This document shows, piece after piece, positions 1 through 4,273 of a DNA stretch of 4,273 nt. How positions within the stretch are numbered: the first letter of the stretch is position 1; the number at the start of each line of letters is the position of its first letter. A program made the position numbers and the translations under genes. The notes beneath the pieces were generated by a model. That model made no database searches. It was not told where the DNA came from and was given only the letters and a program-made list of their open reading frames with translations. This stretch comes from Qubevirus faecium, in sequence record FJ539134.1; one strand, 5' to 3'.

Positions 1-51
1 GGGGTAGGCCCCGTAAGGGGCCTGCCTTCACCGCACTACAGAGGAGAATCT
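1..51 (+). other. 5' UTR with terminal hairpin (stem 3-12 / 17-26, GUAA tetraloop 13-16); genome starts GGGG
   Basis: Direct pairing check: 12c-17g, 11c-18g, 10c-19g, 9c-20g, 8g-21c, 7g-22c, 6a-23t, 5u-24g (wobble), 4g-25c, 3g-26c. A 5'-terminal GGG(G) plus stable hairpin is typical of leviviruses. Confidence 0.7.
41..46 (+). promoter_or_regulatory. Shine-Dalgarno (GAGGAG) for the maturation protein gene
   Basis: GAGGAG lies 5 nt upstream of the ATG at 52-54. Confidence 0.7.
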
Positions 52-1404
52 ATGCCAACCCTTCCGAGAGGTCTTCGCTTCGGATCGAATGGCGAGGTCT
101 TAAATGACTTCGAGGCGCTCTGGTTTCCAGAGCGCCATACCGTCGATCTGAGCAATGGGACCTGCAAGCTCACTGGTTATATCACTAACCTGCCTGGCTA
201 CAGTAATATATTCCCGAATAAGGGAGTCACTGTTGCTCGTACGCCGTACAGAAGTACAGTGCCTGTTAACCATCTTGGTTACCGGCCCGTTACGACTGTT
301 GAGTACATTCCCGACGGCACCTACGTGCGCCTAGATGGGCACGTAAAGTTCGAAGGGGGCTTGGTTAATGGGTCAGTTGATCTCACGAATTACGTGATCT
401 CGTTAGCTGCTCAGGGTGGCTTCGATTACCAATCGGTAATCGGACCTAGGTTCTCTGCGCACTTCTCCGCGTTCAGCACCAAATATGGTGTCTTACTCGG
501 GGAAGGGAGAGAGACTCTTAAGTATCTTCTCCTGCTGCTTCGCAGAATGCGTGAAGGGTACCGCGCCGTAAGGCGTGGCGATCTCAAGCGCCTCAGGAAT
601 GTGATCTCTACGTTCGAGCCGACATCCTCTAAAGGGAGGAAGGCAAGATCTGAGTTCTCACAAACCTATCGCGACAAGCTTACCGGTAACAAGGTTGAAG
701 TTAAACCAAGTGAGGGTAAGTGGAATAGCAGTAGTGCGAGTGACCTGTGGTTAGAGTTCCGTTATGGGCTTATGCCGTTGTTCTACGACATTCAGTCCGT
801 GATGGAAGACTTCATGCGTGTCCATAAGAAGATCGCGAAAATACAGCGATTTTCTGCAGGGCACGGTAAGCTGGAGACGGTTAGTTCGCGGTTTTACCCG
901 GACGTCCACTTCGCTCTTGAGGTCACCGCAGTGTTACAGCGGCGTCATCGTTGGGGTGTCATATACCAGGATACTGGTTCTTATGCCACTTTTAACAATG
1001 GTCGTCTAGTCCCGGTGAAGGACTGGAAGACAGCGGCGTTTGCACTCCTTAATCCTGCCGAAGTTGCATGGGAGGTAACTCCTTACAGCTTCGTTGTGGA
1101 TTGGTTTGTAAATGTTGGGGATATGCTTGAGCAGATGGGCCAGCTTTATAGGCACGTCGATGTCGTTGACGGTTTCGACCGGAAGGACATAAAACTCAAG
1201 TCCGTATCCGTACGCGTCTTGACTGGCGACAGTGCGCACGTAGCTAAGTTTACTCTACGTCAAGCACGTTTGTTGCATAGTTATTATTCGCGCGTGCATA
1301 CCGTTGCGTTTCCGCAAATTTCACCACAACTCGATACTGAGATACGTAGCGTTAAGCACGTGATCGATAGTATCGCATTATTAACCCAGCGCGTTAAGCG
1401 CTGA
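52..1404 (+). CDS. A2: Maturation protein A2 (pilus attachment; in Qbeta-like phages also the lysis protein that inhibits MurA)
   Basis: 450-aa ORF, ATG start with upstream SD, TGA stop at 1402-1404. N-terminus MPTLPRGLRFG and many blocks (LWLEFRYGLMPLFYDI, TPYSFVVDWF, LLTQRVKR at the C-terminus) match my recollection of Qbeta A2. First gene in the genome, as expected. Confidence 0.93.
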   Translation: MPTLPRGLRFGSNGEVLNDFEALWFPERHTVDLSNGTCKLTGYITNLPGYSNIFPNKGVTVARTPYRSTVPVNHLGYRPVTTVEYIPDGTYVRLDGHVKFEGGLVNGSVDLTNYVISLAAQGGFDYQSVIGPRFSAHFSAFSTKYGVLLGEGRETLKYLLLLLRRMREGYRAVRRGDLKRLRNVISTFEPTSSKGRKARSEFSQTYRDKLTGNKVEVKPSEGKWNSSSASDLWLEFRYGLMPLFYDIQSVMEDFMRVHKKIAKIQRFSAGHGKLETVSSRFYPDVHFALEVTAVLQRRHRWGVIYQDTGSYATFNNGRLVPVKDWKTAAFALLNPAEVAWEVTPYSFVVDWFVNVGDMLEQMGQLYRHVDVVDGFDRKDIKLKSVSVRVLTGDSAHVAKFTLRQARLLHSYYSRVHTVAFPQISPQLDTEIRSVKHVIDSIALLTQRVKR

Positions 1405-1423
1405 ACTTTGGGTCAATTTGATC

Positions 1424-1822
1424 ATGGCAAAATTAAATCAGGTAACTCTTTCCAAAATCGGAAAGAATGGGGATCAGACTTTAACTCTTACACCGCGCGG
1501 GGTAAACCCGACGAACGGCGTGGCGTCGCTGTCTGAAGCTGGAGCTGTTCCGGCTTTGGAAAAGCGCGTGACTGTGTCAGTTGCGCAGCCTTCCCGTAAC
1601 CGTAAGAACTTTAAAGTTCAGATTAAACTCCAAAACCCGACTGCATGCACGAAGGACGCATGTGACCCATCTGTGACGCGATCTGCTTTCGCAGACGTAA
1701 CGCTGTCGTTCACGTCGTATTCTACCGACGAAGAACGTGCGCTAATTCGCACTGAGTTGGCAGCTCTGTTGCAGGACAATCTGATCATCGATGCAATCGA
1801 TAATCTGAATCCTGCTTACTGA
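1424..1822 (+). CDS. cp: Major coat protein
   Basis: ATG at 1424 gives MAKLNQVTL...NPAY, 132 codons plus UGA stop. Near-identical in blocks to Qbeta coat as I recall it (PRGVNPTNGVASLS, PALEKRVTVSV, QPSRNRKN, QNPTAC...CDPSVTR, STDEERA, RTELAALL, IDAI, LNPAY), including the two Cys residues. The track's 1418 start is a TTG two codons upstream; ATG 1424 is preferred. Confidence 0.95.
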   Translation: MAKLNQVTLSKIGKNGDQTLTLTPRGVNPTNGVASLSEAGAVPALEKRVTVSVAQPSRNRKNFKVQIKLQNPTACTKDACDPSVTRSAFADVTLSFTSYSTDEERALIRTELAALLQDNLIIDAIDNLNPAY

Positions 1823-2419
1823 GCAGCGTTACTGGTAGCCTCGTCCGGCGGTGGGGATAACCCCTCAATGCCAGACGTTCCGGATCTTCCAGACGTCAAA
1901 CCGCCTGACGGAACGGGGCGCTATACGTGCCCCTTCTCCTGTTACCGCCTCGGTAGTATCTACGAGGAGGGTAAGGACGGTTCTCCTGACATCTACGAAA
2001 GGGGAGACGAAGTCTCGGTTACTTTCGATTATGCTCTCGAGGATTTTCTTGGGAACACAAATTGGCGTAACTGGGATCAGCGATTGTCATCATATGACTT
2101 AGCTAATCGTCGTCGTTGCCGTGGCAACGGGTACATTGACTTAGATGCCACTGTGATGCAGTCAGACGAATTCGTTCTGTCTGGCCGTTATCCAGTGCGC
2201 AAGGTCAAGTTTCCCGGCGCTTTCGGCTCCATCAAGTATCTCTTGAACATTCAAGGCGATGCCTGGTTGGACTTATCCGAGGTGACAGCCTACCGTTCCT
2301 ACGGAATGGTTATTGGTTTCTGGACAGACTCTAAGAGCCCGCAGCTACCAACCGATTTCACGCAGTTTAACAGTGCTAATTGCCCTGTACAGACGGTGAT
2401 AATCATACCCTCACTTTAA
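1424..2419 (+). CDS. A1: A1 read-through protein (coat extended by UGA suppression; minor capsid protein)
   Basis: Coat frame continues past UGA to TAA at 2417-2419, 331 residues in all. The extension begins with a Gly-rich linker (SSGGGDNPS), then a Pro-rich segment and blocks matching Qbeta A1 from memory (GTGRYTCPF, LGNTNWR.WD.RLS, CRGNGYIDLDAT, PGAFG, VIGFW, FT.F....CP.Q.VI). Confidence 0.88.
1820..1822 (+). promoter_or_regulatory. Leaky UGA stop codon of the coat gene (programmed read-through site)
   Basis: UGA at 1820-1822 in context UAC-UGA-GCA. The same frame stays open through 1823-1867 (gca gcg tta ctg gta gcc tcg tcc ggc ggt ggg gat aac ccc tca) into the 1868-2419 ORF. Confidence 0.85.
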
Positions 2420-2428
2420 GCAACTTAA

Positions 2429-2433
2429 AGGAG
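2429..2433 (+). promoter_or_regulatory. Shine-Dalgarno (AGGAG) for the replicase gene
   Basis: AAAGGAGA at 2427-2434; AGGAG ends 5 nt before the ATG at 2439. Confidence 0.75.
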
Positions 2434-2434
2434 A

Positions 2435-2454
2435 TAGCATGTCAAAGACAGCTA
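2435..2454 (+). promoter_or_regulatory. Replicase translational operator hairpin (coat-protein binding site): stem UAGC/GCUA + UGUC/GACA, bulged A, AAA loop; contains the replicase AUG
   Basis: Seen directly: 2435-2438 uagc pairs with 2451-2454 gcua; 2439 a is unpaired (bulge, first base of the AUG); 2440-2443 uguc pairs with 2447-2450 gaca; loop 2444-2446 aaa. Same architecture as the Qbeta operator (8-bp stem, bulged A, 3-nt loop) as I recall it. Confidence 0.8.
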
Positions 2455-4169
2455 GTCGCAGAAGAGAAATTACTCAGCTATTGGGTAAGGTCGACATCAA
2501 CTTCGAAGACGACATCCACATGTCTATTGCCAACGACCTCTTTGAGGCCTACGGCATCCCGAAACTTCAGAATGCTGAGGAGTGCATTAACACCGCATTC
2601 CCAAGCCTTGATCAAGGCGCAGACACATTTCGTGTCGAGTATTTGCGCGCTGAGATCTTATCGAAGTTCGACGGGCACCCTCTAGGTACTGATACCGAAA
2701 AGACAGCATGGGAGAAATTCCTGGCTGCTGAAGAGGGTTGTAGACTTACGAACGAACGACTGTCGCAGGTTAAGTACCACGATAATTCCATTTTGTCGTG
2801 GGGCGAGCGTGTAATTCATACTGCTCGCCGAAAAATACTTAAACTAATTGGCGAGTCTGTGCCGTTCGGGGATGTGGCGTTGCGCTGCCGATTTTCTGGC
2901 GGTGCAACGACCTCGGTAAACCGTTTACACGGTCATCCGTCGTGGAAGCATGCCTGTCCGCAGGATGTTACCAAACGCGCATTCAAGTACCTGCAAGCCT
3001 TTAAACGGGCGTGCGGTGACGTTGTAGATTTACGCGTCAACGAGGTGCGCACTTCAAATAAAGCAGTCACTGTTCCGAAGAATAGTAAGACTGATCGCTG
3101 TATCGCCATCGAACCCGGTTGGAATATGTTTTTCCAGCTCGGTGTAGGTGCGGTGCTACGCGATAGGTTGCGTTTATGGAAGATTGACCTTAATGATCAG
3201 TCGACCAACCAACGCCTCGCGCGGGATGGGTCTCTGCTAAATCATTTAGCTACCATAGACTTATCCGCAGCCAGTGATTCGATCAGCTTAAAGCTAGTTG
3301 AATTGCTGCTCCCTCCTGAATGGTATGACCTTCTGACAGATCTCCGATCTGATGAAGGCGTTTTACCTGATGGACGAGTTGTGACCTATGAGAAAATATC
3401 CTCCATGGGAAATGGCTACACTTTCGAGCTTGAGTCGCTTATTTTCGCGGCGCTCGCAAGAAGTGTGTGTGAGTTACTAGAAATCGACCAATCTACTGTT
3501 AGCGTGTACGGGGATGATATAATCATCGACACTCGTGCCGCAGCTCCATTAATGGATGTCTTTGAATACGTTGGGTTCACGCCTAACAAAAAGAAGACGT
3601 TCTGCGATGGACCCTTCCGCGAATCGTGCGGTAAGCACTGGTTCCAAGGGGTAGATGTAACGCCCTTTTACATACGCCGACCAATTCGTTGCCTTGCTGA
3701 TATGATACTGGTTTTAAACAGTATCTACAGGTGGGGCACTGTTGATGGTGTATGGGATCCTAGAGCACTGACCGTGTACGAAAAGTATCTCAAGTTGCTG
3801 CCAAGAAATTGGCGACGCAACCGGATACCAGACGGCTACGGAGACGGAGCTCTCGTCGGATTGGCTACGACGAACCCGTTCGTTATAGTTAAGAATTATT
3901 CAAGACTATACCCGGTATTAGTTGAAGTCCAGAGGGACGTCAAGCGTAGCGAGGTAGGCAGTTATCTATATGCCTTACTCCGCGATCGCGAGACACGTTA
4001 TAGTCCTTTCCTGCGTGACGCAGATAGGACTGGGTTTGATGAAGCGCCGCTAGCTACTAGCCTTCGTCGCAAGACAGGTCGGTACAAAGTGGCGTGGATT
4101 CAGGACAGTGCCTTCATCCGGCCCCCGTATTTCATTACGGGCATTCCCGAGGTGAAGCTTGCAAGCTAG
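2439..4169 (+). CDS. rep: RNA-dependent RNA polymerase (replicase beta subunit)
   Basis: 576-aa ORF, ATG with SD, TAG stop at 4167-4169. YGDD catalytic motif at 3507-3518 (VSVYGDDIIID). Long blocks match Qbeta replicase from memory (CRFSGGATT, NKAVTVPKNSKTDRCIAIEPGWNMFFQLG, LATIDLSAASDSISL, VTYEKISSMGNGYTFELESLIFA, FRESCGKH, GVDVTPFYIR, IPDGYGDGALVG). Confidence 0.96.
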   Translation: MSKTASRRREITQLLGKVDINFEDDIHMSIANDLFEAYGIPKLQNAEECINTAFPSLDQGADTFRVEYLRAEILSKFDGHPLGTDTEKTAWEKFLAAEEGCRLTNERLSQVKYHDNSILSWGERVIHTARRKILKLIGESVPFGDVALRCRFSGGATTSVNRLHGHPSWKHACPQDVTKRAFKYLQAFKRACGDVVDLRVNEVRTSNKAVTVPKNSKTDRCIAIEPGWNMFFQLGVGAVLRDRLRLWKIDLNDQSTNQRLARDGSLLNHLATIDLSAASDSISLKLVELLLPPEWYDLLTDLRSDEGVLPDGRVVTYEKISSMGNGYTFELESLIFAALARSVCELLEIDQSTVSVYGDDIIIDTRAAAPLMDVFEYVGFTPNKKKTFCDGPFRESCGKHWFQGVDVTPFYIRRPIRCLADMILVLNSIYRWGTVDGVWDPRALTVYEKYLKLLPRNWRRNRIPDGYGDGALVGLATTNPFVIVKNYSRLYPVLVEVQRDVKRSEVGSYLYALLRDRETRYSPFLRDADRTGFDEAPLATSLRRKTGRYKVAWIQDSAFIRPPYFITGIPEVKLAS

Positions 4170-4180
4170 ACACTAGCTTG
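4162..4180 (+). other. 3' UTR hairpin (perfect 8-bp stem, 3-nt loop) whose 5' arm contains the replicase UAG stop
   Basis: caagcuag (4162-4169) pairs perfectly with cuagcuug (4173-4180); loop aca at 4170-4172. Confidence 0.6.
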
Positions 4181-4189
4181 TGATGGGAA

Positions 4190-4208
4190 GGGCGGTCTTT
4201 GACCGCCC
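4190..4208 (+). other. 3' UTR GC-rich hairpin (perfect 8-bp stem, UUU loop)
   Basis: gggcgguc (4190-4197) pairs perfectly with gaccgccc (4201-4208); loop uuu at 4198-4200. Confidence 0.6.
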
Positions 4209-4210
4209 GA

Positions 4211-4228
4211 GAGGAGAAAGAAAGAAAA
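4211..4228 (+). other. 18-nt all-purine A-rich tract in the 3' UTR (gaggagaaagaaagaaaa); candidate host-factor (Hfq) binding region
   Basis: The uninterrupted purine run is seen directly. Hfq preference for A-rich / ARN-repeat RNA and its role as Qbeta host factor are established; binding at this exact site is inferred. Confidence 0.4.
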
Positions 4229-4239
4229 CTCCCCTCAGT

Positions 4240-4273
4240 GAGGGTGGGCTCTGCTTTGCCCACTCTCCTCCCA
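4240..4273 (+). other. 3'-terminal hairpin (stem 4240-4249 / 4258-4267, 8-nt loop UCUGCUUU) followed by the terminal ...CUCCCA
   Basis: Pairs 4249c-4258g, 4248g-4259c, 4247g-4260c, 4246g-4261c, 4245u-4262a, 4244g-4263c, 4243g-4264u (wobble), 4242g-4265c, 4241a-4266u, 4240g-4267c. The terminal CCCA matches the canonical levivirus 3' end, where the last A is added by the replicase. The 3' region closely resembles the Qbeta 3' terminus as I recall it. Confidence 0.7.

Follow-up and report, generated by a model that had tools for sequence, protein, structure and literature searches.

A complete SP-like Qubevirus faecium genome, most probably that of coliphage strain BR1

The window analyzed here, a DNA stretch of 4273 nt, contains the following protein-coding features:

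52-1404, plus strand: A2 maturation protein; open reading frame of 450 aa (Pfam Phage_mat-A, E 7e-86)
1424-1822, plus strand: coat protein; open reading frame of 132 aa with a UGA stop (Pfam Levi_coat, E 1e-57)
1424-2419, plus strand: A1 read-through protein; 331 codons, ending at UAA (Pfam Read-through, PF16814, E 7e-50)
2439-4169, plus strand: replicase beta subunit (RNA-dependent RNA polymerase); 576 aa (Pfam RNA_replicase_B, E 2.5e-256)

The gene order revealed by reading frames and Pfam matches, A2, coat, A1 extension, and replicase within 4273 nt, is that of Qubevirus (the former Allolevivirus). A total of 193 nt is non-coding, namely the 5' UTR (1-51), two spacers of 19 nt each, and the 3' UTR (4170-4273). 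All known structures matched by the four proteins are those of Qbeta: 5vlz and 5mnt (A2; E 1e-118); the capsid structures 1qbe and 5kip (coat); 3rlc and 3rlk (A1 domain; E 1e-48); and the replicase structures 3mmp and 3agp (E 1e-203). The YGDD motif of the replicase is located at aa 357 (nt 3507-3518). A preliminary description of this DNA had proposed a complete Qbeta-like genome with a 5' hairpin, A2, coat, A1, replicase, and a 3' UTR with CCCA; the reading frames, Pfam assignments, and RNA folds agree with this proposal.

The best nucleotide matches belong exclusively to Qubevirus, and the closest are genomes of group IV, Qubevirus faecium: 95.1% (FI strain BR8, over 1-4273); 91.6-92.0% (SP); 83.5% (HB-P22); 80.7% (NL95 and HB-P24); and 79% (FI). 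Qbeta was matched by megablast in patches only, at approximately 72%. In a neighbour-joining tree, the window clustered with BR8 and four metagenome contigs within the group IV clade, while SP was the sister of this subclade and fell outside it. The SP/FI-like (group IV) lineage had been suggested beforehand, based in part on the genome length and on the sizes of A2 (450 aa) and replicase (576 aa), and these two sizes are indeed those of SP and BR8. Qubevirus faecium corresponds to the former Allolevivirus genogroup IV, a group originally defined by serology.

The genome of BR8 (FJ539135.1) has the same length, gene coordinates, UTRs, and spacers as the window, and no indels separate the two. 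They differ by 211 substitutions (171 transitions and 40 transversions), all of which are located in coding sequence; 154 are synonymous and 57 non-synonymous. The amino acid identities are 96.4% (A2), 97.0% (coat), 97.0% (A1), and 97.4% (replicase). The comparison with reference genomes that the preliminary description had called for identified BR8 as the nearest one; identity to BR8 reaches its minimum of 88-89% at 2501-2700. SP (X07489/NC_004301), the type strain of group IV, has gene products of the same sizes as those of the window and BR8 (450, 132, 331, and 576 aa), with identities of 95.3% (A2), 97% (coat), and 97.2% (replicase), and the S and M replicase-binding regions annotated in SP are conserved in the window. 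The SP genome comprises 4276 nt; the three additional nucleotides are in the region of the 5' hairpin (GGGGGG in the SP record, GGCCCC in the window).

HB-P22, HB-P24, NL95, and FI possess the four-gene plan, a 132-aa coat protein, and conserved termini as in the window. The first three also share with it the 576-aa replicase and the spacing pattern, but FI does not (FI read-through codon 332). All four are more distant from the window, with whole-genome identities of 75-81%, shorter A2 proteins of 438-442 aa, and 67-83% in the read-through domain. A mosaic read-through region was observed in HB-P22. Qbeta (Qubevirus durum, group III) has the architecture, operator hairpin, UGA read-through, and 3' CUCCUCCCA in common with the window, as well as the 3' hairpin loop UCUGCUUU and its AAAGCAG partner. 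The overall nucleotide identity is, however, about 56-61%, and the proteins share 46% (A2; 45.9%), 79% (coat), 58% (A1), and 56% (replicase) of their residues. In the Qbeta genome AB971354 (4217 nt), A2 occupies 61-1323 (420 aa) and the replicase gene 2352-4121 (589 aa); the length and the protein sizes agree with those given in the preliminary description. Membership in Qubevirus durum (genogroup III) is ruled out by the amino acid identities of 46-79% and the differing gene sizes.

The dN/dS values of all genes are 0.04-0.10, the A1 extension included (A2, 0.09); judged by these ratios, every gene is under strong purifying selection. The coat gene ends with a leaky-type UGA at 1820-1822 (context UAC UGA GCA). 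The A1 frame contains this one in-frame UGA and is then open until the UAA at 2417-2419, so that A1 consists of the coat protein and an extension of 198 codons (nt 1823-2416). The dN/dS of this extension against BR8 is 0.06 (range 0.03-0.10), which argues that it is translated and under selection. By homology, the UGA would be sufficiently leaky to yield A1 in this phage as well. Since the RNA fold of 1800-1870 around the UGA is no better than those of shuffled sequences (z -0.37), no read-through-stimulating structure is claimed.

The 5' end and the internal regions of the genome contain several elements with counterparts in SP and Qbeta:

1-51, plus strand: 5' UTR, starting with GGGG; Shine-Dalgarno-like AGAGGAG (40-46) before the A2 AUG
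2-27, plus strand: 5'-terminal hairpin of 11 bp, GGGUAGGCCCC GUAA GGGGCCUGCCU
1328-1440, plus strand: counterpart of the SP 'replicase binding region s' (S-site), extending from the end of A2 through the spacer into the start of the coat gene
2435-2454, plus strand: putative coat-protein operator hairpin, UAGC-A-UGUC AAA GACA-GCUA, covering the replicase AUG (2439-2441)
2626-2953, plus strand: counterpart of the SP 'replicase binding region m' (M-site), from X07489 2629-2956

The 5'-terminal hairpin has a folding energy of -26 kcal/mol (z -3.3). BR8 and HB-P22 have this same 5' UTR, and those of NL95 and HB-P24 differ from it only slightly. The operator hairpin comprises 8 bp, a single bulged A, and a 3-nt loop, with a GGAG Shine-Dalgarno motif just upstream (2430-2433); its fold (-6.7 kcal/mol, z -3.95) accounts for 85% of the ensemble. 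The hairpin is kept in all nine genomes, and its architecture is that of the aligned Qbeta sequence AUGCAUGUCUAAGACAGCAU, which suggests that the coat protein binds it as in Qbeta. The S-site coordinates were carried over from the X07489 features (1331-1443) with an offset of -3. The identity of this region is 100% to BR8, 94.7% to SP, and 75% to Qbeta, each above the genome average, and it may be expected to function as an S-site. The M-site counterpart shows identities of 90% (BR8) and 89% (SP). In Qbeta, the M-site has a known role in S1/replicase recruitment (PMC4176380); an analogous role may be expected here.

The 3' UTR is structured, and the predicted features of the 3' part of the genome are as follows:

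3060-3066, plus strand: AAAGCAG, the predicted internal pseudoknot partner, complementary to seven of the eight loop bases UCUGCUUU (4250-4257)
4159-4183, 4190-4208, and 4209-4236, plus strand: hairpins in the fold, the first one over the replicase UAG
4170-4273, plus strand: 3' UTR and 3'-terminal domain, structured, with the sequence end CUCCUCCCA (CCCA)
4184-4188 and 4269-4273, plus strand: closing helix in the fold, in which UGGGA pairs with UCCCA
4240-4267, plus strand: 3'-terminal hairpin in the fold, with the loop at 4250-4257

The minimum free energy of the last 119 nt is -62.1 kcal/mol (z -6.5). The consensus fold of seven genomes contains 41 pairs, 11 of which show compensatory double changes, and the 3' UTR has no differences from that of BR8. 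A long-range pseudoknot with the loop of the 3'-terminal hairpin was described in Qbeta (Klovins and van Duin, 1999, as cited in PMC4176380). In the window phage, such a pseudoknot is predicted between 3060-3066 and 4250-4257. AAAGCAG occurs once per genome, which is weak evidence alone because approximately 20% of shuffled sequences contain this 7-mer. The argument for the pseudoknot is based on the invariance of the motif at the homologous position across nine genomes, including Qbeta (nt 2973), in all of which the flanking AAUAAAGCAGU is invariant too. An Rfam scan of both strands with a permissive E-value gave no match; since Rfam appears to contain no model matching any Qbeta-type element, this result was not counted against the structures. 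Conservation at synonymous sites falls far short of that seen in the non-coding regions and in the known cis-elements of replication.

Based on homology to Qbeta, at amino acid identities of 46-79%, the following life cycle may be proposed. The plus strand would serve as mRNA. A2 would attach to the pilus and deliver the RNA, and the coat protein would form a T=3 capsid and repress replicase translation via the operator hairpin that covers the replicase AUG. The coat UGA would be read through occasionally, yielding A1, a minor capsid protein. The replicase beta subunit would recruit the host EF-Tu, EF-Ts, and S1, and copying of the RNA would start from the 3' CCA end, aided by the internal S- and M-sites, with the long-range pseudoknot placing the 3' domain at the region of the M-site. 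The host given in the records of the relatives is E. coli. Entry through the F pilus and lysis by A2 through inhibition of MurA belong to the Qubevirus plan and would extend to the window phage. To our knowledge, lysis by A2 has been demonstrated in Qbeta and not in group IV phages; by analogy, A2 is probably the lysis protein of the window phage too.

In MS2-type phages, the lysis gene L sits at a position equivalent to the A1 end and replicase start, which in the window is straddled by a 101-codon open reading frame in the +2 frame (2380-2685). An additional overlapping gene such as this one is the least probable of all alternatives considered in this study. The window, SP, BR8, and four metagenome contigs all have this frame open, which is expected by chance because these genomes differ by at most 9%, but it is interrupted by 1-12 stops in HB-P22, HB-P24, NL95, FI, and Qbeta, and its TTG start is replaced by CTG in BR8. 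The product would lack a hydrophobic segment (Kyte-Doolittle mean of the best 19-aa stretch, 0.63; GRAVY -0.25). Moreover, the genome is nowhere less conserved than in the overlapped region 2501-2700, the opposite of what is expected for double-coding sequence. Five alternative-frame reading frames on the plus strand were rejected as genes since their conservation stops at the SP clade, and none of those on the minus strand exceeds 77 aa. Among the alternative-frame reading frames examined, there was no separate overlapping lysis gene of the Emesvirus MS2 type.

Both termini of the genome are complete. They read GGGG (5') and CUCCUCCCA (3'), as in complete reference genomes. There is very little likelihood that the genome is chimeric or recombinant, or that its ends are incomplete or primer-imposed relative to the references. 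Primer-derived ends are conceivable in view of the fact that none of the 193 nt in UTRs and spacers differs from BR8 while coding dS is about 0.2. However, most of these nucleotides lie in internal spacers or beyond the reach of primers, and strains of the same series vary at their ends (the 5' loop in HB-P24 and 3' CCCUCUC in HB-P22), so the ends are not one imposed primer sequence. Metagenome contigs provide independent support for both ends: L011-L013 contain the 5' hairpin from base 3 on, and L010 matches the 3' end to base 4272. With regard to recombination, sites informative for the window, BR8, and SP were examined in 300-nt bins with HB-P22 and NL95 as outgroups, and no breakpoint was detected. 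The shared-derived sites numbered 52 for window and BR8 versus 16 and 17 for the other two pairings, the former being favoured in almost every bin. The bin 2401-2700 was mixed (two sites for window and BR8, three for window and SP, and four for BR8 and SP), but the bins include no block of switched affinity, and the window aligns with BR8 without gaps over 1-4273. Neither a best match outside the Qbeta-like phages nor truncated or chimeric termini were found, the two outcomes named in advance as contrary to the preliminary description.

The A2, coat, and replicase sequences match ACT66757.1, ACT66758.1, and ACT66760.1 (NCBI, Qubevirus faecium) at every residue. These accessions lie between ACT66753-56, from FJ539133 (HB-P24), and ACT66761-64, from FJ539135 (BR8), and the nucleotide accession, FJ539134, was deduced from this order. 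The strain name was assigned by elimination: the published group IV strains are SP, FI, BR1, BR8, HB-P22, HB-P24, and NL95 (PMC6963950, Table 1), and BR1 is the only one unaccounted for. We are therefore highly confident that the window is the full-length plus-strand genome of an F-specific ssRNA coliphage from the SP-like subclade of Qubevirus faecium, deposited as FJ539134, and by elimination that of strain BR1. This strain, 'Enterobacteria phage FI strain BR1', was isolated from creek water and belongs to the series of Friedman et al. (2009).

A new, unsequenced SP-like member diverging from BR8 by about 5%, either an isolate or a metagenome-assembled genome, would be compatible with the best nucleotide identity among the phage records searched (95.1%; a set that does not include FJ539134) and with the uncultured variants at about this distance known from metagenomes (L010-L013 and L009). 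It is nonetheless a most improbable explanation: three full-length proteins (450, 132, and 576 aa) exactly match the ACT proteins on a 4273-nt record and, with a dN of about 0.015 separating the window from its nearest relative, coincidence cannot credibly account for three exact matches at once. These matches also settle the question, left undecided in the preliminary description, of whether the DNA comes from a known isolate or a divergent relative: it is a known one. Slighter still is the chance of either an as yet unreported variant with identical versions of the three proteins or a lineage-specific alternative-frame gene (for instance, 2380-2685), both of which are without positive support. 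The genome assigned here to BR1 is ordinary and already known, with nothing novel; it is a public 2009-era environmental isolate, of use mainly in faecal source tracking. Reading of the raw sequence alone had correctly recognised a complete Qbeta-type genome and its subgroup, although the wider import of this is small. An exact-protein look-up among contigs retrieved none with the replicase and, with the coat protein, only a 1292-nt Logan contig with 96.5% identity to the window. Recent metagenomes repeatedly contain SP-like phages of the BR1/BR8-like subclade, at approximately 5% divergence.

The window holds a complete, non-chimeric and already known group IV genome (Qubevirus faecium, SP-like), which has been deposited. 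In an exact-sequence look-up, its A2 (maturation), coat and replicase proteins were identical residue for residue to NCBI ACT66757.1, ACT66758.1 and ACT66760.1, all labelled Qubevirus faecium and each located on one 4273-nt contig. The flanking accessions belong to FJ539133 (strain HB-P24; ACT66753-56) and FJ539135 (strain BR8; ACT66761-64); since ACT66757-60 lie between them, the parent record should be FJ539134. The group IV strains in a published table are SP, FI, BR1, BR8, HB-P22, HB-P24, and NL95, with BR1 originating from creek water (PMC6963950). All of these except BR1 were found among our matches, which leaves BR1 by elimination. Thus, the window is almost certainly FJ539134, strain BR1; the accession is strongly indicated, the strain name somewhat less firmly.

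Four long reading frames were present on the plus strand, and no minus-strand ORF in the window exceeded 77 aa.

Features of the window
1-51, non-coding: 5' UTR
2-27: 5' hairpin, 11 bp, -26 kcal/mol, z -3.3
52-1404, +: A2, 450 aa
1328-1440: counterpart of the SP-annotated S site, putative function as in Qbeta
1405-1423 and 2420-2438, non-coding: spacers, 19 nt each
1424-1822, +: coat protein, 132 aa counted from ATG, stop codon UGA
1424 through the single UGA to UAA at 2417-2419, +: A1 (coat read-through) frame, 331 codons
2380-2685, +: alternative frame of 101 codons, located where MS2 has its lysis gene (rejected as a gene)
2435-2454: putative operator hairpin, UAGC-A-UGUC/AAA/GACA-GCUA, with the replicase start codon inside
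2439-4169, +: replicase, 576 aa
2626-2953: counterpart of the SP-annotated M site, putative function as in Qbeta
4170-4273, non-coding: 3' UTR

The Qbeta-type gene plan proposed in the preliminary description was recovered together with the four expected Pfam families: Phage_mat-A for A2 (E 7e-86), Levi_coat for the coat protein (E 1e-57), the Read-through domain for the A1 extension (E 7e-50), and RNA_replicase_B for the replicase (E 2.5e-256), whose YGDD motif is at residue 357. The products match solved Qbeta structures of A2 (5vlz, 5mnt), the capsid (1qbe, 5kip), the A1 domain (3rlc), and the replicase beta subunit (3mmp, 3agp). AB971354 bears out the Qbeta figures cited there: 4217 nt, an A2 of 420 aa, and a replicase of 589 aa.

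Megablast of the window against 50,697 phage records matched Qubevirus genomes only, the best match included; FJ539134 is not among these records, which accounts for the lack of a 100% match. The closest are of group IV and Qbeta aligns in patches only, which bears out the suggested SP/FI-like placement.

Identity of relatives to the window (nucleotide, megablast; nucleotide, global alignment; amino acid for A2, coat, A1, replicase)
FJ539135.1, FI strain BR8 (also 4273 nt, identical CDS coordinates): 95.1% over 1-4273; 95.1%; 96.4, 97.0, 97.0, 97.4%
SP records: 91.6-92.0% over 17-4273; 91.6%; 95.3, 97.0, 95.2, 97.2%
HB-P22: 83.5%; 81%
HB-P24 and NL95: 80.7%; 79%
FI: 79%; 75%
Qbeta: about 72%, patches only; 56%; 46, 79, 58, 56%

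In a neighbour-joining tree, the window grouped with BR8 and four metagenome contigs that differ from it by 5.0-5.8% (ENA ERZ21852435; Logan SRR11402126, SRR11402137, and SRR11402160), with SP as sister. Near-full-length relatives, 3.5-5.8% from the window, occur in several recent sequencing runs (the above and Logan SRR26629359) and make up a BR1/BR8-like subclade separate from SP; the lineage is still in circulation.

Informative sites supported the pairing of the window with BR8 (241 versus 102 and 80 for the alternatives), as did shared-derived sites (52 versus 16 and 17), and no block of switched affinity was found along the window. In the read-through region (window 1801-2300), HB-P22 shared 82-84% identity with the window and only 66-72% with HB-P24 and NL95; at the replicase gene start (2401-2700) it was closer to HB-P24 (90%) than to the window (75%). 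These figures suggest that HB-P22 is a mosaic and that group IV lineages have recombined in the past, the window itself excepted.

Of the 211 substitutions that separate the window from BR8, 154 are synonymous and 57 change the amino acid; 171 are transitions, the other 40 transversions. Third codon positions predominate, and there are no indels. Nei-Gojobori dN/dS is 0.06-0.09 versus BR8 and 0.04-0.10 versus SP in every gene; because this includes the read-through extension, the latter is under selection and predicted to be expressed. The least conserved 200-nt windows versus BR8 are 2501-2700 (88-89%), 601-800 (91%), and 1701-1900 (91%); versus SP, those of 85-86% begin at 501, 601, 1101, 1201, 1701, 2001, 2501, and 2601. 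In both comparisons conservation is lowest near the start of the replicase gene (2501-2700), and this stretch extends into the M-site homologue.

All substitutions relative to BR8 are in coding sequence. None fell in the 193 non-coding nucleotides, against a dS of about 0.2 for each of the genes (probability 3.5e-5 at the coding substitution rate). Constraint is therefore much stronger on non-coding RNA than on synonymous sites, which fits strong selection at the RNA level. The terminal non-coding bases may in part be primer-defined. Since the terminal hairpins vary in other strains of the same study, the ends do not represent a single imposed primer sequence, and metagenome contigs independently recover the hairpin at the 5' end from base 3 onwards and the 3' end up to base 4272. 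The termini could be aligned over their entire length with the complete BR8, HB-P22, HB-P24, NL95, and Qbeta genomes. One contig (ENA ERZ21852435 NODE_1509, 4302 nt) begins with 48 nt duplicating window positions about 140-185 and carries extra Cs at its end, which looks like an assembly artefact at genome ends.

Five alternative-frame ORFs on the plus strand were rejected as genes: they are open only inside the closely related SP clade, with stops in HB-P24, NL95, and Qbeta, and in four of the five frames also in HB-P22 and in FI. The frame at 2380-2685 loses its start codon in BR8, encodes no hydrophobic segment, and overlaps the stretch where the genome is least conserved.

Several cis-elements were observed, to which we assign functions by analogy with Qbeta. 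The 5' arm of the hairpin at the 5' end contains GGCCCC in the window, BR8, HB-P22, HB-P24, NL95, and contigs SRR11402126, SRR11402137, and SRR11402160, but GGGGGG in SP records X07489 and GQ153935 (bases 1-30). The SP reading removes the inner 4 bp and may stem from an old G/C compression error that the SP records have kept. The hairpin at 2435-2454 consists of 8 bp with a single bulged A and a loop of 3 nt (z -3.95), accounts for 85% of the ensemble, and is colinear in the alignment with Qbeta AUGCAUGUCUAAGACAGCAU. In Qbeta, the hairpin over the replicase start is the coat-protein operator, which represses replicase translation; its counterpart here is a putative operator. No RNA structure was detectable around the leaky UGA (fold z -0.37), and an Rfam scan of the window returned no matching family.

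Folding of the 3'-terminal 119 nt gave -62 kcal/mol (z -6.5), and compensatory double changes occur at 11 of 41 pairs in a consensus fold of seven genomes. The terminal hairpin has an invariant 8-nt loop, UCUGCUUU (4250-4257). The complement of this loop, AAAGCAG (3060-3066), is found a single time in each genome and sits in an 11-nt stretch that does not vary across the nine genomes, Qbeta included; by analogy with Qbeta, the two would form a functional long-range pseudoknot. A second copy of the loop octamer, TCTGCTTT, lies within the coat gene (1682-1689) in the window, BR8, SP, and FI, is absent from HB-P22, HB-P24, NL95, and Qbeta, and is probably due to chance.

Follow-up and report, generated by a model that had tools for sequence, protein, structure and literature searches.

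The window, a stretch of 4,273 nucleotides analyzed at its full length (FJ539134.1), represents Qubevirus faecium, an allolevivirus of genogroup IV, and spans the whole genome. It contains the maturation, coat/read-through, and replicase genes, begins with GGGG, ends with CCCA, and shares 95.1% identity with Enterobacteria phage FI strain BR8 over the full length (both 4273 nt), and is therefore complete. No record in the phage collection matches it exactly. Identity to the window is ~92% for SP, 80-83% for HB-P22, HB-P24, and NL95, and ~60% for Qbeta. The 5' UTR comprises 51 nt and holds, upstream of the maturation ORF, a hairpin at nt 1-28 (Table 1). The arms and loop of the hairpin, GGGGUAGGCCCC-GUAA-GGGGCCUGCCUU, are identical to those deposited for BR8 and HB-P22. 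Identity to HB-P22 extends over the first 54 nt, though it is only 82% genome-wide.

Table 1. Coordinates of the features discussed, numbered from the first nucleotide of the window
Feature	Position (nt)	Strand	Basis or remark
5'-terminal hairpin of the genomic RNA	1-28 (5' arm 1-12, loop 13-16, 3' arm 17-28)	+	Folding; relatives
5'-terminal GGGG	1-4	+	Templates minus-strand 3'-CCCC; G1 and G2 pair weakly with U28 and U27
Internal wobble U5.G24	5-24	+	A.C mismatch in the minus-strand complement
GUAA tetraloop	13-16	+	GNRA by sequence; GNRA not kept in relatives
Minus-strand 3'-terminal hairpin AAGGCAGGCCCCUUACGGGGCCUACCCC plus nontemplated A	1-28	-	-17.6 kcal/mol, z -2.6
Shine-Dalgarno GAGGAG and AUG of the maturation gene	41-46 and 52-54	+	13 nt downstream of the hairpin, no overlap
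Maturation gene ORF	52-1404	+	ORF list; BR8 annotation agrees
Coat gene	1424-1822, read-through extension to 2419	+	ORF list
Replicase gene	2439-4169	+	ORF list
3' hairpin U1, loop UCUGCUUU	4240-4267	+	Rank 3 among plus-strand windows
Plus-strand 3'-terminal CCCA	4270-4273	+	Counterpart of minus-strand 3' CCCC(A)

The 10-bp GC-rich stem closed by GUAA that was originally predicted between nt 3 and 26 can be read pair by pair from the sequence. The outer pairs are G3-C26, G4-C25, U5.G24, A6-U23, and G7-C22, and the inner pairs are G8-C21, C9-G20, C10-G19, C11-G18, and C12-G17, giving eight G-C pairs, one A-U pair, and one internal U.G wobble (U5.G24) that the earlier description lacked. The loop, G13-U14-A15-A16, follows the pattern G-N-R-A and is closed by the Watson-Crick pair C12-G17. 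Extension of the stem by the two 5' G residues as G-U wobbles had also been proposed; G2.U27 is part of the minimum free energy (MFE) structure with a pair probability of 0.58-0.72, and G1.U28 is marginal, lying outside that structure at 0.21-0.23. Counted with G2.U27, the stem has 11 bp (8 G-C) and a 4-nt loop, starts at G2, and leaves G1 optional.

The MFE of nt 1-28 is -24.5 kcal/mol, compared with -12.6 +/- 2.8 kcal/mol in dinucleotide shuffles (z = -4.2; 0 of 200 as stable), and this segment is the most stable of all 4246 plus-strand 28-nt windows (mean, -4.3; standard deviation, 3.05). Core pairs retain probabilities of 0.75-1.0 in folding contexts of 200, 600, and 1200 nt, and the hairpin is unaffected when the first and last 120 nt of the genome are cofolded. 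An Rfam scan of the whole window (4227 covariance models, E <= 1) gave no match, which is a curation gap and no sign of novelty. The hairpin is an already known, textbook feature of RNA phages, and there is nothing new in the observation. A 5'-terminal hairpin has been described as universal among ssRNA phages, with a "suggested" role in replication (PMC3561173), and Stocsits et al. (2005) reported the same 5'-terminal GC-rich tetraloop hairpin in Levivirus and called its Qbeta counterpart "well known" (PMC1182351). Its presence at nt 1 confirms that the genome is complete with an intact 5' terminus.

Other stable hairpins occur within the maturation gene. A perfect 10-bp hairpin at nt 114-141, GGCGCUCUGG-UUU-CCAGAGCGCC, ranks second in stability among plus-strand 28-nt windows and first among those of the minus strand, and a second GUAA-capped hairpin of 7 bp, CCGCGCC-GUAA-GGCGUGG, lies at nt 561-578.

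Comparison of allolevivirus 5' ends places a hairpin at the same position in the full-length relatives: it starts from nt 1-2 in 13 full-length Qubevirus 5' ends (the window, BR8, HB-P22, HB-P24, NL95, six Qbeta strains, MX1, and M11). Beyond the genus, stable hairpins lie at the 5' end or only a few nucleotides from it in MS2, PP7, AP205, and PRR1, with unrelated sequences. NL95 and a Logan contig missing a few bases at its start (L027) combine the stem of the window with an AUAA loop, and HB-P24 has AUAAA. The Qbeta hairpin is GGGGACCCCC-UUUA-GGGGGUCACCUC in Anc(P1), and the loop is CUUA in strains VK, BR12, TW18, HL4-9, and BZ1. In MX1 and M11 the hairpin is GGGUUCCCCCC-(C)GUA-GGGGGGUACUC, with loops GUA and CGUA. 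A partial hairpin, GCCC-CUUA-GGGC..., is present in L034, which represents a distant uncultured lineage with ~40% identity in the maturation protein.

MAFFT left hairpins of different lineages out of structural register, and a loop-anchored pair table was therefore used. In this table, pairs 1-4 outward from the loop are C-G throughout, and pairs 5-7 vary on both arms by lineage (G-C/C-G, G-C/A-U/C-G, and A-U/G-C/U-A, respectively). These two-sided changes support the structure but are weak as a statistic, because only three distinct stem types are represented and the register is ambiguous within C/G runs. Position and shape are thus conserved across the genus, and stem sequence and loop depend on lineage.

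The best-described counterpart is that of Qbeta, which belongs to the same genus and also begins at nt 1 (GGGGACCCCC-UUUA-GGGGGUC in the model of Beekwilder et al. [1996], as relayed by PMC3561173). Both phages have a terminal G run, a GC-rich stem of 10-11 bp, and a 4-nt A/U-rich loop upstream of the maturation gene. They differ in the stem (ACCCCC/GGGGGU in Qbeta versus GGCCCC/GGGGCC in the window) and in the loop (UUUA/CUUA versus GUAA), and a bulged A in the 3' arm, together with almost equal stability of the hairpin on the plus and minus strands, is found only in Qbeta.

Two reference sequences depart from this pattern. Nucleotides 1-32 of the SP reference (L002, X07489 = NC_004301; also L003, GQ153933-34) read GGGGGUAGGGGGGAUAAAGGGGGCCUGCC, with GGGG at nt 10-13 where seven other genogroup IV 5' ends have CCCC. 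With this substitution the upper stem cannot form and a 14-nt G-rich loop is left, and the predicted stability is -14 to -16 kcal/mol, versus -23 to -27 kcal/mol in relatives. The SP 5' end may be a sequence error from 1988 that was copied into later records, and it is possibly worth resequencing; if it is instead accurate, a close relative manages without the complete hairpin. The GA reference (L022, NC_001426), GGUGGUUAGGAAUUUAGGGGGGGUUCCC... over nt 1-45, gave no terminal hairpin on folding, unlike MS2, PP7, AP205, and PRR1, and this exception could be either an old-sequence problem or genuine.

An 18-mer covering nt 6-23 of the window (AGGCCCCGTAAGGGGCCT) is also identical in Salmonella phage Jersey (L035, KF148055; nt 401-418) and >200 related phages. 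Homology with these double-stranded DNA phages was rejected, as the site lies 8 nt past the tailspike gene, between convergent genes; the match is a convergent terminator-type hairpin.

Complementarity of the 5' end had been expected to give the minus strand a C-rich 3' terminus mirroring the plus-strand CCCA, and this holds: the plus-strand 5' GGGG gives a minus-strand 3' CCCC(A). The plus-strand CCCA is itself present in 11 of 11 full-length relatives. Both strands of Qbeta bear 5'-GG and CCA-3', the 3' A being nontemplated, and Qbeta replicase initiates de novo with GTP opposite the penultimate C (PMC4200798). The termini of the window follow the same rule on both strands, with GGGG/CCCA on the plus strand and GGG/CCCC plus a nontemplated A on the minus strand.

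The hairpin differs in strength between the two strands (-24.2 kcal/mol on the plus strand versus -17.6 kcal/mol on the minus strand, where two 3' C residues are unpaired). G1.U28, G2.U27, and U5.G24 become C.A mismatches in the complement, which makes the minus-strand hairpin ~7 kcal/mol weaker, and the location of wobbles near the base of the stem would leave the minus-strand 3' CC(A) unpaired and free for GTP-primed initiation. Asymmetry in the same direction is found in NL95, HB-P24, and MS2 (-21.5 versus -15.5 kcal/mol in the last); it is weak in Qbeta (-17.6 versus -17.0 kcal/mol) and absent in PP7 and PRR1, so that wobble-based freeing of the minus-strand 3' end is not universal. The MS2 hairpin (Emesvirus), GGGUGGGACCCC-UUUC-GGGGUCCUGCUC, has 12 bp with several G.U wobbles in the lower stem and resembles that of the window in its much weaker minus-strand complement with a free 3' end and in a CCUGC motif in the 3' arm. 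It differs in belonging to another genus, in its 129-nt 5' UTR, and in carrying a GNRA loop (GAAA) on the minus strand.

The minus strand also has a 5'-proximal hairpin of its own, the complement of U1, in 11 of 11 genomes (-15 to -23 kcal/mol); the UGCUU loop of U1 is conserved (PMC3561173). In the cofold of the genome ends, GAGG at nt 4211-4214 pairs with CCUC at nt 4265-4268, and the wider stretches at nt 4209-4216 and 4262-4269 (GAGAGGAG and CUCUCCUC) look fully complementary by eye. This pairing is consistent with the long-distance interaction ld IX, by which the 3' domain of all ssRNA phages is closed (PMC3561173).

Nucleotides 1-28 are the canonical 5'-terminal hairpin of ssRNA phages (Leviviricetes), probably acting mainly in RNA replication; for the genogroup IV phages, we infer this role. 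A hairpin with a short unpaired 5' region has been described as a replicase recognition element, "essential for recognition," with reference to Biebricher and Luce (PMC1182351). The hairpin would be the first structure to emerge on the nascent plus strand, and by forming a strong local fold quickly it would keep the growing strand off the template, such that the product is released single stranded. A small A/U-rich loop would offer few nucleation points for a loop-loop duplex. On each nascent strand the 5'-proximal hairpin would fold first and the 3' CC(C)A would stay accessible for the next round, and the unpaired minus-strand 3'-CC(A) would be available for de novo initiation with GTP. Priano, Kramer, and Mills in 1987 and Biebricher and Luce in 1993 reportedly proposed that the 5' hairpin folds first and that the strands are thereby kept apart. 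For replicons of genogroup IV, the resulting design would be a GC stem, a small A/U-rich loop, and lower-stem wobbles that free the minus-strand 3' end.

Small templates of Qbeta replicase (Biebricher and Luce 1992, 1993, as described in PMC1182351) resemble the window in having 5'-GG(G) in or next to a stem and an accessible 3'-CC(C)A on both complementary strands. The window differs from such small replicators in being the end of a 4.3-kb coding genome and in having its plus-strand 3' end embedded in a 3' domain. The templates of Biebricher and Luce are said to be noncoding replicators of 30-250 nt.

The hairpin could instead serve mainly to protect the genome from host RNA decay, with a paired triphosphorylated 5' end blocking RppH and RNase E. 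Both enzymes require single-stranded 5' termini, and 5'-terminal stem-loops stabilize Escherichia coli mRNAs (PMC3997798); the hairpin of the window starts from nt 1-2 and leaves no more than one or two 5' bases, weakly paired. The stem-loops of E. coli ompA and papA are likewise stable hairpins at the extreme triphosphorylated 5' end with almost no unpaired bases, but they are elements of cellular mRNAs without a role in replication. Protection as the main function nevertheless seems unlikely: it leaves unexplained the 5'-proximal hairpin found on every minus strand compared (11/11 genomes), a strand that is no long-lived mRNA, as well as the wobble-based asymmetry between plus and minus strands. 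It is compatible with a replication role as a second benefit rather than an alternative, and RppH and 5'-end-dependent RNase E are likely to act poorly on a base-paired triphosphate 5' end.

Participation of the hairpin in translational control of the maturation (A2) gene is considerably less plausible. The hairpin does lie within the 51-nt 5' UTR, 13 nt upstream of the Shine-Dalgarno sequence, and Beekwilder et al. (1996), in their work on the first three domains of Qbeta RNA as cited in PMC3561173, dealt with how A-protein synthesis is controlled within these 5' domains. The ribosome-binding site (nt 43-52) also pairs with nt 447-456 in the 600-nt fold. However, the hairpin overlaps neither the Shine-Dalgarno sequence nor the AUG and remains formed in every folding context, with the ribosome-binding site either paired or free, and the predicted partner of that site differs by subclade and is never nt 1-28. 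In the 600-nt fold, the ribosome-binding site and AUG of the maturation gene (nt 43-52) pair with UAGGUUCUCU, located ~400 nt downstream (nt 447-456). The best partner lies at +383-389 in the SP clade and FI, at +446-452 in the NL95 clade, and at +519 in HB-P22.

The UUUA loop given for Qbeta in the original prediction is present in AB971354. The accompanying suggestion that the tetraloop is lineage specific held with a refinement: the loop does vary by lineage, but the variation is finer than that and does not follow the tree. In a genome-wide neighbor-joining tree, GUAA occurs in the window and BR8 (SP clade) and in HB-P22 (NL95-side clade), and AUAA/AUAAA occurs in NL95, HB-P24, and L027 and, separately, in SP (AUAAA). 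Since each state is found in two subclades, the first loop base is homoplastic, with no fewer than two switches between G and A, and a loop so scattered on the tree indicates that the GNRA motif is no conserved functional element. GNRA identity was not kept among the homologous hairpins, whose other loops are AUAA, AUAAA, UUUA, CUUA, GUA, and CGUA. Loops of relatives are all 3-5 nt with 0-2 G/C and, placed in the window hairpin instead of GUAA, cost 0.8-1.3 of 24.5 kcal/mol in the nearest-neighbor model. The conserved trait is a GC stem that begins with the terminal G run and carries a small A/U-rich loop, and GUAA is an interchangeable, strain-level version of this small loop rather than a GNRA-specific element.

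Special tetraloops also arise on the minus strand from complements of 5' hairpins, namely, GAAA in MS2 (nt 1-28) and C(UACG)G in M11 (L015, nt 1-26). Their occurrence on the other strand elsewhere points to general selection for a compact, stable hairpin and not for one motif. With Qbeta replicase, dead-end double-stranded RNA is seeded where loops of template and product touch; loops with few G/C avoid this, as found experimentally, and the natural genomes of bacterial ssRNA viruses obey the few-G/C loop rule (PMC4652763). The small A/U-rich loop of the window fits this rule, which presumably extends to GUAA.

These observations bear on a further explanation, in which GUAA is a true, lineage-specific GNRA tetraloop that docks in a helical receptor at another site of the genome or is read by the replicase, S1, or the maturation protein. 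Like the GNRA tetraloops of rRNA and group I/II introns, C(GUAA)G in the window fits the motif, with a C-G closing pair, and it recurs in four independent strains (the window, BR8, HB-P22, and L017). Conservation in close relatives is where the resemblance ends: the AUAA/AUAAA of sister strains cannot make the G.A sheared pair, the scattered G/A state needs at least two changes on the tree, and other lineages have UUUA, CUUA, GUA, or CGUA. The predicted energy gain is just 0.8-1.3 of 24.5 kcal/mol, and special tetraloops appear sporadically on the opposite strand (the minus strands of MS2 and M11, with GAAA and UACG). CCUAAG, the first half of the canonical 11-nt receptor, does not occur in the genome, a weak test because that receptor is specific for GAAA. 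A dedicated tetraloop function is accordingly very improbable, and the GNRA appearance of the loop should not be overinterpreted. It is similarly doubtful in the extreme that toggling between GUAA and AUAA(A) is nonneutral, altering how fast the hairpin folds, a contact (tertiary or with protein), or the balance of plus- and minus-strand synthesis; if it were, the terminal hairpin would have two functional states between which strains switch.

That the terminal bases are a record artifact (primer derived or miscalled) and the hairpin not the true end is scarcely credible, even though the number of terminal G residues varies among records (4 in the window versus 5 in NL95 and SP, as deposited) and the first 54 nt match those of HB-P22 despite 82% genome-wide identity, since GUAA differs from the earlier NL95 and SP sequences and so does not derive from a primer designed on them, an independent metagenome strain (L017) has the loop and 3' arm, L027 independently has both arms with an AUAA loop, and the 5' arm is exactly as the 3' arm requires.

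L017, from another strain (93.9% identity), was the one true relative recovered in a metagenome scan with a 19-mer. It independently shows the loop and 3' arm, CGUAAGGGGCCUGCC..., reading C-GUAA-GGGGCCUGCCUUCACC, and is a snap-back chimera upstream of window nt 12. A second candidate from the same scan, L018, was discarded as a chance bacterial match, and a scan of IMG/VR with a conserved UTR 21-mer returned the SP reference only. Protein-guided retrieval from Logan/ENA yielded nine contigs, almost all of which break off within the hairpin or immediately 3' of it; those informative for the hairpin were L027 (AUAA) and L034 (CUUA, partial) only, and the first bases of L030 and L031 are the Nextera mosaic-end adapter AGATGTGTATAAGAGACAG. 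Across L017 and L026-L034, nearly all assemblies of relatives stop in or just 3' of the hairpin, with L017 joined at window nt 12. The hairpin appears to prevent the recovery of true 5' ends in assemblies.

The Logan/ENA contigs include uncultured Qubevirus-like phages (P0008, P0011, P0012, and P0013; L030-L034) with 36-51% maturation-protein identity to the window. These phages carry genes for a read-through domain where the contig is long enough and fall outside the classical genogroups III and IV.

Follow-up and report, generated by a model that had tools for sequence, protein, structure and literature searches.

The A2 protein encoded by genome FJ539134.1 counts 450 aa, compared with 420 aa in phage Qβ, which raises the question of what the additional segment is, how it could have been acquired and what it may do for the phage. 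The analysed window is the whole 4,273-nt stretch of this record, a complete genome of an SP-like genogroup IV allolevivirus. It shares 95.1% nucleotide identity with FI strain BR8 (FJ539135) over 100% of the window and 91.9% with SP (X07489), and represents a strain distinct from both. The high genome-wide identity to SP and BR8, as well as the 450-aa A2 bearing an insert of 22 + 9 aa, place it in the SP subgroup of genogroup IV (Qubevirus faecium). The genes are arranged, as in the annotated relatives, in the order A2, coat (to 1822), read-through (A1) frame (to 2419) and replicase (2439-4169), which is a layout of ssRNA phages of ~4.2 kb, with A2 as the first gene and no separate lysis ORF. 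The A2 product is recognized by the Phage_mat-A profile PF03863 (E 6.9e-86, 289 bits at a cut-off of 25) and, in phmmer, by the PDB chains of Qβ A2 (E 1e-118), and it is 95-96% identical at the amino acid level to A2 of BR8 and SP. In GenBank, the records of the group IV phages NL95 and FI note a role of A2 in lysis, and Qβ A2 is presented in PMC12856241 as a MurA inhibitor causing lysis.

Nucleotides 613-714 translated in the A2 frame give FEPTSSKGRKARSEFSQTYRDKLTGNKVEVKPSE (aa 188-221), identical to the string quoted in a preliminary description of this DNA, in which an insertion of about 30 aa relative to Qβ A2 had been proposed. The gap was located by three independent methods, i.e. MAFFT, phmmer against PDB and the Pfam profile. 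In the MAFFT alignment of 13 A2 proteins, a 31-column gap is present in 6/6 Qβ-group sequences, between ...SYH and NGKW. The phmmer match to Qβ A2 is split into query 1-188 (Qβ 1-190, i-E 1e-43) and query 221-450 (Qβ 192-420, i-E 1e-72), leaving query 189-220 unmatched, and the match to the Phage_mat-A profile is likewise broken in two; the insert alone, used as a Pfam query, gave no match. Altogether, 32 residues stand where Qβ A2 has one (His191), a net gain of 31 aa. The other differences in length from Qβ A2 are eight indels of 1-2 aa summing to -1 (net +30 overall), so the insert explains the entire 450 vs 420 aa difference and not most of it, as was initially supposed. The insertion itself was confirmed, and the Qβ string used for that comparison (RRVIQSYHNGKWKPATAGNLWLEF) agrees with the A2 alignment. 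The observation is real, ordinary and already public: the 450-aa A2 of SP has been available since X07489, any Qβ/SP alignment reveals the gap, and the extra segment has long been known from the phages of genogroup IV, which leaves little discovery value. The features discussed below are collected in Table 1.

Table 1. Position of the insert, its parts and the associated RNA elements in the analysed window
Feature	Position	Strand	Details and basis
A2 maturation/lysis gene, host of the insert	52..1404	+	450 aa plus stop; ORF; Pfam PF03863
Multibranch RNA domain	532..734	+	closing stem 532-539/727-734; consensus fold from 11 sequences of group IV, nt 409-921
Upstream hairpin CCGCGCC-GUAA-GGCGUGG	561..578	+	covaries in genogroups III and IV; marks RNA-level homology of the flank
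RNA arm	589..673	+	589-604 (upstream coding) pairs with 658-673 (3' part of insert, including conserved CCUAUCGC); consensus fold
Whole insert relative to Qβ A2	616..711	+	aa 189-220, EPTSSKGRKARSEFSQTYRDKLTGNKVEVKPS; replaces Qβ His191; phmmer split, MAFFT gaps, indel list
Genogroup IV-common part, ~22 aa	616..681	+	aa 189-210; per-column conservation (n=11), pN/pS by sub-block, codon alignment
Predicted α-helix within insert, low confidence	628..681	+	aa 193-210; AF2, pLDDT about 55
RNA hairpin around SP-only nucleotides	678..721	+	7-bp closing stem 678-684/715-721; covariation
SP-clade-only 27-nt/9-aa zone	682..714	+	alignments; AF2 coil, pLDDT <50
Block 1, putative diverged tandem copy	685..714	+	aa 212-221 GNKVEVKPSE; similarity to block 2
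Block 2, putative duplication source	715..744	+	aa 222-231 GKWNSSSASD; conserved in all alloleviviruses

The explanation that we favour, and consider probable, is a lineage-specific insertion made in two steps in a length-variable loop of the α-region, giving a tolerated accessory element at its RNA-facing inner end. In the first step, at the stem of genogroup IV, about 22 aa were gained; these may fold today as a short helix, conserved in part, that carries the basic residues G-[KR]-R-x-R plus an aromatic stripe (F202, Y206, L210). In the second step, limited to the SP clade, duplication of the GKW..SSASD codons would have added a flexible linker of 9 aa. The peptide may provide a few non-specific contacts with gRNA inside the capsid. 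At the RNA level, the group IV part pairs with the upstream coding sequence and so adds an arm to a local multibranch domain, and the SP-only part lengthens the loop of a pre-existing hairpin.

The position of the insert within the protein was derived from AlphaFold2 (AF2) models. For FJ539134.1 A2 these gave the β-rich N-terminal and helical segments expected for the family, and 5MNT (Qβ A2) was the top Foldseek match (E 1.6e-33), with poor superposition (global TM only 0.45-0.48). In the secondary structure of two models, the insert sits between two helices of the α-region, H178-187 and H227-256 in FJ539134.1, and helix topology suggests that this loop is probably at the inner, capsid-interior tip of the α-region. 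The helix predicted within the insert has an equivalent in the model of FI A2 (191-204, pLDDT 53-68), and it is followed in FJ539134.1 by a coil, a linker of very low confidence (aa 211-226, pLDDT <50). Both the poor fit of AF2 to the Qβ crystal structure and the pLDDT of the insert, at most about 55-68, speak against the favoured explanation.

The segment is hydrophilic and of mixed charge (K5 R3 E4 D1 S5 T3, net +3), with 18% hydrophobic residues vs 38% in the rest of A2, and a charge-hydropathy plot classes it as disordered. The supposition that it is probably disordered holds for the C-terminal half, where aa 211-226 behave as a disordered linker, but not for aa 189-210, where a helix appears in two models and six residues are invariant. 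Its designation as basic and Ser/Lys-rich needs correction: the segment is not especially basic for A2, as 59/418 34-aa windows of the protein have equal or higher K+R content. The truly basic stretch of A2, aa 149-185, is located just upstream.

According to PMC12856241 and PMC10610835, the α-region of the maturation protein is placed inside the capsid and bound to gRNA, and it is to the exposed β-region that MurA and the pilus attach. The protein also binds the 3'UTR stem-loop U1 (PMC8880383), and work on MS2 reports RNA cross-links, together with predicted motifs for RNA binding, near aa 160-180 in levi- and allolevivirus maturation proteins (PMC4751978). This RNA-binding region lies just upstream of the insert site. 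The insert peptide may itself contact gRNA; its net charge of only +3, and a basicity not unusual for A2, speak against the favoured explanation.

Conservation was examined in 11 group IV sequences. The common part has a skeleton of E189 P190 S192 G195 [KR]196 R197 F202 [SN]203 Y206 R207 D208 L210, which for the predicted helix can be written as EP..G[KR]R..F..YRD.L, and E189, P190, G195, F202, Y206 and D208 are invariant. Four of these six (E189, P190, G195, F202) remain fixed while their codons vary synonymously, hence the constraint acts on the protein. The dN/dS of the insert is 0.375 vs 0.18 in group IV and 0.26 vs 0.075 in the SP clade, and its pN/pS of 0.58-0.72 does not exceed 1; selection on the insert is relaxed yet still purifying. 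Within the SP clade it is the fastest-evolving part of A2. Constituting 7% of A2, it holds one third of the amino acid differences between FJ539134.1 and its closest relatives: 6-8 of the 16-21 A2 substitutions relative to BR8 and SP are inside the insert, mostly at aa 191-199. Conservation of the YRD residues could stem from RNA pairing of UAUCGCGAC and not from the protein.

RNA structure constrains these nucleotides as well. Inside the hairpin at 678-721, an inner stem GGUU/AACC joins 693-696 with 704-707, and the closing stem carries compensatory changes in 5/7 pairs, with 98.7% of cells paired. This hairpin folds alike in four SP-clade strains, among which one pair of the inner stem switches from U-A to C-G. 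The closing stem recurs in FI-type phages, where it encloses a loop of 3 nt vs 30 nt in the SP clade, and in the Qβ group a smaller homologous hairpin, UUACC-AUAAU-GGUAA, is found. The RNA arm is capped by a small hairpin (624-627/634-637), shows compensatory changes in 3/8 pairs of its main helix and persists when 513 nt are folded together, apart from the innermost GCG, which takes an alternative partner. Together with the upstream hairpin, the arm and the 678-721 hairpin are enclosed in the multibranch domain, whose closing stem shows little covariation and is hence less well supported. A perfect 11-nt complement of the conserved AACCUAUCGCG (662-672) at 3159-3169 was dismissed as a chance pairing, reached in 40/200 shuffles; this complement is missing from L014, the other full-length group IV contig. 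Across 613-714 the plus strand has no alternative-frame ORF of at least 20 aa that would indicate an overlapping gene.

These data bear on the most serious alternative, according to which the insertions were fixed for the added or extended RNA structure, and the peptide is a passenger, merely harmless in a permissive loop. The structure could then help to fold or compact the genome, or make contacts with coat protein. The helices to which the insert contributes show strong covariation (12 pairs, 27 cells with double changes, a level reached by 0/500 shuffles, with at most 10 cells in slid controls), and the 27 SP-only nucleotides fall exactly within the hairpin loop. Moreover, compensatory changes in the stem recode GKW to GSW, DGW or GEW, so at that place RNA pairing overrides the peptide sequence, and one Arg codon, CGC, is kept in 10/11 sequences while the other Arg codons of the insert vary freely. 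In Qβ, 59/77 stem-loops lie within 5 Å of capsid proteins (PMC8880383), so extra stem-loops could matter. Nearly all phage RNA is base-paired, however, and pairing alone is therefore no proof of a specific function. The fold energy of the insert is ordinary (z = -0.37 alone, -1.35 in context) and no Rfam family matched anywhere in the window at gathering thresholds. The invariant residues with synonymously changing codons, as well as dN/dS well below 1, point to selection at the protein level, and we regard a purely RNA-driven origin as rather unlikely.

As to its distribution, the insert is present in 11/11 genogroup IV A2s, and both the Qβ/M11/MX1 group and the nearest outgroups lack it, in line with its description as lineage-specific. 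It is nested: about 22 aa are found in all group IV members and a further 9 aa only in FJ539134.1, BR8, SP and Logan L013, which form the SP clade. A2 of SP (CAA30372.1, 450 aa) and of BR8 have the same gene, length and position of the 32-residue segment, with 24-26/32 of its residues identical to those of FJ539134.1. A2 proteins of FI, NL95, HB-P22 and HB-P24, non-SP members of group IV, share the common part (22-23 aa), its skeleton and the RNA helices, but are devoid of the 9 aa/27 nt (TGNKVEVKP). Qβ A2 (PDB 5MNT, 5VLZ, 5VM7, 7LHD), about 46% identical, belongs to the same fold family and shares the flanking helices and the motifs RGDL..LR and GxW..LWLEFRYG, but has only His191 at the site of aa 189-220.

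Group III, P0008, P0011/12 and P0062, lineages from across the deep splits of the Qubevirus-like clade, all retain a short 24-aa spacer with the near-identical sequence LRRV[IL]Q..H[NK]G.W[KR]P (the clade of IV, III, P0008 and P0011/12 has 91% bootstrap). Because the short loop of Qβ type is found in near and more distant relatives alike, the insert was gained in the group IV stem. The reverse polarity, with an ancestral segment deleted in the Qβ lineage, seems very unlikely to us. Distant maturation proteins, in which this spacer ranges from 10 to 88 aa, do usually have a longer one (median about 60 vs 47 in Qβ, between the ET and WLEF anchors), and look-alike strings occur at the site in P0066 (SGRKRRFNVNY) and P0168 (RAFSRSY), but the short spacer is common to five lineages bracketing group IV. 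An HMM of the insert gave the spacers of 142 distant homologues scores no higher than those of shuffled spacers, and the a-priori motif F[SN]..Y was found in 2/142 vs 0.6 expected (p = 0.13), and ancestral homology with these spacers was rejected on both tests. The uncultured Qubevirus-like P0013 (Logan SRR18186867) and P0061 carry basic hydrophilic inserts at exactly the same inter-helix site (spacers of 51 and 41 aa vs 24 in Qβ), whose likeness to the group IV insert is one of composition only. For P0013, homology with the group IV insert was rejected, as alignment scores were below shuffled means. Given this dissimilarity, the P0013 and P0061 insertions appear to be independent events.

The SP-only addition is placed at aa 211-219 (nt 682-708) by the protein alignment and at nt 688-714 by the nucleotide alignment. 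Blocks 1 and 2 share 15-18/30 nucleotides, the highest adjacent-block similarity of 391 A2 positions (null mean 8.3, sd 1.9), a signal of about 3 sd on 30 nt. The blocks are offset by 30 nt and the gain is 27 nt, so an extra loss of 3 nt must be assumed. Judging from this similarity, the 9 aa most likely arose by a 30-nt tandem duplication of the next codons, after which one codon was lost. The 66-nt group IV part resembles no adjacent block, and for it an origin by duplication or recombination within the genome was rejected, since local alignment over both of its strands gave nothing better than dinucleotide shuffles.

The preliminary description had also proposed that a charged, probably disordered insert could affect the interaction of A2 with its receptor or with MurA; on this reading, altered contact with the F pilus or MurA would modulate adsorption or lysis in the phages of genogroup IV. 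We consider this very unlikely. In its favour, A2 is multifunctional, group IV phages have no separate lysis gene, the NL95 and FI records mention lysis, and rapid evolution such as that of the insert in the SP clade is sometimes seen at interaction surfaces. Against it, the insert is flanked by α-region helices, and it is the β-region, on the outside of the capsid, that binds MurA and the pilus, so a direct effect on either is unlikely. The pN/pS of the insert is not above 1, and N-terminal β-region blocks are equally or more variable (aa 34-55, 0.64-0.66). The insert is probably outside the MurA- and pilus-binding surface, and the present analysis relocates it from there to the capsid-internal α-region.

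A broader and doubtful idea is that the inter-helix loop of the α-region in allolevivirus-type maturation proteins is a recurrent "landing pad", in which growth of an RNA hairpin would be coupled with gain of basic residues; it draws on three independent basic insertions in Qubevirus-like lineages, one of them enlarged again by duplication in the hairpin loop. On this idea, if the added peptide does contact gRNA in the capsid, genogroup IV would have an extra, lineage-specific contact between maturation protein and RNA, which might play a part in packaging specific to the group or in ejection of the genome. The site appears permissive and repeatedly used, and could serve for engineering or tagging of the maturation protein of Qβ-like phages, where a tag would probably be hidden inside the particle.

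Based on the ORF listing, the window holds a complete allolevivirus genome of 4273 nt in which the genes follow the standard order. End-to-end alignments show 95.1% nucleotide identity to Enterobacteria phage FI strain BR8 (FJ539135, likewise 4273 nt) and 91.9% to phage SP (X07489), while Qβ-group genomes give only patchy matches of ~72%. On these identities it looks like a new strain, a further member of the SP subgroup of genogroup IV (Qubevirus faecium). No identical record was present in the phage collection, where BR8 was the best match; a Logan contig (L013, SRR6713852) encodes an A2 96% identical to that of the window. For the coat gene, the mechanical ORF list starts at TTG 1418 (134 aa), whereas annotated relatives start at an ATG six bases downstream (window 1424, MAKLNQ...; 132 aa).

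Genes of the window and RNA elements around the A2 insert
Feature	Coordinates	Strand	Remarks
A2	52-1404	+	450 aa
Coat	end at 1822		ORF listing
Read-through frame	to 2419		ORF listing
Replicase	2439-4169		ORF listing
Hairpin stem	678-684 with 715-721		compensatory changes in 5/7 pairs
Insert arm	589-604 (upstream conserved coding sequence) with 658-673 (3' part of group IV segment)		three pairs compensatory
Multibranch domain enclosing whole region	about 532-734		513-nt fold

Translation of nt 613-714 gives FEPTSSKGRKARSEFSQTYRDKLTGNKVEVKPSE (aa 188-221), which the preliminary description took to contain an insertion of about 30 residues relative to Qβ A2. The Qβ sequence that it used was correct. 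In a MAFFT alignment of 13 A2 proteins all Qβ-group sequences show a 31-column gap between ...SYH and NGKW, phmmer against the PDB splits the Qβ A2 match (5VLZ/5VM7/7LHD/5MNT) into query 1-188 = Qβ 1-190 and query 221-450 = Qβ 192-420, and the Pfam Phage_mat-A profile likewise matches the window A2 in two stretches. The window A2 is as long as the annotated SP maturation protein, '(AA 1 - 450)', against 420 aa in Qβ; apart from +31 at the insert it differs from the latter by eight indels of 1-2 aa totalling -1 (net +30), so the insert accounts for the entire length difference and not, as first proposed, for most of it. No alternative-frame ORF was found across the insert region.

By sequence comparison, the insert is the same one as in the public records of SP, BR8, FI and NL95 and is thus already known; the window adds to these only strain-level substitutions. 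Rumnieks and Tars (2017) reportedly aligned the Qβ and SP maturation proteins, and Beekwilder and colleagues are said to have derived phylogenetic secondary-structure models of Qβ RNA from these same group III/IV sequences. An alignment of the two proteins is also cited as Figure S1 of PMC12856241.

Three more public genomes of genogroup IV and four metagenomic contigs with group IV A2 genes brought the alignment to 18 A2 sequences. In it, 22-23 of the extra residues are present in FI, NL95, HB-P22, HB-P24 and three Logan contigs, and 9 further residues, TGNKVEVKP, in the window, BR8, SP and one Logan contig. Word-indexed and exhaustive HMMER searches supplied Qubevirus-like A2s from metagenomes (P0008, P0011/12, P0013, P0061-64). 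In trees built with the insert masked, groups IV and III, P0008 and P0011/12 cluster together in one clade (bootstrap 91%), outside which fall P0062 and a group of P0013, P0061, P0063 and P0064. The spacer from the GD motif to the Trp of LWLEFRYG measures 24 residues in group III, P0008, P0011/12 and P0062, where it is near-identical (LRRV[IL]Q..H[NK]G.W[KR]P), and 23-24 in P0063 and P0064. Since the short spacer occurs in lineages around group IV, the short state is taken as ancestral and the segment as gained by group IV; its suspected lineage specificity is thereby borne out by alignment and trees, group III keeping the short spacer. An ancestral insert was rejected: an HMM built from the insert gave the actual spacers of 142 homologues no higher scores than their shuffled counterparts, and the a-priori motif F[SN]..Y occurred in 2/142 against 0.6 expected (p = 0.13). 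Look-alike strings, e.g. SGRKRRFNVNY, occur at the site in a few distant proteins.

At this site P0013 and P0061 each have a basic insertion of their own (spacers of 51 and 41 residues); that of P0013 resembles the group IV insert no better than shuffled sequence does. Distant maturation proteins have spacers of anything from about 10 to 88 residues, so the site is a permissive one that has been used repeatedly. The uncultured lineages themselves, found in Logan/ENA assemblies (contigs L017/L018 for P0008, L024/L025 for P0012/P0011 and L019 for P0013; proteins P0061-P0064), have A2s 30-56% identical to the window A2. Contigs of sufficient length share the maturation-coat-read-through-replicase layout and encode a Read-through (PF16814) domain; these lineages are apparently alloleviviruses that belong to neither genogroup III nor genogroup IV.

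Neither the flanks nor the rest of the genome yielded a source for the 66-nt group IV part. For the SP-only part, the 30 nt encoding aa 212-221 (GNKVEVKPSE) and the next 30 nt (aa 222-231, GKWNSSSASD) share 15-18 identities, the top adjacent-block similarity among 391 positions in the A2 gene (null mean 8.3, sd 1.9). A tandem duplication followed by divergence is likely but not proven; with a net gain of 27 nt from a 30-nt block, one codon would also have been lost.

The insert (K5 R3 E4 D1 S5 T3, net charge +3) had been called basic and Ser/Lys-rich, and probably disordered. It is indeed charged and hydrophilic, with 18% large hydrophobic residues vs 38% elsewhere in A2, but its basic residues are no outlier within the protein. 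The densest basic stretch adjoins it upstream at aa 149-185 (window 496-606; 11-12 K+R per 34 aa; LLLLLRRMREGYRAVRRGDLKRLRN), the region to which PMC4751978 assigns a predicted RNA-binding motif (~160-180) of levi/allolevivirus maturation proteins. Disorder holds only for the SP-specific half. An AlphaFold2 model (42-sequence alignment, mean pLDDT 78.7) places helix 178-187 before the insert and the long helix 227-256 after it, with a predicted helix at aa 193-210 (pLDDT about 55), predicted again in an FI-type protein (pLDDT 53-68), and coil at aa 211-226 (pLDDT below 50). Among 11 group IV sequences E189, P190, G195, F202, Y206 and D208 are invariant; 10/11 have S192 and R207, and 9/11 have L210. 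Codons of E189, P190, G195 and F202 vary synonymously, so these residues are constrained at the protein level. In its first half the insert is thus modelled as a helix, loosely conserved and bearing a basic patch and an aromatic stripe, and in its SP-only half as a flexible linker. The insert is 7% of A2, yet one third of the amino acid changes that separate the window from its three closest relatives lie in it. Across group IV its dN/dS is 0.375 vs 0.18 for the remainder of A2, and within the SP clade 0.26 vs 0.075, sub-block aa 191-199 reaching 0.58-0.72; by these ratios selection is relaxed but purifying, with no hint of positive selection.

A possible effect on receptor or MurA interaction, also raised initially, is unsupported by location. 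In Qβ and MS2 maturation proteins the α-region lies inside the capsid, connected to gRNA, and the exposed β-region binds the pilus and, in Qβ, MurA (PMC10610835; PMC12856241); the Qβ protein holds U1, the last 3'UTR stem-loop (PMC8880383). The insert falls between α-region helices, immediately downstream of the RNA-binding stretch (~aa 160-180) obtained from MS2 RNA-protein cross-linking and levi-/allolevivirus motif predictions (PMC4751978). The C-terminal end of predicted helix 227-256 runs directly into β-strands, hence its N-terminal end and the insert should, judged from helix topology, occupy the distal end of the bundle, in the interior; the global model superposes poorly on 5MNT (TM 0.45-0.48). 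An insert so placed is unlikely to bind MurA or the receptor directly, and a modest non-specific share in gRNA contact, or simple tolerance, would be the most economical reading.

The region also folds as RNA. A consensus fold of 11 group IV sequences (window 559-762) has 41 pairs with 95.6% of cells paired and double changes in 12 pairs (27 cells); 0/500 column shuffles reach the observed values and sliding partners by 1-3 columns leaves <=10 double-change cells, a contrast somewhat inflated by deriving the structure from the alignment used for the covariation test. The hairpin loop is 3 nt in FI-type phages, and the SP clade carries there its extra 27 nt, within which GGUY pairs with RACC in a short additional stem that shows one U-A to C-G switch. 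At the homologous position the hairpin of the Qβ group and P0008 is smaller. The 3' strand of the insert arm includes the strikingly conserved CCUAUCGC, and the Qβ group is without this extra arm. Both helices survive the 513-nt fold, only the innermost GCG taking an alternative partner. Compensatory stem changes alter encoded residues (GKW to GSW, DGW or GEW) and Arg207 keeps CGC in 10/11 sequences while other Arg codons of the insert vary, so RNA pairing shapes the peptide here. That the RNA gain was the selected event, with the peptide as passenger, would agree with this but is the less likely reading. Against it, the fold energy of the insert is not unusual and no Rfam family matched. Pairing of conserved AACCUAUCGCG (662-672) with its perfect 11-nt complement CGCGAUAGGUU in the replicase gene (3159-3169) was not significant (40/200 shuffles); the complement, which contig L014 (full-length, FI-type) lacks, is not conserved and probably reflects chance.

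Two of the compared records deserve a remark. GQ153932.1, an 'SP' record of 4103 nt (hits H13/H53), matches the window in 4 pieces, with A2 identity of only 79% over aa 39-450 vs 95-96% in other SP records, which suggests frameshifted or low-quality stretches. NL95 (AF059243) reads EQTRPALSVNVDVV at A2 ~aa 355-365, one residue more than the EQ[IM]GQLYR[HY]VDVV of all other group IV sequences, a pattern that commonly points to a short frameshift with later compensation or to an old sequencing error.

Follow-up and report, generated by a model that had tools for sequence, protein, structure and literature searches.

The window analysed here, a stretch of 4273 nt, holds the entire genome of a plus-strand RNA phage, which begins with GGGG at its 5' end and finishes with CCA at its 3' end. 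By megablast it was placed in Qubevirus faecium, a genogroup IV allolevivirus. Strain BR8 (FJ539135) is 95.1% identical to it at the nucleotide level across 100% of the window length, and the other genomes compared are phage SP (~92%), HB-P22 (83.5%), NL95 and HB-P24 (both ~81%) and FI (79%). Nucleotide similarity to Qβ is patchy, at ~72%. Pfam domains follow each other in the order maturation, coat, read-through and replicase on one plus strand, which is the Qubevirus genome type (Table 1). The initial annotation had placed the A2 gene correctly, and its 450-aa product is a maturation protein of the Phage_mat-A family. The gene is preceded by a Shine-Dalgarno (SD) sequence, GAGGAG, at positions 41-46, 5 nt upstream of the ATG. 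The read-through extension that gives rise to the minor capsid protein A1 is annotated identically in the BR8 and SP records.

Table 1. Genes, A2 segments and alternative-frame open reading frames (ORFs) of the 4273-nt window.
Feature	Position	Strand	Description
A2 maturation protein gene	52..1404	+	450 aa; Pfam Phage_mat-A, 6.9e-86; PHROG 4286, 2.6e-143
A2 residues 30-118, counterpart of the Qβ A2 30-120 contact β-region	139..405	+	predicted β-strands
Genogroup IV-specific A2 insertion, residues 189-220	616..711	+	32 aa; 8 K/R vs 4 D/E
+1-frame ORF inside A2	818..1009	+	63 aa; GTG start; strongly basic N-terminal half, hydrophobic C-terminus
Coat protein gene, leaky UGA end	1424..1822	+	Pfam Levi_coat, 1.4e-57; TGA at 1820-1822
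Read-through extension, giving minor capsid protein A1	1823..2419	+	Pfam Read-through domain, 7.1e-50; in frame
+1-frame open stretch over the replicase start	2380..2685	+	101 codons; net charge +7; TTG start
Replicase β-subunit gene	2439..4169	+	Pfam RNA_replicase_B, 2.5e-256

Deposited records of the relatives list A2, coat, A1 and replicase only, and in the NL95 and FI records the A-protein is annotated as "involved in particle maturation and bacterial lysis". Overall, the window belongs to a known phage species and is distinct at the strain level only; its layout is that of a textbook allolevivirus, with nothing new in kind. The same arrangement extends to more distant relatives: three metagenomic contigs with A2 proteins 36-51% identical to that of the window (L011, L012 and L019) retain the order Mat-Coat-(Read-through)-Rep, and no extra coding-strand gene was called on any of them. 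Judging from the layout of these relatives, the maturation protein probably had both roles already in the ancestor of this clade.

Homology and predicted fold of A2

The A2 protein of the window is homologous to Qβ A2 from end to end (chains 5VLZ, 5VM7 and 5MNT; E=1e-118). The two align in two blocks, residues 1-188 with Qβ 1-190 and residues 221-450 with Qβ 192-420, and are 50% identical overall (207/415 residues). The description of this A2 as divergent and longer therefore holds, with 450 aa vs 420 aa in Qβ, a difference of 30 aa. Within the species, identity is 96% to BR8, 95% to SP and 74-80% to the others (HB-P22, HB-P24, NL95 and FI), and the protein is under purifying selection (dN/dS 0.20-0.25). 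With Qβ A2 it shares the first position in the genome, the host, the F-pilus receptor and a genome without a separate lysis gene, but Qβ A2 lacks the 32-residue basic insert in the α-region. The maturation proteins of SP, BR8, HB-P22, HB-P24, NL95 and FI match that of the window in species, gene order and insertion site. At this site, NL95, FI and the HB strains carry an insert of 22-23 aa, 9-10 residues shorter than in the SP-like clade. In the alignment the insertion is missing from the A2 proteins of Qβ and M11 and from the metagenomic A2 types P0008, P0011 and P0012; a fourth metagenomic type, P0013, has an insertion of separate origin there, suggesting that this loop is permissive.

An AlphaFold2 model of A2 was built on 61 sequences (pLDDT 80.4, pTM 0.72). 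It places β-strands at residues 1-118 and helices at residues 127-256, so that the two-region fold of Qβ A2, an N-terminal β-region and an α-helical region, is also predicted for A2 of the window. The insertion is modelled as a helix (residues 193-211) and a loop within the α-helical region, with a pLDDT of ~65. The best Foldseek match of the model was 5MNT, the Qβ A2 crystal structure (E=1e-33, probability 1.00), at a TM score of 0.43-0.46; with TM no higher than about 0.45, the way the domains sit relative to each other in the model is unreliable, and it offers no reliable word on the binding surface. The extra length of A2 is thus an insertion that the model places in the α-region, away from the β-region. 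In Qβ the α-region lies inside the capsid, on the RNA, and the β-region is exposed and binds MurA (PMC12856241). Since the insertion is predicted in the α-region and the β-region is the exposed one, the insertion should not by itself disturb MurA binding.

Probable lysis by A2 and its candidate target

The initial annotation had proposed that this phage lyses its host by A2, as alloleviviruses do. Judged by homology, A2 is very probably the lysis protein of the window phage, and the proposal stands in part: the layout is typical, no extra ORF is conserved, A2 is a full-length Qβ homologue and the literature regards lysis by the maturation protein as a genus trait. Qβ and SP are described as being without lysis genes (PMC12856241), and the general statements on the genus cite Qβ experiments (PMC3561173). 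One part that does not stand as it was put concerns the expression of A2 from a clone. Such a clone also carries the ORFs at 155-334 and 818-1009, so that lysis from the clone alone is no proof for A2. The cloned SP maturation gene, on induction, reportedly gave lysis with surface ballooning in the hands of Nishihara in 2002 (J Gen Virol 83:2601). If right, this result already covers the expression of A2 alone, and it fits a block of cell-wall synthesis. For genome annotation there is little consequence.

The proposed course of events would be as follows. A2, present in one copy per virion and expected to bind the genomic RNA and the F-pilus, would build up late in infection, either unbound or as part of assembled particles. 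Through the exposed β-region at its N-terminus it would then bind an enzyme that makes peptidoglycan precursors in the cytoplasm, with the closed, UDP-GlcNAc-bound form of MurA as the most likely candidate; synthesis of the cell wall would halt and the growing cell would burst. Given that A2 is the lysis protein, its homology to Qβ A2 makes MurA the likely target. The explanation as a whole, in which there is no dedicated lysis gene and A2 lyses the host, most likely through MurA, seems to us on balance probable.

The region of A2 that matters most for this step is also the one that has changed most. According to the work of Cui et al. 2017, as summarised in PMC12856241, residues 30-120 of Qβ A2 make most of the MurA contacts, and the smallest lytic fragment comprises residues 1-180. 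Over the contact segment (Qβ 30-120), A2 of the window is identical to Qβ at 26/88 positions (30%), vs 46% in residues 1-180 and the 50% found overall; its identity to NL95, FI and HB-P22 in the same segment is 54-67%. This is the lowest conservation among the A2 regions compared, and it is here that the protein diverges fastest. Divergence is concentrated in the blocks 21-40, 41-60 and 101-120, where 21%, 32% and 5% of residues are identical to Qβ, and the same blocks are also the most variable inside genogroup IV (46-55%). Similarly, dN/dS is relaxed in residues 26-62 (0.32-0.66) and raised in residues 91-125, although it stays below 1 in both. Inside the contact region lies a motif, TP(H/Y)RxTVP...G(Y/L)RPVTTV (Qβ ~64-88), which is kept in genogroup IV and in the A2 types nearest to Qβ, and only partly kept in the most distant metagenomic A2 types. 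The hairpins flanking this central motif are hypervariable.

A rival reading is that A2 is the lysis protein but that its host target in genogroup IV differs from that of Qβ A2, lying either elsewhere in the supply of lipid II or in a MurA surface or conformation that is unaffected by Qβ-resistance alleles. The low identity of the contact region, its hypervariability within genogroup IV and the relaxed dN/dS all speak for this reading. It is also in keeping with published work in which single-gene lysis proteins converge on several targets (MurA, MraY and MurJ), and with a preprint by the Young and Bernhardt groups (2023), which suggested that the strong A2-MurA affinity of modern Qβ is recent and stems from recent mutations; on that account the interaction may be evolutionarily labile. 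We nevertheless regard a different target as unlikely. The phage shares host and pilus with Qβ, the homology to Qβ A2 spans the entire protein, the β-region has kept its central motif, and variation in surface hairpins is expected from pilus binding or neutral drift as well; nothing found here indicates another target.

MurA thus remains the preferred target, with a qualification. In the literature searched we found no report of MurA inhibition by a genogroup IV A2, and the demonstration that we found is for Qβ only. With the MurA step demonstrated only for Qβ and a contact segment that is 30% identical, the caution of the initial annotation, that a MurA target was worth confirming, was the correct position. 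MurA inhibition, structurally characterised for Qβ only, may be ancestral to all A2 proteins or confined to the lineage of Qβ. A2 proteins of the SP type could show how the surface of a "protein antibiotic" is retained or replaced while the same domain keeps binding the F-pilus.

Open reading frames in alternative frames

Plus-strand ORFs of at least 25 codons with an ATG, GTG or TTG start were scanned genome-wide for hydrophobic segments, with 1.6 as the lowest accepted value of the Kyte-Doolittle 19-residue maximum (KD19). Translation in these plus-strand RNA phages is known from the plus strand only, and minus-strand ORFs were ignored here. One minus-strand ORF call is present on the metagenomic contig L019. 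In the MS2 control the scan returned a single match, the lysis gene L (KD19 1.74), and in the Qβ control seven ORFs passed, though A2 is the proven lysis protein of that phage. The KD19 criterion is therefore sensitive but without specificity.

Neither the coat end nor the A1/replicase junction of the window has an ORF with KD19 of at least 1.6; the values there were 1.37 for ORF 1851-2102 (83 aa), which follows directly on the coat stop, 0.47 for ORF 2313-2399 and 0.63 for ORF 2380-2685. The same scan recovers MS2 L, and the statement that no membrane-protein ORF lies at the coat/replicase junction is thus confirmed. The wider claim of the initial annotation, that the phage has no separate lysis gene, was right in that the junction is empty, but it rested on a look at the junction only and missed the hydrophobic ORF at 818-1009 that a genome-wide scan brings out. 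None of the small ORFs of the window had a Pfam or PHROG match at E<=1, whereas MS2 L itself matches PF11125 at 1.5e-40, and no embedded ORF is position-conserved across genogroup IV.

The ORF at 818-1009 is the only non-core ORF genome-wide above the threshold, and its KD19 of 1.83 is higher than that of MS2 L. It also resembles L in size (63 vs 75 aa), in its basic N-terminus and hydrophobic C-terminus and in its +1 frame. On the other hand, L lies at the coat/replicase overlap and belongs to PF11125, whereas ORF 818-1009 lies inside A2, has no match to PF11125 and is not conserved. An MS2 L-like membrane protein encoded here could, in principle, cause lysis or contribute to it in the SP-like lineage. 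Published screens would leave room for such a gene, as lysis genes were found to arise de novo and to vary among close relatives, and some of them function without an SD; a large published screen, however, contained no genome with two functional lysis genes. Qβ has seven comparable hydrophobic ORFs and yet lyses by A2.

Over the gene as a whole, ORF 818-1009 is within chance expectation. When the synonymous codons of A2 were shuffled 2000 times, an alternative ORF of at least 63 aa arose in 36% of the shuffles (P=0.36), at least one hydrophobic ORF was present in 28%, and one as long as ORF 818-1009 in 7% (P=0.07). At the site itself the shuffles gave a probability of 0.10 for an open frame and of ~0.01 for one both open and hydrophobic, but the site was picked post hoc. 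Among 12 genogroup IV sequences compared at 818-1009, five of them metagenomic contigs, the frame is open in 8 (SP-like 4/4, HB-P22-like 2/2, FI-like 2/3), and in BR8 an upstream ATG extends its counterpart to 74 aa. Against this, stops interrupt the frame in all NL95-like sequences (3/3) and in FI, and several of the sequences have GCG or GTA in place of the GTG start. Divergence across 818-1009 equals the genome average. The N-terminal half is freely variable, and the C-terminal half lies on lowered synonymous diversity that does not stand out (rank 69 of 367); suppression is stronger at 1276-1353, 412-561 and 67-144. The ORF has a GTG start, no convincing SD and no PHROG or Pfam match. It is most likely a chance ORF without function, and a role for its product in lysis is very improbable. 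It seems unlikely that genogroup IV A2, with β-region hairpins that have lost nearly all likeness to those of Qβ, lyses through a target or binding mode unlike that of Qβ A2 and MurA, or with the aid of ORF 818-1009; if either were true, one phage genus would have found two independent solutions to lysis.

A second alternative frame, over the replicase start, had been set aside in the initial annotation as hydrophilic. According to PMC12856241, which cites Nishihara et al. 2004 (Genes Cells 9:877), Qβ has a cryptic +1-frame 67-aa product that lyses cells once a 1-nt deletion brings it in frame. When rebuilt from the sequence, this product consists of 24 replicase residues followed by 43 +1-frame residues after GAGGUUG, and its KD19 is 0.66, vs 0.63 for ORF 2380-2685. 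As the lytic Qβ product is equally non-hydrophobic, hydrophilicity is no ground for excluding the ORF of the window, and that part of the annotation has to be withdrawn. ORF 2380-2685 is a positional analogue of the Qβ product, with the same relative frame and place: in both genomes an open basic +1 stretch runs over the first replicase codons, with 82 open codons after the replicase ATG in the window vs 67 in Qβ. A stretch of this kind, at least 43 codons long, was found at the replicase start of all alloleviviruses examined, and synonymous variation is suppressed at 2302-2571.

A basic +1-frame peptide from this stretch, produced by rare frameshifting or by initiation at the TTG, might then contribute to lysis as proposed for Qβ. 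We consider this slightly less probable still than a role for ORF 818-1009. The Qβ counterpart is cryptic and needs a mutation or a hypothetical frameshift, and we know of no function for a Qβ-type cryptic +1-frame gene in any wild-type phage. The peptides are dissimilar, with no BLASTP alignment between that of ORF 2380-2685 and the 43-aa +1 segment of Qβ at E<=100. The TTG start becomes CTG in BR8, HB-P24 and NL95, stop positions differ among strains, and there is no SD before TTG 2380. Under 2000 synonymous-codon shuffles per gene, ORF 2380-2685 was not beyond chance. Lastly, the suppressed synonymous variation falls on the replicase start, and these phages are known to have regulatory RNA structure there, the coat-protein operator.

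With A2 as the preferred lysis protein, the ORFs at 818-1009 and 2380-2685 are alternative-frame confounders for A2 lysis. For ORF 818-1009 the substitution C834A discriminates between the two, as it is silent in A2 (Ile261, ATC>ATA) and introduces a stop at codon 6 of the ORF (TCG>TAG).

The remaining candidates were rejected. The hydrophobic segment of ORF 155-334 (59 aa, ATG start) is destroyed in BR8, and the frame has stops in HB-P22, HB-P24, NL95 and FI; ORF 1851-2102, below the threshold in the window, loses its hydrophobic patch in BR8 and SP and has stops in HB-P22, HB-P24 and NL95; and ORFs 3970-4053 and 485-571 fall short in length or hydrophobicity and lack the start in some strains, the former losing its hydrophobic patch or gaining stops even in close relatives. 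In the synonymous-rate scan for hidden genes, the strongest suppression fell at the starts of the coat and replicase genes, at the 3' end and at positions 412-561.

Alternative reading frames at the replicase start and within A2

We found an open, arginine- and serine-rich +1-frame stretch of 43–144 codons spanning the replicase start in all alloleviviruses compared (2380–2685 in the window, with equivalents in genomes L002–L007). Its location and frame are the same as those of MS2 L and of the Qβ "cryptic lysis gene" (Nishihara 2004). Neither its start codons nor its boundaries are conserved among these alloleviviruses.

A short +1-frame ORF is found within A2, in a part of the gene that ranks second for synonymous constraint; its ATG is kept in Qβ and in all genogroup IV genomes, and in most strains of group IV no stop interrupts the frame. 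Its product is precluded from spanning a membrane, being too short and too weakly hydrophobic. A separate hydrophobic ORF embedded in A2 has gained an upstream ATG in strain BR8, the closest relative, where it occupies 785–1009 and encodes 74 aa; the counterpart of this ATG in the window is ACG.

Features of the window and related metagenomic contigs
Feature	Position or contig	Details
Strongly reduced synonymous variation	412–561	among genogroup IV genomes
Strongly reduced synonymous variation	1276–1581	among genogroup IV genomes
Strongly reduced synonymous variation	2302–2571	among genogroup IV genomes
Strongly reduced synonymous variation	3922–4191	among genogroup IV genomes
+1-frame ORF in A2	485–571	ATG start, 28 codons, MVSYSGKGERLLSIFSCCFAECVKGTAP
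Metagenomic contig	L011	ERZ781412, 4065 nt
Metagenomic contig	L012	3291 nt, A2 homologue P0013
Metagenomic contigs	L019/L020	A2 type P0008, 51% identity

Synonymous constraint and probable RNA structure

The zones of low synonymous variation probably reflect conserved RNA structure, namely the replicase-binding S site, the coat ribosome-binding site, the replicase-start operator and the 3' domain. At the 5' terminus a stable hairpin is predicted (1–27, GGGGUAGGCCCC...GGGGCCUGCC), and in the predicted local fold of nucleotides 1–130 (z = -2.4) positions 118–122 pair with part of the A2 Shine-Dalgarno sequence (41–46). This predicted pairing is reminiscent of Qβ, in which structure is known to limit A2 translation.

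Divergent A2 proteins in metagenomes

The metagenomic contigs, with A2 identities of 36–51% and a retained coat read-through domain, seem to be allolevivirus-like genomes that belong to neither of the two cultured species, and could represent further Qubevirus-like species. One distant A2-type protein, P0013 (36% identity, from the SRR18186867 contig L012), carries an independent insertion of ~26 residues at the site of the genogroup IV insertion, which suggests that the A2 α-region contains an insertion-tolerant loop.

Follow-up and report, generated by a model that had tools for sequence, protein, structure and literature searches.

A GTG-initiated open reading frame embedded in the A2 gene of an SP-like Qubevirus faecium genome is most likely a chance shadow of A2

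The A2 maturation gene of an SP-like allolevivirus contains a 63-codon open reading frame (ORF 818-1009) that is unconserved and no longer than chance would produce. We conclude that this ORF is a non-functional chance open frame, the +1 shadow of A2 (probability roughly 0.93), and that it is presumably not translated. The original prediction had flagged it as a probably spurious candidate for a single-gene lysis protein (Sgl), an assessment supported here by stops in relatives and by a GTG start codon that lacks a usable Shine-Dalgarno (SD) sequence. The locus serves as a worked negative example of how easily chance creates, in ssRNA phage genomes, alternative-frame ORFs of 60-100 codons that have a basic head and a hydrophobic tail. 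Hydropathy alone cannot tell such chance ORFs from real Sgls; what is informative is the combination of frame-specific substitution patterns and control ORFs.

The window, by which we mean the whole 4,273-nt stretch of DNA analysed, comprises the complete genome of an SP-like Allolevivirus of genogroup IV (Qubevirus faecium). Full-length megablast matches include FI strain BR8 (95.1% identity), SP (~92%) and HB-P22 (83.5%), followed at greater distance by HB-P24 and NL95 (80.7%) and FI 4184 (79.2%), while Qβ-type genomes give patchy matches only. The gene layout of the window agrees with that of annotated relatives (Table 1). The A2 product matches the Pfam family Phage_mat-A (PF03863, E=6.9e-86) and the Qβ A2 structures 5VLZ/5MNT (E ~1e-118), and is 46% identical to Qβ A2 over its full length. 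Across 818-1009, A2 is the frame under selection. Two features of the annotation were recorded in passing. The A2 proteins of group IV range from 438 to 450 aa (gene lengths 1317-1353 nt), and the coat ORF in the mechanical ORF list starts at TTG 1418 (MIMAKLNQ...), whereas annotated relatives all use the ATG equivalent to 1424.

Table 1. Coordinates in the window of the genes, the candidate ORF, the control ORFs and the sequence elements discussed in the text.
Feature	Position	Strand	Details
A2 maturation gene, presumed lysis gene, 450 aa	52-1404	+	annotated maturation protein in all relatives
Coat	1424-1822	+	layout of annotated relatives
A1 read-through product	end 2419	+	layout of annotated relatives
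Replicase	2439-4169	+	layout of annotated relatives
Candidate ORF, judged non-coding	818-1009	+	GTG start, 63 sense codons, TAG stop 1007-1009
Upstream +1-frame TGA closing the frame	800-802	+	5 codons between TGA and GTG 818
A2 third positions at risk of a silent +1 stop	834, 873, 882, 918, 924, 960	+	enumeration
Invariant 20-mer CAGCGGCGTCATCGTTGGGG	937-956	+	identical in all group IV genomes, including ORF-broken ones
Predicted conserved RNA domain	928-1048	+	RNAalifold, 7 group IV genomes; spans ORF C-terminal half and stop
Control alternative-frame ORF, 59 aa	155-334	sense	fairly hydrophobic stretch, KD19 1.56
Control alternative-frame ORF, 83 aa	1851-2102	sense	ORF list
Control alternative-frame ORF, 101 aa	2380-2685	sense	ORF list

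The ORF itself is present exactly as the original prediction had described it, as a GTG-initiated frame in A2, 63 aa long, with a basic N-terminus and a hydrophobic tail. It lies in the +1 frame of A2 ((818-52) mod 3 = 1) and translates as (V/M)SIRRSRKYSDFLQGTVSWRRLVRGFTRTSTSLLRSPQCYSGVIVGVSYTRILVLMPLLTMVV, a peptide with 10 K+R against 1 D+E. The hydrophobic C-terminal 22 residues are interrupted by Tyr, Thr and Arg (R52), as had been remarked, and also by P58. Only two in-frame ATGs occur, leaving 8 and 3 codons before the stop; the maximum distance between successive stops in A2's +1 frame is 68 codons. Searches of Pfam and PHROGs with the peptide returned no match. With 63 codons and a GTG start the ORF exceeds the length used by Chamakura et al. 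(2020; PMC7693330) to recognise Sgls (at least 25 codons beginning with ATG, GTG or TTG), yet this is also what chance yields. The features of the ORF would come from A2's own sequence. Its Arg-rich N-terminus would reflect A2 lysine/arginine codons (AAG AAG ATC GCG AAA) read out of frame, and the invariant core of its tail would mirror the A2 motif QRRHRWG...YQDTG, with nucleotides fixed by A2 and probably also by a local RNA fold.

Shuffled sequences give a measure of what chance produces. When the codon order of A2 was shuffled, the longest +1/+2 ORF reached at least 63 aa in 49.5% of shuffles, and synonymous-codon shuffling gave a +1/+2 ORF of that length in 36%; overall, the probability of an alternative-frame ORF of the candidate's length in shuffled A2 is ~0.34-0.50. 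Of genome-wide shuffles covering all three genes, 81% contained an alternative-frame ORF that was 63 aa or longer, and 25% of shuffled genomes had one that was 40 aa or longer and reached a 19-residue Kyte-Doolittle mean of 1.8 or more. The +1 frame is also hydrophobic by composition, with a mean Kyte-Doolittle value of +0.25 versus -0.29 in the A2 frame. By these measures, neither the length nor the hydrophobic tail of ORF 818-1009 is unusual.

Conservation of the open frame across related genomes had been proposed as a check, and stops in close relatives had been named as evidence against the ORF. Such stops were found in HB-P24, NL95 and FI 4184, which belong to the same species at ~79-81% nucleotide identity. 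In a codon-aware alignment of 16 A2 genes, with the homologous +1 frame translated in each, the open frame is shared by BR8, four SP sequences and HB-P22; it is also present in the metagenome contig L020 (MAVO01000006.1), and is confined to relatives with at least 83.5% identity. The sister lineages carry one to three stops (three in HB-P24, two in NL95 and one in FI 4184), and each of five Qβ-type genomes carries one or two. The start is gone as well, the position of the GTG being occupied by GTA in NL95, GCG in FI and ACC or AAC in Qβ-type genomes. By enumeration, 12 of 140 single changes that are silent in A2 kill the ORF, and several have occurred in nature: 873 G>A (CTG>CTA) in HB-P24 and FI, 882 T>A (GTT>GTA) in HB-P24, and at 960 either C>G (GTC>GTG) in HB-P24 or C>A (GTC>GTA) in NL95, each an A2-silent +1 stop. 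NL95 has one extra +1 stop, which is accompanied by an amino-acid change in A2. Since HB-P24, NL95 and FI are cultured, viable members of the same species, the silent knockout has in effect already been done by nature.

Control ORFs in alternative frames persist in a similar way: they remain open in BR8, L020 and SP and decay in HB-P22, HB-P24, NL95 and FI. Most of the controls (155-334, 1851-2102 and 2380-2685) gain stops or lose their start in distant group IV genomes, and two short control ORFs are stop-free in every genome compared. The candidate frame probably remains open in close relatives because substitutions there are too few to close it, and ORF 818-1009 shows no conservation beyond neutral drift; such conservation of start, stop, length and TMD (transmembrane domain) was the argument for an Sgl used for Hubei7/Hubei8. 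The wider sampling relied on the invariant 20-mer, which retrieved the FI and SP reference genomes only in a scan of viral contigs and five loci in a metagenome scan. One of the five, L020, is a true relative, and the other four are short chance matches. The L020 contig (2783 nt) is 93.9% identical to window 12-2725 and carries at one end short inverted matches to window 284-357, which suggests an assembly artefact or a 5'-end snap-back.

In the genomes that keep the frame, substitutions fall as expected if A2 alone is under selection and the +1 frame drifts as its shadow. Because A2 third positions are second positions of the ORF, every A2-silent third-position change alters the +1 peptide. 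In BR8, A2 third positions diverge by 0.109 within the ORF and by 0.114 elsewhere; in SP the corresponding values are 0.203 and 0.184. Across the region, identity in A2 versus the +1 peptide is 98% versus 89% in BR8, 97% versus 78% in SP and 90% versus 70% in HB-P22. All nine differences in L020 fall at A2 third positions; A2 is unchanged (100%) while each difference alters a +1 residue, with replacements that include R>P, G>D, F>S and L>S. Among seven group IV genomes, 16 of the 41 testable codons in the region are invariant, compared with a background of 0.339 (binomial p=0.29).

These patterns bear on the possibility that the ORF is an embedded gene of recent, lineage-specific origin (a second Sgl or a proto-gene) whose 63-aa peptide from GTG 818 would insert into the inner membrane and act in lysis or its timing beside A2. 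Such a gene would account for the L-like size, charge layout and hydropathy of the peptide, and for a frame that is open in 6/6 sampled SP-like/HB-P22 genomes. At a kill fraction of 0.067-0.086 per silent change, the naive neutral survival of the open frame is ~0.14-0.08 over the 28 variable third positions and 0.04-0.02 over all 45 changes, so that the estimate as a whole (~0.02-0.14) is borderline. We do not take this figure as selection, because the ORF was picked post hoc as open and control ORFs survive alike. The N-terminal half (818-927) also evolves at or above the A2-silent background (third-position divergence 0.14-0.41 versus 0.11-0.39 in BR8, L020, SP and HB-P22) and accepts non-conservative replacements. 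Together with the stops in viable sister lineages and the initiation signals described below, these observations make a young gene very unlikely. A few per cent of probability are nevertheless left for a lineage-specific proto-gene, because Sgl genes arise de novo and differ between close relatives, sometimes with no recognisable ribosome-binding site (RBS) or transmembrane domain (TMD) (PMC7693330). For the same reason, neither the weak SD nor the lack of conservation refutes a gene outright.

The original prediction had noted a GTG start with no recognisable SD, and the pairing of positions -20 to -3 with the 3' end of 16S rRNA proved to be at background level: the best energy is -3.3 kcal/mol, which is equalled or bettered by 37% of the ATG/GTG/TTG triplets in the genome. 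Among the real starts, A2 and replicase reach -9.1 and -8.7 kcal/mol, with coat weak at -3.1 kcal/mol. Mean unpaired probability is predicted to be 0.12 in the region of GTG 818 versus 0.70, 0.51 and 0.26 at the three real starts, placing the candidate start in a probably paired segment. ORF 818-1009 lacks the legitimate upstream Shine-Dalgarno sequence that is among the features by which Chamakura et al. (2020) recognise Sgls. The weak SD is counted as supporting evidence only, because it is a prediction and some functional Sgls have no recognisable RBS (PMC7693330). Among the papers listed in a literature search, judged by title and abstract, there was no ribosome-profiling study of RNA phage infection (Qβ, SP).

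Hydropathy did not separate the candidate from genuine lysis proteins. The scale was calibrated on lysis proteins translated from the annotated records of MS2, M, AP205, GA and PP7, whose 19-residue Kyte-Doolittle maxima span 1.68-2.06, compared with 1.83 for the candidate and 1.69 for its SP version. The earlier view of the tail as weak for a transmembrane helix is therefore not upheld, its maximum lying within the range of verified levivirus lysis proteins. The longest run in the tail free of D, E, K and R is 15 residues and weakly hydrophobic. R52 and P58 within the segment count mildly against membrane insertion, although a Lys likewise falls within the hydrophobic stretch of MS2 L. Hydropathy was accordingly dropped as a refutation of the ORF, verified L proteins scoring no higher than the candidate, and a simple additive Hessa-scale sum was rejected as well, having failed to separate MS2 L from the candidate. 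Since the tail is as hydrophobic as those of real L proteins, what counts against the ORF is its evolution and its initiation signals, and the argument does not depend on hydropathy.

Comparison with known lysis genes shows likeness in form and difference in genetic setting. Like the L-type Sgls (MS2 L, 75 aa; GA L, 63 aa; PP7 L, 55 aa; AP205 L, 35 aa), the candidate is small, lies out of frame in a core gene, and has a basic N-terminal part followed by a hydrophobic segment with a 19-residue maximum in their range. The L genes of enterobacterial leviviruses overlap coat and replicase and are translationally coupled to coat (PMC3561173). In contrast, the candidate lies in the middle of A2, has no SD and a start predicted to be paired, lacks conservation among members of its species, bears no sign of selection in its frame and has no family similarity. 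It resembles the Lys protein of phage M (37 aa, within rep, UUG start) in being fully embedded in an alternative frame with a non-ATG start, but fails the SD test by comparison. Another parallel is offered by the candidates of Chamakura et al. (2020): 64/293 lie within mat, and no effect on E. coli was seen for 178 that have a predicted TMD (PMC7693330). Like the non-functional sgl candidates of these metagenomic leviviruses, ORF 818-1009 has at least 25 codons and a hydrophobic segment and lies within mat. Those candidates come from genomes with no known lysis gene, whereas the genus of this phage already has a lysis function assigned to it.

That function has been assigned to the maturation protein. 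MS2 and GA encode lysis proteins, while Qβ and SP encode none that is dedicated (PMC12856241); instead, allolevivirus maturation proteins trigger lysis (PMC3561173, PMC12856241), and A2 of Qβ does so by inhibiting MurA (PMC7693330, PMC10610835, PMC12856241). The A-protein is annotated as involved in lysis in the NL95 and FI records. The gene that hosts the candidate is the SP-type orthologue of Qβ A2, which combines maturation with lysis via MurA, and this correspondence concerns frame 0, not the candidate frame. By homology with Qβ A2, SP-type A2 probably causes lysis, and the lysis function of the genus would then be attributable to A2; the direct demonstration is for Qβ, and we found in the literature no direct test of lysis by SP-type A2. 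One difference between the two proteins is a 31-residue Lys/Arg/Ser-rich insertion in SP-type A2 (residues 189-219, window 616-708) that is absent from Qβ A2.

The tail of the ORF overlies a stretch in which the sequence varies little. The C-terminal half (928-1009) shows A2 third-position divergence below background in SP (1/27), HB-P22 (4/27) and FI (6/27). In HB-P24 and NL95, which have a stop in this section of the frame and count as one independent lineage in the comparison, the divergence matches background. The invariant 20-mer within the C-terminal half encodes A2 residues QRRHRWG and underlies 'SGVIVG' of the +1 peptide, and its segment CGTCATCGT is kept in Qβ-type genomes too. The flanking tail residues of the +1 peptide vary (LLT, LSI, LST).

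A conserved RNA domain is predicted to cover this stretch. Its helices pair 928-934 with 1042-1048, 939-943 with 1033-1037, 946-958 with 987-1000, 965-969 with 974-978, and 1001-1012 with 1020-1031. Across the alignment 98.6% of cells are paired, compared with 29-53% in slid controls, and four pairs show compensatory changes, located in the hairpins 1001-1012/1020-1031 and 965-969/974-978. Support for the fold is moderate, because the structure was derived from the same seven sequences, and such a fold plausibly explains the invariant stretch. Synonymous invariance over 931-981 was also considered as a sign of an overlapping gene and set aside: its core is kept in ORF-broken genomes, it ranks 67th of 1040 windows, and the predicted RNA fold covers it.

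The same stretch is where a shorter product would have to be sought, namely a ~30-aa peptide from the in-frame TTG 917 (MRSPQCYSGVIVGVSYTRILVLMPLLTMVV), with the C-terminal part alone being functional. This peptide would coincide with the stretch of low A2-silent variation in SP, HB-P22 and FI, and known Sgls are as short as 35-37 aa. However, HB-P24 and NL95 show the same invariance at positions 937-956 despite a stop at codon 48 of the frame, and Qβ shows it in part; the TTG itself is gone in FI although the conservation persists there. The modest rank of the invariance signal, the pairing-compatible or compensatory nature of the substitutions in a predicted RNA domain, an SD energy of -3.6 at TTG 917 and the varying tail residues likewise speak against it, and we consider such a peptide extremely improbable.

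A further route to the same residues would be +1 ribosomal frameshifting from A2, which would truncate the protein and give it a different, hydrophobic C-terminus. With 68 open codons in the +1 frame, a shift anywhere in ~803-1006 would add the hydrophobic tail. The frame is nonetheless closed in sister lineages, and the region as a whole shows no excess synonymous constraint, which leaves frameshifting scarcely credible. More broadly, we regard as highly unlikely a nascent membrane-active peptide, whether of 63 aa or of the ~30-aa C-terminal part, that serves as a second lysis or timing gene in SP-like group IV phages and was lost or never gained in HB-P24/NL95 and FI. If the ORF were real, the long-standing view of alloleviviruses as phages with no dedicated lysis gene would be overturned, and a lysis gene would have been caught at birth. 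A chance open frame in the shadow of A2 is the reading that we prefer.

Several minor observations concern other parts of the window and its relatives. Two minus-strand ORFs (751-909 and 1006-1239) overlap the candidate region; translation from the minus strand is not known for ssRNA phages of this type. The strongest synonymous invariance among the seven group IV genomes lies at 4020-4157, the 3' end of replicase, and at 2907-2981, the 3' edge of the replicase binding region M (SP record X07489, 2629-2956), with up to 13/14 testable codons invariant (p ~7e-6). Invariance at both sites is consistent with functional RNA elements within coding sequence. Finally, NL95 (AF059243) differs from HB-P24 at window ~981-992 by a compensated pair of single-base indels within ~10 nt of A2 (GGT TCG TTG CCA CCT TTC in NL95 versus GGT TCG TTC GCC ACC TTC in HB-P24). 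The pair alters three A2 residues (LPP versus FAT in HB-P24) and represents either a true compensated frameshift or a mistake in the older record.

Follow-up and report, generated by a model that had tools for sequence, protein, structure and literature searches.

A coat cistron that ends in UGA at positions 1820-1822, with the same frame open behind it as far as position 2419, raises the question of whether the stop is leaky by nature, by what route the downstream coding sequence is reached, and whether the base that follows the stop has any bearing on how much of the longer product is made. Both the UGA and the open frame can be read directly from the sequence, as a preliminary description of this DNA had done. 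It had gone on to propose that read-through of the UGA produces the minor capsid protein A1 and that the G behind the stop, in place of the A given for Qbeta, might set the A1:coat ratio of this phage apart. In the following, the window is the whole stretch of DNA that was analyzed, at its full length of 4273 nt.

The window corresponds to the entire genome of Qubevirus faecium (formerly allolevivirus genogroup IV), an F-specific RNA coliphage that belongs to the Qbeta family. In a megablast search against GenBank phage records, it was matched over its full length by FI strain BR8 (FJ539135, likewise 4273 nt; 95.1% identity), by several phage SP records (91.6-92.0%) and by HB-P22, HB-P24, NL95 and FI (79-84%), all of which are classified as Qubevirus faecium. 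Qbeta was matched in partial stretches only, at ~72% identity. With ~5% nucleotide divergence from BR8, the genome would represent at most a new strain. Its genes lie as follows:

52-1404: A2, an ORF with a match to Pfam Phage_mat-A
1424-1822, plus strand: coat cistron of 132 aa (ATG at 1424) ending in the putatively leaky UGA; an ORF with a match to Pfam Levi_coat (E 1.4e-57), annotated at identical coordinates in BR8 (FJ539135)
2439-4169: replicase, an ORF with a match to Pfam RNA_replicase_B

The gene order, A2 maturation/lysis, coat with A1, and replicase, together with the absence of a separate lysis gene, is the Qubevirus arrangement. Nucleotide similarity and gene lengths both point to genogroup IV (Q. 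faecium) rather than genogroup III (Q. durum); A2, for example, has 450 aa in the window, as in SP, as against 420 aa in Qbeta. The ORF map of the window matches the BR8 annotation base for base, and four annotated coding sequences, one of them a "read-through protein", are common to BR8, SP and the map of the window.

Around and behind the coat stop, the following features were distinguished:

1808-1819, plus strand: upstream context Asn-Pro-Ala-Tyr (AAU CCU GCU UAC), NPAY being invariant in all 30 sequences compared
1820-1822, plus strand: probable leaky UGA, the coat stop, read from the sequence; all of the 30 related coat/A1 junctions have UGA
1823-1824, plus strand: +4 G and +5 C, which also make up positions 1 and 2 of the Ala codon at the start of the extension (sequence and junction comparison)
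1823-2419, plus strand: putative read-through extension of 198 codons plus UAA (translation, dN/dS against relatives, homology to Qbeta)
1841-1855, plus strand: Ser-Ser-Gly-Gly-Gly linker, from the translation; all four lineages have a Gly-rich stretch at the equivalent place
1868-1870, plus strand: in-frame AUG (Met) in the linker, extension residue 16, unique to the window isolate among the relatives compared
1871-1912, plus strand: Pro-rich stretch PDVPDLPDVKPPDG, which aligns with chain residues 12-25 of 3RLC, where the read-through domain of Qbeta is likewise Pro-rich at its N terminus
1871-1878, plus strand: direct repeat ccagacgt, copy 1 (Pro-Asp-Val), from the sequence
1889-1896, plus strand: direct repeat ccagacgt, copy 2 (Pro-Asp-Val), from the sequence
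1880-2410, plus strand: match to the PF16814 Read-through domain (extension residues 20-196)
2417-2419, plus strand: UAA terminator of A1; a second in-frame UAA (2426-2428) follows two codons after it, just ahead of the replicase Shine-Dalgarno sequence

The coat frame is free of stops from 1823 to the TAA at 2417-2419, and its translation, which starts AALLVASSGGGDNPSMPDVPDLPDVKPPDG..., is recognizable as the read-through part of an A1 protein. The extension scores 169.8 bits (E 7e-50; cut-off, 27 bits) against Pfam PF16814 (Read-through); in a PDB search, the structure of the Qbeta A1 domain (3RLC/3RLK) aligned with extension residues 17-196 at E 1e-48 (9.8e-49), and the Qbeta extension itself is 43% identical to that of the window (E 3e-50). 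The similarity to Qbeta A1 that had been noticed from the letters alone is thus confirmed by profile, structure and direct alignment, and, given the scores against PF16814 and 3RLC, chance is far from explaining either the open frame or the homology.

The segment directly behind the stop appears to be coding as well. Over the 96 nt that follow the UGA, the coat frame is stop-free in all 16 complete genomes and the other two frames contain stops in most of them; in the window, frame 0 is the sole stop-free frame over this distance. Extension dN/dS against five relatives is 0.06-0.24, and 0.18-0.44 over the first 30 codons, which indicates that the extension is under purifying selection, the 45 nt from the UGA to the first in-frame AUG included. 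Length differences in the linker among relatives are multiples of three. Moreover, the records of SP, NL95, FI, MX1, M11 and Qbeta annotate a coat protein together with a read-through product of a leaky stop, and the SP record (X07489) carries the note "readthrough stop codon".

A second ORF overlaps this region. The +1-frame ORF at 1851-2102 (83 aa, GTG start) runs open in BR8 and SP as it does in the window, and it was rejected as a gene since it is interrupted in HB-P22, HB-P24, NL95 and Qbeta. The +1 frame of the A1 extension is poor in stops in all genomes compared (window 1839-2102), and the ORF is most likely a compositional effect.

Comparison of the stop context across allolevivirus genomes, a check that the preliminary description had suggested, was extended to 30 coat/A1 junctions, which comprise 15 distinct 18-nt contexts and fall into four lineages. 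The junctions came from 16 complete GenBank genomes, from IMG/VR contigs (where the scan returned nothing beyond SP, FI and two Qbeta-like contigs), from a DNA-pattern scan of JGI metagenomes and from contigs encoding extension homologues found in a search of 5.8 billion proteins. The first lineage is Q. faecium and the second Q. durum (Qbeta, MX1, M11 and relatives); the third is the single contig L022 (MAVO01000019.1), and the fourth is more distant and represented by a near-complete genome of 4175 nt (L023). NPAY-UGA-purine-C is present in 30 of the 30 junctions and in all four lineages, the window reading UAC UGA GC. The purine is G in all 13 Q. faecium-type sequences, SP among them, and in L022, and A in the Q. 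durum (Qbeta-type) and L023 lineages. Because a codon starts at position +4, this A/G difference switches the first residue of the extension, A giving Thr and G giving Ala.

The comparison bears out both the G at 1823 and the A after the Qbeta stop. What it does not bear out is the view of UGA-G as a peculiarity of this phage. As the G is shared without exception by the Q. faecium-type sequences compared, and also by one divergent contig, UGA-G is, as far as these sequences tell, a known lineage trait of the whole species and not a feature of the isolate, and it has been on public record since the SP sequence was deposited.

The two smaller lineages deserve separate mention. In L022 (1114-1790; MAVO01000019.1), the coat is 84% identical to that of Qbeta and the extension ~50% identical to those of both groups, and the junction is UGA-G followed by Ala-Ala-Leu, as in genogroup IV; this may be an intermediate or a recombinant lineage. 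L023 (1-4175; Logan SRR33038103), with L024-L028, is a near-complete genome of a Qubevirus-like lineage that is found in at least six samples and apparently has not been described so far. It encodes an A2 of 421 aa, a coat of 133 aa that would be extended by 198 aa on read-through of UGA-A, and a replicase that shares 53-58% identity with those of both Qbeta and the window; its 5' end carries a Nextera adapter remnant, AGATGTGTATAAGAGACAG. In the public assemblies (P0001-P0007, contigs L023-L035), automatic gene calls treat the read-through domain as a protein in its own right that begins at a spurious internal ATG, TTG or GTG, and the coat-A1 fusion is systematically missed.

We consider it highly likely that the UGA at 1820-1822 is the naturally leaky terminator of the coat cistron and that the extension is reached by read-through. 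Gene order, homology, the annotation of relatives and purifying selection all speak for the production of A1 in this way, as had been proposed, and the sequence offers nothing contrary to it.

Two other accounts of how coat and extension relate can be weighed against these data. The read-through domain might be made mainly from the AUG at 1868 as a free protein of 183 aa, unfused to coat; the ATG at 1868-1870 is in frame and does start a 183-aa ORF, and an upstream GGUGG pairs with the 3' end of 16S rRNA at -6.2 kcal/mol, which ranks eighth among the 61 AUGs of the genome. However, this pairing falls short of those at the replicase start (-8.7 kcal/mol) and the A2 start (-9.1 kcal/mol), and the Shine-Dalgarno-like GGUGG lies ~11 nt upstream of the AUG, poorly spaced and inside a predicted GGGG/CCCC hairpin. 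The AUG itself is specific to the isolate: the homologous codon is AAG (Lys) in BR8, L020 and L029, the last of which encodes a coat protein identical to that of the window, and GAU (Asp) in SP. Furthermore, 10 of the 16 genomes lack any in-frame ATG, GTG or TTG within the first 96 nt (32 codons) of the extension, and the 45 nt between UGA and AUG are open, in frame and under purifying selection. Being isolate-specific and preceded only by a weak, distant Shine-Dalgarno-like element, AUG 1868 was rejected as the main route, which we regard as very improbable; an additional product started there is conceivable. Still less credible, to the point of being negligible, is an artifact in which a sense codon such as UGG was misread as UGA during sequencing or assembly and coat and extension would in truth always be fused. 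Any single sequence may contain an error, and this general possibility is all that speaks for such a reading; against it, all 30 independent sequences, isolates as well as metagenome assemblies, have UGA at the equivalent site, and a capsid composed of the 331-aa fusion alone is not what is described for this phage group (PMC8067240).

A different question is whether the read-through we favor at this UGA is boosted by local RNA structure, be it a UGA-containing stem or a downstream hairpin, as in many eukaryotic viruses. The region 1760-1920 (161 nt) is more stably folded than its shuffles (z = -4.05), but RNA phage genomes of this type are structured throughout and such a value is usual for them, whereas the interval 1808-1870 folds just as shuffled sequence does (z = -0.07). 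Synonymous diversity near the stop is 0.333, against a regional mean of 0.337. Within genogroup IV (seven genomes), a stem GCNGCUC/GAGCNGC is predicted in which the G and A of the UGA, along with +4/+5, pair with coat sequence ~57 nt upstream; every column of this UGA-containing stem (1763-1766/1821-1824) is nevertheless invariant, with zero covariation, so that the stem may still have some role, and it is lost from the consensus once genogroup III sequences are added. A hairpin at 1841-1911, also in group IV, shows compensatory changes in a small number of pairs (among them UA:5/CG:2 and UA:3/UG:2/CG:2), but begins 19 nt past the stop. Known read-through stimulators stand closer, at a spacing of roughly 8 nt from the stop.

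Across the genogroups, no conserved pairing within ~18 nt of the stop was detected in the III + IV alignment, and a search of the whole window against Rfam at E values up to 1 gave zero matches. A similar lack of dependence on structure was reported for an E. coli reporter library, in which predicted mRNA structure was uncorrelated with read-through hotspots (PMC11126739). Judged by these comparisons, the junction does not look like a structure-stimulated signal of the eukaryotic-virus type, and we consider a boost from local structure improbable. Since conserved structure and excess synonymous conservation are both absent around the stop, the local context looks sufficient, and the leakiness most likely rests on the stop and its immediate neighbors (NPAY-UGA-purine-C), not on a larger RNA structure. 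A short local context is also the signal generally assumed for Qbeta.

Other structures were seen farther from the stop. A hairpin at 1783-1805, toward the 3' end of the coat gene, is kept in genogroups III and IV with compensatory changes, the pair types at two positions being UA:8/GC:6 and AU:9/GC:4/GU:2. A small GGGN/NCCC hairpin ~31 nt downstream of the stop also survives in the III + IV consensus. In the window, the GGGG/CCCC hairpin at 1853-1864 is formed by linker Gly codons (GGN) followed by a Pro codon (CCN), and Qbeta-type genomes have GGG...CCC equivalents; it is probably a by-product of coding. Over the replicase start, at 2435-2454, a hairpin with a loop of 3 nt and one bulged A, UAGC-A-UGUC AAA GACA GCUA, is predicted, and the homologous site of Qbeta is predicted to fold alike; we take the hairpin of the window to have the form of the Qbeta coat-protein operator.

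By analogy with Qbeta and E. coli, the following course of events can be proposed. Most ribosomes that arrive at the UGA, with tRNA-Tyr in the P site (the codon before the stop being UAC), would be terminated by RF2, giving the coat protein of 132 aa. As in Qbeta, a near-cognate tRNA would insert an amino acid at the UGA in a small share of passages; in Qbeta and in E. coli generally, this is tRNA-Trp. Translation would then continue in frame for 198 more codons to the UAA at 2417-2419 and yield the minor capsid protein A1, whose 331 aa (1424-1819, the decoded UGA and the extension) would comprise the coat domain, a short hydrophobic segment with the Gly-rich tether (AALLVASSGGG), the Pro-rich segment and the globular read-through domain. 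A few copies of A1 would replace coat subunits in the capsid and, if Qbeta is a guide, would be needed for infectivity. The Qbeta stop is read through at ~5%, as Trp (PMC6071253), or in 1 of 15 passages according to another account, in which the A1 domains are described as flexibly attached (PMC8067240); A1 is required for infectivity there, its precise role not being known (PMC13114773). What is said here of how often the UGA is read through in the window isolate, which amino acid is inserted and whether A1 enters virions is extrapolated from Qbeta. The predicted tryptic peptide across the junction has ~50 residues, TELAALLQDNLIIDAIDNLNPAY-X-AALLVASSGGGDNPSMPDVPDLPDVK, and the joined sequence reads ...NLNPAY-X-AALLVASSGGG....

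The tether differs slightly from how it was first described, as opening with SSGGG: this linker is present, preceded by the six mostly hydrophobic residues AALLVA (1823-1840). The Pro-rich stretch and the two copies of ccagacgt are present as described. In Qbeta, the N-terminal Pro-rich part of the read-through domain is described in reviews as forming a long polyproline II helix (PMC6526423, PMC8067240). The repeat on its own is statistically unremarkable as DNA: five short-range 8-mer repeats were found in the genome against ~2.3 expected, and 13% of simulated genomes had at least five. The repeat has been retained in BR8, SP and HB-P22, with P-D-V...P-D-V as its translation.

Whether the G at +4 affects how often the UGA is read through is less easily answered. 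Termination at UGA-N in E. coli reportedly ranks U > G > A ~ C in strength, an order that would conflict with a reporter library published in 2024 and is given no weight here. In that library, T after the stop raised termination efficiency and G lowered it, and TGA was decoded mostly as Trp and partly as Cys (PMC11126739). A summary of older work gives U after the stop as the best context for termination and C after UGA as a poor one, and describes UGA-A in E. coli as particularly prone to misreading by tRNA-Trp (PMC5289835). These published context data give no clear direction for the effect of G versus A on the A1:coat ratio, and a search of the literature available found no measured A1 content for a genogroup IV phage. 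The suggestion that UGA-G alters the ratio is therefore neither supported nor refuted. It is conceivable, if rather unlikely, that A or G at +4 serves as a tuning device, with different read-through rates or a different near-cognate tRNA in each lineage. If so, genogroup IV virions would be expected to differ systematically from those of Qbeta in the number of A1 copies or in the junction residue, and the selected effect could lie at the level of the RNA or at that of the protein (Thr/Ala).

The closest known counterparts are the A1 proteins of genogroup IV (SP X07489, FI EF068134, NL95 AF059243, BR8, HB-P22 and HB-P24). They have the same map, with a coat of 132 aa and an A1 of 331 aa; the junction, NPAY-UGA-GCR-GCG-UUA, is identical to that of the window, and the linker AALL(V/A)(A/S)S..GG, the Pro-rich P-D-V repeats and the UAA terminator followed by GCA are as in the window. 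Identity of the extension to that of the window runs from 97% in BR8 and 94% in SP to 84% in HB-P22, 73% in FI and 68% in NL95. The window differs from these relatives at strain level only, by Met in place of Lys or Asp at extension residue 16 and by changes such as that at residue 22, which is Leu in the window and BR8, Val in SP and Pro in L029, and differs in other relatives.

Qbeta (Qubevirus durum, genogroup III) shares with the window the context NPAY-UGA-purine-C, an extension of ~195-200 codons, the Gly-rich tether, the Pro-rich N-terminal segment and the PF16814 domain. It differs in having A at +4 and Thr as the first extension residue (G and Ala in the window), an extension of 195 aa rather than 198 aa, a coat of 133 codons as against 132 aa, and, with genogroup III as a whole, a tandem UAG-UAA in place of UAA at the end of A1. 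Natural UGA read-through in Qbeta was reportedly described by Weiner and Weber in 1971, and three proteins of Qbeta and SP are said, in the title of a 1995 report by Priano et al. (cited in PMC8067240), to be interchangeable, which fits a common function.

Leaky UGA codons of E. coli genes presumably involve the same host machinery, RF2 in competition with near-cognate tRNA-Trp, and a +4 base other than U (PMC5289835, PMC11126739). Leakiness of cellular UGA codons is mostly error, whereas the leak of the phage is kept by selection, its product presumably being a required virion component. Eukaryotic viruses likewise obtain a major short and a minor extended product in fixed ratio from one start, the alphaviruses with UGA-C and a 3' stem and the retroviruses, for gag-pol, with UAG and a pseudoknot. 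In their signals, RNA structure conserved on the 3' side and synonymous sites that vary less than usual are common (PMC3159437); the window shows neither.

In summary, a leaky UGA in this phage species is already known; it belongs to a textbook case of natural UGA read-through, and the same context had been annotated before. The practical value of the analysis lies in a correct protein set for the genome, in which gene callers would otherwise place the read-through domain in an ORF of its own. The NPAY-UGA-purine-C shared by all 30 junctions, with no conserved structure detected nearby, represents a compact natural bacterial read-through cassette that exists in two +4 variants, A and G.

Follow-up and report, generated by a model that had tools for sequence, protein, structure and literature searches.

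A Qbeta-type hairpin at the replicase start of a group IV Qubevirus faecium genome and its probable role as a translational operator

Introduction

Does the hairpin that holds the replicase start codon of Qubevirus faecium act as a translational operator bound by coat protein, in the manner of Qbeta? And is the pair formed by this hairpin and its coat protein distinct enough from that of Qbeta to be of separate use? Both questions are raised by sequence record FJ539134.1, a stretch of 4273 nt that is referred to here as the window. Working from its letters alone, the initial annotation placed the replicase AUG inside a coat-protein operator of Qbeta type, and proposed that coat and operator might serve as an orthogonal RNA-tagging pair. 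The hairpin, at positions 2435-2454, is an ortholog of the Qbeta operator, and it is very probably (a probability of about 0.9) the replicase translational operator of a group IV Qbeta-like phage. That coat protein binds the hairpin and represses the replicase gene in this phage we infer by homology to Qbeta. The evidence on structure, on orthology, on selection acting on the RNA and on the coat protein is set out below, together with the other readings that the locus allows.

The genome and its genes

The window is the complete genome of a group IV (SP/FI-like) allolevivirus. Its nearest full-length match is FJ539135 (phage FI strain BR8), at 95.1% identity. Phage SP is about 92% identical to it and HB-P22, HB-P24, NL95 and FI are 79-84% identical; similarity to the Qbeta genome is detectable in parts only. 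The four expected genes are present, each with its expected Pfam family, and the features that matter to the argument are as follows.

52-1404, maturation protein gene
1424-1822, plus strand, coat protein gene, encoding the presumed trans-acting repressor (Pfam Levi_coat, E = 1.4e-57; PDB matches include 4L8H)
Coat gene extended to 2419, read-through protein A1, with its stop codon UAA at 2417-2419
2439-4169, plus strand, replicase beta-subunit gene, the putatively regulated cistron (ORF; Pfam RNA_replicase_B, E = 2.5e-256)
2439-2441, plus strand, replicase start codon AUG (from the ORF list; the same start is annotated in homologous records)
2429-2433, plus strand, replicase Shine-Dalgarno sequence AGGAG, read from the sequence, 5 nt 5' of the AUG

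The most conserved stretch in the 18 Qubevirus genomes compared lies elsewhere. It is a 26-mer spanning the coat start codon, TGGGTCAATTnGATCATGGCWAAATT (window 1409-1434), in which 24 of the 26 positions are invariant, and it falls within the replicase binding region S annotated in SP.

The hairpin and its folding

Bases 2435-2454 of the window, UAGCAUGUCAAAGACAGCUA, form the putative operator. Its parts, with positions counted from the first base of the AUG as +1, are these.

2435-2454, plus strand, probable replicase translational operator hairpin, UAGC[A]UGUC-AAA-GACAGCUA (from folding and orthology with the Qbeta operator)
2435-2438, plus strand, 5' arm of the lower stem, UAGC, non-coding; pairs with 2451-2454, and the two outer pairs covary in Qubevirus
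2439, plus strand, bulged A (+1), with which the replicase AUG begins; unpaired in all folds
2440-2443, plus strand, 5' arm of the upper stem, UGUC; pairs with 2447-2450 and is invariant in Qubevirus save for C at +4 in SP
2444-2446, plus strand, 3-nt loop AAA (+6, +7, +8); relatives have U or A at +6 and always A at +7 and +8
2447-2450, plus strand, 3' arm of the upper stem, GACA, in codons Lys3 and Thr4; no variation at the synonymous third positions +9 and +12
2451-2454, plus strand, 3' arm of the lower stem, GCUA, in codons Ala5 and Ser6; +15 and +16 covary with -3 and -4

This is the structure that had been described from the letters, a stem of 8 bp with a single bulged A and a 3-nt AAA loop, and the bulged base is indeed the A of the replicase AUG (A2439, with the ORF running from 2439). 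The range first assigned to it, 2427-2454, holds for the hairpin itself at 2435-2454 and has to be trimmed on the 5' side, where 2427-2434 (AAAGGAGA) lies outside the hairpin and consists of the Shine-Dalgarno region and a one-base linker, A2434. The last loop base, A2446, is the counterpart of Qbeta A+8 and is adenine in all 18 Qubevirus genomes.

How stable is the fold to the choice of context? The minimum free energy (MFE) string is ((((.((((...)))))))) whatever the context, between 20 nt and the whole genome. Folded by itself, the 20-mer reaches -5.9 kcal/mol (z = -3.97), and equally good folds are found in one of 200 shuffles. The same hairpin is the MFE structure in contexts of 28, 51, 91 and 141 nt as well; in contexts of 61 to 1501 nt all eight pairs are present in the MFE, with pair probabilities of 0.82-1.0, and the full-length 4273-nt MFE includes it. 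No alternative fold is preferred at any of these scales.

The genome was also scanned for the architecture itself (4 bp, one bulge, 4 bp and a 3-nt loop, Watson-Crick pairs only), with dinucleotide shuffles as background. Two sites are found, at 1948 and 2435, against 0.07 expected. When a bulged A and a 3' loop A are also required, 2435 is the only site, and such a site is present in 0 of 300 shuffles. The operator hairpin is not expected by chance. A covariance-model scan of the whole window against Rfam gave no match at E <= 1, and thus Rfam offers no model for this operator.

The other site, at 1948-1967 in the read-through domain (CCUC[G]GUAG-UAU-CUACGAGG), is a second all-Watson-Crick hairpin with the operator geometry. 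Group IV genomes conserve its lower stem, with covariation (CCUCG/CGAGG versus CCGUG/CACGG), and its loop is without a 3' A. As an operator-like packaging signal it was rejected, given that relatives do not share the geometry of its bulge and loop.

Neighbouring RNA structures

The operator has a close neighbour on its 5' side, from which it is separated by one base (A2434).

2410-2433, plus strand, upstream hairpin CUC[A]CUUUAAG-CAA-CUUAAAGGAG (from the MFE; P at least 0.95 in contexts of at least 121 nt)

The whole Shine-Dalgarno GGAG (2430-2433) is paired in the 3' arm of this hairpin, and the A1 stop codon UAA (2417-2419) falls within the 5' arm. Full-length MFE predictions include the hairpin for the window, SP, BR8, HB-P22 and NL95; for FI they give a variant form of it. 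If formed as predicted, it could tie replicase initiation to the termination of A1 translation, or to other events that unfold the RNA. On the 3' side, immediately after the operator, the full-length MFE contains a long-range helix between 1672-1677 in the coat gene (about codons 83-85) and 2455-2460, a predicted pairing that recalls the coat-replicase translational coupling helix of MS2. G2458 is replaced by A in HB-P22, HB-P24 and NL95, a change that would turn a U.G pair into U-A.

Might the operator hairpin then be mainly a structural attenuator, independent of coat protein, that acts together with the Shine-Dalgarno hairpin and perhaps the long-range pairing with the coat gene? The placement of the AUG in a stem and the complete pairing of the Shine-Dalgarno sequence within 2410-2433 are in keeping with this, as is the prediction of the long-range helix in SP and FI as well as in the window. 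However, the helix is not in the MFE of BR8, HB-P22 or NL95, and a stability of -5.9 kcal/mol is modest. Attenuation alone also leaves the conserved 3-nt loop, A+7, A+8 and the unpaired A unexplained. As the main role of the hairpin it is extremely improbable; as an additional role it is compatible with that of an operator.

Comparison with Qbeta and other operators

Replicase start regions were taken from 17 other Qubevirus genomes, which makes 18 with the window. The homologous site of Qbeta (Qubevirus durum) is AUGCAUGUCUAAGACAGCAU, which is the published Qbeta operator sequence (PMC12724129). The two hairpins occupy the same genomic position, on the replicase AUG, and share the 8-bp stem, the 3-nt loop, A+7 and A+8, and a bulged A supplied by the AUG. 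The upper stem UGUC/GACA is identical, the inner lower pairs are GC/GC in both, and the predicted stabilities are nearly equal (-5.9 kcal/mol for the window and -5.7 kcal/mol for Qbeta). Identical bases number 15 of 20. Four of the five differences represent two compensatory base-pair swaps, the outer two pairs being U-A and A-U in the window and A-U and U-A in Qbeta; the fifth is at loop position +6, which is A in the window and U in Qbeta. The homologous position, the shared bases, the compensatory changes in the stem and a Qbeta-like coat protein (described below) all support the Qbeta-type coat-operator architecture first proposed.

Is the AAA loop a peculiarity of this phage? The initial annotation had set it against a UAA loop in Qbeta, and the Qbeta loop is indeed UAA, as both the Qbeta genome sequence and the literature (PMC12724129) attest. 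Codon 2 (Ser, UCA or UCU) has its third base at +6, and the difference between the AAA and UAA loops is therefore a synonymous polymorphism. AAA loops are present in the window, BR8, SP, NL95 and MX1, and UAA loops in HB-P22, HB-P24, FI, M11 and the Qbeta group. The AAA loop is thus a natural U/A polymorphism at +6 and no special feature.

The 20-mer and its flanks are identical in BR8 (FJ539135), and they recur in the metagenome contig MAVO01000006.1 (overall identity to the window, 94%). NL95 and FI have outer pairs other than those of the window, and further departures are seen in three phages. SP has C at +4, which gives a C.A mismatch in the upper stem where the window has an intact pair. 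This C (AUGCCA, encoding Pro2 and not Ser2) is present in all SP records, namely L001 (X07489; 2438-2457), L016 and L017; it lowers the predicted stability to -1.8 kcal/mol, versus -5.9 kcal/mol, and the pair is intact in all other Qubevirus genomes. Viability, to judge from the SP mismatch, does not strictly depend on a perfect stem. In M11 (L014, 2348-2369) and MX1 (L015, 2347-2368) the operator is longer by two bases on its 3' side. The global MFE of each gives a 9-bp stem with a 3' bulge, in which the AUG contributes its A to a pair with U and the bulged base is a C on the opposite strand; in these two phages the A is probably paired in this way. In older binding studies the bulged A is reportedly non-essential for Qbeta coat binding, and partial tolerance at the bulge is reported in PMC7952577; the M11 and MX1 form fits the reports that the bulged A is dispensable.

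Operators of other leviviruses are built on a similar plan. In MS2/R17 (Emesvirus) a coat dimer also sits on a replicase-start hairpin, where it recognises loop adenines and an unpaired purine, and packaging is a second function of the hairpin (PMC3561173; PMC6513524). The MS2 element, however, has a 4-nt loop, 2 bp between bulge and loop and the AUG in its 3' arm, against the 3-nt loop and 4-bp upper stem of the window. An operator of MS2/R17 type was rejected on the basis of loop and upper stem. The PP7 operator likewise has a bulged A at the replicase start, in a hairpin bound by coat protein, but it differs in its 6-nt loop and in a distinct binding mode (PMC6513524). The PP7 coat is reported to be orthogonal to the MS2/Qbeta/GA group (10.1101/168625).

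Distant leviviruses

How far beyond Qubevirus does the architecture extend? Many uncultivated leviviruses came up when IMG/VR was scanned with a replicase profile; the only close relatives in that scan were the SP and FI reference genomes, and the other matches have 35-49% replicase identity. A metagenome scan used the conserved 26-mer at the coat start as query, so that the sample is unbiased with regard to the operator; it gave two contigs only and no new operator variant.

In distant levivirus contigs, whose replicases are 35-44% identical, 8-bp hairpins are found at or beside the replicase AUG, and the last base of their 3-nt loop is A. The stem sequences are unrelated to that of the window, and the identity and position of the bulge vary. 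L037, L040 and L067 have UAUG[A]AGAC-CCA-GUCUCAUA, and L051 has the same with a UCA loop; L052 has UAUG[U]CAUC-UAA-GAUGCGUA and L073 has UAUGU[C]GUC-UAA-GACACAUA. A 6-bp version, GGA[A]GUC-UAA-GACUCC, is found in L035, just after its AUG. The L035 coat is the most window-like among the contigs (33% identity), and is the sole detectably similar coat of the hairpin contigs listed. The count of these distant hairpins, four distinct sequences among 62 loci, is a survey only and is not far above a rough chance estimate. The survey agrees with published ones, in which phages with MS2-, PRR1- or Qbeta-like coats tend to keep a recognisable operator hairpin (PMC6513524). The seven hairpin carriers named here have replicase identities of 35-39%.

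Covariation and selection on the RNA

Pairs were counted over the eight distinct Qubevirus operator sequences in alignment A4; the wider-region alignment A3, which has misplaced gaps in the 3' arm, was left out. Standard pairs are found in 98.4% of pair cells. Compensatory double changes are present at the two outermost pairs, with UA, AU and CG at pair 1 and AU and UA at pair 2, so that the stem does covary across related genomes. When the 3' partners are slid by 1-3 columns as a control, pairing is down to 16-44%. RNAalifold predicts the same structure, and the hairpin is kept in the full-length MFE of all eight other Qubevirus genomes folded, the top of the stem being open in SP.

Could the hairpin be a by-product of conserved coding (Met-Ser-Lys-Thr-Ala-Ser) and of the ribosome binding site, a fold without a function of its own? 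It is mostly coding, and the other six of its eight pairs never vary in Qubevirus, save for the C.A mismatch of SP. By themselves these six invariant pairs are uninformative on structure, and their invariance could partly reflect the conserved MSKTA N-terminus. The covarying pairs, however, join non-coding positions -4 and -3 to coding positions +16 and +15, and coding constraint alone cannot explain the covariation. On the 3' side of the upper stem, the synonymous third bases +9 (Lys3) and +12 (Thr4) do not vary, against a background in which the third base is invariant in 17% (44/259) of comparable replicase codons with an invariant amino acid. The architecture is also kept in distant relatives with different N-terminal codons, within the bounds of the survey above, and for the orthologous hairpin of Qbeta coat binding is established by experiment (PMC12724129, PMC11724954, PMC6513524). 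A mere by-product is barely credible in the face of this evidence.

The coat protein and the rules of recognition

If the hairpin is an operator, its partner should be the coat protein encoded upstream. The window's coat is 80% identical to that of Qbeta, and it matches Qbeta coat chains in the PDB, including 4L8H. The putative RNA-contact surface, which we take to consist of V32, T49, S51, Q65 and K67, and also N30, R59, K60 and D91 (Qbeta numbering), a list that reportedly goes back to work by Rumnieks and Tars from 2014 and draws also on PMC12724129 and PMC11724954, is invariant in all Qubevirus coats (alignment A2). The exception among the contact residues is at position 89. Tyr89 of Qbeta is Phe in the cognate coat of the window and in all aligned group IV coats except NL95 (alignment A2). 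Near residue 89 the NL95 coat reads SGSRD and not SAFAD, possibly through a local frameshift or a sequencing artefact.

What would this replacement mean for RNA binding? 4L8H is the Qbeta coat-operator complex, according to papers that cite it (PMC11724954). In the literature on the Qbeta complex, A+1 and A+7 stack on one tyrosine per monomer, and in 4L8H it is Y89 that stacks the bulged A. As an aromatic ring is retained at position 89, stacking by Phe89 is plausible. A literature search on the contacts of Tyr89, Gln65 and Lys67 gave no usable description.

On the RNA side, the features named as important for the Qbeta coat are the 8-bp stem, the 3-nt loop, A+8, A+7 and the bulged A+1 (PMC12724129; PMC11724954). 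The main needs are said to be the 3-nt loop, a 4-bp upper stem within the 8-bp stem and the last loop adenine (PMC11724954; PMC12724129), and an A at the 3' loop position (+8) is described as necessary (PMC12724129). Elsewhere there is latitude: U(+6)G and U(+6)C have no effect on Qbeta coat binding in vivo (10.1101/168625), and some changes in stem and bulge are tolerated (PMC7952577). The window's operator conforms to all of these rules for Qbeta coat binding.

A proposed mode of action

By analogy with Qbeta, a sequence of events can be proposed. Early in infection the modest stability of the hairpin would let ribosomes initiate replicase synthesis. As coat protein accumulates, a coat dimer would bind the hairpin at 2435-2454, with A2446 (+8) entering an adenine pocket and A2445 (+7) and A2439 (+1) stacking on the aromatic residue 89 of the two monomers. 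The bound dimer would block initiation because the AUG lies inside the stem and the Shine-Dalgarno sequence is only 5 nt upstream; with the 30S subunit kept off the start site, replicase synthesis would be shut down. The same coat-RNA complex is thought to be a high-affinity signal for nucleation or packaging (PMC6071253; PMC10610835; PMC6513524).

That the hairpin is chiefly such a signal for capsid assembly, with repression secondary or negligible, has scarcely any probability: the MS2 and Qbeta operators are also described as the strongest encapsidation site (PMC10610835; PMC6513524), but in 18 of 18 Qubevirus genomes the replicase AUG is inside the stem, which is needed for repression and not for packaging, and since one coat-RNA complex would serve both roles the two views differ in emphasis and not in mechanism.

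An orthogonal tagging pair?

The translational operator and its coat protein might be of practical interest if they ignored their Qbeta counterparts, and a pair able to discriminate in this way would offer an extra usable channel for RNA tagging. Such discrimination would require that the Phe89 coat and the operator variant, with its U-A and A-U outer pairs and A or U at +6, have diverged together far enough from the Qbeta pair, which is very unlikely. Cross-binding with the Qbeta coat is the expectation, because the operator of the window lacks none of the features required and the binding surface of its coat is apparently retained. The proposal of an orthogonal tagging pair is therefore not supported, operator and coat both being too close to those of Qbeta; judging by the comparison, a tagging pair taken from this phage would react with its Qbeta counterpart as well. 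New coat-hairpin pairs would be better sought in the distant contigs L035, L037, L040, L051, L052, L067 and L073 than in the window.

Significance

The element is already known: it is a textbook operator in a known phage species, and its identical 20-mer is public in FJ539135. Beyond correct annotation, its significance is slight. The Qubevirus operators taken together constitute a compact natural mutational series, which comprises three kinds of outer pair, both U and A at +6, the C.A mismatch of SP and the 3' bulge of M11 and MX1, and this series fits the relaxed recognition rules reported for the Qbeta coat protein.

Follow-up and report, generated by a model that had tools for sequence, protein, structure and literature searches.

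A probable homologue of the Qβ replication pseudoknot, joining the 3'-terminal hairpin loop to the replicase gene, in an SP/FI-type RNA coliphage

The loop of the 3'-terminal hairpin (U1) of this phage probably pairs with a site in its own replicase gene about 1.2 kb upstream. The pairing of 4251-4257 with 3060-3066 would be a 7-bp pseudoknot, homologous to the 8-bp one of Qβ, and would position the 3' end for the start of minus-strand synthesis; we give this reading a probability of about 0.85. The window, that is the whole stretch of 4273 nt that was analysed, is the complete genome of an SP/FI-type RNA coliphage, an allolevivirus (Qubevirus faecium), as judged by megablast and gene content. 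It starts with GGGG and ends with CCCA. Its megablast identity was 95.1% to FI strain BR8 (FJ539135) over the full length, about 92% to phage SP, 79-83% to NL95/FI and about 72% to Qβ, the last over part of the genome only. The genes and the elements of the proposed pairing are the following.

52-1404, + strand: maturation protein gene, part of the allolevivirus gene set of four
about 1424-1822, + strand: coat gene, with a read-through extension to 2419
2439-4169, + strand: replicase beta-subunit ORF, 576 aa, 97% identical to the SP replicase (PF03431), holding the 5' partner
2626-2953, + strand: homologue of the SP 'replicase binding region m' (M-site; annotated in X07489, 2629-2956 in SP)
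3060-3066, + strand: 5' partner of the putative pseudoknot, AAAGCAG, formed by K208 (AAA), A209 (GCA) and the first base of V210, within NKAVTV
4240-4267, + strand: 3'-terminal hairpin U1, with stem 4240-4249/4258-4267 and 8-nt loop UCUGCUUU at 4250-4257 (MFE)
4251-4257, + strand: 3' partner of the putative pseudoknot, CUGCUUU, seven of the eight U1 loop bases
4268-4273, + strand: 3'-terminal tail CUCCCA, where minus-strand synthesis starts; pairing of 4269-4273 with 4184-4188, which would close the 3' domain, is predicted

Read directly on the + strand, 3060-3066 (AAAGCAG) and 4251-4257 (CUGCUUU) are exact reverse complements over 7 bp, as an earlier note on this DNA had claimed. The note had also placed CUGCUUU in the loop of the 3'-terminal hairpin and its partner in the NKAVTV segment of the replicase, about 1.19 kb away. 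Both statements were confirmed: 4251-4257 fall within the loop 4250-4257 of the fold, and the upstream site covers K208-V210 at a spacing of 1185-1197 nt. As in a pseudoknot of the Qβ type, the apical loop of U1, immediately before the terminal ...CCCA, holds the 3' partner, and the 5' partner lies about 1.2 kb upstream, in the replicase gene and near the M-site. Across the M-site the window is collinear with SP (offset -3, 89% identical over that stretch), and the homologue ends 107 nt before the 5' partner. The helix has no extension in the window: U3067 stands opposite U4250, and U3059 could only form a G.U pair with G4258, but G4258 closes the hairpin stem. The duplex energy was about -8 to -9 kcal/mol. 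Pairing of nearly all bases of such a loop is sterically possible, as fully paired kissing loops of 6-7 nt show. The last 104 nt, terminal hairpin included, gave a fold with z = -5.1 against shuffles, and in the alignment the pairing of the U1 stem is kept in relatives despite changes on both sides. Rfam covariance models gave no match to the window at E <= 1; a 1.2-kb pseudoknot is beyond such modelling. AAAGCAG occurs once on the + strand of the window. Dinucleotide shuffles gave a mean of 0.58 chance 7-mer matches on both strands and about 0.3 on the + strand, and about one such genome in four should hold a 7-mer complement by chance. The complementarity by itself is not beyond chance; its significance comes from the comparative evidence.

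The comparison set consisted of 17 other Qubevirus genomes, Qβ included. In all 17, AAUAAAGCAGU was found at replicase codons N207-K208-A209-V210. The U1 loop read CUGCUUU wherever the record included the 3' end, with one exception (16 of the 17 agree). This exception was Qβ strain HL4-9, whose loop reads CUGCUUA opposite an unchanged site, leaving one mismatch. The pair in Qβ is made up of UAAAGCAG at 2972-2979 (codons 207-210) and CUGCUUUG at 4195-4202, which are 1216 nt apart. These coordinates were assigned by elimination, being deduced from the distance of ~1200 nt and not from published coordinates: 2972-2979 is the top-scoring complement of the U1 loop in the Qβ genome and the only one of 8 bp about 1200 nt upstream, and the one other match of 8 bp that includes 7 Watson-Crick pairs is found 185 nt before the loop. 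Reportedly, the essential long-range pseudoknot of Qβ was described by Klovins & van Duin (J Mol Biol 1999; 294:875). Two other sources state that the U1 loop of Qβ has its pairing partner about 1200 nt upstream, that this is essential for replication, and that mutant and revertant work led to this conclusion (PMC3561173; PMC4176380). The pseudoknot is described as verified in Qβ only and not in other phages (PMC3561173). The geometry in the window does match that of the essential Qβ pseudoknot, as the earlier note proposed, since both segments are positional and sequence homologues of the Qβ pair. The sequence comparison supports the view that the pairing in the window would be the published Qβ replication pseudoknot in a congener, and thus already known and not new.

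The codon comparisons show a constraint on the RNA of the site in addition to that on the protein. In the 18 Qubevirus replicase genes, 46 of the 280 degenerate codons with an invariant amino acid were invariant also as codons, and N207-K208-A209 (AAU AAA GCA) ranks among the gene's three longest stretches without codon change. At V210 and V212, the next degenerate codons, the third position varies, which makes the frozen stretch match the paired one. A wider set of 22 allolevivirus-like genes (44-100% amino acid identity) was made up of Qubevirus and uncultured allolevivirus-like relatives, obtained from a protein search and contig look-ups. Here the AAA codon of K208 was one of 7 invariant codons among the 124 that could be tested; at the other conserved lysines both codons were used.

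Folding predictions indicated that the loop and the 5' half of the site are exposed. In the whole-genome MFE structure, 3056-3063 are unpaired between two hairpins, with P(unpaired) of 0.7-0.99. In the local partition function, 3057-3063 had a P(unpaired) of 0.69, within the top 0.9% of 7-mers, and the U1 loop had 0.76, within the top 0.75%. The remaining bases of the site, 3064-3066 (CAG), were predicted to pair locally with CUG at 3091-3093 (P about 0.99). As 3091-3093, the third base of T218 and its neighbours, vary among relatives, this local pairing is not conserved. A helix proposed by RNAalifold between AAAGCA (3060-3065) and UGUUUU (3127-3132) was rejected: it had probability 0 in the local ensemble, an energy of -3.2 kcal/mol and a position at the edge of the alignment. 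Partial complements of the loop at 1129, 2945, 1561 and 640 in the window were predicted to be buried.

The earlier note had suggested searching for covariation among allolevivirus genomes. Within Qubevirus this was uninformative, both partners being invariant; support came from two distant lineages of uncultured relatives, in which both partners changed in a compatible way. In the uncultured relatives the site reads AAAGCAG, AAAGCAA or AAAGCGA. For example, UAAAGCAA was found in runs SRR6291333/4 and SRR11035275, CAAAGCAA in SRR22936638 and SRR8189295, and UAAAGCGA in SRR33281762-70. A readable 3' end was present in three contigs only (L118, L119 and L120), the contigs of most relatives ending just before the loop. 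L119 and L120, of the P0017 lineage, are JGI contigs from head-to-tail junction assemblies, with a terminal hairpin GGGGAC(A/U)GG-UUUGCUUUG-CCUGUUCCCC. In this lineage 8 bp join the site CAAAGCGA to UUGCUUUG, and in L120 the site homologous to 3060 is the best complement of the loop in that genome. L118, of the P0016 lineage, ends in GAGGAGGC-GUGUUGCUUA-GCCUCCUC-UACCCC, and its site AAGCAACA pairs with UGUUGCUU by 8 Watson-Crick pairs. The following alignment columns changed.

pair 16-45: GC in 8 sequences, AU in 3 (the three AU representing 2 lineages)
pair 9-52: UG in 9 sequences, CG in 2
pair 15-46: AU in 9 sequences, GU in 2

Without L118 in the alignment, pairing in the 8-bp helix was 98.8%; when the 3' partner was shifted by 1-3 columns, that of the whole structure fell to 42-61%. 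With L118 included, a 10-pair helix was 84.5% paired, and shifting gave 21-53%. All changes observed in this small sample were compatible with the helix. The G-C to A-U change travels with V210T, and the two outside lineages may owe it to one and the same event. The pairing appears to have been maintained in relatives by compatible or compensatory substitutions, in a sample that is small and may reflect a single event. Two scans of metagenomes with degenerate patterns for the stretch coding NKA(V/T)TVPKN gave nothing, or chance matches in unrelated DNA. The 78 loci of IMG/VR relatives (35-49% identity), without complete 3' ends and with I/V replacing A209, were left out. Most Logan contigs of intermediate lineages end at the 5' arm of U1, and longer cluster members gave no gain; Chimba-like and P0016-like genomes were absent from the phage collection searched.

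These data bear on the best surviving alternative, in which the match is a coincidence: the site would be conserved because it encodes N-K-A-V, the loop because it is recognized by the maturation protein (perhaps also by the replicase), and the two would never pair. Chance 7-mer complements are not rare, and the peptide NKA is conserved. In the Qβ virion the maturation protein binds U1 (PMC8880383), and GCUU is a common loop motif across the family (PMC3561173). However, coding leaves unexplained the frozen third positions of N207, K208 and A209 next to variable neighbours. Coincidence likewise leaves unexplained why a C to U change in the loop falls exactly opposite a G to A change in the site, and why UG stands opposite CA in L118. 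It also runs against the reports of essential pairing from Qβ mutants and revertants (cited in PMC3561173 and PMC4176380). Because of the synonymous-site pattern and the compensatory changes we regard coincidence as improbable.

In the favoured reading, a pseudoknot homologous to that of Qβ, the replicase holoenzyme would dock on the internal M-site through ribosomal protein S1. The U1 loop would pair with a replicase stretch between the two hairpins, predicted to be partly exposed, about 100 nt downstream of the M-site. This pseudoknot, together with other long-distance helices of the 3' domain, would fix the distant 3' terminus beside the bound enzyme, and minus-strand synthesis would then start at the terminal CCA. 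By analogy with Qβ, the helix would form in the RNA of the window and would be needed for its replication. The U1 hairpin is said to contact the maturation protein in virions of Qβ and MS2, in work of Dai in 2017 and Gorzelnik in 2016. Since U1 is bound by this protein in the Qβ virion (PMC8880383), the loop would have two mutually exclusive partners, and the pairing would have to belong to the free, replicating RNA. Part of the conservation of the loop may come from the maturation protein. In Qβ (PMC8880383), and in the family more generally (PMC3561173), the last nucleotides have been described as folding back in a way equivalent to that predicted in the window.

A further possibility is that the helix forms but that its main role is not the positioning of the minus-strand start. 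It could, for example, be a switch by which the U1 loop is kept from the maturation protein, or the 3' end is shielded from ribosomes or nucleases, until replication is over. The same loop does have two documented partners, the RNA site and the maturation protein, and the data computed here do not distinguish between such roles. Nevertheless, the Qβ data, as summarized in the literature, tie the interaction to minus-strand initiation both in vivo and in vitro. We consider another main role slightly less probable even than coincidence.

Outside Qubevirus the loop complement was found elsewhere. In nine phages of this kind no complement of the U1 loop was present at the codons homologous to those of Qβ. 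A complement was observed about 33 codons upstream, in the alignment columns of window aa 171-177.

MS2, 2211-2216: CAAGCA, loop UGCUUG at 3549-3554
GA, 2199: CAAGCAA, loop UUGCUUG
Hgal1, 2322: AAAGCGA, loop UCGCUUU
M, 2150: UAUGGCGAU, loop AUUGCUAUG
PP7, 2320: CUGAGC, loop GCUCAG
AP205, 2778: GCUAAGC, loop GCUUAGC
C-1, near window aa 174-176: AGCGG, loop CCGCU

The AGCAA at 2168 proposed for phage M by Rumnieks & Tars falls in the same region. When every column of the replicase alignment was scanned, the global maximum lay at the aa 171-177 region, and 2 of 100 loop shuffles reached it. Furthermore, matching with the phage's own loop was better than with the loops of other phages (sum 51.5 vs 43.9 +/- 2.2 in deranged pairings, the observed value being reached by 0.09% of derangements). 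In Qβ no good loop complement was found at these columns. We tentatively propose, at somewhat less than even odds, that pairing between the U1 loop and the replicase ORF covaries in ssRNA phages well beyond Qβ and that its 5' anchor moved during evolution. The data suggest an anchor at codons 207-211 in allolevivirus-like phages, including uncultured ones with 44-58% replicase identity, and one ~33 codons upstream in Emesvirus-type and related phages. If this is true, selection would act on the three-dimensional placement of the 3' end against the replicase docking region and not on a particular sequence. That the true partner of the loop in the window lies in this MS2-like pairing region, for example GAAGCA at 2945-2950 or GCAGG near 2960, is very unlikely: the covarying complement of the non-Qubevirus phages does map to the columns of aa 171-177 and there is a 6-bp match at 2945, but this match includes one G.U pair, has a P(unpaired) of 0.002 and lacks a Qβ counterpart, and the 3060 site gives the best match to the loop, not only in the window but also in Qβ and L120.

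The assignment of 3060-3066 and the U1 loop as the Qβ-type pair is useful for the annotation of the window, where the element would be the published Qβ pseudoknot with identical partners in a congener. It is also a warning that codons 207-210 and the U1 loop are not freely recodable in SP/FI-based vectors or in evolution experiments. For the compensatory change in uncultured allolevivirus-like phages, no earlier sequence-level support was found in the literature searched. The indication of a different anchor in MS2-type phages can be tested, and it bears on how the replicases of the family find the 3' end.

Several known systems can be compared with the proposed pairing. The contact between U1 and the maturation protein in Qβ and MS2 virions (Chang et al., 2022; PMC8880383) involves the same hairpin and loop, but it is a protein-RNA contact of the packaged state, mutually exclusive with the RNA-RNA pairing. 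The known nested long-range helix is part of the same architecture, in which the 3' end and the internal replicase binding site are brought together, but it is not a loop pseudoknot and uses other nucleotides. In hepatitis C virus, the kissing interaction 5BSL3.2-3'X also joins an element within the polymerase ORF to the loop of a 3'-terminal structure and is required for replication. Unlike the proposed pairing, it is a kiss between two loops, and the virus is a eukaryotic one whose polymerase is viral only; there is no homology. The Qβ pseudoknot has 8 pairs compared with 7 in the window, and its U1 loop has 10 nt compared with 8. The G that follows the loop closes the stem in the SP/FI group (C4249-G4258), whereas in Qβ it is joined to the U of the Asn codon as a G.U pair. 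The two phages nevertheless belong to the same genus and share the same U1 hairpin, the identical loop core CUGCUUU and the identical partner AAAGCAG, at the same replicase codons 207-210.

In the uncultured allolevivirus-like phages L118 (lineage P0016), L119 and L120 (both lineage P0017), whose replicases show 44-48% identity and which have the read-through domain, the pseudoknot was kept at the homologous codons with altered sequences. The partner pairs in these lineages were AAGCAACA/UGUUGCUU and CAAAGCGA/UUGCUUUG, and were read from the following segments.

Pseudoknot segments in uncultured allolevivirus-like phages
L118: 2018-2032 and last 45 nt
L119: 2360-2371 and 3500-3545
L120: 1-75

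The 3' ends of Logan and JGI contigs of further uncultured relatives (L108-L117, L121, L122, L130-L135) were also inspected. Contigs of allolevivirus-like phages nearly always ended at the terminal hairpin's 5' arm, and for this reason the loop was missing from most of them. L119 and L120 were head-to-tail junction assemblies, in which 3' ...CCCCUCC(C) was joined to 5' GGGGUAGGG..., and the loop was therefore retained.

Within Qβ, the last 20 nt of strain HL4-9 (L012, FJ483841) carried the loop CUGCUUA, not CUGCUUU, while the replicase site was unaltered, resulting in one A.A mismatch in the pseudoknot. This change represents either natural variation that is tolerated or a 3'-end sequencing error. 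RNAalifold on a 136-nt slice also proposed a local helix, AAAGCA/UGUUUU (window 3060-3065 with 3127-3132), overlapping the pseudoknot site; its probability in the local ensemble was zero and it appears to be an edge artefact.

In phages outside Qubevirus, the complement of the 3'-terminal hairpin loop lay on the 5' side of the Qβ-type site, about 33 codons away from it, at a position equivalent to about 2950-2970 of the window, and it covaried with the loop. The global maximum of the replicase column scan fell at this upstream site and was reached by 2 of 100 shuffles; its segments gave 0.09% in the test of matched versus swapped loops.

Loop complements outside Qubevirus
MS2 (L098): 2211-2216
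GA (L099): 2199-2205
PP7 (L100): 2320-2325
AP205 (L101): 2778-2784
M (L103): 2150-2158 and 2168-2172
Hgal1 (L106): 2322-2328

Additional replicase codons were synonymously invariant, across Qubevirus or all 22 allolevivirus-like replicase genes, and may reflect more constraints acting on the RNA, for example from other long-range helices.

Synonymously invariant codons
Window 3753-3761: aa 439-441
Window 3852-3860: aa 472-474
Single codons: K76, F94, F231, E332, H400, L472

In the 3' UTR of the window, a hairpin at 4213-4232 has a 12-nt loop rich in adenine (AAAGAAAGAAAA), and is the counterpart of hairpin V of phages MS2, Qβ, SP and AP205, as described in PMC3561173. The final five nucleotides (UCCCA, 4269-4273) are predicted to pair with UGGGA at 4184-4188, just 3' of the replicase stop codon, closing the 3' domain; this predicted pairing corresponds to the family-wide long-distance interaction known from the literature.

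Follow-up and report, generated by a model that had tools for sequence, protein, structure and literature searches.

The 3'-terminal region of the RNA phage genome FJ539134.1 is very probably the 3'-terminal domain of Qubevirus in its group IV (SP/FI-type) form, a multifunctional cis-acting RNA element. The published Leviviridae/Qβ 3'-terminal domain, with R1, U2, V and U1, is re-identified here. The element is real and already known, and it is ordinary because the folded 3' end of the Qβ/SP type is already well described. The window, that is, the whole stretch of 4,273 nucleotides analysed, is a complete group IV allolevivirus genome of the SP/FI type (Qubevirus faecium), and its genes are arranged in the order A2, coat/A1 and replicase. 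The nucleotide identity over the entire genome is 95.1% to Qubevirus faecium BR8 and ~92% to SP. Over the last 174 nt, the identity is 100% to BR8 and ~95% to SP. The replicase ORF ends at 4169, and the 3' UTR is 104 nt long (4273 − 4169), as had been stated before. All coordinates given below refer to the + strand of the window.

The original prediction had described the densely structured 3' UTR of a Qβ-like phage, and this reading is correct. The three hairpins that it had placed at 4162–4180, 4190–4208 and 4240–4267 are all found there, and they are non-random. Its interpretation was right in part, with the stem of hairpin V, the closing helix and the long-range pseudoknot missing from it. 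The 3' end of this strain is identical to that of a GenBank record, and the finding re-identifies a textbook cis-acting element of the Qβ-type phages.

Folding and conservation of the 3'-terminal domain

The RNA folding that had been proposed as a check gave a minimum free energy (MFE) of −62.1 kcal/mol, compared with −41.2 ± 3.8 kcal/mol for shuffled sequences (z = −5.5), and 0 of 200 shuffles were as good. The predicted stems persist when the full-length RNA is folded, the same structure being obtained in the 300-nt context, in the 1.5-kb ensemble and in the whole-genome MFE fold. According to the 1.5-kb ensemble, the probabilities of the four hairpins R1 (4159–4183), U2 (4190–4208), V (4209–4236) and U1 (4240–4267) are 0.93, 0.997, 0.97 and 0.999, respectively, and the mean probability of the closing helix is 0.70. 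The last three hairpins (p = 0.97–0.999) are contained in the closed domain. The prediction is thus a four-way junction, in which a closing helix of 5 bp holds the G+C-rich hairpin U2, V and U1.

The RNAalifold consensus is the same as the single-sequence structure. In the group IV comparison, 98.4% of the cells are paired, compared with ~46–53% in the slid controls, and double changes are observed at seven pairs. In the genus-wide comparison, 93.5% are paired (controls ~52%) with double changes at 14 pairs; as the alignment of the genus had been fitted to the structural model, these pair counts are inflated, and the independent lineages number only ~7. A covariance model for which only group IV sequences were used matched the 3' ends of Qβ, M11 and MX1 from end to end, with E-values of 1e-6 to 1e-8. 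The layout of R1, closing helix, U2, V and U1 is predicted in 12 of the 12 complete genomes folded. More relatives were sought with a motif running from U1 to the 3' end. The scan of IMG/VR returned SP itself only, and the seven matches in the JGI metagenomes were all unrelated chance matches. As these scans added no lineages, the comparison rests on 14 GenBank genomes.

The stop-codon hairpin R1 has eight perfect pairs at 4162–4180 (CAAGCUAG/CUAGCUUG) with the loop ACA (4170–4172), and is extended to 11 bp (4159–4183) by G·U, U·G and U-A pairs. The replicase UAG lies within this stem, as had been noted: residues 4167–4169, at the end of the 5' arm, account for its final three pairs. Double compensatory changes are found at two pairs within group IV, and all Qubevirus genomes examined are predicted to have, at this site, a hairpin of 11–12 bp that includes the stop codon. 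The truncated FI record carries AAG in place of the stop codon. The hairpin is equivalent to R1 of the Qβ cryo-EM model. R1 of Qβ binds an internal coat dimer and is required for infectivity (PMC8880383).

The closing helix follows R1 with a gap of 0 nt. Its 5' strand UGGGA (4184–4188) is predicted to pair with the last five nucleotides UCCCA (4269–4273), which contain the initiation site, and the unpaired probability of residues 4269–4272 is 0.02–0.08. This pairing is present in the local, 300-nt and full-genome MFE folds. The closing helix is invariant in 13 genomes, and most of U1 does not vary either, so that covariation is of no help in confirming them. According to the prediction and to homology, the 3' terminus would close the domain by pairing upstream. 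In the virion model of Qβ, residues 4124–4129 pair with the last six nucleotides (PMC8880383), and such a closing interaction of the 3' end is described for all Leviviridae (PMC3561173). The initiation site would be sequestered through its pairing with UGGGA. The terminal CCCA had been called the replicase initiation site. By the Qβ rule it is indeed the initiation end, but it is not a free end. In Qβ, templating begins at the penultimate C (PMC4200798); by analogy, it should begin here at C4272, and A4273 should be non-templated. Residues 4266–4273, downstream of the replicase gene, are the allolevivirus 3' signature UCCUCCCA (PMC6071253). The predicted cost of freeing CCCA is ~5 kcal/mol, compared with 4.8–7.0 kcal/mol for Qβ. 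The idea that the shorter helix of 5 bp (6–7 bp in Qβ) eases the release of the 3' end was dropped, as the predicted costs show no clear difference.

The G+C-rich hairpin at 4190–4208 has eight perfect base pairs and the loop UUU, and we take it to be U2 by its position. Double changes occur at three of its pairs within group IV and at six across the genus. In the Qβ virion, U2 touches an exposed coat dimer (PMC8880383). The 3'-terminal hairpin U1 (4240–4267) has 10 bp including one G·U pair, and compensatory changes are found at two pairs between groups III and IV. Its loop of 8 nt, UCUGCUUU (4250–4257), contains UGCUU at 4252–4256. The UGCUU loop is conserved across the ssRNA phages (PMC3561173), and U1 binds the maturation protein in the Qβ virion (PMC8880383).

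Some features recall other kinds of signal. The sequence AGGAG (4212–4216) is a Shine-Dalgarno core, the G+C-rich hairpin superficially resembles a terminator, and the genome ends with CCA. That the hairpins arose by compositional chance, or that they represent a signal of the DNA type, for example an intrinsic terminator, a Shine-Dalgarno site or a tRNA-like end, is nevertheless barely conceivable in view of the z value of −5.5 together with the covariation, and the molecule is the genome of an RNA phage. Hairpin 4190–4208 is followed by GAGAGGAG and not by a U run, and the promoter/terminator scan gave no intrinsic terminator on the + strand. No start codon at the proper distance and no ORF accompany the Shine-Dalgarno core. 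ARAGORN detected no tRNA. A search of the whole window against Rfam (E ≤ 1) gave no match; Rfam appears to be without a model for the Qubevirus 3'-terminal element.

Proposed long-range pairing with the replicase gene

The U1 loop strand CUGCUUUG (4251–4258) is complementary to UAAAGCAG at 3059–3066, located 1191 nt before the U1 loop in the replicase codons AAU AAA GCA G. Eight pairs including one G·U can be formed. The heptamer AAAGCAG is unique in the window, and its replicase offset is +621 in 15 of 15 genomes. No change occurs in the 11-mer AAUAAAGCAGU, not even at its three synonymous sites, whereas the flanking synonymous sites vary. In the ensemble, residues 3057–3063 are mostly unpaired and the unpaired probability of the U1 loop is 1.0; these values come from a nested-structure energy model, by which pseudoknots cannot be evaluated. 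Judged by complementarity and conservation, the U1 loop and UAAAGCAG would form a long-range pseudoknot. In Qβ, a pseudoknot with a partner ~1200 nt upstream is essential for replication according to Klovins and van Duin (1999), as cited in PMC3561173 and PMC4176380, and long-distance interactions are required for minus-strand initiation (PMC4176380).

A candidate long-distance helix is located directly beside the pseudoknot partner. Its 5' strand CACUGUUC (3068–3075) is complementary to the 3' strand GGACAGUG (4103–4110), and at the homologous sites of group III (UACUGUAC/GUGCAGUA) two pairs are changed on both sides. The helix has p = 0 in the thermodynamic ensemble of the nested-structure model. 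It is probably the roughly 1000-nt interaction of Klovins (1998), as that work is cited in PMC4176380. Two other pairings were rejected. A perfect 9-bp match in Qβ (2888–2896/4112–4120) at first resembled the published long-distance interaction; it was discarded, since its formation would compete with the covarying R1 hairpin and group IV has no counterpart. A helix of 11 bp with three G·U pairs in the window (2865–2875/4141–4151), spotted by eye, has an ensemble probability of 0.

By homology with Qβ, the pseudoknot and the long-distance helix would bring the 3' domain to the internal binding region of the replicase and S1. The initiating CCCA would be held base-paired, and its melting would be needed before the replicase starts at the penultimate C. 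In Qβ this melting is Hfq-assisted, and Hfq would hold on via the exposed A-rich loop of hairpin V. In the virion, the same domain would act as an adapter, with U1 contacting the maturation protein and U2 and R1 contacting coat dimers. We infer these replication and packaging roles of the group IV 3' domain by analogy; the requirement for minus-strand initiation and the maturation-protein role are shown for Qβ only (PMC4176380; PMC8880383).

For annotation, three corrections are of use: the 3' end is sequestered, the purine tract consists of a hairpin arm and a loop, and the terminal loop has a partner inside the replicase gene. In the engineering of SP-type replicons or RNA-packaging adapters, all these features must stay, including the three synonymous positions at 3059–3066.

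Hairpin V and the possible role of its A-rich loop

A purine tract of 18 nt had been described at 4211–4228. The tract is real, and its actual length is 20 nt (4209–4228). No other purine run in the genome is as long, and a run of this length arose in only 4 of 2000 shuffles; the tract also contains the genome's most A-rich 18-mer. The tract is not the open single strand that had been assumed. Its first 8 nt (GAG.GGAG) belong, as the 5' arm, to a fourth hairpin, V (4209–4236), which covaries and has the stems 4209–4211/4234–4236 and 4213–4216/4229–4232. The pairs 4210/4235 and 4211/4234 change from A-U and G-C to G-C and A-U in NL95, HB-P24 and HB-P22, and the stem is kept in group III with a completely different sequence. 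The A-rich loop AAAGAAAGAAAA (12 nt, 4217–4228) has an unpaired probability of 1.0, and is the only exposed part of the tract. Within group IV, this loop varies at a single base, and in SP only. A search for its long-range partner gave only 6–7-mers at chance level. The literature describes A-rich V loops in MS2, Qβ, SP and AP205 (PMC3561173).

The purine tract could instead be an unstructured linker, or GAGGAG (4211–4216) could pair with the perfectly complementary CUCCUC (4265–4270) in an alternative conformer. The pairing probability of GAGGAG/CUCCUC is 0.000, however, against 0.97 for the V stems, and this pairing would break U1 (p = 0.999). Together with the double compensatory changes at two pairs of the V stem and its retention in group III, these values make either form of this idea very unlikely.

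The tract had been proposed as a docking site for Hfq. With hairpin V in place, docking on the A-rich loop is plausible by analogy. Hfq helps the replicase to reach the 3' end of the (+) strand (PMC8956599; PMC6071253). The loop resembles the (A-R-N)n and (A-A-N)n sites of Hfq, for example that of the rpoS leader, in that it is an A-rich, purine-only single strand beside a helix to be remodelled. It differs from the distal-face sites in having G residues every 4 nt. The 3-nt register is therefore broken, leaving three A-R-N or two A-A-N triplets. The exposed loop has three consecutive A-R-N triplets (4219–4227) and two A-A-N triplets per frame. Four A-R-N triplets are present at 4212–4223, but residues 4213–4216 are paired. 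For E. coli Hfq, the motif of the distal face has been revised to (A-A-N)n (PMC3936774). In the genome, an (A-A-N)4 run occurs just once, elsewhere, at 3585–3596. The host-factor site of Qβ was reportedly placed at about −63 to −38 by the protection mapping of Senear and Steitz (1976). This site is presumably the hairpin homologous to V. Escape mutations of Qβ evolved on hfq-null cells are reported to fall in the strands that correspond to the closing helix (4184–4188 and 4269–4273 here). Taking this step alone, we tentatively regard the A-rich V loop as the most likely holding place of Hfq, with the doubts slightly outweighing the support.

It is quite possible that the V loop has mainly a packaging, virion or architectural function, as a contact with the maturation protein A2 or the coat or as a spacer of the junction, and that Hfq acts elsewhere, for example at the 3' tail or at the A-rich sites 3078–3089 and 3585–3596. 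Local MFE folds of the 3' ends of MS2 and AP205 reproduce a purine/A-rich V loop in each, and by its triplet count the loop of the window would be a weak (A-A-N)n ligand. Su et al. (Virology 227:211, 1997) are said to have observed normal replication of MS2 in hfq-null cells. Hfq docking is weakened by these loops of MS2 and AP205 together with the reported independence of MS2 from Hfq. A large A-rich V loop is shared by MS2, Qβ, SP and AP205, and evidence for binding of the maturation protein comes from MS2 (PMC3561173). Moreover, the entire 3' UTR junction of Qβ sits on the maturation protein (Mat) and coat dimers in the virion, but the contacts named in that model are U1–Mat, U2–coat and R1–coat, and V is unmentioned (PMC8880383). 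The reported mapping of the host-factor site of Qβ to this hairpin also speaks against such a main function of the loop, and the Hfq and packaging roles are compatible with each other. For this phage group, Hfq docking stays a candidate role in view of the few exposed triplets, the V loops of MS2 and AP205 and the proposed binding of V to the maturation protein. A literature search found no experimental work on this strain or on the Hfq dependence of group IV phages. With their pure-purine loop, these phages would offer a clean system for distinguishing an Hfq contact, a packaging contact or both.

A more specific scheme is that the (AAAG)n loop is a group IV-specific, dedicated landing pad from which Hfq pries open the closing helix, while the terminating ribosome unzips R1. 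As the stop codon lies in R1 and R1 is stacked on the closing helix, a terminating ribosome would transiently unzip both, and the end of replicase translation would thereby be coupled to the exposure of CCCA. We consider this scheme unlikely. The coupling idea rests on geometry, namely the absence of any nucleotide separating R1 from the closing helix, and the location of the stop codon in R1 in 12 of 12 complete genomes folded.

Comparison with MS2, Qβ and SP

The 3' end of MS2 (Emesvirus) is similar to that of the window in that it pairs upstream, the U1 loop contains UGCUU, and a purine/A-rich loop caps the penultimate hairpin. Beyond the U1 loop there is no detectable sequence homology, the MS2 domain is longer and more branched, and the host-factor requirements of the replicases differ.

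The likeness to Qβ is much closer. In both phages the stop-codon hairpin R1 adjoins the helix through which the 3' end closes the domain. In Qβ the U1 loop reads UCUGCUUUG, its complement UAAAGCAG is located at the same replicase offset, and the terminus is UCCUCCCA. According to the literature, the 3' UTR of Qβ is closely similar to that of SP save for one short extra helix (PMC3561173), and Chang et al. (2022) observed a five-way junction in the Qβ virion (PMC8880383). One extra small helix gives Qβ a five-way junction, whereas a four-way junction is predicted in the window. The closing helix is 6–7 bp in Qβ and 5 bp in the window, the V loop is AU-rich in Qβ (AAUAAAUU) and pure purine in the window, and the stop codon is located in the 3' arm of R1 in Qβ and in the 5' arm in the window.

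The 3'-terminal domain of phage SP (Qubevirus faecium) is the same element as in the window. Beekwilder et al. (J Mol Biol 247:903, 1995) reportedly presented a secondary-structure scheme of this SP domain. A secondary-structure scheme for it is also given in Fig. 3C of Rumnieks and Tars (2012) (PMC3561173). The closing helix, the G+C hairpin, hairpin V with its A-rich loop and U1 with the UGCUU loop are common to SP and the window, and the two differ by strain-level substitutions only, which are mostly compensatory or located in loops.

Fold and conservation of the 3′ end

The 4273-nt sequence is a complete allolevivirus genome, with ORFs for the maturation protein A2 (52–1404), the coat protein (ending at 1822, with the read-through product A1 ending at 2419) and the replicase (2439–4169). 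According to megablast, it is assigned to Qubevirus faecium, group IV (SP/FI type), with identities of 95.1% to BR8 (FJ539135), about 92% to SP and about 81% to NL95, and only patchy matches to Qβ. The final 174 nt, in which the whole 3′ domain is included, match BR8 at 100% identity and SP at about 95%. About 5% of positions differ from BR8 genome-wide and none within these 174 nt (4100–4273); therefore, the 3′ end is much more strongly constrained than the coding regions.

Direct reading confirmed the three hairpins of the original prediction at exactly their positions. The first hairpin (4162–4180) has eight perfect pairs and the loop ACA, the G+C hairpin (4190–4208; by position, U2) has eight perfect pairs and the loop UUU, and the terminal hairpin U1 (4240–4267) has 10 pairs, one of them G·U, and the loop UCUGCUUU. 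As described originally, the first stem contains the replicase UAG (4167–4169), here placed in its 5′ arm, and the UTR measures 104 nt. The first hairpin, the stop-codon hairpin R1, lengthens to 11 bp (4159–4183), with a 0-nt gap to the closing helix. On folding of 4150–4273 the claimed stems form, with an MFE of −62.1 kcal/mol against −41.2 ± 3.8 for shuffled sequences (z = −5.5). A 1.5-kb partition function assigns the four hairpins probabilities of 0.93 to 0.999, and the predicted structure is unchanged in the whole-genome MFE fold and in a 300-nt context. Readings of the 3′ end as a terminator, a Shine–Dalgarno element or a tRNA-like structure all failed (terminator scan, ORF map, ARAGORN). 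In the 5′ arm of R1, GCUUGCAAGC (4157–4166) is a perfect 10-nt palindrome, AGCU and CUAG are also present within the stem, and UGCAAGC at 2992–2998 could form 7 bp with 4157–4163.

Comparisons of the window covered six further genomes of group IV and seven of group III (Qβ, HL4-9, BZ1, VK, FrMerlot, M11 and MX1); some alignments and folds exclude the incomplete FI record and the duplicate 3′ ends of BR8 and SP_2. The 3′ 124 nt of group IV align without gaps, and standard pairs occupy 98.4% of the pair cells, compared with 44–53% when the partners are slid. Both sides change in seven pairs, of which the stop-codon hairpin and hairpin V hold two each and the G+C hairpin three, and RNAalifold independently gave the same consensus structure. 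A covariance model built from group IV only matches all group III 3′ ends end to end (E values of 1e-6 to 1e-8). In the genus alignment, which is fitted to this model and thus biased towards the structure, 93.5% of cells are paired against about 52% when slid, and 14 pairs show double changes, two of them in the terminal hairpin. The per-genome folds, beginning 32 nt upstream of UGGGA, gave one architecture in every genome folded: a stop-codon hairpin of 11–12 bp, the closing helix directly after it, the G+C hairpin, another hairpin whose large loop is rich in A or in AU, and the terminal hairpin. An extra small helix is found in group III only.

The FI record (EF068134; 4080–4184) ends inside the U1 loop, and its 3′ end is missing. 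In FI, AAG replaces the UAG that the other group IV genomes have in the R1 stem, so that the annotated replicase extends to a UGA within the loop of the following hairpin; different base pairs maintain R1.

Purine tract, hairpin V and Hfq

The general picture of the original prediction stands and its interpretation is partly supported, whereas the purine tract was misdescribed and three key features were missed. The tract exists, with a length of 20 nt (4209–4228) and not 18; it is the longest purine run of the genome, and its length was reached in 4 of 2000 shuffles. It is not a free strand, as its 5′ part is paired in the stem of hairpin V (GAG.GGAG, 4209–4216, with CUCC.CUC, 4229–4236; p = 0.97 in the 1.5-kb partition function). 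Only the 12-nt loop AAAGAAAGAAAA (4217–4228; unpaired probability 1.0) is exposed. GAGGAG could instead pair with the 3′ CUCCUC, but this alternative has p = 0 in the ensemble and conflicts with the covariation. Long-range complements to the A-rich loop do not exceed the chance level. The 9-mer AGAGGAGAA occurs twice, in the Shine–Dalgarno region of the maturation gene (40–48) and across the V 5′ arm and loop start (4210–4218); in a 4.3-kb sequence, chance alone would produce about 35 such repeated pairs of 9-mers, and Qβ lacks the match.

Copying of the Qβ (+) strand requires Hfq, which helps the replicase to reach the 3′ end (PMC6071253, PMC8956599). According to our alignment, Qβ positions of about −63 to −38 from the 3′ end correspond to the V loop and its 3′ arm, and the tract of the window lies at −65 to −46. 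Senear and Steitz reportedly found this Qβ fragment protected in 1976. Schuppli et al. are said to have described, in 1997, Qβ adapted to hfq-null cells by mutations unpairing the 3′ CCC, and the predicted burial of the 3′ end fits that model. Several points count against a dedicated Hfq site. As G recurs every 4 nt in the loop, few triplets are exposed (three A-R-N, 4219–4227; two A-A-N per frame). Local MFE folds predict a purine- or A-rich V loop in each of MS2 and AP205. MS2 is not known to need Hfq. Such V loops are also described for both phages (PMC3561173), hairpin V of MS2 is a proposed maturation-protein site (PMC3561173), and (A-A-N)n is the revised definition of the distal-face motif of E. 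coli Hfq (PMC3936774). Since the evidence on Hfq points both ways, we give contact between the V loop and Hfq somewhat less than an even chance, and a mainly packaging or architectural role of the loop a slightly lower one. The two roles are compatible, and the putative docking of Hfq on the V loop is plausible.

Two further four-triplet A-R-N runs are present in the genome, AAGAAUAGUAAG (3078–3089), which closely follows the pseudoknot partner and the candidate long-distance helix on their 3′ side, and AACAAAAAGAAG (3585–3596), the only (A-A-N)4 run. Either may be an internal Hfq site.

Closing helix and long-range contacts

The terminal UCCCA (4269–4273) is predicted to pair with UGGGA (4184–4188) at a mean p of 0.70. 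This closing helix would shut a four-way junction and bury the initiation site, and freeing CCCA has a predicted cost of about 5 kcal/mol. The helix is invariant across the genus alignment, so that covariation neither supports nor contradicts it. It is established for Qβ that replication starts from the penultimate C of CCA (PMC4200798), and UCCUCCCA is an allolevivirus 3′ signature (PMC6071253). In HB-P22, an A-to-U change (GCCCUCUC) disrupts one pair of the U1 stem; the predicted U1 fold shifts, and the predicted freeing cost drops to 3.5 kcal/mol.

The U1 loop CUGCUUUG (4251–4258) is complementary to UAAAGCAG (3059–3066) in the replicase gene, 1191 nt upstream. This partner is located at replicase offset +621 in 15 of 15 genomes, and the 11-mer AAUAAAGCAGU there is invariant, including three synonymous positions, whereas neighbouring synonymous sites vary. 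One nucleotide downstream of the partner begins CACUGUUC (3068–3075), complementary to GGACAGUG (4103–4110). At the homologous group III sites (UACUGUAC/GUGCAGUA), two pairs differ on both sides. Nearest-neighbour folding does not predict this candidate helix, which probably corresponds to the interaction over roughly 1000 nt of Klovins (1998). The U1 loop of HL4-9 (about 4199–4206) has CUGCUUAG in place of CUGCUUUG and an unchanged upstream partner; the terminal part of the pseudoknot is lost because a compensating change would convert an AAA codon to UAA. In Qβ, a perfect 9-bp complementarity between 2888–2896 and 4112–4120 competes with R1 and has no counterpart in group IV; it may reflect chance or another conformer.

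Relation to the published 3′-terminal domain

This element has been described before, and GenBank already contains its sequence. An Rfam search of the window gave no matching model. The structure is the published Leviviridae/Qβ 3′-terminal domain: in all known Leviviridae, the very 3′ terminus and an upstream stretch are joined over a long distance, and a domain of U1, U2 and V is formed (Rumnieks & Tars, 2012; PMC3561173). The same study describes a conserved UGCUU in the U1 loop, SP among others, a large adenine-rich V loop in MS2, Qβ, SP and AP205, and a pseudoknot of the Qβ U1 loop with a site about 1200 nt upstream, essential for replication. The 3′ UTRs of Qβ and SP are reported there to be similar apart from one short extra helix in Qβ, which matches exactly the small helix found here in group III only. 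In Qβ, minus-strand initiation is reported to require the long-distance interactions (PMC4176380). Chang et al. (2022; PMC8880383) modelled the RNA of the Qβ virion; there, the 3′ UTR folds into a five-way junction, and its final six nucleotides are paired to 4124–4129, which is homologous to 4184–4188 in the window. In the virion, U1 contacts the maturation protein, U2 a coat dimer and R1 an internal coat dimer, and infectivity is lost in U1 and R1 mutants (PMC8880383).
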